A stretch of 32,000 nucleotides of DNA from Methanothermobacter thermautotrophicus str. Delta H (lineage in GTDB: Archaea; Methanobacteriota; Methanobacteria; Methanobacteriales; Methanothermobacteraceae): the NCBI RefSeq assembly GCF_000008645.1, contig NC_000916.1, forward strand, positions 1,260,001 through 1,292,000, read 5' to 3'. Below are positions 1 to 32,000 of this stretch, one piece after another. The stretch's first letter is position 1. Each line of letters starts with the position of its first letter. The position numbers were made by a program, and so were the translations under genes. The notes beneath the pieces were generated by a model. The model was not told the DNA's origin. It searched no databases and saw only the letters and a program-made list of their open reading frames with translations.

Positions 1-1090
1 TCTTCTTCCATATTATAAGGTTTCCAGATGTTGGCTCAATGGATATTTTCCCGTCGTCCACCTCCACGGCTCCAAGGAGGGTTGATATCATTGCAATGAG
101 TATGAGGGCAGATATGAGTATGGGGAAGTGCATGTAGATGAAGGACCTCACTGTCTGAAGCTTACCTGCTGAACGCCTGAAAACATAGATGGATCTCCTG
201 ATGAGCCTTAAAAAATAGTAGACCGCCATTATAAATCCTGTGAGGGATATTATGACACCCAGGACTGCTGGTATGGCCCTTATGAAAAATATGCTGAAGA
301 CCCCAAGGGTTGTGAGTGATAGACCAAGGATGCACATCCTTATTGATTTCCCCATGGAATCCATCATGGTTATTCTGCCGTACTCCAGGGCCCTGTCAAC
401 TATTGTCCTAACAACCTCGTTGGCGACGACATTGAGATCCTTCAGGCTCGCCATGTCATGGTGTATGTTCCCGATATCCACCTCCCTCACGGTGAGGCCC
501 AGGACATCGGCGTCCAGTACTATGCCAACATCAACCCCGTAGTCCTCCTCAAATTTCATCTTCTCAAGGGCCGATCTTTTAGCTGCGAACTGTCCGCTCA
601 GGGGCTGTTCAAATTTTATCTCAGGGAAGAAGAACTTAAGAAGGGGTTTGGCTGTTAACTCAGTAACCCTCCCGGCCTTTCTTCTGAATCTGGTCTTTGT
701 GAGGTCGGCCCTCCCCGTTATTATGGGTTTTATCATCCTTTCAATCTTCTCTGTTGTCATGTTCTCAAGGTCAGCGTCGACAAAGACCACTATGTCGCCC
801 CGGGAATGCTTGAAACCTGTTTTTAGGGCTGCCCCCTTTCCGCGGTTGCTTGTATGCCTTATAACAGTGGCGCCTGCATCCTCTGCAGCACCAGCAGTAT
901 TATCTGTGGATCCATCATCCACAACGATAACCTCGTCCACCATATCTGATTTTCTGGCTGCTTCAATTACACTTCCAACTGTTTTTTCCTCGTTTAATGC
1001 AGGTATAACCACCGATACAGTGTGGCTTTTATCCTTCACTGCTCTGAAAGCGCATAGAAAGAACACAACCATGAGAATGAGCCATGACAT
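1..1090 (-). CDS. Family-2 glycosyltransferase with C-terminal membrane helices (dolichyl-phosphate hexose synthase-like); 3' end runs off the window
   Basis: Absent from the ORF track because there is no stop inside the window. Manual minus-strand translation from ATG at 1090 stays open to base 1: MSWLILMVVFFLCAF..VSVVIPALNEEKTVGSVIEAARKSDMVDEVIVVDDGSTDNTAGAAEDAGATVIRH..GKGAALKTGF..IVVFVDADL. This gives the GT-A/GT2 DDGSTD and DAD motifs, followed by hydrophobic segments. The + ORFs 240..542 and 648..1115 are its antisense shadow. Confidence 0.8.
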   Translation of the reverse strand, partial: MSWLILMVVFFLCAFRAVKDKSHTVSVVIPALNEEKTVGSVIEAARKSDMVDEVIVVDDGSTDNTAGAAEDAGATVIRHTSNRGKGAALKTGFKHSRGDIVVFVDADLENMTTEKIERMIKPIITGRADLTKTRFRRKAGRVTELTAKPLLKFFFPEIKFEQPLSGQFAAKRSALEKMKFEEDYGVDVGIVLDADVLGLTVREVDIGNIHHDMASLKDLNVVANEVVRTIVDRALEYGRITMMDSMGKSIRMCILGLSLTTLGVFSIFFIRAIPAVLGVIISLTGFIMAVYYFLRLIRRSIYVFRRSAGKLQTVRSFIYMHFPILISALILIAMISTLLGAVEVDDGKISIEPTSGNLIIWKK

Positions 1091-1243
1091 CAGTACACCT
1101 TCTGATACTCTGTAACTCTCTATTGGTAGAATCCCCTTATATACTGTTATGAAGACCTGTAAATGGTCCCTGCGGGAGGTGCCATCTATTAAATATGACC
1201 TCCGATAGATTCTCTATATATAAAGTTAAAGGTGAATCTCCAG

Positions 1244-2248
1244 ATGAAGCCCAGAGTGATGATACTCCTTGGAAGTGCATCTGATTTCAGGATAGCCGAA
1301 AAGGCAATGGAAATCTTTGAGGAACTCAGGATACCCTATGACCTGAGGGTTGCCTCAGCCCACAGGACACATGAAAAGGTAAAGGCAATAGTCTCAGAGG
1401 CCGTGAAGGCGGGTGTTGAGGTATTCATAGGAATAGCAGGACTATCAGCCCATCTTCCAGGCATGATATCTGCAAACACCCACAGACCCGTCATAGGGGT
1501 CCCTGTTGACGTTAAACTTGGAGGGCTCGACGCCCTCTTTGCATGTTCACAGATGCCCTTCCCTGCCCCCGTCGCCACTGTGGGGGTAGACAGGGGAGAA
1601 AACGCCGCAATACTCGCTGCCCAGATAATAGGGATAGGAGATCCCGGGGTAAGGGAAAGGGTTGCAGATCTAAGGAGAGGTTTCTATGAACGCGTGCGGA
1701 GAGATGAATGTCAGGTGCTCAACAGCATAGAGGGGTCCTACTATGCACCCCTGGAGGTTGAAATGCCTCCCATTGGTGATAAGGTCCCGTCAGATTCCCA
1801 GGATGACCCCATGGTATCTGTGATACCTGGCAGCTACTCTGACATGAAGATAGCCAAGAAGACCACCATGTTCCTCGAAAGGATGGGTATAAGCTATGAT
1901 CTGAACGTCATATCACCCATAAGGTACCCTGAAAGATTTGAGAGGTACCTTGAGAAGATGGAGAACGTGAAGCTCTTCATAGCCATAAGCGGCCTCTCTG
2001 CACATGTTACGGGTGCTGTTGTTGCCCTCAGCGACAGGCCGGTGATAGGGGTTCCCTGCCCCCTCAAGATGAACGGCTGGGACTCACTCCTCTCAATGAT
2101 CAACATGCCGCCGGGTGTACCTGTTGGAACGGTGGGGGTAGGTAACGGTGGTAACGCCGCAATACTGGCTGCTGAAATGCTTGGAATATACGATGAAAAG
2201 ATAGAATCGAGGATAAAGAGGATAAAGAGCCGTTCCGTTAAGTTCTAA
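1244..2248 (+). CDS. purE: Tandem-fused double PurE (N5-CAIR mutase / AIR carboxylase family)
   Basis: Two PurE modules in one ORF. Module 1: VMILLGSASD..ASAHRTHEK..AGLSAHLPGM..PVIGVPV..PVATVGV. Module 2: VSVIPGSYSD..SGLSAHVTGA..PVIGVPCP..VPVGTVGVGNGGNAAILAA. The track starts at GTG 1232, but AGGTGA at 1229-1234 lies 9 nt before ATG 1244, which I prefer. Confidence 0.85.
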   Translation: MKPRVMILLGSASDFRIAEKAMEIFEELRIPYDLRVASAHRTHEKVKAIVSEAVKAGVEVFIGIAGLSAHLPGMISANTHRPVIGVPVDVKLGGLDALFACSQMPFPAPVATVGVDRGENAAILAAQIIGIGDPGVRERVADLRRGFYERVRRDECQVLNSIEGSYYAPLEVEMPPIGDKVPSDSQDDPMVSVIPGSYSDMKIAKKTTMFLERMGISYDLNVISPIRYPERFERYLEKMENVKLFIAISGLSAHVTGAVVALSDRPVIGVPCPLKMNGWDSLLSMINMPPGVPVGTVGVGNGGNAAILAAEMLGIYDEKIESRIKRIKSRSVKF

Positions 2249-2305
2249 ATATGAAAAATGGAGATCAGGATAAAGAGCCGTTCCATAACTTCTGATGGTG
2301 ATTGA

Positions 2306-3577
2306 ATGAGAAACTTTCTTGATAAAATCGGCGAGGAGGCCCTGGTGGTTGAGGATGAGGTATCAACCAGTTTCGAGGCTGCCAGCATACTCAGAGAGCA
2401 TCCAAGGGACCTTGTTATACTCAAAAACCTGAAGGAATCCGATATACCCGTCATATCAGGGCTCTGCAATACCCGGGAGAAGATAGCCCTCTCCCTGAAC
2501 TGCAGGGTCCATGAGATAACCCACAGGATCGTTGAGGCCATGGAAAACCCCACCCCAATCAGTAGCGTGGGGGGACTGGATGGTTACAGATCAGGGAGGG
2601 CTGACCTCTCAGAGCTCCCCATCCTCAGGCACTACAGGAGGGATGGTGGACCCTACATAACTGCAGGGGTCATATTTGCCAGGGACCCTGATACAGGGGT
2701 GAGGAACGCCTCAATTCACAGGATGATGGTCATCGGTGATGACAGGCTGGCTGTCCGCATAGTACCCAGGCACCTCTACACCTACCTCCAGAAGGCTGAG
2801 GAGAGGGGTGAGGACCTTGAAATAGCCATAGCCATAGGTATGGACCCTGCAACGCTCCTTGCCACCACCACCTCCATACCCATCGATGCAGATGAGATGG
2901 AGGTGGCGAACACCTTCCATGAAGGTGAACTGGAACTTGTCAGATGTGAGGGAGTCGACATGGAGGTCCCCCCTGCAGAGATAATCCTTGAGGGACGTAT
3001 ACTCTGTGGTGTGAGGGAGAGGGAGGGCCCCTTTGTTGATCTGACAGACACCTATGATGTTGTAAGGGATGAACCTGTTATCTCCCTTGAAAGGATGCAT
3101 ATCAGGAAGGATGCAATGTACCACGCCATTCTGCCAGCCGGCTTTGAGCACCGTCTCCTTCAGGGTCTCCCCCAGGAGCCAAGGATATACAGGGCCGTTA
3201 AGAATACAGTCCCCACTGTAAGGAACGTTGTTCTGACGGAGGGTGGGTGCTGCTGGCTCCACGCCGCTGTATCAATTAAAAAACAGACTGAAGGTGATGG
3301 TAAGAACGTTATAATGGCTGCCCTTGCAGCACACCCCTCCCTGAAGCATGTCGTGGTTGTGGATGAGGATATAGACGTCCTTGACCCTGAGGAAATTGAA
3401 TATGCCATTGCAACCAGGGTTAAGGGTGATGATGACATCCTCATAGTTCCAGGGGCCAGGGGTTCATCCCTTGATCCTGCAGCACTGCCTGATGGCACCA
3501 CCACCAAGGTTGGTGTCGATGCAACCGCGCCCCTTGCTTCAGCTGAAAAATTCCAGAGGGTCAGCAGGTCAGAGTAA
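2306..3577 (+). CDS. UbiD-family (prFMN-dependent) decarboxylase; possibly anhydromevalonate-phosphate decarboxylase of the archaeal mevalonate pathway
   Basis: 423 aa with UbiD hallmarks: [72 protein letters not shown]. The family call is strong. The specific substrate is inference. Confidence 0.8.
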
Positions 3578-3649
3578 CCGGGGCCTCAACCCCCTTTTCC
3601 TTAAGTTATAAATTCATGGTTAAACATCATCATTCGCTTGAATCTTAAT

Positions 3650-4657
3650 TCAGTCAGTAACAACATCAATTTTGGAGTTGCAGGATCTGCATCTGCCATC
3701 AGCGAGTCCAGAGGTATCTGTGATGTAGCCGTTCCTTCTTATAACCACCTCCCCGCAGGACGGACAGTAGGTGTTCTCTGCATCGGTGCCTGGCAGGTTA
3801 CCGACATAGACGTACTTCATTCCAGCCTCAAGTGCCAGCTCCCTCGCCCTCATAAGCCTGTCAGTTCCTGTGGGTGGCACGTCCTGCATCCTGTAATGTG
3901 GGAAGAACCGCGTGAAGTGCAGCGGGACCCTAACTCCGACCTCAGAGACCATGAAGTTTATGAGGGCCATTATATCATCATCTGAGTCATTGTATCCTGG
4001 TATGAGGAGGTTTGTTACCTCAATGTGGATACCCATATCATGCATCCTTATGATGTTCTCAAGCACTGGCCCGGGTTTTGCATCACAGAGTTCCCTGTAG
4101 AAGGTCTCTGACATTCCCTTGAGGTCAACGTTTGCAGCGTCCAGGAGGGGGCCCAGTATGTCAAGCGCCTCCCTGCTCATGTACCCATTAGTCACATAGA
4201 CCGTCGAGAGACCCTCGGCCCTTGCAAGTTCCGCTGAGTCAAGGGTGTATTCAAGCCACATGGTGGGTTCATTGTAGGTCCAGGCTATGGACCTGCAGCT
4301 GGCGCTGAGGGCATTTTCAACTGCCTCCTCCGGTGAAATGTATCTTGTGGGGAATTCGTCTATCCTGGCCTGGGATATGCTCCAGTTCTGGCAGTACCTG
4401 CACCTGAAGTTACAGCCCACACTTCCAAGTGAATATGCAAGGGTCCCTGGATGGAAGTGAAAGAGAGGTTTCTTCTCTATGGGGTCAACGGCTGCCGATG
4501 ACACCTCCCCATAGGTGAGTGAGTATATCCTGCCGTCCCTGTTCTCACGGGTGAGACAGTAGCCCCTCCCACCTTCAGGTATCAGGCACTTCCTGTTACA
4601 TACCAGGCACCTGAGCCTGTCATCGACCCCTTCATAAAGTATGGCTTCCTTCCTCAT
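3650..4657 (-). CDS. AmmeMemoRadiSam-system radical SAM enzyme (PflA-like activase family)
   Basis: CNFRCRYCQNW is a CxxxCxxC radical-SAM cluster motif. N-terminal CLVCNRKC..GYC and DPIEKKPLFHF, and a C-terminal CPSCG..CRSC ribbon, are typical of this family. The track start at 4690 overlaps thiL by 23 nt. ATG 4657 (MRKEAILYEG) follows GGGGGT and is preferred. Confidence 0.8.
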   Translation of the reverse strand: MRKEAILYEGVDDRLRCLVCNRKCLIPEGGRGYCLTRENRDGRIYSLTYGEVSSAAVDPIEKKPLFHFHPGTLAYSLGSVGCNFRCRYCQNWSISQARIDEFPTRYISPEEAVENALSASCRSIAWTYNEPTMWLEYTLDSAELARAEGLSTVYVTNGYMSREALDILGPLLDAANVDLKGMSETFYRELCDAKPGPVLENIIRMHDMGIHIEVTNLLIPGYNDSDDDIMALINFMVSEVGVRVPLHFTRFFPHYRMQDVPPTGTDRLMRARELALEAGMKYVYVGNLPGTDAENTYCPSCGEVVIRRNGYITDTSGLADGRCRSCNSKIDVVTD

Positions 4658-4667
4658 GGCATACCCC

Positions 4668-5651
4668 CTAGCCGGGGCTGAGATGTTCATAGCCCCTCAC
4701 ATGAAGTTTATATGTAACTCCATCCTTATCAACCATTTCAATTCCACCTCCAACGGTGACCTCACCGATTACATGGAGCTCCATCATGTCAGAGAGTTCT
4801 TCCATCCCGGTGGGTGGTGCTGTGAATACCAGTTCAAAGTCCTCTCCATAGTATAGGGCGAGTTCCAGTGGGTCCCTGCCGAGAATGGATGCAATTTCAG
4901 GGACCTCCCTGCCCAGGGGCAGCCTATCCTCATATATCCTCATGCCTGTCCCGCTTGCATCCATGAGCTCCCCGAGCTCACTTACAAGGCCATCGGTTAT
5001 GTCGGTGGCCGAGGATACCAGACCTGATTCTGCAAGGATGAGTCCCTCCTCTATGCGGGCCACCGGTCTGAGGGATCTCTCAACCGCATTTTCAAAGCCC
5101 CCTGTATCTCTACCCGAAAGGATGAGTTCTGTCCCTGCTGCACCAACTCCCAGGGGTCCCGTGACAGCCACGAGGTCCCCTGGCCTGGCCCCGGACTTCA
5201 TGAGGACCATGTCCTTTTCAGCCCGCCCGATGGCTGTTCCTGAGAGTATTATCTCATCGGCCTCGTTTGTGTCCCCTCCGATGAGTGGAGCCTGGTAGTG
5301 GCAGCATGCCTCTATCACGCCATCCATGAGGGAGTCAAAGAATTCCAGTTCAAGGTCGGGTAGGGCCACCGAAAGGATGAATCCTTCAGGTCTAGAGCCC
5401 ATTGCAGCAAGGTCGCTCATGTTAACAGTGACTGTCTTCCAGCCCATGTCCCGTGGCCTTTCAGGGTCAGGGAAGTGTCTGGTCTCAAGGAGGAGGTCAG
5501 AGGTTAGTACCAGGAACTCTTCCCCTGCATCAATGAGGGCTGCGTCGTCCCCGAGGCCCATGACCTCTGATGATCCGAAAACTGATCTTGCTCTGGATAT
5601 TATCCTGGATATGAGCTTTTTTTCTCCAAGGGAGGATATTCTATCATGCAT
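4668..5651 (-). CDS. thiL: Thiamine-monophosphate kinase
   Basis: AIR-synthase-like fold motifs: [34 protein letters not shown], plus a C-terminal PurM-like domain. Length 327 aa. Confidence 0.85.
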
Positions 5652-5679
5652 TTTATCAAAAATAGTTGGATGGGAACAG

Positions 5680-6111
5680 TTAAATTGCTGATTTAACCCT
5701 GTCCCTGATTATCTCGGCTATCCTTGGATCAGCGCCGAGGGGTTCCGTATAGACTATCTCACCATCGAATTCAAATTCTTCATGCTCATGTTCGTGTTCA
5801 TGGTGATGGTGGCCTTCGGCACCGTTGTCAAGGCCGAGTATGTGGGGTATGTCATGTTTGGTGTGCACTCCATGGGCCAGGAAAACCGGTGTGACGATGA
5901 TCTTCTCAACACCCATGGCTGCAAGTTCATTTATTGCCTCGGGTATTGATGGTCTTGACATGTTCATGAAGCCCACTGCAACGGGGTGGTCGGCCTCCTG
6001 TCGGTAGATGTCAGCTATGCCGTTTATAACCTCCTCACCGTAGGGGAGGCGGCTGCCGTGCCCCACCAGCAGAACGCCTATCTTAGGTTTTTGGTTTGAA
6101 TTTGAATCCAT
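5680..6111 (-). CDS. cfbA: Small class II chelatase: sirohydrochlorin cobalto-/nickel-chelatase (CbiX-small / CfbA) with a His-rich insert
   Basis: 143 aa. [15 protein letters not shown] and [17 protein letters not shown] match CbiX(S)/CfbA catalytic His motifs. There is an internal [13 protein letters not shown] run. The start overlaps the upstream DUF35 gene by 29 nt. Confidence 0.85.
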
Positions 6112-6484
6112 AGGATATCACTCCATCCTCGCCCTCTTCTCTAACCTTCCTGAATACCATCTCGACCTCATCACCTATTTCTATTGAATCAGGGTCGCAG
6201 TCAACTATCTGGCTTGTTACCCTTGCACCCTCCTCCAGTTCAACTATGGCCACCACGTAGGGGGCTATGTCCTTGAACTCGTCGGTGGGGGTGTTTATGA
6301 CGGAGTAACTGTGTATCCTTCCCTTCCCGCTGAACTTCAATTCCTCGAGTTTGCCCTTGCGTCTGCATTCCGGGCATATTATCCTGCTGGGGAAGAAAAC
6401 ATTCCCGCACTGAAGACATTTTGATCCTGTAAGATTGTAGCGCTGGGGTATATGGCGCCATGTCCTGACGGTTTCTGTCATCAT
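6083..6484 (-). CDS. DUF35 Zn-ribbon/OB-fold protein (family that scaffolds the archaeal thiolase/HMG-CoA synthase complex)
   Basis: A CLQCGNVFFPSRIICPEC rubredoxin-like ribbon is followed by an OB-fold segment (YVVAIVELEEGARVTSQIV..GDEVEMVF). GGAGGT precedes the ATG. Confidence 0.75.
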   Translation of the reverse strand: MMTETVRTWRHIPQRYNLTGSKCLQCGNVFFPSRIICPECRRKGKLEELKFSGKGRIHSYSVINTPTDEFKDIAPYVVAIVELEEGARVTSQIVDCDPDSIEIGDEVEMVFRKVREEGEDGVISYGFKFKPKT

Positions 6485-6753
6485 GTAACCTCCATACAGT
6501 AATCACTTTTCATTATCTATCTTGGTTCATTATAATTAAATCATACGGTCATCTGATATTTAAATCACTGCCTCCCTGAGGGAATAATAAAGATCCCTCT
6601 TGCTCGCAGCTACTTTTTAATGTGTTATGGGCGTCCTTTAGTCCTAAAATGGGTCCATATTCATTTTCTCCAGCACAAAGAATTAATAATACTTTATTAA
6701 TATTTAGGTAATATTTTTATATCTGTAATACTTAATTTTCATTTGGTGATATT

Positions 6754-7656
6754 ATGGATGATTGTGGATACGTCATGGCAGGTGCATCCCTACTGCTGAT
6801 GATACCCGTAATCATAATCACGGCCATGATTCTGAGTCTCGGTGAAGCACACAGTGACATGAACATGGAGAGAAAACTTTCAGCCTGTGTAGAGGGTGCT
6901 GCATGGGACATCAGGGACAACGTCCCCATCATAACAATGGATGTGCTCAATGAAACCGCAGGGGAGGCCATCAATGGGACCCTTCCCTCAGATGATGTCA
7001 GGGATCTGGTCAGGGAGAGAGTGCAGGAGCGTATTGACCGTCTATGCAGAAGCCACAGGAACGTCAATGCAAGCTGCAGGGTGAATTCGGTTGAAGGAAC
7101 AGAGGCCCCCTTTCAGGTTGAGGTCAACTCAACACTTGAAATACGGGCAGGGAACATTGAACACGCTGAGAACCTTTCTGTGAGGGTCACGGTTGATGGA
7201 CTCCCGGATCCGCTGCCCTTCAGGGTCCTCGGGAGGCTTGAACACAGTAACACCACAATAGAATATGGTGATGCCCTCGCAGAGTATCTTAACTCCAGTG
7301 GCGTGGATGGTGGAGCCTACATCAATGCAAAGGGGCCCCTCATTATAAGAAGATGCCCCTACGAACCCTACACCTCCCATGGATCTGAGGGGGTCCATGC
7401 CTGCATCCTCAATGGATACTACCATGAAAGCAGGGATGGTGCCTGTTACCTCTGCAGACTGGAGGGAAAAACATCCTGCCCACACATGGGGCTTGAAACA
7501 TTCATAATCCCGTCGAAGGAATTAGGAGAGGCCCCGGTATCCATTGACCACGTCCTCTTTAATGAAAAATACACTGGCGAAGCACTGAACATCTCAGGAT
7601 TCATCATTTACCTGGACGCAGGTCACATGACAAAGTACGGGGTGAGAAGACAATGA
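6754..7656 (+). CDS. Hypothetical exported protein, N-terminally membrane-anchored, Cys-rich and N-glycosylation-sequon-rich
   Basis: GGTGAT RBS before the ATG. One N-terminal hydrophobic helix (AGASLLLMIPVIIITAMILSL). 8 N-X-S/T sequons (NET, NGT, NAS, NST, NLS, NTT, NSS, NIS) and 9 Cys, including CYLCRLEGKTSCPH. No family recognised. Confidence 0.6.
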   Translation: MDDCGYVMAGASLLLMIPVIIITAMILSLGEAHSDMNMERKLSACVEGAAWDIRDNVPIITMDVLNETAGEAINGTLPSDDVRDLVRERVQERIDRLCRSHRNVNASCRVNSVEGTEAPFQVEVNSTLEIRAGNIEHAENLSVRVTVDGLPDPLPFRVLGRLEHSNTTIEYGDALAEYLNSSGVDGGAYINAKGPLIIRRCPYEPYTSHGSEGVHACILNGYYHESRDGACYLCRLEGKTSCPHMGLETFIIPSKELGEAPVSIDHVLFNEKYTGEALNISGFIIYLDAGHMTKYGVRRQ

Positions 7657-7704
7657 TAACCCCGGCCAGCCCTCTGCCCTCGCCAGAGTACGGATGGGGA
7701 AACC

Positions 7705-8490
7705 ATGATACTGTCAACTGACTTTCTGCTTTCACTGATCATAGTGGCCCTTATCCTGGGAACATCTGCAGAACTTGTGGACATGCAGGAGAGTCGCCTC
7801 AGCGAGGAGTTCCGGGAGGGTCATGTGAATCAGAAAGCCGCTGCTGCAGCTGATATCCTGGTAAGCACTCCAGGGGATCCGCCCAGCTGGGAAAAAATTC
7901 CTGTAAGCGCCTGTAAATCCCCTGGACTTGCAGTGCCCGGTGAGAGGGGAACGATATCCTATGAAAAGTTCAGGAAACTACAGAGCAGGCCGGAACTCCT
8001 TGGCAGGGCCTTCCAGGGTATGAGGGTGCAGCTTGTCCTGAGACCCATCAACTCCAGCATCAGGCCCCTGGTCGCAGGTGAAAACATCAGCGGGGATGAG
8101 ATCTCAGTGATGAGAATACCCGTTAACTGCAACTTCCTCTCAGGCCATGTAATAAAACTCCAGAAGGCTGTCTGTCCCTGCGGACACCCGGAGAACTGGA
8201 CCTGCATGAATTTTAGATTTAACAGTTCACTGGACTACTATCTGATCTCTGACAGCCCGGAGGGCTCATGGATGCTGGATACAGGGAACAGCCACATTGA
8301 TGAGGTGGATCTCATATATGGGAGTGTTAAACTCAATCTGACCGGTGAGGGCGTGGCATGGCTGCACGTACATGGAGGTGGGTGGGTGTCCGTTGTGGCC
8401 CTTCCCCGCGGCAGCAGGGATTATCTCATGTCACCAGACTACTTCCGGGTCCAGCCATGCGTCCTTGAGGTCATAACAGCTCCCTTCTGA
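7705..8490 (+). CDS. Hypothetical exported protein with pilin-like hydrophobic N-terminus, sequon-rich
   Basis: The N-terminus MILSTDFLLSLIIVALILGTSAELV resembles the hydrophobic core of archaeal type IV pilin-like proteins, but no basic leader or G/A cleavage motif is seen. 5 sequons (NSS, NIS, NWT, NSS, NLT) and a CPCGH..C cluster. Co-oriented 48 nt after 6754..7656. Confidence 0.55.
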   Translation: MILSTDFLLSLIIVALILGTSAELVDMQESRLSEEFREGHVNQKAAAAADILVSTPGDPPSWEKIPVSACKSPGLAVPGERGTISYEKFRKLQSRPELLGRAFQGMRVQLVLRPINSSIRPLVAGENISGDEISVMRIPVNCNFLSGHVIKLQKAVCPCGHPENWTCMNFRFNSSLDYYLISDSPEGSWMLDTGNSHIDEVDLIYGSVKLNLTGEGVAWLHVHGGGWVSVVALPRGSRDYLMSPDYFRVQPCVLEVITAPF

Positions 8491-9822
8491 TCAGAGACCC
8501 ATGATTGTTATAATGGCTATGACCAGGCAAGTGTTTGCCACCGGATCCGTCATGCTCGTTGAGAGGGGGATCACGATGTTATCAGGGTCAAGTCTGAGTC
8601 TGTATGATGCCGAGCTGAGATAGAAGCCCACAAGAAGGAGGAATGGTGTGAGCATGTACCCGGCCATGGAACTTATGAGAACCATACTGAAGGGGCCCAG
8701 GGACCCTATGCCAAGGAAATCACTTACAAGGTGGGCCAGAAGCCCTATGGTAGGGTATATGAGGAGGGACAGTACAGCTATTATCCCAAAGTTCCTCAGG
8801 GCCTCCCCGTGGGGTCTCAGGGATGCTGGAATTATACCTGAGTGAAGCCCTGAGGAGAGCCTTGCACCAAGTATACTCACCAGGTCCCCGCTTTCACCTG
8901 AAAATAGAGGTACAAGTGCCAGTATTGCCGGGTTGTCCAGTATAAATGACAGTTTACTGTTCAGAACTGTACCTGCAGTTGTTCCGAGGGCCGAACATAT
9001 GAGGAGGACAGGTACACTCTGCCTGATAATCTTCCTGAGATCGTATCTCCCCCTGAAGCCGGCTATGAGTCCGGCTGCACCTATCAAAAGGAATATGGCA
9101 AAGAGTATCCATTCAAAAAATCCGTTCCTGACCATCTCAAGGACTGCGAGGGCTGCAAATATTGATGGTAGGGTGAAAAGATCTCCTGAAGCTGCAATCA
9201 GGGGTGTGGTGACATTATCCGGGTCCCATCCATTTTCATAGCTCTTAAGGGATATGAGGACCGTTGCAGGGAGCAGAAAAGCCCCTGATATTATACCCCC
9301 GATGACCGAGATAACCGTGAAGTCCATTATCCCCATGCTCTCAAAGCCAAAGAGCTGGCAGAAGATCCATGCCATGAAGCCCAGAAAGAGCGACATGACC
9401 ACCGTCAGTATGATGGTCCCCTCAATGTTATCTGCAAGGACATCTGATCTTCGCAGTTCAGGTGAGAGCACACCGATATGGAGGCCAGATCCAAGGCGTG
9501 AGCCCAGGGCTCCGAAGATGTTACCCCTCATACCTATGGCCCCGGGTATGAGTACAAGGAGACCCGGGTATGATTCAAGCATTGGGGACATCTTACCGAG
9601 GAATATGCCGGCTATAAGGTCCCCGATTGCACAGATGAAAAGGGCCACGAAGCTTTCCCCGAGAATCCTCCTGGAATCCCTGAAAAAGCTGCCAAACTTT
9701 CTTGATAGGTTAAATGCCCTTACCCATCCCCTTGAGGCTGCTATGGAGATGTTCACGGTGAATGTTAGCAGGGACTGAAGCAGGATCCGAGTCATCCTCA
9801 GCAATCTTTCTCTTCTCTTCAT
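8491..9822 (-). CDS. MgtE-like divalent-cation transporter membrane protein (duplicated MgtE TM module, no cytosolic N/CBS domains)
   Basis: Two repeats carry [18 protein letters not shown] and [18 protein letters not shown] with multiple TM helices. AGGTGA plus 5 nt precedes ATG 9822 (MKRRERLL). The track's GTG 9831 lies inside that RBS. Confidence 0.75.
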
Positions 9823-9857
9823 GAATATCACCTGTTAACATTTCCATCATCCCGTCA

Positions 9858-10454
9858 CTATTCTATACTGCAGCCAATATCCTCAAGGGTCATCTCATTC
9901 TTTGCCAGTGCAAACAGTAGCTCTGCTCCCGCCTCGTTCCCCTTGGCAATGAGTGTATCCTTCTCTGCCAGCACCGTGTTCCTGTCGGGTCCATAGATCC
10001 AGGACTCACCTCTCCTGATGGCTATAACCCTCATACCAGTCCTGGTTGCAAGGAGAAGATCCCCCAGGGATTTCCCTGCGAGCTCGGATCCCTCCTCAAT
10101 GGTGACCCTGACGATGATCTCGTCGGACTCCTCCATGACCATCTTGAAGACCGGATGGGGCTTTATTCCCTTGAGCACCAGGTCGGCGATATCCTTGGCC
10201 GAGTTTGCAATGCTCTCAGCAGCTTCACCCACCTCAAGAAGGGCTGTAAGCTCCTCAGCGTCCTCAACAGACCTTGCTGCAAGAAGAGATTCCTTCTTTA
10301 TCTCATAGTTGAGTCTGTTAACCTTGTTCTCAAGTTTTATGACTTCTTCAGCTGCATCCCTGCTGTTGAATAGCAGTGCCGAGTATGCAAGATCCACCAT
10401 GAGCTCCGAAAGGTTCTTCATCTCAATGAGGATATCCTTAACACTCTTAGACAA
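9858..10454 (-). CDS. PhoU-like / TrkA-C (RCK_C) domain cytosolic regulatory protein
   Basis: N-terminal PhoU-like helices ([45 protein letters not shown]). C-terminal TrkA-C segment ([47 protein letters not shown]). TTG start 7 nt after AGGAGG. Confidence 0.7.
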
Positions 10455-10624
10455 CTTTCATCCTCCTGGGCTGGTGGGTTGATATTGGATAAATTAAAAT
10501 AAATATGTTGCTGTGAGGGACGCGGGTGCTCATGAAGATCATCCAAAATCAGGTGCCAGTGAGATCTTCAAGATACTCCTTTATGAATAACCTGGAGATG
10601 CCTGAACTGCATTACTTAAAGTGA

Positions 10625-11680
10625 TCATCCCCTCATCAGGCACTCTCTACGGAGTTTCAGGAGCTCCCTCTTTTTGTCCATGAGATCATCTGGCCCTGAA
10701 ATTATATCCCCCAGGCTCCTCTTCACGCATTCAACTGCGCTGTCTGTGTGTATCCATGTGCAGTCCTGGCAGCTCCACACCCCCCGGTCCCTTATCCATC
10801 GCCCGCCTGTGGATCCCTCCGCACATGGGTAGAAGGGGCAGTAGCAGAATGCACAGTTCTGGCCTTCAAAGTGACAGGGATAGAACTCACAGTTTTCATC
10901 TGGACCCGAGGCTTTTCCCAGTGGATTTTCCTCGTAGAACTCCCTTGCAAGTTCATGGAGGGGTGTCTCCACGGCGTAGCCCCTTGGTGTTATCATCTGA
11001 CCGTCCCTTGTGTAGGTGGTTACGTTGCCCACCAGCACTATTGTTGACATGTCCACAAGGGACTCGTCAAGGGATTCAAGGTCCACTATCCTCACATCAG
11101 GGGCCCCATCCACGGTCCTTACTATGCCAACCGGTGTCTGAGGGGGCAGCAGAGACCTCAGTATTTCAACAGCCTCCCTGAAGGGCCTCTTCCTCCTCTT
11201 TCCCAGTGGATTGTAAAGGGCTATTATCATCCCGGACTCTGCGGCGGCCCTGATCTTTGCCATTATTTCAGATAGTGGTGTCAGGATGTCACTCAGACTT
11301 ATAACCGCGAAGTCGTGGAGGGGTGCTCCCAGCTTTGATGCGGCGTAGTTAACCGCTGTGACGCCGGGTATGACCTCAAATTCGATGCCTGAATATTTAT
11401 CAAATATCTGGAAGAATACGTTGGCCATGCCGTAAACACCTGGGTCCCCTGAACTCACAAGTGCGACGTCAAGGCCCTCGCGGTGTTTTTCAATTGCAAG
11501 TTCCACCCTCTCAATCTCATCCCCCATACCACTCCTTATGACCTCCTTTCCATCAAGGAGGTCCTCTATCTGGCGGATATACCTCGCATACCCTATAACG
11601 ACGTCAGAATCCTCCAGGGCCCTCAGGGCCCTTATGGTTATATCATCCCTTGCTGGTCCAATTCCTATTATCCTGATCAT
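10625..11680 (-). CDS. cbiH: Cobalt-factor III / precorrin-3B C17-methyltransferase fused to a C-terminal Cys-rich domain
   Basis: N-terminus [30 protein letters not shown] and [11 protein letters not shown] are class III tetrapyrrole methylase motifs. The last ~90 aa hold 9 Cys ([29 protein letters not shown]). Confidence 0.85.
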
Positions 11681-11758
11681 GAAGCCACCAACCGCCTAAG
11701 ACTTGATTAAATCCCTCTAAGAAGGACACTGATCATGAAGCTGTCGCAAATGACAGAC

Positions 11759-12256
11759 TCAGTAGATCCTTGTCACAGATAAAATCCTCAGGGTCTTCAC
11801 ATCGACCCAGACCCCCGAGGACCTTGTCTGTGCCCTTGCAGCTGCAATTACACTGAACTGTTCAGTTGGTCTTATCACTATCTGGCCCTTACCGGTCTGG
11901 TTTTCACGGTAACCTGTCGCCGTTATATTGATCTCAATCATCTCAAGGGAGGTATCCTGGGTGGTTGTTGCGTTGAGGGATTTTATGTTTATACCATCCA
12001 GTCCCGTCCTGGCTTTAAGGGCATCTGAAACGTCTGCATTGTTTATTATTCTGACCTCCTCGGGGCCTCCGGTAATCGTGGAGGTTATGTTTTTACCGGA
12101 ATCAAGGAAGGATGAGACCGTGTCTATCTGCATCTCCAGGAGTTTTTCTATGTCCGGGGGCTTTGACGTTACAAGGGTGTATGAGCTTATAAGTCCCACC
12201 TCAAAGAAGGCCAGGAACATGATGAGGAAGAGGAAGAGTCTGATTATCCTTGGCAA
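11759..12256 (-). CDS. Hypothetical membrane-anchored exported protein
   Basis: Single N-terminal helix (IIRLFLFLIMFLAFFEVGLISSYTLV) and 4 sequons (NIT, NAT, NIT, NQT). The track starts at TTG 12328. TTG 12256, 5 nt after AGGTGAT, is the better-supported start. Confidence 0.5.
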   Translation of the reverse strand: MPRIIRLFLFLIMFLAFFEVGLISSYTLVTSKPPDIEKLLEMQIDTVSSFLDSGKNITSTITGGPEEVRIINNADVSDALKARTGLDGINIKSLNATTTQDTSLEMIEINITATGYRENQTGKGQIVIRPTEQFSVIAAARAQTRSSGVWVDVKTLRILSVTRIY

Positions 12257-12410
12257 TGCATCACCTTTTTCTCTGTGATTAAACCCAAAGGGTAAATTAA
12301 TATTTTGATAAAGAATATATGAACTCAATAAAATATTTTACTGCACACACATTTTAAAACTTTCTGAATTAGATGTTAAAAACCACCTTACAGGGCAGTG
12401 AAGGATTAAA

Positions 12411-13859
12411 ATGAACGAGATAATCGGAAAATTTGCAAGGGAAGGGATCCTCATAGAGGATAACGCCTACTTCCGGCTCAGGGAAATGGATGATCCTGCA
12501 AGCGTGTCCTCAGAACTCATAGTTAAGATAAAGAGCAATGGTGGTAAATTCACTGTTTTAACCTCTGAAATGCTTGATGAATTCTTTGAAATAGATAACC
12601 CCGCGGAGATAAAGGCCAGGGGTCCCCTCATGGTCCCGGCGGAGAGGGACTTCGATTTTGAGGTGATAAGTGATACAAGTAACCGGTCCTACACCAGTGG
12701 TGAGATAGGGGACATGATCGCATACTTCAACAGCCGCTACAGCAGCCTGAAGAACCTTCTCAGTAAGCGCCCTGAACTGAAGGGCCATATTCCAATTGCT
12801 GACCTCCGGGGGGGAGAGGACGTCGTCAGCATCATCGGGATGGTCAATGATGTGAGGAACACCAAGAACAATCACAGGATTATTGAACTTGAGGATGATA
12901 CCGGCGAAATCAGTGTTGTTGTGCACAACGAAAACCATAAGCTCTTTGAGAAGTCCGAGAAAATCGTGAGGGATGAGGTTGTGGGTGTCCATGGAACCAA
13001 GAAGGGAAGGTTCGTGGTTGCCTCCGAGATATTCCACCCTGGAGTCCCCAGGATACAGGAGAAGGAGATGGACTTCTCAGTTGCCTTCATATCAGACGTT
13101 CATATAGGAAGCCAGACCTTCCTTGAGGACGCCTTCATGAAATTTGTGAAATGGATAAACGGGGATTTCGGTTCAGAGGAGCAGCGAAGCCTTGCAGCGG
13201 ATGTTAAGTACCTGGTGGTTGCGGGTGACATCGTTGATGGCATTGGAATCTACCCTGGACAGGAAAAGGAACTCCTTATAAGGGACATCCATGAACAGTA
13301 TGAGGAGGCTGCAAGGCTGTTCGGTGATATAAGGAGCGACATAAAGATCGTTATGATCCCGGGAAACCACGACTCCTCAAGGATAGCGGAGCCCCAGCCA
13401 GCAATACCCGAGGAATACGCAAAGTCCCTCTACAGTATCAGGAACATAGAATTTCTCAGCAACCCATCCCTTGTGAGCCTTGACGGTGTGAGGACCCTCA
13501 TATACCATGGCCGTAGCTTTGATGACATGGCCATGAGTGTCAACGGGCTCTCACATGAAAGGTCAGACCTCATAATGGAGGAACTCCTTGAGAAGAGGCA
13601 CCTTGCACCGATATATGGTGAGAGAACACCGCTGGCATCTGAGATAGAGGACCACCTGGTCATCGATGAGGTCCCACACGTACTCCACACCGGCCATGTT
13701 CACATAAATGCCTACAAAAAGTACAAGGGAGTGCACCTCATAAATTCAGGGACCTTCCAGTCCCAGACAGAGTTCCAGAAGATCTACAACATCGTCCCAA
13801 CCTGCGGCCAGGTCCCGGTGCTTAACAGGGGTGTGATGAAACTCCTTGAATTCAGCTGA
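12411..13859 (+). CDS. polB: DNA polymerase D (Pol II) small subunit DP1, Mre11-like phosphoesterase/proofreading exonuclease
   Basis: 482 aa with calcineurin-like phosphoesterase motifs [30 protein letters not shown], preceded by an OB-like region. Confidence 0.9.
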
Positions 13860-13916
13860 ATGTTATATACACCTGAACCCTGCAACTGTATGTTGATGTA
13901 ATCCAAGGTGATACAC

Positions 13917-14483
13917 TTGAACCCGGTAAGAGAAGTCGTTGATGTTTCACTTCATATTTACAGGACCGGCCTTGTATCCGGCATAGGTGGAAATGTGAGT
14001 GCAAGAATGGGTGATAGGGTCTTCATAACCCCGACCATGGTCCCCCTGGGGGAGGTTTCACTCAGGAATGTCGTTTTGGTGGACCTCAATGGAAGGGTCA
14101 TCAGGGGAGGGAGGCCATCATCCGAACTGGGACTCCACCTTGAGGTATACAGGGCACGGCCAGATGTGGGTGGAATAGTGCACACCCATTCGCCCCATGC
14201 GAGGGCCTTCTCCATTGCAGGAGTCCAGATTGAGAAGATGGAGGGATTCATGGGTCTCGGGAGGGGTTACATACCCATGGTCCCGTACCACCCGCCAGGT
14301 AGCAGAGAACTTGCAGCTGAATGTGGCAGGGTAATGGTTGATGAGGATGCTGCCATCCTGGAGAACCATGGAGTTGTATGTGCAGGTGAAGGTTTAAGGG
14401 ACGCCCTTCTACTGGCGGAATTCATTGAGGAGTCTGCAAGGACCCAGTTCATAGCCGAGACCCTGAAATCCATGAAAAAATAA
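13917..14483 (+). CDS. Class II aldolase/adducin-domain protein (L-fuculose-1-phosphate aldolase-like)
   Basis: GIGGNVSAR, GGIVHTHSPHA and ILENHGVVCAG motifs. The track's GTG 13908 lies inside a GGTGAT RBS. In-frame TTG 13917 (MNPVREVV) is preferred. Confidence 0.75.
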   Translation: MNPVREVVDVSLHIYRTGLVSGIGGNVSARMGDRVFITPTMVPLGEVSLRNVVLVDLNGRVIRGGRPSSELGLHLEVYRARPDVGGIVHTHSPHARAFSIAGVQIEKMEGFMGLGRGYIPMVPYHPPGSRELAAECGRVMVDEDAAILENHGVVCAGEGLRDALLLAEFIEESARTQFIAETLKSMKK

Positions 14484-14601
14484 TCAGCACTTAAGTGCAC
14501 AGGCAGAACCCTCAAAAAATCCAGGAAAAAGATATCATCACTTAAAAATAGTAAAACTATCTTAACCTCTGGAAAACCCTGAAAAATTCAGAAACAGTTT
14601 T

Positions 14602-14856
14602 TTATTCCCTTATGGATTCAAGTTCGCTGAGTATCTCCCAGACCAGCGTCCTCGCATGTATGGGTATGTTGGGGTCGTTGCTTATCTCATCCAGTATGGA
14701 TATAACTGTACTGGCCCTGACGGTGCTGTCCTCATCAGGGTTATTCAGAATTTCGTTTGATTCCTCTGCAGCTCTTCTAATGTTCCTGGGGACGCTGTTG
14801 TCTTCCATAATGTGCCTTAAAATTTCAGAAACGCGATTGAATGTTTCGTTACTCAT
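14602..14856 (-). CDS. UPF0147-family small helical protein
   Basis: [50 protein letters not shown] matches the conserved archaeal UPF0147 family (~85 aa). GGAGG precedes ATG 14856. The longer track ORF (to 14910) adds an unlikely leader. Confidence 0.75.
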
Positions 14857-14930
14857 ATTGAGTCCTCCCTGCTGAATTCTTGAAGAATACAGAATAATGT
14901 TTATATTCAATCTGGTTTATATCATCTGGG

Positions 14931-15920
14931 TTAAAAAGCTTTTGGTGTCCCTGAAACTGCAAGTGCAGCTGTAACTCCAGAGGACTTTGTTTTTCTTATT
15001 ACAAGTTTTGAATCCTTACCTGCACTGCTGAGGGCTGCTGCTTCACATACACTTCCCACACCAAACTTTTCATAGACGAAATCAGAAAATGAGAGAGTAT
15101 TCTGGGATCTGAGTTCCTGGGGCCCTATGAATTCAAGGGGGACTCCTAGGAGCCTGGCAGCCTCCCTGATACCATCCTCATCCCTTTTCATGTAGCCTGT
15201 TGCAATGGCATCAAGCCGTTCGGGGGGTATTTTCAGCAGTTTCAGGGTTTCCCTGATGAGACCGATTACTCTATCTGATCCAACCCCCCTCCTTGTCCCT
15301 ATCCCCATTGAAAGCTTGAGGGGTGCAAGCCTCATGACCCTTGAGTTGCAGTGGGCCCTCACAACCTCGTCCCCCTCCGGGACATAGGTGTAGGTTCTGC
15401 GCATATCATCATCAATCAGGGCCTCAAGGTCCCTGGAGGAGTGAAGTTCAACCCGGTGCCCCTGGATAATTGAGGAGTTGAAGTGCCTGATAAGGTGGGG
15501 GTCAAGGATCCTGTAGAAGTACCTCGCTGCAAAGGTATCAATACCAACAAGGCCATTGACGTCTGTGGATGTTGTTATAACGGGATTAGCACCTATCAGA
15601 CCTGCAAGTTTAATTGCAAAGTCATTGGCACCCCCCGCATGACCGGAAAGTAGACTTATAACATTTGACCCCTTTTCATCAACAACCAGGACCCCAGGGT
15701 CCGATAGTTTGTTATTGATCAGTGGTGCTATCTTCCTCACCATTATACCTGCAGCCATTATACCCACTATAATGTCGCTTTCAGCGAAAACATTCCCCAG
15801 ATCCATGTTCCGGTGCATGACTTCAACCGAAAGAATAGTCGGGTCCCGGAGGAGTTTCTCCCTCATCTCCCCTGCGAGTCTTCTGGCCCTCTCTGTTAGT
15901 GTGAGTATTGTAACTATCAT
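14931..15920 (-). CDS. cbiG: Cobalt-precorrin-5A hydrolase
   Basis: 329 aa with the N / middle / C CbiG architecture (GIMAAGIMVRKIAP.., LLSGHAGGAN, C-terminal GVGSVCEAAAL). Its ATG overlaps the cbiB stop (ATGA). Confidence 0.8.
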   Translation of the reverse strand: MIVTILTLTERARRLAGEMREKLLRDPTILSVEVMHRNMDLGNVFAESDIIVGIMAAGIMVRKIAPLINNKLSDPGVLVVDEKGSNVISLLSGHAGGANDFAIKLAGLIGANPVITTSTDVNGLVGIDTFAARYFYRILDPHLIRHFNSSIIQGHRVELHSSRDLEALIDDDMRRTYTYVPEGDEVVRAHCNSRVMRLAPLKLSMGIGTRRGVGSDRVIGLIRETLKLLKIPPERLDAIATGYMKRDEDGIREAARLLGVPLEFIGPQELRSQNTLSFSDFVYEKFGVGSVCEAAALSSAGKDSKLVIRKTKSSGVTAALAVSGTPKAF

Positions 15921-16810
15921 GGTATCACCAGCATTACCCCTGCTGCAGCTAACGTGAACAGTATCAGGGTCAGGGAACTCAGCTTCACGGCATCAAGAAG
16001 TTTTTCATTGTCCAGTCCATCACATGGATCCCCGAGGACGTACACGCCCGGCTTTTCCAGCTGAACAGAAAGGGCCCCTGCCGCTGCAGCCATGGTGAAA
16101 CCTGAGTTGGGGCTTGGAGTACGCCGGGCGTCCCTCAAAAGAATCCTGAAGGATCCCCTCCAGTTCATGCCGAGTAGGAGGGCTGCAGGGACCATCAGGA
16201 CACCGGTGATTCTTGATGGGATGTAGTTGAGTATATCATCCAGCCTTGCAGGGAACCATCCTATGTCTCTGTTCTCGCTGTCAAGGTAGCCCACCATAGC
16301 ATCAAGTGTATTGACCACCCGGTAGAGGAAGGCGCCTGGAAGGCCCAGGAGGATGAAATAGAAGATGGGGGCTGTCACCGAATCCGTGATGTTTTCTGTG
16401 AGTGTCTCAATCGCCGCTGAGGTTATCTGTTCATCTGAGAGGGAAGTGGTGTCCCTGCTGACGAGCATTGAAAGTTTCCTCCTGGCATCTTCAATGTCCT
16501 CCTTGAGGGATCCTCCAACCTCCAGGGCAGAGGTTACAAGCATCCTTATGGATATCACCGCTGAAAGTAAGATGGAGGATATAATGAGATTCAGGGGGTC
16601 TTGAAGATGGTTGATAAGGAACAGGGGGAGTGTGAAGGGCGCTGCAACTGCAATGGTGAGTATTATGCCGGATATACGGCTGTTTCCAAGGATGTTCCGC
16701 ATCCATTCCACTGCTGACCCCATCCAGACCACCGGATGAAGCCGGTGTGGTGGTTCCCCAATGAGTAGGTCAAGGATTACAGCAAGCAGGAGGACTGAAA
16801 CTTCACTCAT
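15917..16810 (-). CDS. cbiB: Adenosylcobinamide-phosphate synthase (CbiB/CobD)
   Basis: MSEVSVLLLAVILDLLIGEPPHRLHPVVWMG is the canonical CbiB N-terminus, and GAGGAG precedes ATG 16810. The track ORF to 17197 adds ~129 aa antisense to the 16907..17374 gene and is rejected. Confidence 0.85.
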   Translation of the reverse strand: MSEVSVLLLAVILDLLIGEPPHRLHPVVWMGSAVEWMRNILGNSRISGIILTIAVAAPFTLPLFLINHLQDPLNLIISSILLSAVISIRMLVTSALEVGGSLKEDIEDARRKLSMLVSRDTTSLSDEQITSAAIETLTENITDSVTAPIFYFILLGLPGAFLYRVVNTLDAMVGYLDSENRDIGWFPARLDDILNYIPSRITGVLMVPAALLLGMNWRGSFRILLRDARRTPSPNSGFTMAAAAGALSVQLEKPGVYVLGDPCDGLDNEKLLDAVKLSSLTLILFTLAAAGVMLVIP

Positions 16811-16906
16811 GTACTCCTCTTTTAACTGTGCTCTGTTATATATCTGAGACATGTAATAATTTTTATCTATATATTCATGAAGGGAGATAGTTATAGCCGT
16901 GATAAC

Positions 16907-17374
16907 ATGTCCCAAGAAATGATCAAGAAATGGCTTGATGAAGAGGGGTTCCTCCGCATGGAGGTTCCTGACGAAAACGCCAGATTTCACTATGTTGTGA
17001 ACTACCCTGAGGATCACGTTATCGATATAATCCAGCCCGCCGGAAAGGATGACATGATTCTCATAGCCTGCGCAACCAGTGTCAGTCCAGAGCACCAGGC
17101 AGGGATCCGGGCGCTCAGCATGGAGAAGAGGACTGAGTTCATATGGAAGGTCAGGTTCACGCTTAACCGGTTCGGGGTTGATTTCCAGCTCGACCATCCA
17201 GAAAACGTCCTTAACAGTTACCTCGTGACAGATGAAATATTCTTCGACGGCCTTTCAAAGGACAGATTGATTTCAAGTATAAAAAATGTCTTCAGGGCAA
17301 AACTGCAGGTCATGTGGATGATACAGGAACGTTTCGGTGAAGAAAGACCAGAACATGATAGCATGTATGTCTAG
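16907..17374 (+). CDS. Conserved archaeal hypothetical protein (DUF2299-like, YbjN-type fold suspected)
   Basis: MSQEMIKKWLDEEGFLRMEVPDENARFHYVVNYPED. The family assignment is tentative. ATG 16877 is an alternative start. AT-rich TATA-like sequence at ~16855-16872 favours 16907. Confidence 0.55.
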   Translation: MSQEMIKKWLDEEGFLRMEVPDENARFHYVVNYPEDHVIDIIQPAGKDDMILIACATSVSPEHQAGIRALSMEKRTEFIWKVRFTLNRFGVDFQLDHPENVLNSYLVTDEIFFDGLSKDRLISSIKNVFRAKLQVMWMIQERFGEERPEHDSMYV

Positions 17375-17655
17375 GGGAGGTCCGGTTCAACTGTAAGGAC
17401 TCCCTGTAACCATTTTTCTTATGTGGGGGATGGCTTTCAACTGTAAAATCATTTGGGTTTCCTGTTTCTCTGGGTGTGGGTCAATGGTTTCAAGTGTAAA
17501 GTTTTTTCTCTCGTTTAGTTGCCCGAGTGAGAGAGGTCAATTTCAACTGTAACCAGCGAAACTTTATTCAGGCTTAACAGAGAGAGGTCAATTTCAACTG
17601 TAACTTTATTATTAAAAATTTGTCTAAAATAGTGACATCAGGTTCAACTGTAAAA
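17374..17655 (-). repeat. Left ORB arm: six elements read on the minus strand (consensus TTACAGTTGAAnnnnnnCCTCYC)
   Basis: Elements at 17374-17396, 17425-17447, 17476-17500 (this one has the CACTTG core), 17529-17553, 17580-17604 and 17632-17655. Core-to-core spacings are 50, 53, 53, 51 and 50 bp. 17529-17553 and 17580-17604 are identical over 25 bp (gagagaggtcaatttcaactgtaac). Confidence 0.9.
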
Positions 17656-17706
17656 GGTTCTTTCCTGGTTCGGCCTGGTTTACAGAGCGAAAAATAAAAA
17701 CCTTAA

Positions 17707-18039
17707 ATACACTTGAAATGAATGTCTCAAAAAATCGAGATCAATTAATACTAACTTACACTTGAAATGAATGTCTCCCTTACAGGTCATCAGAACCATG
17801 GTCAGATTACACTTGAAATGGATGTCTCCCACATCTAGCCATGAATCAGAGAACTGGATAAGGAACAGCAGGATTTTTTACACTTGAAATTCATCCCTCA
17901 TGAATTCCCATCGAGGATCCAGATGGTTACACTTGAAATAGATGTCCCACATATATTATTATCGATCAACCTGATTTTAATAAAAACTTTTATCTAATAG
18001 TTGGAATAAGAGAATTTACACTTGAAATCTACCACACCC
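17707..18039 (+). repeat. Right ORB arm: six elements on the plus strand (consensus TTACACTTGAAATGRATGTCTCCC)
   Basis: Elements start at 17707 (aTAC variant), 17756, 17807, 17878, 17927 and 18016. Spacings are 49, 51, 71, 49 and 89 bp. Confidence 0.9.
17951..18000. other. Candidate duplex-unwinding element (AT-rich tract)
   Basis: By hand count, 41 of 50 bases are A/T (atatattattatcgatcaacctgattttaataaaaacttttatctaatag). It lies in the widest inter-ORB gap (R5-R6). A second tract, 17601-17630, has 27 of 30 A/T. Confidence 0.4.
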
Positions 18040-18179
18040 TCAAATCAGGGAATGGTAGTACGGGGCGCTGCCAGCTGAAAAGGTCATCCTGATATTGAAT
18101 TTCACTGTATCCAGATTTTAGGGCCTTTACTGAAATTTGATGCAGCAGTTTTCTCTAAAAATTTAGTTGAAGTGGTACT

Positions 18180-19328
18180 ATGAACATTTTTGATGAGATA
18201 GGGGACAAAGAATCTGTTTTTAAGGATAAGAAATATCTTGATCACAGGTTCCTTCCTGACAGATTACCTCACAGGGAGGAGCAGATACGATCAATAGCCA
18301 AGTACTGGGTCGAGGCCCTCAATGGAGTGACACCTCCAGACATTACAATCTATGGTAAAACAGGTACAGGGAAAACTGCCGTTGCAAAATTTGCCATGAA
18401 ACAGCTGAAGGAGGCATCAAAGGACTGTGACGTGAATATAAGGACTGAATACATCCGCTGCACAGATTACACAACAGAGTACCAGGTCATAGCAAGATTA
18501 TGCCAGCAGCTCGGTCGTGATGTCCCCTACCGTGGCTGGACAAAGGCTGAAATCGTGAACACCTTCAGGAACATGTTCAAGAAAAACGCCTTTGGCCAGG
18601 ACATGATACTCATGGTCGTACTTGATGAAATAGACATACTCCTCAGAAATGATGGAGATGGACTCCTGTACACCCTCACAAGGACAGATAATGTCTCCAT
18701 TTTATCCATAAGTAACTACGTGGAATTCAAGAAATTCATAAAACCCCGGGTCAGGAGCAGCCTCAGGGACAGGGAGATAGTTTTCCCACCCTATGGGGCC
18801 CAGCAGCTTGTTGATATCCTTGAGGAGAGGTCAAAGATGTCCTTCAAGGAGGGTGCCCTTGATGATGATGTCATACCCCTATGCGCAGCTCTGGCAGCCA
18901 AGGAGGAGGGTGATGCAAGGTACGCCCTGGACCTCCTCAGGACAGCAGGTGAAATTGCCGATGAAAGGGACTCAGATAAAGTCCTGGGGGACTTTGTGAG
19001 GGAGGCCAAGGACTACATAGAACACAACAAGATCACAGACATAATACTGACACTACCGAGCCAGCAGCAGAGGGTGCTTGAGGCCATACTCTACCTCACA
19101 AAGAGGAAGGAGGAAATAACCTCCGGAAGGCTTTATGAGGTCTACAAGGAAATAGCAAAGGGGGACTCTGTTTCCTACAGGAGGATATTTGACTTCATAA
19201 ACGAGCTTGAAATGCTCGGCCTCATATCCACAAATACTGTTTCACGGGGAAGGGGAAAGGGACGTACAAATATCATAGACCTGCAGTGCGAAACCTCCCT
19301 CCTGGAGGACTCACTCTGGGGTGTTTAA
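18180..19328 (+). CDS. orc1: Orc1/Cdc6 origin-recognition / helicase-loader AAA+ protein
   Basis: LPHREEQ N-terminal motif, Walker A GKTGTGKT, Walker B VVLDEID, sensor regions, and a C-terminal winged helix (..[22 protein letters not shown]). Directly adjacent to the ORB array. Confidence 0.95.
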
Positions 19329-19331
19329 AGC

Positions 19332-19337
19332 TTTTTT
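19332..19337 (+). terminator. Oligo-T tract after orc1
   Basis: TTTTTT lies 4 nt after the orc1 stop, in the 24-bp convergent gap with pyrB. Archaeal termination commonly uses T-runs. Confidence 0.4.
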
Positions 19338-19352
19338 CTAGAGCCATCCCGC

Positions 19353-20291
19353 TCAAACTATCTTCTGGTTTTCAGATCCTCTCCTCTCACTTATCAGCAG
19401 CCTCAGGAGGGCCATCCGGACCGGCACACCATAGAACGCCTGTCTGAAGTACATGGCCTGTGGGAGGGAATCCACCTCTGGGGATATCTCATCTATCCTT
19501 GGGAGTGGATGCATCACAATCAGGTCCCTATCAGCCACAGTGGATCCATCTATGTGGTAGGCTCCCCTTATCCTTGAATACTCCTCAGGGTCAGGGAAAC
19601 GTTCCTTCTGTATCCTTGTAACGTAGAGGACATCCACCTCATCTATGACATCATCAAGCCTTTCTGTCTCTTTAACTTCAACACCAGCCCTCCTCAGATC
19701 ATGTATGATGTTATCAGGCATTCTGAGGACGGGTGGTGATACGAAGCTCATACTGGCACCGAAAACAGCCAGGGCATAGGCCAGTGAGTGGACAGTCCTC
19801 CCGTACTTGAGGTCACCAACCAGTGCAACCCTAAGGGAACCTATCCTCCCGAAGAACCTCTTCATGGTGTAGAGGTCCAGGAGGGTCTGTGTTGGGTGCT
19901 GCCCGGCACCATCCCCTGCATTTATCACTGGAACATCCACAACATCTGATATGTAACGTGCTGCACCCTCCAGGTTGTGCCTTATAACTATGGCGTCAGA
20001 GTAGGCTGAAAGCATCATGGCGGTGTCAGCCAGGCTCTCACCCTTAACGGCAGATGTCGCCCCCGTATCTGCAAATCCAACAACGTCCCCTCCCAGACGC
20101 TTCATGGCAGTTTCAAAGGATAGACGTGTCCTTGTGGATGGCTCATAGAACATCATGCCAAGTATCTTTCCTCTGAGGGCGCTGGAGGATTTTTCTCCCG
20201 ATGCAAATGGCTCCATCTTCTCGGCTTCCCTGAGGATGAACTCGATATCCTCCCTCTTAAAATCCTTTATTGAGATAACGTTTTCAAACAT
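19353..20291 (-). CDS. pyrB: Aspartate carbamoyltransferase catalytic subunit
   Basis: Motifs [22 protein letters not shown] and HPLPRIDEI. Length 312 aa. Confidence 0.95.
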
Positions 20292-20333
20292 CAGTACCCC
20301 TTCCAGATTTTCATATATAACCCTATAACTTCC

Positions 20334-21071
20334 TTAAATCTTTCTCATGAAGGTTAGATACCCTGTATGGCCGACCATCCTTGTTCTGGGCCTTGTACCC
20401 TGCTTTCTGACCTCTATTTCACGTTCAATGGTTTCAAAGGTCCTTATATCTGCAAATCCAACCTTCAACCCTATCCTGTGTATCAGCTTCACCTGTTCAA
20501 TGTAGGGGTTGTAGAAGACTGCCCAGCCACCCCTGAGTAGGGAATCATGGACATCCTCCATCAGCTCCCAGGGCCTGGGCAGATCAAGGAAAACCAGGTC
20601 GAGGTCCTCCTCCTCTATACCCTCCTTTATATCCCTGTTCTTGACCTCCACGTTTTTGAATCCAAAGGCTGCAATGTTCTTCTCTGCTATCTCAGCAAAG
20701 TCCTCACGTATTTCATAGGTTGTGACGTGCCCTGATTCTCCCACCAGATTGGCAAGGTACATTGCAACTGTACCCGCACCGGTACCCGCATCAACAACCC
20801 TTGAACCTTCAACTATCCCTGTATATGCACATATCATTCCTATGTCCTTGGGAAGGAGTATTGAACACCGCCTCTCCATGAGTTCAAGGTAATCTGAGAG
20901 TCCGGGTTTAAGGACGTAAATCTCCCTGCCAAGGTGGGTTTTGAGGACATCCCCGGGCCTGGAATCCTCCAGGGTTTCTGCTTTGATGATCCCCATGTCA
21001 CTCTGAAAGTCCTCTCCTTCTTCCAGGAGATATTTTTTACCTCTCTCATCCATAAGTATGCGCAAGTCCAA
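20334..21071 (-). CDS. trmI: tRNA (adenine-N1)-methyltransferase, TrmI/Gcd14 family
   Basis: SAM-binding VVDAGTGAGTVAMYLA, DLVFLDLPRPWE and the Gcd14-type N-terminal beta domain. The start is uncertain: TTG 21071 abuts GGTGAT, and TTG 21065 or ATG 21053 are alternatives. Confidence 0.8.
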   Translation of the reverse strand: MDLRILMDERGKKYLLEEGEDFQSDMGIIKAETLEDSRPGDVLKTHLGREIYVLKPGLSDYLELMERRCSILLPKDIGMICAYTGIVEGSRVVDAGTGAGTVAMYLANLVGESGHVTTYEIREDFAEIAEKNIAAFGFKNVEVKNRDIKEGIEEEDLDLVFLDLPRPWELMEDVHDSLLRGGWAVFYNPYIEQVKLIHRIGLKVGFADIRTFETIEREIEVRKQGTRPRTRMVGHTGYLTFMRKI

Positions 21072-21076
21072 TCACC

Positions 21077-23293
21077 TTACTCCTTGAATTGATATGTGGC
21101 TTCATCGGGTCCCTTAAATTCTGCCTCAATGACCCTCCTGATTTCCGAAGCCCTCTTTGCACCTATACCCTCCACGCTACGGAGTTCCTTCTCTGAGGCG
21201 TTCATAACACCTTCAACTGATCCGAAGGCTTCCAGGAGCCTTTCAGCGTACTTTGAACCGATATTTGGCAGGGATTCCACGATGAAGAGCTGCTTCTCCC
21301 TGAGGGTCAGTGGCTTCTTATCCGTGCGAACACGCATATCAGGCCTGCCTTCCCTCTGCTCCCTTATGGCTATCCTCCTTATCATTGCAGCGGTATCCTC
21401 GGCTGACCTCGTGGGGATTACAGGTATTCCAAAGTCCACAGCAACAGCTGCAAGGGCACCCCTCACGGCGTCCGGGTTTATGAATCCTGAATAGAGGTCA
21501 TCCCCCTCTATGATCATAACAGGCCTTTTGAAGTTTTTGACCATCTCCCTTGCCTGTTTATACAGTCTTTTATCTATAATTGAACCAATAAAGTCCTGTG
21601 TTGTCTTCCTCTCAATTATAGTATCCTCGCTTATCTGATAGTCACCAACTGCAAGGGGTTTGAGTTCAAAATCCACTCCTATCTTTTTGAGTTCCCTGAG
21701 GACCCTTGAGTTGACCTCCCGGGAATCAGCATAGATGAAGGGTCCCTCCCCTGAGGGTTCCATTATGGGGTTAACCTCCACGTTAACTGACCCGCCCCTG
21801 AGGTTCTCCTTCATGGATCTCTCCTTCCTGATACTTGAGTAGTAGTATGCCTCGTCGCGGGTCTTCTCTGTTATGAGGACAACCATGCGGCCCTTCCTCT
21901 TCCTCCCGGTCCTTCCACGTCTCTGTATCATCCTTATCTCAGAGGGAACAGGTTCATACATCACCACAAGGTCCACCGAGGGGATATCTATACCTTCCTC
22001 AGCGACACTGGTTGATAGGAGCACGTCATGGTTCCCCATGCGAAATGATTTTATTATATCCCTCTGCTGTTTCTGGGTGAGGCCCTTCTCTCCGCTCCTG
22101 CTGTTCTGTCCATAAAATTTAACTGCGTTGATACCTTCACGTTTGCATCTCTGGTATATCTCCTCAAGGGTGTCGCGGAACTGTGTGAACACTATTATCC
22201 TTGCTTCATCTCCTTTAAGTTCCCTTTTCAGTATCTCCATTAGCCTGTCAAGTTTAGGGTGTTCCACCCCTGACATCATGGCCCTTCTTGTGAGGTGCAT
22301 GGCCCTTGTAAAGTCTGGATCTGCCAGGAGACCCTTAGCAGCCTTTGTTTTCTTCTCCTTTAGCCGGAGAAGGTACTGGTGGAGTGGTCTTATGCCCTGT
22401 GTTTCAAGAAGTTCAAGGGCGTGTTCCACGTTTATACAGGATGCAAGGAGTGATATGGCCCTGTAGCATGCCCTTGGAGGGCTCGTTGATCGCGCTATCC
22501 TGTTCTGGACACGGCCCCTTGCCTTCAGAAGGTCCTTCTTACCCACACTGATGGTGTCTATAACACCGAGGTTTTTAAGCATCTTCAAGCGATTTTTAAG
22601 GACCTTCCTAAGGAGTTCCCTTATATCCTCAAGCTCCGGTGTCATCCTGACCTTTACCCATTCTATTTTTATGGGCTTGAGGTAGGGGCGCACATCAGGG
22701 TCCCCCTCTGTTTTCACCACAACCTCATTCATGAAGAGGTTCTCACAGACAGTTTTTATCTTATCCTCATCTGCACCCGGAGACGCTGTGAGTCCCAGTA
22801 TGAGGGGGTGCCTGGCGTTCTGTATATAATTAGATGCAAGGAAGACGTATGAGTATGATCCAACTGCGCGGTGGCATTCATCGAATACGATGAGTGAGAC
22901 GTCCCTGAGGTCGTATCTTCCAGCCAGGATGTCTGATTCAACTGTCTGGGGCGTGGCGGATATTATCTGGGATTTAATCCACCGTTCTTTTCTCTCTTCA
23001 GGTTTTATGCTACCTGTAAGGGATGTGCAGGTTGCAAGCATGAACTCCCTGAAGCTCTCCTCATGCTGTATGGCCAGGGGTTTGCTGGGTGATAGGATGA
23101 GTACCTTTGAGCCCCTGTATTTCCTGAGTCTCTCTGCAGCCACAAGGACAGCCACAACCGTCTTTCCGAGGGCTGTGGGGGCGACTATCATTGAGTTGCC
23201 CTTTCTGATGACATCTGCTGCCAGCAGCTGCTGATAGGTCCTTGCCTCTATTTTCTCTGGCTTTATGAGGGGGTGCTCTATGTACCTTGCCAT
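21077..23293 (-). CDS. hef: Hef: fork-structure helicase fused to an ERCC4/XPF-type nuclease (FANCM/XPF homologue)
   Basis: Helicase motifs [30 protein letters not shown]4 nuclease motif [20 protein letters not shown]-terminal tandem HhH ([25 protein letters not shown]). No SD before the ATG, and a TATA-like ttaaataaa lies ~29 nt upstream, so the mRNA may be leaderless. Confidence 0.9.
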
Positions 23294-23468
23294 GGTCTTT
23301 TATCTGGTCATCAATTTATTTAAGGTTCAGGTTCCTTTCAGTGCTGAAAATCAGGTTACCTGAGGCTTTGGCCTTCCTAGTTTGAGGTTTAAGAGATTAA
23401 AAGAAGGAATAAATGGGGGTTTATTGGGGATGATGCGTGTTCAACCGGTCTAAAAGATTTAAGGGAGG

Positions 23469-23789
23469 TTAAAGTGGGACTGAGGCAGCTGCGAGCACCG
23501 CAGCAACGGTGACTGTGCTCAGATGGCAGGCGTAGAGTGGAGCTGTCTGGAAGCTGTCCCTCAGAACCGGGAGGAACTGTGTGTAGGCTGAAATCCCTGT
23601 GAGTACCTGCAGAGCCACTGCAACGTAATTCAGGGTTACATTGCCAGACATGATATTTGCTGCCGTTGCAATGAGGGCAAGGATAAGGACTCCGAAGTGT
23701 GGCGCCATCCTCATCCCCATTATACGGAAGGTTATGAAACCTGATGAGATTCCTGCAAAGAGGAGTGCGAATATAATGACCTGATACAT
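23469..23789 (-). CDS. Small integral membrane protein (3-4 TM helices), unknown function
   Basis: 106 aa, almost entirely hydrophobic. GAGGTGAT RBS. Starts 10 nt after the TusA/DsrE gene stop on the same strand. Confidence 0.6.
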   Translation of the reverse strand: MYQVIIFALLFAGISSGFITFRIMGMRMAPHFGVLILALIATAANIMSGNVTLNYVAVALQVLTGISAYTQFLPVLRDSFQTAPLYACHLSTVTVAAVLAAASVPL

Positions 23790-23799
23790 TTCATCACCT

Positions 23800-24609
23800 C
23801 TAGAAGTTCACCACTGCGTAGCTCGGGTCACTAAGCAGTGTTATGAACGTGGCTGCACCTGCTATCTTGCAGCCCTCGACCATGTTATCTTCTCTGAGCC
23901 CCCTGAACTGGGCGCTCATTTCACAGACGTAGATCTTAACACCCATCTCAATGACCTCGGCCATGAGTTCATCCAGCCGCGGGAAGGCCGGGTGTTTTAC
24001 GGCGGCTGCACCACCCTTCCTTGCAATGCTCACGCCATCCATGAGGAGGAATATTGTGACATCCTTTCCCATGCTGAGGGCAGCCTTTGAGAATATGAAG
24101 GTGGCGTAGGCCCTCTCTGCATTCCCTGTCCCGTTGCTCTGGACAACGAGTACCTTATCCTTTCCTGTAAATTCCCTTTCCCTGCTAACATCTGTTTTTT
24201 CAAGGATGAGGTGGCTGGCCGATTTTTCAATGACCTCTGCCTTCATTTCAGGAGCTGAGAGTGCAAGGTCATCGATCACGTCACTGCTTTCTGATTTTAT
24301 CTTTATCCTCATCCCTGGCTCCATTGAGGAGAGCCTATCCCCTACGATTATAACCGGGCCGGGACAGGTTTCTCCGGTAACATCTATCTCTTCAATACCC
24401 TGAGGTGAAATGTTAACCACCAGCCCCTTTTCTGTTTCTCTGGGAGAATATTCCATATGGTGCTTCTCTGCAACTCTCCTGACCTCTTCAGAGTCCTCCT
24501 TCAGGATCAGCTGGAGGTTCTGAACACCATTTTTAAGTATATTGTCTGTTATTATAGCTGCAGCGTATCTGTTTACTCCCCTGAGGTTTAATTTCATTTT
24601 TATCCCCAT
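23800..24609 (-). CDS. Three-module sulfur-carrier fusion: degenerate TusA-like + TusA (CPGP) + DsrE/DsrE3-like domain
   Basis: Residues ~6-60: LNLRGVNRYAAAIITDNIL, a TusA-like fold lacking the Cys-Pro. Middle module: IDVTGETCPGPVIIV, the TusA/SirA active-site CPxP. C-terminus: KVLVVQSNGTGNAERAYATFIF..GVKIYVCEMS, DsrE-like with a conserved Cys. Alternative start at ATG 24597 (MKLNL). Confidence 0.7.
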   Translation of the reverse strand: MGIKMKLNLRGVNRYAAAIITDNILKNGVQNLQLILKEDSEEVRRVAEKHHMEYSPRETEKGLVVNISPQGIEEIDVTGETCPGPVIIVGDRLSSMEPGMRIKIKSESSDVIDDLALSAPEMKAEVIEKSASHLILEKTDVSREREFTGKDKVLVVQSNGTGNAERAYATFIFSKAALSMGKDVTIFLLMDGVSIARKGGAAAVKHPAFPRLDELMAEVIEMGVKIYVCEMSAQFRGLREDNMVEGCKIAGAATFITLLSDPSYAVVNF

Positions 24610-25268
24610 TTTTCCCTGAATTTTCTGAGGGCCTCCACAATTCCCTCAAGGTCAGATGCTGGTACTCCGACTGCAAGTTCCTCGGGCCTGATCCCGGCGT
24701 ATTTCCTTGAACCGTTACACCCCATTGTCATGTTTGGGATGCCCCTCTCCCTTACAGCTGCAACGGCGTCTGCACAGAGTGACTGTATCCCTGAGTAGTC
24801 CCCGCTTATTCTGCCACCCCTGTCATGGAGGTATGCCTGGCTGAGTCTAAGCGCCTGGGCCGGTTTAAGTATGAATACAACGGCGTCTGGTTCGAAATCA
24901 GCCTCTTCGAGCGGTGCATAGACTGAGGCATGGTATTCCCCTTTCACCGCGGGAACGGCCTCTACGGTTTCAGCAGCAGCTTCCAGTGTGCTGTAGTTTC
25001 CGAGTTTATGGTACAGGCTTCCATCCGCAACCTGGGGTGGTACCCTGCAGAGTCCAAGGACCGCTGCGCCACCCCTGCAGAGGTGTTCGTCTGCAGTTGC
25101 ATAGCCACAGGCACCCCTTAAGCGTGCATCCTGTATGAACTCGCAGTGCCTCTTCTTTTCAAGCTTTTCACCAGATATTTCCTCATTCTTGACTAACCTG
25201 ACAGCCACGGGCTGCCCTCCATTTTCCAGGAGTTCCTTAAGTTCTTCTGAAATCTTCCTGTAATCCAT
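24600..25268 (-). CDS. DUF169-family protein (unknown function)
   Basis: MDYRKISEELKELLENGGQPVAVRLV..HCEFIQDARLRGA..CRGGAAVLGL is typical of DUF169/COG2043. AGGTGG precedes ATG 25268. The track extension to 25496 overlaps the divergent regulator and is rejected. Confidence 0.7.
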   Translation of the reverse strand: MDYRKISEELKELLENGGQPVAVRLVKNEEISGEKLEKKRHCEFIQDARLRGACGYATADEHLCRGGAAVLGLCRVPPQVADGSLYHKLGNYSTLEAAAETVEAVPAVKGEYHASVYAPLEEADFEPDAVVFILKPAQALRLSQAYLHDRGGRISGDYSGIQSLCADAVAAVRERGIPNMTMGCNGSRKYAGIRPEELAVGVPASDLEGIVEALRKFREKWG

Positions 25269-25384
25269 ACAACCACCTATACATGATAGTATAACTATAC
25301 GATAAAGTATAAAAACCCAATATTTAAATTTTTCTCTAAAGTTATAATTCATGGTTATACCATAGCTATCATGGGGTGAGGTCA
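25269..25384. promoter_or_regulatory. Divergent promoter/operator region between the DUF169 operon and the wHTH-GAF regulator
   Basis: 116 bp and AT-rich, with TATA-like tataaaaa (25310-25317) and tttaaat (25323-25329). Inverted repeat catgatag (25282-25289) / ctatcatg (25366-25373). Small palindrome gtataactatac (25289-25300). Confidence 0.4.
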
Positions 25385-26895
25385 GTGGAGAAACTCTCTG
25401 AAACCGAGAAGATGATAATGTCCTACCTGGAATCAAATCCTCCAGAGGAGTGCATGCTCGACAAGATAACCCGTGGAATAAACAGGAGCAGGGCAACGGT
25501 TCTCAAGTACCTTCACATACTGGAGGCCAGGGGTCTTGTAACATACAGGACGGTTGGCAGAAGCAAACTATGGATGCCTGCGGGAGACCTTGAGGGAACT
25601 GTGGAATACACTGGAGACACATCCAGAGATTCTGAGCTTATAAAAAACGCATCAAAAATTCACAGAAACCTCCTGGAACTCCTGGAACTTGAAAGAAAAA
25701 TAGATGACCCTGATAAACTCGTCTTCACCATAAACACCCTCATGGACATAGTAGTATCCAACGGCCTTTTCAGAAGAATGTTCCCCGGTGCACAGTGCCT
25801 TGGGGACATCATGGACCGGGAGAGCATGGTCCTCATTGAGAACAGAATGAAATCCCGGGGCACGATACAGGTCGATCTGAGGGGAAGGGATGGGATAAGG
25901 AGGAACTACAGCCTTTCAGTCACACCTGTAAACAACTTCTGGGTCATAATAGGAAGGGACCTTGCAAGTTCCTCATTTTCCAAGAATGAACTTGAGGTCC
26001 TCCTCACAATCACAAGGTTGAGATCATCCTCTGGCAGCCTTGAAGAGCTTATGAACTCAATAAGGGATGAATTATCCACCATAATGGACCTTAAACAGCT
26101 TTCGGTGGTCCTAAGCGATGCCTCAGGGTTCAGCAGGGCCTACGAATACCCTGAGTCAGAGGATCTCACTGAATTTGAATACTTCATCTACAGGAGCATT
26201 GAAACCCTCGAGACGGTATCATGGAGGCATGACTCGGGTCTCATGCTTTCAGTACCCCTCATCACAGAGGAAAGGGCGAGGGGAGCCCTTATAATCAGAA
26301 GCCCCGAGGACTCCATAGCCTCACAGAGCCTTGAAATCATAGAGATGGTGGCCGACGAGGTCTCAGAGTATCTAGAAATGGAGAAACTGAGACAGGAGAA
26401 GGATGAGTTCATAAGAACACTTCTGGCCATGAACAGGGTTTCCGAAATCATAAACAGTGATGAGGAAGAGGAAAAAATGCTTGAAAAATCAATCGAGGCC
26501 GTCATAGAAACCCTGGAATTTGAAATGGGATGCATATACCTCATGGAGGAGAAAAAGGAACTCCAGCTCAGGGTTCAGAGGAACTGCCAGAAACCCTCAG
26601 CAGAATGTGCATGGCCGGGGTCTTCACAGACCTCTTTGAGAGGTCCATTGAGAAGGAGGGGGTTATATACATAACCTCTGAGTCGCCTGAATACCGCATG
26701 ATACATGAGTCCATAAGGAGAAACAATATAAGAACAATTCTAATGATTCCGATTAAGTTTTCAGGGGAGATAACAGGAATATTAAACCTGGCAAGTTACA
26801 GTGTTAAACCCTACAACAGGATAAGCCTTGAGAACATTTCATCAATAGGGCTTCAGCTTGGAAGCGCCCTCCAGAGGAAAAGTTATAACTTATAA
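25385..26895 (+). pseudogene. Winged-HTH + GAF-domain transcription regulator interrupted by a frameshift near 26576-26586
   Basis: The N-terminus EKMIMSYLESNPPEECMLDKITRGINRSRATVLKYLHILEARGLVTY is MarR/ArsR-like wHTH. GAF-like sequence ..ETLEFEMGCIYLMEEKKELQLRVQR continues in the other frame as ELPETLSRMCMAGVFTDLFERSIEKEGVIYITSE..MIPIKFSGEITGILNLAS (ORF 26530..26895). The tail of ORF 25376..26674 after QRN looks out of frame. GTG 25385, after GGGGTGA, is the preferred start. Confidence 0.65.
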
Positions 26896-26907
26896 GTTAT
26901 AACTTTT
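26878..26907. terminator. Perfect 30-bp palindrome at the convergent gene junction (possible bidirectional terminator)
   Basis: aaaagttataacttataagttataactttt equals its own reverse complement. Both strands end in TTTT. It spans the regulator stop (26893-26895) and touches the AcnX stop (26906-26908). Confidence 0.4.
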
Positions 26908-28105
26908 AAGGTCTGATGAGGTTCATCCAGTCATCATAGACGGCATCAAGGCCACACATACCAGGGACATAGTTGGCGGCCTTGGCAGAGTCAACACCAA
27001 GGACCTCATAGCCAAGATCCTCCACAGGTGCAACCACCATGCAGGTGTCAGATACAACCATCCCACCTGCTGCCTCTATAACGTCTGTGTAGCCCATCCT
27101 GCTGGCAGCACTTCCTATGGCAGCAGAGGTGCACACCCAGAGGTCACAGGCAGGCTTATTTTTCCTTAAAAATGAGGCTATCCTCCGGATCTCATCCAGG
27201 GAACAGTGCGGGCACCCCAGGCATATGAGGTCAGGATCATCATCAGTGGTGGACAGCTCCTCCCTTGCCTCCAGTATATCCCCGGCATCAACCGTAATGC
27301 TATCCCCTGCTTCATCAGGAGAGGCTTCCATGTACTCGGGTGTCACCCCATCAACATGGTAGAGTGCAACCGCACCGGACGACGCCATGGCAGCCCCAAG
27401 GGCTTTGAGGTCATCAGCCGATGGATGGCCAGTGAAAGTGAAATATGGGACACCCTCACCGGCAATTTTTCCTGTAATGTAACCCAGGGCCCCGTAATCC
27501 GAGCCCGAGAGTTCACATTCAACATCAACCCTCAGGGTGGCCCTCCGGTTCTCCTGGAGATGGTAACCATACTCCGGGGTCTTACCGCATATGGCGGCTG
27601 CAAGGGCCCCTGGACCACCCTCACGGTTGGTCCTGGCTCCCAGAACAGAGTTGGCATAGGAAACTGCAGAGGACTCTGACCAGGCAACATGGGAGCCCCT
27701 CAGGGGGACGTTCCCTATGAGGTAGGGGGTGCAGGTGCAGGTGTTCATGACATCCATGGCAGAGTATGCCTCCACTATCCTTATCTGTCTCCTGGCGAAT
27801 TCCTCTGAGAATCCCATTTCCCTCCATCTCTGGAGGTCCATCCCCGCAGGGTTAAGGGTACTTGCAACCTTCACTCCGGCACCCCTGGCACGGAGGTCCT
27901 CCAGGTATTCAAGACCGGCGTCCCCTATTGTCTTGTAGGATACCCCTGAAACCTGGGCAGAGGATATGTCAACCATCCTCTCAGCACCATAGATATCACC
28001 CAGGGCAACAAGTATCTCCATACTCTGCTGGACTGTCTCACCGAATTCACCATCATACATCCTCTCTTCTGTCCTATCAAGGTACACTTTTCCAACCCCA
28101 CACAT
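26906..28105 (-). CDS. Aconitase X catalytic (DUF521) large subunit; probable phosphomevalonate dehydratase large subunit
   Basis: [70 protein letters not shown] is the conserved AcnX N-terminus. The start may be GTG 28087 (M-YLDRTEE). Confidence 0.8.
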
Positions 28106-28114
28106 GGTGTCTCT

Positions 28115-29512
28115 TCAGGGACCGGTCTGGGTCCCCAGTATCTCATCAACAAGCTGCAGAAAACTCTCCATATCCCTGTAGGGCACCATCGCCCCGGCCG
28201 CTATATCATGTCCTCCCCCGGTACCACCAAAACTTGCGGCGGCATCCCTGAGGGCAACCCCGAGGTTAACACCCCTTTCAACAGCTGGCCTGGTTGTCCT
28301 TGCAGATACCTTAACGTGCTGATCCATCCGTGAAAGTCCGAGGAGGGGGATGTCAGGGTCAAGAATTTTGAGGGAGAGTGATATGCTTGCTATGGTCCCC
28401 ATGATCCCCTTGAAGGCCTTATCCTCACTGTAGATGTACTGCAGGTTCTCCAGGGTGGTGGAGCCCTCCCTCCTTATCCATGCAAGGCCCTTCACAAGCT
28501 CCTCACGGTAGTTCTTCTGGAGCTCGAGGGCCACATCAAGGGCACCTTCCCTTTCACCAAGGCACAGTCCGATTCCTATGCCATATTTACGGTTCTTTCC
28601 ACAGGCATCAAGCACCCCTGCAATGTCAGAGAGGTCACCTATATTCCGGAATTCCCTGCTCGTGAATACCTCTCCGAATATCTCAGGGTTTATCCTTGTA
28701 AGTTCATCCCTCAGAACATCCCTCTCCTCAGGGGACAGGTCAGGATATTTAACGCCATAGGATACGCCTATATTCTCAAGGAAGCCCATAGAAGCCTCCA
28801 TATCCCCGGTGAGGCCAGGCAGGGCCGGGTTGAAGGTGTATGCAATGGAACGGTAAAGGGGCTCGGTGTACCTTGATGCCAGCTTGAGGTCACTGTGGAC
28901 CTGAAGGACACCCTCTTCAACAGCCTCCTCCATGATGAACCTGTTTGCACCGGTGAATCCGTCAGTGTACTGCATGTCCCCCAGGGCACCCACAAGGGCA
29001 AGGGGGGCGGTCTTTCTGTTAAGGAGTCTCGTGGCCAGGTAGGCCGTTCCAGATGCACTGAGGTCCCTGCTACCATCAAGACCATGCAGATGAGGGTTTA
29101 TGTGAACAACATGGGGTCCTGCCTCGGATTCAGAGGGCTGATGATGATCAGCGACGATGACATCACCCTTCAGGCGGGATATCTCCTCAAGGTAGGCGCT
29201 TCCCATATCACAGAAAAAGAATAGGGAGTATTTCTCTCCCGACAATTTCTTAATGAACTCCTTCTTCAGCCTCGAGAGGATGGAGATGTGGAACTGACCA
29301 TTCATGGATGAAATGGCCCTTGCAACAACTCCTGCGGCTGATAGACCATCTGCGTCGTTGTGCGAGATGATCCTTATTATGTTTCCCCTTTCAAGGTGCT
29401 CCTCAAGGACCTTTGAGGCCTCTGCACCCCTCTTGAGAATTGAGTCGGGGAGTTTACTTGACGAGGAGGGCTGCTTTCTGTGGGTCATATCTCCATCCTT
29501 CAGGAAGGACAC
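28115..29512 (-). CDS. DHH/DHHA1 phosphoesterase, archaeal RecJ / GAN (Cdc45-like) nuclease
   Basis: DHH motifs [17 protein letters not shown] and VADHH, plus DHHA1 [13 protein letters not shown]. The track start GTG 29512 and ATG 29488 (MTHRKQ) both overlap the 3' end of the S15 gene. Confidence 0.85.
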
Positions 29513-29855
29513 CTTCTCTCACATAGTACCTGACAAGGCGCCTTATCTTTGATTCAACGATCTGAAGGCCCCTCCTTGTGTGGAGGTCCTTTGGGTGTTC
29601 CTTAAGATGATCCCTTATGTTAACAGCCTTCCTTATGAGATTCATGAGGTCCTCAGGGTATTCAGGTTTCATTTCATGCTTCTCAAGTATCTGTGTTATT
29701 TTAAGCCCTGTAACGGCCTTTACGCTGGGTATGCCGTGCTGGTCCCTCAGTATTATACCTATTTTGCTGGTGGAGTTACCCTCCCTGTATAGTTTGACTA
29801 TAAGATCCTCTATTTCTTCATTTGAGTATTCAACCCAATCAGGTTTTAGAGACAT
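29454..29855 (-). CDS. rps15: 30S ribosomal protein uS15 (archaeal S15P/S13e type)
   Basis: [77 protein letters not shown] 29855 overlaps the upstream stop (TGATG) and follows GAGGTGAT. The track's TTG 29858 is one codon longer. Confidence 0.95.
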
Positions 29856-30418
29856 CAAATCACCTCATAATTTTCAATGTACCATTCTGCAAATTTTTTA
29901 AGGGCCCTGCTTCGATGCGAAAACCTGTTCTTCTCTGAGGTACTGAGTTCTCCGAAGCTTTTATCCATCCCTTCAGGATAGAATAACGGGTCGAAGGCGA
30001 AACCCATTGTTCCGCGCTCCTCAGTACCTATACGTCCCTTCACCACGCCTAAAAAAACCTCGGGTTCGGAGTTGGGGGTGCAGAACCCAACAGCCGACCT
30101 GAACTCGGCGTAGCGATCTTCAACATTTTCCATGAGCTTTAATATGCCACGGTTTCCTATGGTATCCTGTACATAGGCAGAATAGGGTCCTGGAAACCAT
30201 TTAAGAGCCCTTATAAACAGTCCTGCGTCCTCAACGATCACAGGACCATCCATGATCCTGGCAGCATGTTCTGCACCGTAACGGGCCACCTCCTCAAGTG
30301 TTCCCTGAAGTTCCGGGTAGCCCAGATCAGCATGCATCAGTTCTATTCCAGTACCATGGAATATCTTCTCTGCCTCAGATAACTTGTGTTTATTACCGGT
30401 TATAAATGTTACCTTCAT
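29855..30418 (-). CDS. Non-canonical purine NTP pyrophosphatase (ITPase, Ham1/RdgB family)
   Basis: [17 protein letters not shown].., [15 protein letters not shown] and RFSHRSRAL motifs. GGAGGT RBS. Confidence 0.9.
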
Positions 30419-30480
30419 GATGAACCTCCTCAGTCAGTATATTCAGGGGGTTTAGTATCGTGTGGATATTAATTCTGAGC

Positions 30481-32000
<1,520 letters not shown>

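Follow-up and report, generated by a model that had tools for sequence, protein, structure and literature searches.

The locus analyzed here raises the question of whether a long, repeat-filled gap upstream of an archaeal initiator gene is an origin of chromosomal replication, and how such repeats would act. The analyzed DNA, herein referred to as the window, is 32 kb long. The preliminary description of this DNA had interpreted the gap as an origin of the ORB/mini-ORB type adjoining orc1/cdc6. This interpretation is supported by the flanking gene, by sequence identity with the Delta H genome, and by the literature. The gap with its repeats is almost certainly the origin of chromosomal replication (oriC) in Methanothermobacter thermautotrophicus Delta H.

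Genomic context and identity with the Delta H origin

The gap occupies positions 17375-18179. As the preliminary description held, its 805 bp form the largest non-coding gap: this is the longest stretch without ORFs of at least 100 aa in the window, and the runner-up has only ~250 bp. The gap is flanked by two genes:

16877-17374, plus strand: DUF2299 gene (PF10061, 163 bits), the left neighbour of the origin and host of the site L7
18180-19328, plus strand: orc1/cdc6 gene (Cdc6-1, MTH1412; TIGR02928, 433 bits; Pfam Cdc6_lid and Cdc6_C)

The protein encoded at 18180-19328 is an exact match to AAB85889.1, annotated as 'ORC1-type DNA replication protein Cdc6-1 [Methanothermobacter]'. It aligns over its full length to the DNA-bound Orc1 structures 2QBY_A (3e-79) and 2V1U_A (5.5e-75). 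Arginines 334-335 (RR) align with an RR pair that 2QBY_A has in its winged-helix region; an RGR motif further downstream is conserved as well.

Coding of an RNA or a protein in the gap was considered and rejected. The Rfam search of the gap (E<=1) gave zero matches, no ORF longer than 50 aa was found there, the ORFs of up to 50 aa consist of repeats, and no terminator-like sites were found in the gap. A sigma-70 promoter scan of this region is not meaningful, because the host is archaeal.

In the comparison with Methanothermobacter genomes, positions 15180-22328 of the window were identical to positions 1275208-1282356 of CP064324.1 (0 mismatches over 7,149 bp, 100% identity). CP064324 is the reference genome of M. 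thermautotrophicus Delta H (PMC10579436). [quoted passage not shown] A cluster of 13-bp mini-ORBs upstream of cdc6-1 also agrees with the literature (PMC1904270). Thus, the origin is already published and the observation, though real, is not new; the expectation that the element was probably known rather than novel was right.

[quoted passage not shown] Specific binding of Cdc6-1 to the 13-bp repeat is credited to Capaldi and Berger (2004) in two papers (PMC1904270, PMC5333045). The binding of Cdc6-1 to fragments with multiple repeats is described as cooperative (PMC1904270), and cooperative binding of M. thermautotrophicus Cdc6 is also reported in a further paper (PMC5333045). Firing of the origin in vivo is credited to Majernik and Chong (2008) in three papers (PMC3984812, PMC4010727, PMC2812497), which describe a single, experimentally demonstrated origin; two of them name it as the sole such origin among methanogens (PMC3984812, PMC4010727). 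Bacterial-like skew is stated for genomes of Methanobacteriales (PMC2812497); the cumulative GC skew of the 32-kb window, which is too short for such a test, has no clear extremum at 17-18 kb.

Number, sequence, and evolution of the ORB sites

In total, 13 matches to TTACASTTGAAA at up to one mismatch were found in the window, all inside 17271-18027. The chance expectation is 0.22 +/- 0.48 matches (100 dinucleotide-preserving shuffles). For an independent test, a 24-nt weight matrix was trained solely on 632 sites from 80 related loci. The same 13 sites scored 15-33 bits with this matrix, and the null maximum was 12.5 bits (20 Markov-shuffled windows). Phylogenetic footprinting was carried out with a Methanothermobacter metagenome-assembled genome, herein referred to as L001, in which Orc1 is 98% identical. 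The sites are as follows:

17260-17283, minus strand: ORB L7 (20.3 bits), outermost site of the left arm, in the DUF2299 coding sequence at the codons for RLISSIKN
17374-17397, minus strand: ORB L6 (15.3 bits), TTACAGTTGAAC with the tail CGGACCTCCCC; the tail abuts the DUF2299 stop codon
17424-17447, minus strand: ORB L5 (20.1 bits)
17477-17500, minus strand: ORB L4 (21.2 bits), its core being the C variant that is also seen in the right arm
17530-17553, minus strand: ORB L3 (30.9 bits), with the same 25-nt sequence as L2 (100% identity)
17581-17604, minus strand: ORB L2 (30.9 bits)
17631-17654, minus strand: ORB L1 (19.3 bits), innermost site of the left arm
17706-17729, plus strand: ORB R1 (29.2 bits), innermost site of the right arm, beginning ATACACTTGAAAT
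17755-17778, plus strand: ORB R2 (28.7 bits)
17806-17829, plus strand: ORB R3 (30.8 bits)
17877-17900, plus strand: ORB R4 (32.8 bits)
17926-17949, plus strand: ORB R5 (30.1 bits)
18015-18038, plus strand: ORB R6 (27.3 bits), the orc1-proximal site, its position kept in L001

The minus-strand cores of the gap are located, in plus-strand coordinates, at 17385-96, 17435-46, 17488-99, 17541-52, 17592-603, and 17642-53, and the plus-strand cores at 17707-18, 17756-67, 17807-18, 17878-89, 17927-38, and 18016-27. All twelve copies of the earlier count of 6 + 6 are therefore present. A further minus-strand copy, TTATACTTGAAATCAATCTGTCC at 17260-17283, lies outside the interval given for them, within the 3' end of the DUF2299 gene, and the inverted repeats thus comprise seven minus-strand and six plus-strand sites, not 6 + 6. 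This additional site, L7, is identical to L001 at 24/24 positions even though neighbouring codons are substituted, and an ORB is found at the same codon position in several other Methanobacteriaceae. R1 is absent from L001, where merely 8/24 positions are identical.

Every site is bipartite, ~22 nt in all. It has a core of 13 nt, TTACA[C/G]TTGAAA(T), and a spaced, pyrimidine-rich tail, nnA-y-S-T-C-y-C. The cores point inward and the C/T-rich tails outward; the innermost pair has its midpoint at ~17680, in agreement with the centre near 17681 proposed before. The G of the GAA(A) half is invariant in 13/13 sites of the window and is found in 98-99% of the 632 family sites. Between Delta H and L001, the ORB cores are 87% identical, the tails 61%, and the spacers 41.5%. 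Majernik and Chong reportedly found that binding is stabilized by additional conserved sequence on the 3' side of the 13-mer, and the tail described here fits this finding.

Most of the 80 loci from Methanobacteriaceae share this motif and its layout, i.e., minus-strand array, gap, plus-strand array, and orc1; the family consensus is tTTACACTTGAAATnnAyCTCTc. Separately, viral contigs were scanned for TTTACACTTGAAAT, with essentially single, chance-like matches. Two low-GC contigs (L091 and L101) have 3-5 ORB-like sites, and no Orc1 homologue was found in the DNA examined for them.

In Delta H, the two arms differ in sequence. Core position 6 is G in 5/7 sites of the left arm, which have ACCTC-type tails, and C in 6/6 sites of the right arm, which have ATGTC-type tails. 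Arm-specific ORB subtypes for two binders, Cdc6-1 and Cdc6-2, were considered and rejected, since this asymmetry is absent family-wide: G is found at core position 6 in 21% of the minus-strand sites versus 14% of the plus-strand sites, and in L001 the left arm is itself mixed. The asymmetry of Delta H looks like concerted evolution within arms.

One 51-bp unit (L3 or L2) is missing in the strain locus L084. Together with the identity of L3 and L2 over 25 nt, this loss shows that the array evolves by duplication and loss of units. Both observations would also fit a non-functional relic, with the repeats being either an array of tandem duplications or what is left of a mobile element or integrated plasmid replicon. 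The pattern of conservation already contradicts this explanation: synteny of the location between DUF2299 and orc1 holds in 29/80 related loci, and motif and polarity are kept even where Orc1 is merely 76-87% identical and the spacers have wholly diverged. Moreover, no transposase or integrase was found near the locus. The probability of a relic is practically negligible.

Within each arm of the Delta H origin, the sites are ~50-53 bp apart. Family-wide, the distances between same-strand sites have a sharp and robust peak at 51-53 bp with a per-locus median of 53, and 208/379 of the same-strand spacings of up to 130 bp fall in the range of 49-56 bp. A secondary peak was found at 71-73 bp; one spacer has 71 bp in Delta H versus 51 bp in L001. 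Helical phasing, with all spacings being integer numbers of helical turns, is unsupported by the periodogram despite these suggestive 71-bp cases. Calculated over all same-strand spacings, it lacks a sharp maximum near 10.5 bp, and once the main spacing peak is taken out, no period gives a resultant length above 0.18.

AT-rich blocks and the region upstream of cdc6-1

Four further elements were distinguished in the gap:

17605-17630, no strand assigned: AT-rich spacer between L2 and L1, 92% AT, ranked with the window's six least stable 40-mers
17655-17705, no strand assigned: central spacer between the arms, 51 bp, 59% AT
17968-18014, plus strand: conserved AT-rich block of low duplex stability, with the BRE/TATA-like sequence AATAAAAACTTTTATCT
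18140-18179, plus strand: conserved leader directly upstream of the cdc6-1 start codon, 92.5% identical to L001

An unwinding element was expected between the arms and was not found there by composition or by the stability scan. A classical central AT-rich unwinding element is not evident, because the centre has only 51 bp and 59% AT and no conservation of it was found in the comparison with L001. In Methanobacterium relatives, the same central position is occupied by 300-700 bp of 80-99% AT; in Delta H, this AT-rich centre has shrunk to 51 bp. The blocks that melt most readily are both within the arms, at 17605-17630 (92% AT) and 17950-18014 (78% AT). The first of them is partly conserved in L001 and is one candidate for local melting.

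The lack of a classical AT-rich centre would be consistent with a true Orc1-binding cluster that is nevertheless dispensable or largely dormant, with replication proceeding mostly by recombination or from elsewhere. Origin-independent growth is known in other Euryarchaeota (PMC3984812, PMC11005403), as reported for origin-less Haloferax and Thermococcus strains. However, the family shows strong conservation of the ORB cores and of the way they are arranged, a pattern that speaks for selection still acting on them, and use of the origin in vivo is reported in two papers (PMC4010727, PMC3984812). A dormant cluster is therefore considered very improbable, and an active origin is the preferred reading.

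The region closest to cdc6-1 has features of a promoter. The block 17968-18014 is 85% identical to L001, versus 41.5% for the other spacers. Its BRE/TATA-like motif, AATAAAAA[C/G]TTTTAT[C/T]T, starts 34-37 nt before the start of the orc1-proximal ORB in 11 loci. In Delta H, the distance upstream of R6 is 37 nt, and R6 is located ~24 nt downstream of the centre of the TATA-like element; it is placed 164 bp before the ATG of cdc6-1 and ends 141 bp before it. With this spacing, the transcription start would fall inside R6. The block can be either the promoter of cdc6-1 or an unwinding/initiation site beside R6, and the position of the TATA-like element next to R6 suggests autoregulation of cdc6-1.

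These features also bear on the proposal that the array is chiefly a transcriptional operator for cdc6-1, and perhaps for DUF2299, with replication not starting there. The plus-strand arm lies directly upstream of cdc6-1, the promoter-like block precedes the orc1-proximal site in the 11 loci, and the final 40 nt before the ATG are highly conserved. However, 13 sites distributed over 780 bp in two opposed arms go far beyond the need of an operator, the layout fits archaeal origins, and the cluster is called an experimentally verified origin in the literature (PMC4010727, PMC3984812, PMC2812497). An array acting chiefly as an operator is thus highly unlikely. Rather than competing with the origin as an explanation, autoregulation is best regarded as a further function of R6.

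Proposed mechanism and comparison with known origins

In the general archaeal model, one Orc1 monomer binds each ORB with a defined polarity, and where ORBs are inverted, they direct MCM to the DNA between them (PMC12141716). Recognition is bipartite, by the winged-helix domain and an AAA+ motif, and the DNA is deformed and underwound (PMC3089459). In Delta H, each of the 13 ORBs would bind one monomer of Cdc6-1, the product of the adjoining gene. If the crystal structures of Orc1 on DNA are taken as a guide, the core may be contacted by the winged-helix domain and the tail by the AAA+ initiator-specific motif, which would make the site polar. Cooperative occupancy of both arms would form two opposed polar nucleoprotein arrays. 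These arrays would bend and underwind the DNA and recruit the MCM helicase between or beside the arms, where melting and MCM loading are predicted. Occupancy of R6 would probably also let Cdc6-1 repress its own gene.

A broader proposal can be formulated for the family, although taken as a whole it is rather unlikely. Origins of Methanobacteriaceae would be regular, polar Orc1 arrays with a ~52-bp pitch and two opposed arms instead of a few isolated ORBs, acting by cooperative wrapping of DNA in a manner similar to DnaA at bacterial oriC. In the thermophile Methanothermobacter, where the AT-rich centre has been almost eliminated, melting and helicase loading may have their place at the conserved flanking AT block 17950-18014, which would double as the cdc6-1 promoter. 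R6 would couple initiation to expression of the initiator, and the ORB inside DUF2299 would be a functional outpost.

The value of these results as a discovery is small, the origin of this model methanogen having been studied experimentally already. Their practical value is that of an annotated reference, including the map of 13 sites, the ~22-nt bipartite consensus, the ~52-bp pitch, and the DUF2299-oriC-orc1 synteny. This reference provides a recipe for finding origins in genomes and metagenome-assembled genomes of Methanobacteriaceae. Additionally, the shuttle-vector and genetic system of Delta H (PMC8609365) makes hypotheses testable on how activity depends on spacing, on where the DNA melts, and on R6-mediated autoregulation.

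Among known systems, oriC of Pyrococcus abyssi and P. furiosus likewise precedes a single initiator gene and contains numerous mini-ORBs of 13 bp. One of those of P. abyssi, TTCCAGTGGAACT (PMC1904270), matches the Delta H core TTACAGTTGAAAT at 10/13 positions, including the G of GAA. An extra ORB cluster is found inside the neighbouring dp1 gene in Pyrococcus, and one ORB inside DUF2299 in Delta H. Unlike Delta H, Pyrococcus combines an inverted pair of long, 34-bp ORBs with two AT-rich regions and dispersed mini-ORBs, which bind weakly when single (PMC1904270). Delta H, in contrast, has one type of bipartite ~22-nt site in two regular ~52-bp arrays.

Sulfolobus oriC1 (ORB1-3, Orc1-1) resembles the arrangement proposed here in its polar ORBs with one Orc1 monomer each; the loading zone is flanked by inverted ORBs, and orc1-1 adjoins the origin (PMC12141716). 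The Sulfolobus initiator is homologous to Cdc6-1 over the full length (2QBY_A, 3e-79). However, oriC1 has three sites and, between ORB2 and ORB3, a highly AT-rich unwinding element, a central DUE with a ucm/UBP motif, whereas Delta H has 13 sites and a centre of 51 bp with 59% AT. Footprinting in Sulfolobus gave no support for a higher-order complex, whereas M. thermautotrophicus Cdc6 is reported as cooperative (PMC5333045). Bacterial oriC with its DnaA boxes is comparable by analogy only. The recognition of DNA by the initiator is unrelated in detail (PMC5333045, PMC3089459), the helicase and its loading mechanism differ, and the sites are not homologous; nevertheless, the two systems share many oriented sites, cooperative filling, an adjoining initiator gene, and probable autoregulation.

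Structure and identity of the repeat array

The 805-bp interval at 17375-18179 is the longest stretch of the window without an ORF of at least 100 aa (the runner-up is about 250 bp), confirming the preliminary description of it as the largest non-coding gap. The only ORFs found in it are five of 37-50 aa, all reading through repeats, and an Rfam search of the gap gave no match at E ≤ 1. The region 15180-22328 is identical at 7,149 of 7,149 positions to CP064324.1 (1275208-1282356), the reference genome of M. thermautotrophicus Delta H (PMC10579436). Thus, the window is part of the Delta H chromosome, with the gap lying upstream of MTH1412. The encoded Orc1 protein is exactly that of AAB85889.1, BAM70532.1, and BAZ99413.1 (named [quoted passage not shown]), and ten contigs encode exactly this protein. 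The gap is the already known oriC element of this strain, in agreement with the earlier expectation that it was probably known rather than novel.

Features of the origin region and its surroundings (coordinates, strand, description)
12411-13859, plus: DNA polymerase D small subunit DP1
15917-17197, minus: CbiB ORF of 426 aa, with an apparent 320-bp overlap with the DUF2299 gene
16877-17374, plus: DUF2299 gene, left neighbour (profile match)
17260-17283, minus: 13th origin recognition box (ORB), L7, TTATACTTGAAATCAATCTGTCC, within the DUF2299 coding sequence
17396, 17446, 17499, 17552, 17603, 17653, minus: ends of six cores (TTACASTTGAAA search)
17707, 17756, 17807, 17878, 17927, 18016, plus: starts of six cores (TTACASTTGAAA search)
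18180-19328, plus: Orc1/Cdc6 gene (TIGR02928, 433 bits; Pfam Cdc6_lid, Cdc6_C, and AAA)
21077-23293, minus: Hef helicase-nuclease
28115-29512, minus: DHH/DHHA1/DHH-CID protein of RecJ/Cdc45 (GAN) type

Repeat finding in the gap yielded two direct-repeat families, one with six plus-strand copies and the other with five minus-strand copies, to which inverted matches added a sixth. A search for TTACASTTGAAA with at most one mismatch gave 13 sites in 32 kb, versus 0.22 ± 0.48 in shuffles, all of them confined to 17271-18027. The 6 + 6 inverted repeats described previously were all recovered, but a seventh left-arm site (L7) had been overlooked. The cores face a centre at about 17680 and the tails point outward, as had been stated. 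When the 13 copies were aligned in their own orientation, conservation extended past the core: tail position +16 is A and position +20 is C in 12 copies each, position +22 is C in all 13, and pyrimidines surround these positions.

A 24-nt weight matrix, built from 632 sites of 80 related loci with the window left out, recovered exactly the same 13 sites (15.3-32.8 bits) on scanning both strands. The next match (20751-20774, minus strand, GGTACAGTTGCAATGTACCTTGCC) is an isolated ORB-like sequence within a methyltransferase gene; its 12.5 bits equal the top score in 20 Markov-shuffled windows, and it probably occurs by chance. The array is almost certainly oriC, and its proposed position next to orc1/cdc6 is supported by the identity of the ORF at 18180-19328; that it would be a dormant origin is very improbable.

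Conservation and spacing of the ORBs

A scan with the Orc1 protein, covering one genome per species, gave 80 loci. The best match (98% identical) belongs to a Methanothermobacter MAG, herein referred to as L001; the others are 76-87% identical. Nearly all loci with upstream sequence contain the same motif in the same order: a minus run, a gap, a plus run, and orc1. Across the family, the consensus reads tTTACACTTGAAATnnAyCTCTc, with high information content not only in the 13-nt core but also at positions +16 and +18 to +21 of the tail. This points to a bipartite site of ~22 nt, rather than the 13-mer alone, as the functional unit. Majernik and Chong reportedly attributed a stabilising effect on binding to sequences 3' of the 13-mer, in agreement with such a site. 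The bipartite ORB also fits the Orc1-DNA structures, in which recognition has two modules: both the winged-helix domain and the AAA+ initiator-specific motif touch DNA (PMC3089459).

In pairwise alignment with L001, identity is 87% for ORB cores, 61% for tails, and 41.5% for spacers. In total, 11 of 12 intergenic sites are kept there; the innermost right-arm site, R1, is missing. Two other segments are also conserved, namely a non-ORB block at 17968-18014 (85%) and the 40-nt leader before the cdc6-1 ATG (18140-18179, 92.5%). In Delta H, the left arm (17374-17654) carries mostly TTACAG...ACCTC and the right arm (17706-18038) TTACAC...ATGTC. This asymmetry is kept neither in L001 nor family-wide, suggesting that the sites of each arm evolve in concert rather than that there are two binding specificities.

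Six further strains or MAGs of the species share the 7 + 6 layout with small indels. Two adjoining ORB units (17530-17604) are 100% identical over 25 nt, and one of these 51-bp units is missing from one of the strains or MAGs, whose Cdc6-1 is identical (GCA_030018185.1, ~2420-2470). Thus, the array evolves by gain and loss of units, and copy number is polymorphic within the species.

Same-strand distances are 114, 50, 53, 53, 51, and 50 bp in the left arm and 49, 51, 71, 49, and 89 bp in the right arm, with the innermost divergent pair 54 bp apart. Among the 80 loci, the spacing distribution has a sharp peak at 52-53 bp and a smaller one at 71-73 bp. The range of 49-56 bp holds 208 of the 379 spacings of at most 130 bp, and at least three such spacings occur in 46 loci (median per locus, 53). 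Because the spacers are unalignable, selection seems to keep the pitch at ~52 bp. A relic of repeats is a most unlikely explanation of the array. A length of ~52 bp corresponds to five helical turns. After removal of the main peak, the periodogram has no sharp 10.5-bp signal, so the spacings show a favoured unit length of ~52 bp but do not prove helical phasing.

L7 occupies the R-L-I-S-S-I-K-N codons of DUF2299 and is identical at 24 of 24 positions in L001, with silent changes in neighbouring codons. Several more distant lineages have, at the same codon position, ATTTCAAGTGTAAA (I-S-S-V-K) or ATTTCAACTGTAAA or ATTTCCACTGTAAA (I-S-T-V-K); the Ser-to-Thr change is the C/G swap that separates the two ORB core variants (AGT/ACT, core position 6). 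The site is lost in other lineages. This pattern suggests that, in part of the family, the stretch is constrained both as coding sequence and as a binding site.

Clusters of 3-5 ORB-like sites (TTTACACTTGAAAT and near matches) were also found in two IMG/VR viral contigs of 27-29% GC, L091 (1223, 7439, 7521) and L101 (786-1333). No Orc1 homologue was found in the contig DNA examined. These clusters might serve as origins for Methanobacteriales (pro)viruses that rely on the host initiator, or they might be chance occurrences in AT-rich DNA.

Candidate unwinding sites and the block beside R6

In Methanobacterium relatives, the arms are separated by 300-700 bp of 80-99% AT, which is the textbook arrangement. 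The Delta H gap between the arms is 51 bp with 59% AT and lacks conservation in L001. Within the origin, duplex stability is lowest at 17605-17630 (92% AT, L2-L1) and 17950-18014 (78% AT, R5-R6); both rank with the window's six 40-mers of lowest stability and, on sequence alone, are candidate unwinding sites.

In 11 loci, including the window, AATAAAAA[C/G]TTTTAT[C/T]T begins 34-37 nt before the orc1-proximal ORB; in the window, the BRE/TATA-like AATAAAAACTTTTATCT of the conserved block at 17968-18014 begins 37 nt before the start of R6. Archaeal box A is approximately TTTATATA, and the block resembles an archaeal BRE/TATA element. With this fixed distance, transcription would start within the initial bases of R6, and Cdc6-1 bound there could therefore repress its own gene. 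That the array serves purely as an operator is very improbable. By analogy, the block could also mark the start of DNA synthesis.

Initiator, gene neighbourhood, and mechanism

The Orc1/Cdc6 protein aligned over its full length with 2QBY_A (3.3e-79) and 2V1U_A (5.5e-75), the two crystal structures of Orc1 bound to origin DNA. In the winged-helix region, RR at 334-335 and the downstream RGR motif line up with identical residues in 2QBY_A. In 29 of 80 Methanobacteriaceae loci, the origin has DUF2299 as its conserved neighbour on the left, and DUF2299-oriC-orc1 synteny could mark origins in genomes of this family. The CbiB domain begins only at residue 130, and the product is 297 aa in other assemblies; the real start is thus near 16810, with no real overlap with DUF2299. 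The genes for DP1, Hef, and the RecJ/Cdc45-type protein form a replication and repair cluster around oriC, all within ~11 kb.

Judged from the citing papers, what is modestly new would be comparative only. It comprises the layout shared across the family, the ~52-bp pitch, a thermophile origin that has lost its AT-rich centre, the TATA-like block beside R6, and the ORB inside the DUF2299 gene. For the array itself, the standard archaeal mechanism is best supported. Cdc6-1 monomers occupy the polar ORBs cooperatively, as published for M. thermautotrophicus. Bound Cdc6-1 would deform and underwind DNA, as known from homologue structures, and the two opposed arms, by analogy with Sulfolobus, may steer MCM to the DNA between or beside them.

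Follow-up and report, generated by a model that had tools for sequence, protein, structure and literature searches.

The window, a 32,000-nt stretch of the Methanothermobacter thermautotrophicus str. Delta H genome, contains a compact four-gene cassette that is confined to methanogens and that may encode an inducible, repressor-controlled and membrane-docked Cys-to-Cys relay for sulfane or thiosulfonate sulfur, a reading that we hold tentatively and to which we give slightly less than an even chance. The cassette comprises a DUF169 gene, a gene for a TusA-like/TusA/DsrE fusion, a gene for a small membrane protein and a divergently oriented regulator gene. A role in sulfur trafficking is suggested by the protein families represented. 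The first-pass annotation had singled out this locus as a candidate for an undescribed system, and no description of such a system was found in the searchable literature. The features of the locus are as follows.

23469..23789, minus strand: small membrane protein of the DUF5400 family (PF17379), 106 aa (ORF list, Pfam)
23800..24609, minus strand: fusion of a TusA-like module without Cys, a TusA module with CPGP and a DsrE-like module, 269 aa (ORF, Pfam, structure)
24600..25268, minus strand: DUF169 protein (PF02596), 222 aa, first gene of the operon (Pfam)
25278-25293 (TATACATGATAGTATA) and 25296-25311 (TATACGATAAAGTATA), unstranded: two tandem predicted operator copies (palindrome TATACnnTATAGTATA)
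25321..25330, unstranded: AT-rich TATA-like element ATATTTAAAT (read from the sequence)
25376..26895, plus strand: divergent regulator with wHTH-PAS-GAF-GAF architecture (ORFs, Pfam, comparison with relatives)

The coordinates of the three co-oriented genes and their tight packing, described earlier as overlaps or gaps of at most 10 nt, were reproduced from the ORFs. The DUF169 reading frame, counted from an ATG within a longer open frame, overlaps the fusion gene by 10 nt if the latter starts at 24609. A second ATG of the fusion gene at 24597 corresponds to the start position in its relatives and gives a product of 265 aa with a 2-nt gap to DUF169. The stop codon of the fusion gene lies 10 nt from the start of the DUF5400 gene, which is preceded by the Shine-Dalgarno-like sequence GAGGTGAT.

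Four methanogen orders share the association of the three families with the regulator. The gene order was the same in 30 of 30 loci of the class Methanobacteria, and all four genes were present in 24 of the 28 loci from named genomes, the four exceptions being two Methanococcales loci and two short contigs. Such recurrence, in every one of the 30 and in nearly all of the 28 loci, places the arrangement far beyond chance. The cassette recurs in Methanothermobacter, Methanobacterium, Methanocella, Methanogenium and Methanofollis, and most of the loci include the divergent regulator. Full-length matches to the fusion were found in 37 of the 301 genomes of the class searched, thus the cassette is dispensable, and its patchy distribution marks it as accessory rather than core. 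DUF5400 accompanied the full-length fusion in all 37 genomes; it was found solely beside the fusion gene and has seven representatives among 1.84 billion proteins. The search for further conserved partners in the 8-kb flanks detected none, the conserved genes being the four alone.

Three modules were delimited in the fusion protein.

24403..24600, minus strand: module 1, residues 4-69, SirA/TusA fold without Cys (AF2 model, structure match)
24190..24402, minus strand: module 2, residues 70-140, TusA (Pfam above cut-off, structure match, invariant columns)
23803..24162, minus strand: module 3, residues 150-269, DsrE-like (Pfam DsrE, 3mc3 match, structure matches)

The HMM searches supported the earlier assignments to TusA, DsrE and DUF169. 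Pfam TusA (PF01206) matched residues 74-129 of the fusion with E = 1.1e-8 (35.3 bits, cut-off 28.6; homologues from Methanococcales score 55-61 bits), while Pfam DsrE covered residues 152-269 with E = 4.6e-26 (91.7 bits, cut-off 22.7). The motifs ETCPGP and YVCEMS were both seen, and their Cys residues, C82 and C229, are the only invariant ones among 29 homologues. Module 2 carries the invariant motif DVTG.TCPGP, in which T-C82-P-G-P is unchanged in 29 sequences and the helix of the model begins at residue 84, so that Cys82 occupies the position of the sulfur-site Cys of the TusA CPxP motif, at the N-terminus of helix 1. Structure comparison matched this module best with YeeD in the YeeE-YeeD thiosulfate-uptake complex (8j4c, Z 11.5), and residues 70-139 were superposed on E. 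coli TusA (3lvj_C) with Z 11.3 and rmsd 1.8.

The Cys-less N-terminal module, noted earlier as a degenerate TusA-like unit, is weakly conserved. BLASTP detected no match between it and the TusA module of the fusion, hhalign gave a non-significant probability of 2.3% for the same pair, and its profile retrieved only chance matches from the PDB. The AF2 model has the topology beta-alpha-beta-alpha-beta-beta, and VIA-align matched it to the SirA-like protein 3hz7 over 66 residues (Z 10.1, rmsd 1.6). In the model, residues 4-69, like residues 70-139, form the two-layer alpha/beta sandwich of TusA. The TusA/SirA fold of module 1 is settled by this predicted structure, not by sequence profiles.

Module 3 is the best-conserved portion of the fusion, with the invariant motifs G.GNAE.AY.TF, VKHP.F and VCE.SA.FRG (Cys229), and it has both the profile and the fold of the DsrE/DsrF-like family (PF02635). 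Its nearest solved relative in sequence was SSO1125 (3mc3, E = 2.3e-9), which has been named as a DsrE3A protein (PMC11094781). The phmmer alignment pairs YVC229E with YVCV of 3mc3, aligning the active Cys, which agrees with the DsrE3-like character proposed for this module. Structure comparison returned YchN (1jx7, Z 16.6), 3mc3 (Z 16.2) and DsrEFH (2hy5_A, Z 15.4). With no more than about 22% identity to 3mc3, the module is termed DsrE3A-like rather than a member of DsrE3A.

The identity of the first gene as DUF169 was confirmed by a Pfam match with E = 3.4e-62 (210 bits, profile positions 1-208 of 209). Its four conserved Cys residues, Cys42, Cys64, Cys165 and Cys184, each begin a helix of a confidently predicted fold. 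No relative of known function was detected by sequence or structure searches: phmmer against the PDB gave nothing real, the lowest Foldseek E-value was 0.15, and the best Z in an all-against-representatives structure search was 5.3, with thiolase-like halves at Z of at most 4.2, within background. The hhalign comparison of the two halves revealed no internal repeat. Look-alikes in the ESM Atlas (GGGtGRT, 0.91; AA_synth, 0.89) are leads only. DUF169 proteins of the cassette type belong to a distinct subfamily that forms a clade with DUF169 of Methanococci (SH-aLRT 99), and no functional study of DUF169 was found in the searchable literature.

The third product, predicted earlier as a 106-aa polytopic membrane protein, has four hydrophobic segments by hydropathy and could now be named as a member of DUF5400 (PF17379, E = 3.6e-44, 149.6 bits, profile positions 1-100 of 100). 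It has two conserved loop motifs, FR..GM..APHF and NFQT.P.YA.H. No match was found in the PDB by sequence, scores in the ESM Atlas were all below 0.9, the searchable literature yielded no mention of the family, and no likeness to known transporters was found. Because the protein has neither conserved Cys nor transporter similarity, a role in transport is a guess.

The divergent control region is 107 bp long. Perfect or near-perfect copies of TATACnnTATAGTATA stand out only at the cassette locus in the five genomes searched, which fits a dedicated repressor and, together with the adjoining divergent gene encoding HTH and GAF domains, bears out the dedicated GAF regulator suggested by the first-pass annotation. 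The corresponding intergenic regions retain the palindrome in Methanobacterium, Methanocella, Methanogenium and Methanofollis, and most genera also have it before the regulator gene. Here the TATA-like box and the DUF169 start enclose both predicted operator copies; a palindrome placed between TATA box and start codon and conserved together with the regulator gene is the arrangement expected for an archaeal wHTH repressor acting downstream of the TATA box. The TATA-like element ATATTTAAAT is possibly common to both transcription units. Evidence for transcription consisted of contigs only: RNA contigs from two runs end at 25238 and 25184 and restart at 25354 and 25350, respectively, which is a weak hint on the control region. 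The only invariant Cys residues of the regulator sit in its last GAF domain, in the contexts GC and MC. The regulator is intact in all relatives (approximately 500-560 aa), among them a 98%-identical strain, whereas in the window a 1-nt deletion after 26583 divides it between the ORFs 25376-26674 and 26530-26895. The frameshift recurs in RNA contigs from other runs, and one DNA contig shows a repaired frame. DUF169 is perhaps also frameshifted in the lineage of the strain; consequently, the cassette may not work here.

In the relay that we favour, the wHTH-PAS-GAF-GAF protein would sit on TATACnnTATAGTATA downstream of the TATA box and thereby repress both promoters, and it would let go on a signal sensed by the C-terminal GAF domain with its invariant Cys pair. 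DUF5400, probably an oligomer, would dock the carrier at the membrane or admit a small sulfur anion. On account of their positive charges, its two conserved loops are assigned to the cytoplasmic side, and the relay would work at the membrane's inner face. Polysulfide, S0 or thiosulfate-type compounds would donate sulfane sulfur (as persulfide) or a thiosulfonate group to Cys229 of the DsrE module, which would pass it on to Cys82 of the TusA module; the Cys-less module 1 may serve as a scaffold or docking domain. The acceptor would be the four-Cys DUF169 protein, which may resolve the bound sulfur reductively, with electrons supplied in Methanococcales presumably by an adjacent thioredoxin and a four-Cys mini-protein. 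The relay would yield sulfide, possibly together with sulfite, to be assimilated or detoxified. Both DsrE3A and TusA are established carriers of thiosulfonate or persulfide (PMC11094781), and Methanothermobacter has been reported to grow on H2S or sulfite (PMC3087415).

An extension of this proposal takes DUF169 to be an unrecognised Cys-based (or Fe-S) sulfur-processing enzyme that works with the TusA'-TusA-DsrE carrier and DUF5400, which we regard as possible and, on balance, unlikely. The joint proposition, that cytochrome-free methanogens would thereby have a missing route to take up thiosulfate, polysulfide or S0 and split them reductively at the membrane, is likewise an unlikely one. A bolder version would have the same chemistry supply or buffer sulfite for coenzyme M synthesis in class I methanogens growing on sulfide.

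Sulfur trafficking in methanogens is understood only in part, cysteine desulfurase is missing from many of them, and we know of no methanogen genes for the use of thiosulfate or elemental sulfur. The cassette offers a testable candidate for the handling of sulfur other than plain sulfide in these organisms. It gives a defined context to two uncharacterised families, the widespread DUF169 and the methanogen-only DUF5400; the fusion supplies Cys82 and Cys229 as catalytic candidates, and the matched regulator-operator pair could be used as a reporter of the inducing signal. Since the DUF169 fold is confidently predicted and has no solved relative, its characterisation would annotate thousands of genes of anaerobes.

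The proposed relay resembles known sulfur-transfer systems in its parts. A DsrE3A-TusA thiosulfonate/persulfide relay operates in Sulfolobales and in sHdr-containing sulfur oxidisers (Tanabe et al. 2024, PMC11094781; Liu et al. 2014, as cited therein). Like it, the cassette combines a DsrE3A-like module, with its Cys aligned to that of SSO1125, and a CPxP TusA, and a Cys-to-Cys hand-over would be expected. In contrast to that relay, a single chain holds both modules, preceded by an additional Cys-less module of TusA fold. The hosts, strictly anaerobic methanogens, lack sHdr and Dsr sulfur oxidation, the proteins encoded alongside are DUF169 and DUF5400 instead of Hdr-like enzymes or LbpA, and the cassette carries its own PAS-GAF repressor. 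The adjacent genes for a TusA-fold protein and a membrane protein recall thiosulfate uptake by YeeE-YeeD (TsuA-TsuB, PDB 8j4c). However, DUF5400 is unrelated to YeeE and, at 106 aa, has four hydrophobic segments but lacks a conserved Cys; PF17379 was the only family matched and no YeeE-type (Sulf_transp) partner with a conserved Cys was seen; the cassette also adds DsrE and DUF169 parts. The fusion shares both folds of the TusA-TusBCD and DsrEFH relays, with the active-site Cys at the N-terminus of a helix (module 3 against 2d1p_B, Z 13.2), but it contains a single DsrE-type module instead of three paralogous subunits. It scored below the NCBIfam equivalog cut-offs for TusD/DsrE (20.6 versus 89.25 bits), TusC/DsrF (13.8 versus 94.15), TusB/DsrH (13.7 versus 49.2) and DsrE2 (32.9 versus 210). 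A further related arrangement is a DUF169-thioredoxin pair of Methanococcales, whose DUF169 is of the same subfamily as that of the cassette. DUF169 is followed by thioredoxin in 21 of the 30 genomes of Methanococci, the thioredoxin matches that of Methanocaldococcus jannaschii (PDB 1fo5), and in several Methanococcales genomes the pair runs on into the fusion and DUF5400. This variant adds the thioredoxin and a four-Cys protein of 60-78 aa, and it has no PAS-GAF regulator.

The same proteins could instead form a biosynthetic relay delivering persulfide to thio-cofactor formation, tRNA thiolation, Cys/homocysteine or Fe-S synthesis, in which DUF169 would insert or accept the sulfur. Proteins of the TusA and DsrE types act in tRNA thiolation and cofactor synthesis (PMC11094781 and family knowledge), DUF169 is universal in Methanobacteria (41/41) and nearly so in Methanococci (29/30), and it occasionally accompanies SepRS (PMC8762117). 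A core biosynthetic step would be retained, whereas the cassette is present in only 37 of the 301 genomes; its own sensor-repressor and membrane partner suit a conditional response more than housekeeping, and its flanks hold no conserved biosynthetic enzyme. This function seems rather unlikely.

We also doubt that the cassette is a membrane-anchored redox or stress module of thiol-disulfide or peroxiredoxin-like type with no net sulfur transfer, which might, for instance, counter oxygen or reactive sulfur or nitrogen species. The JGI label of the homologues, "predicted peroxiredoxin/TusA-related sulfurtransferase", points in this direction, but "peroxiredoxin" is a historical COG label denoting the DsrE fold. 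The PAS and GAF sensor domains of the regulator, the adjoining thioredoxin in Methanococcales, and a Desulfovibrio DUF169 gene beside a TauE/SafE permease, in a cluster whose disruption raises fitness on nitrate (PMC4001038), are all compatible with such a module. Against this, both invariant Cys residues fall exactly at the sulfur-carrying sites of TusA and DsrE3A, and the cassette has no conserved peroxidase or reductase.

That the cassette is an archaeal YedE/YedF counterpart handling selenium or another chalcogen is distinctly improbable. YedF likewise joins a SirA-like (TusA) and a DsrE-like domain in one polypeptide, is linked to SelD and has been reported as absent from archaea (TIGR03527; PMC5322559). 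In M. maripaludis, selenium depletion lowered a DUF169 transcript 6.8-fold and raised TusA/TusD transcripts more than 20-fold (PMC11097638). The fusion did match TIGR03527 weakly (E = 2.9e-6), but its 27.2 bits compare with an equivalog cut-off of 110 bits. Unlike YedF, it has an extra N-terminal module and no CGxC in the DsrE domain, where Cys229 is the only invariant Cys, and DUF5400 is unrelated to YedE. SelD exceeded its cut-off in one of five host genomes, that of Methanocaldococcus indicus; the search found none in the genome of the window or in those of a Methanobacterium, a Methanocella and Methanogenium, all of which carry the cassette. Its absence from four of five hosts makes a selenium role unlikely. 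Selenium as the general function was rejected on the sub-threshold TIGR03527 score, the missing CGxC and the mostly absent SelD.

That the genes are mere neighbours and form no functional unit is very unlikely: they overlap or are at most 10 nt apart, they share a locus-specific operator, DUF5400 is seen nowhere outside these loci, and order and spacing are held in more than 50 loci of four orders, whereas the flanking genes all differ.

The region occupies bases 1,260,001–1,292,000 on a single contig of 1,751,377 bp, and inspection of its open reading frames (ORFs) recovered the three minus-strand genes that the first-pass annotation had proposed as a sulfur-trafficking operon. Together with the divergent gene and the control region in front of them, they are arranged as follows:

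23469–23789, minus strand: membrane protein of the DUF5400 family
23800–24609, minus strand: 269-aa fusion of a TusA-like module without Cys, a TusA module with CPGP and a DsrE-like module
24600–25268, minus strand: DUF169 protein
25278–25293 and 25296–25311: operator copies with one mismatch each, the sole matches in this genome
25376–26895, plus strand: regulator

The family assignments made by eye were borne out by Pfam, which identified DUF169 (E 3.4e-62) and, in the fusion, TusA (1.1e-8, above the curated cut-off) and DsrE (4.6e-26); the membrane protein belongs to PF17379 (DUF5400, 3.6e-44). None of the curated NCBIfam equivalogs for TusA, TusD/C/B, DsrE2 and YedF was reached, the scores being far under the cut-offs. 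The overlap between DUF169 and the fusion is 10 nt, but becomes a gap of 2 nt if the fusion begins at its second ATG (24597), the equivalent of which is the start in all relatives. The DUF5400 gene starts 10 bases past the fusion stop and has a strong GAGGTGAT ribosome-binding site.

The proposed linkage proved to be conserved. Searching the class Methanobacteria, full-length homologues of the fusion were found in all eight other genomes of the genus and in 28 of 286 genomes of the neighbouring family, and were absent from all searched genomes of a third family. DUF169, fusion and DUF5400 occurred in identical order at 30/30 fetched loci of the class, and the regulator was seen divergently upstream at 28 of these within the short flank viewed. 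DUF5400 was present once per genome, always adjoining the fusion, in all 37 fusion-bearing genomes, and the family is tiny (a profile run against 1.84 billion representative proteins yielded seven, mostly fragments). When named genomes were scanned, the cassette of four genes was detected in Methanobacterium, Methanothermobacter, Methanocella, Methanogenium cariaci and Methanofollis. The order in Methanothermococcus okinawensis was DUF169, thioredoxin, fusion, DUF5400, and that in Methanocaldococcus indicus was fusion, a 145-aa unknown protein, DUF5400, with a polyferredoxin gene adjoining. Flanks of 8 kb contained no further partners conserved beyond close relatives; the conserved unit is exactly the cassette genes, in shifting surroundings. 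In M. cariaci JCM 10550 the fusion gene (locus L089:7380–7990) matched in three pieces in differing frames, which suggests frameshifts, either real or due to draft-assembly errors. In one genus of the class (g6), seven of 92 genomes gave weak matches (E about 1e-13) to fusion residues 73–208, located in open frames of 320–370 aa, and these may represent a different TusA-DsrE-containing architecture in genomes without the cassette.

Among 29 homologues of the fusion from four orders, only Cys82 (DVTG.TCPGP) and Cys229 (VCE.SA.FRG) were invariant, and the DsrE part was the best conserved stretch. The AlphaFold2 model (mean pLDDT 87.5) showed three modules joined by short linkers, which were compared with known folds in an all-against-representatives structure search. 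Residues 150–269 resembled DsrE-family proteins (YchN, Z 16.6; SSO1125/3mc3, Z 16.2; DsrEFH, Z 15.4), and residues 70–140 resembled YeeD of the YeeE-YeeD thiosulfate-uptake complex (Z 11.5) and Escherichia coli TusA (Z 11.3). Since residues 4–69 matched the SirA-like protein 3hz7 (Z 10.1, rmsd 1.6, 66/74 residues), the description of the N-terminal part as a degenerate TusA-like module without Cys was right at the fold level; sequence methods did not detect this likeness. By sequence, the solved protein nearest to the DsrE module was 3mc3 (E 2.3e-9), whose Cys aligns with that of the module; 3mc3 is an archaeal DsrE3A and an established thiosulfonate carrier (Tanabe et al., PMC11094781).

DUF169 genes were present in 41/41 searched genomes of the class, in one to six copies per genome, four of them in the genome studied here. 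In a quick maximum-likelihood, midpoint-rooted tree the cassette-linked copies formed one clade (SH-aLRT 96), whose sister is the one DUF169 that Methanococci carry; together the two were split from all paralogues (SH-aLRT 99). As the rows from Methanocella and Methanomicrobiales nested among those of Methanobacterium, the tree suggests that the cassette moved between orders; no direction is claimed, given the midpoint rooting and the quick search. The protein has four conserved Cys (42, 64, 165 and 184, the last being Asp in one paralogue), all at helix starts in a model of very high confidence (pLDDT 95.6), for which structure searches found no convincing relative among solved structures. 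In Methanococci, a thioredoxin gene followed DUF169 in 21 of 30 genomes (its product matched Methanocaldococcus jannaschii thioredoxin, PDB 1fo5, E 2e-52), followed by a 60–78-aa protein with four conserved Cys; a fusion homologue lay within 1.5 kb in seven loci. At these Methanococci loci (L137–L164), the small protein (Cys pattern VCK ... C..C ... P.C) and a second conserved protein, ~146 aa long, neither of them assigned to a Pfam family, are encoded downstream of the thioredoxin and ahead of the fusion or DUF5400 genes.

DUF5400 has four hydrophobic segments and two strongly conserved loops (SGFITFR..GM..APHF and NFQT.P.YA.H), which the predicted topology puts on one side of the membrane, probably the cytoplasmic one because they are positively charged. 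It contains no conserved Cys and is therefore not itself a covalent sulfur carrier.

Intact relatives of the regulator are 500–560 aa long, with an N-terminal winged HTH, a PAS and two GAF domains, and their only two invariant Cys both fall within the last GAF domain. The palindrome TATACnnTATAGTATA recurs in the intergenic region of every locus. Two tandem copies of it are placed between a TATA box and the DUF169 start (their junction in the window is GTATAACTATAC); in Methanobacterium, Methanocella, Methanogenium and Methanofollis, a third copy follows a TATA box and precedes the regulator start. A search of four complete genomes from other genera placed perfect copies at the cassette locus only, and one-mismatch matches elsewhere occurred at the control rate. 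The operator thus stands out at the cassette locus alone, in agreement with the dedicated GAF regulator proposed earlier. Archaeal repressor sites usually lie downstream of the TATA box, as these copies do, and for this reason we read the regulator as a putative autoregulated repressor whose regulon would be the cassette operon alone. In Methanobacterium sp. J_0 (L087:6280–7080) the DUF169-regulator intergenic region is 1.2 kb versus ~200 bp, which looks like an insertion between two operator-bearing promoters.

Family membership, invariant Cys, operator and the conservation of the four genes as one unit can be taken as demonstrated. The best-supported reading of the cassette is an inducible relay, docked at the membrane, that hands sulfur from one Cys to another. 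The regulator would repress the operon until a signal acts; sulfane or thiosulfonate sulfur would then pass from DsrE Cys229 to TusA Cys82 and on to DUF169, where thioredoxin might resolve the bound sulfur reductively, with DUF5400 as a possible dock or conduit. Rival readings would make the cassette a biosynthetic relay, a redox-stress module or a selenium-handling system; the last is disfavoured because the fusion matches neither the YedF model nor its motif and SelD is absent from four of the five tested host genomes, although the selenium-responsive DUF169 and TusA/TusD transcripts of M. maripaludis (PMC11097638) are an intriguing lead. TusA and DsrE relays are already known; no description of this architecture was found in the literature searched, and what is new is the fusion of three modules, its DUF5400 partner, the subfamily to which the DUF169 protein belongs, and the PAS-GAF repressor together with its operator.

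In strain Delta H the regulator gene has lost one base after 26583 (window 26579–26590) relative to two close strains, and the resulting frameshift divides it within the last GAF domain, at a point flanked by the two invariant Cys. Contigs from a metatranscriptome and from two RNA runs on pure cultures show the deletion as well. A metagenome DNA contig that shows no other difference across 3.5 kb has an extra C there. The frameshift is therefore genuine in a lineage rather than just a fault of old sequencing. DUF169 codons 15–20 (25208–25225) also diverge, reading LENGGQPVAV versus LEMEGSPVAV in all relatives, due to an extra A in an A-run and then a missing base (a +1/−1 pair 14 nt apart). 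RNA contigs of two studies are without the extra A and keep the missing base; this −1 alone would stop DUF169 at codon 24, unless a downstream GTG serves as the start. The indels are either a reference error or a second lesion of the lineage in the cassette. In two culture runs the RNA contigs break off close to where DUF169 begins and pick up again shortly ahead of the regulator, a gap that fits divergent transcription; both units are present in the RNA libraries, and the contigs prove neither transcription nor its level.

About 50 kb upstream of the cassette, locus L066 (G000:C1:1218000–1234000) encodes a DsrE-like (121 aa) and a DsrF-like (118 aa) protein as separate genes, adjoining a pyridine-nucleotide-disulfide oxidoreductase-like ORF; ~8 kb beyond them lies a DUF169 paralogue, with a 106-aa 4Fe-4S ferredoxin-like ORF immediately downstream.
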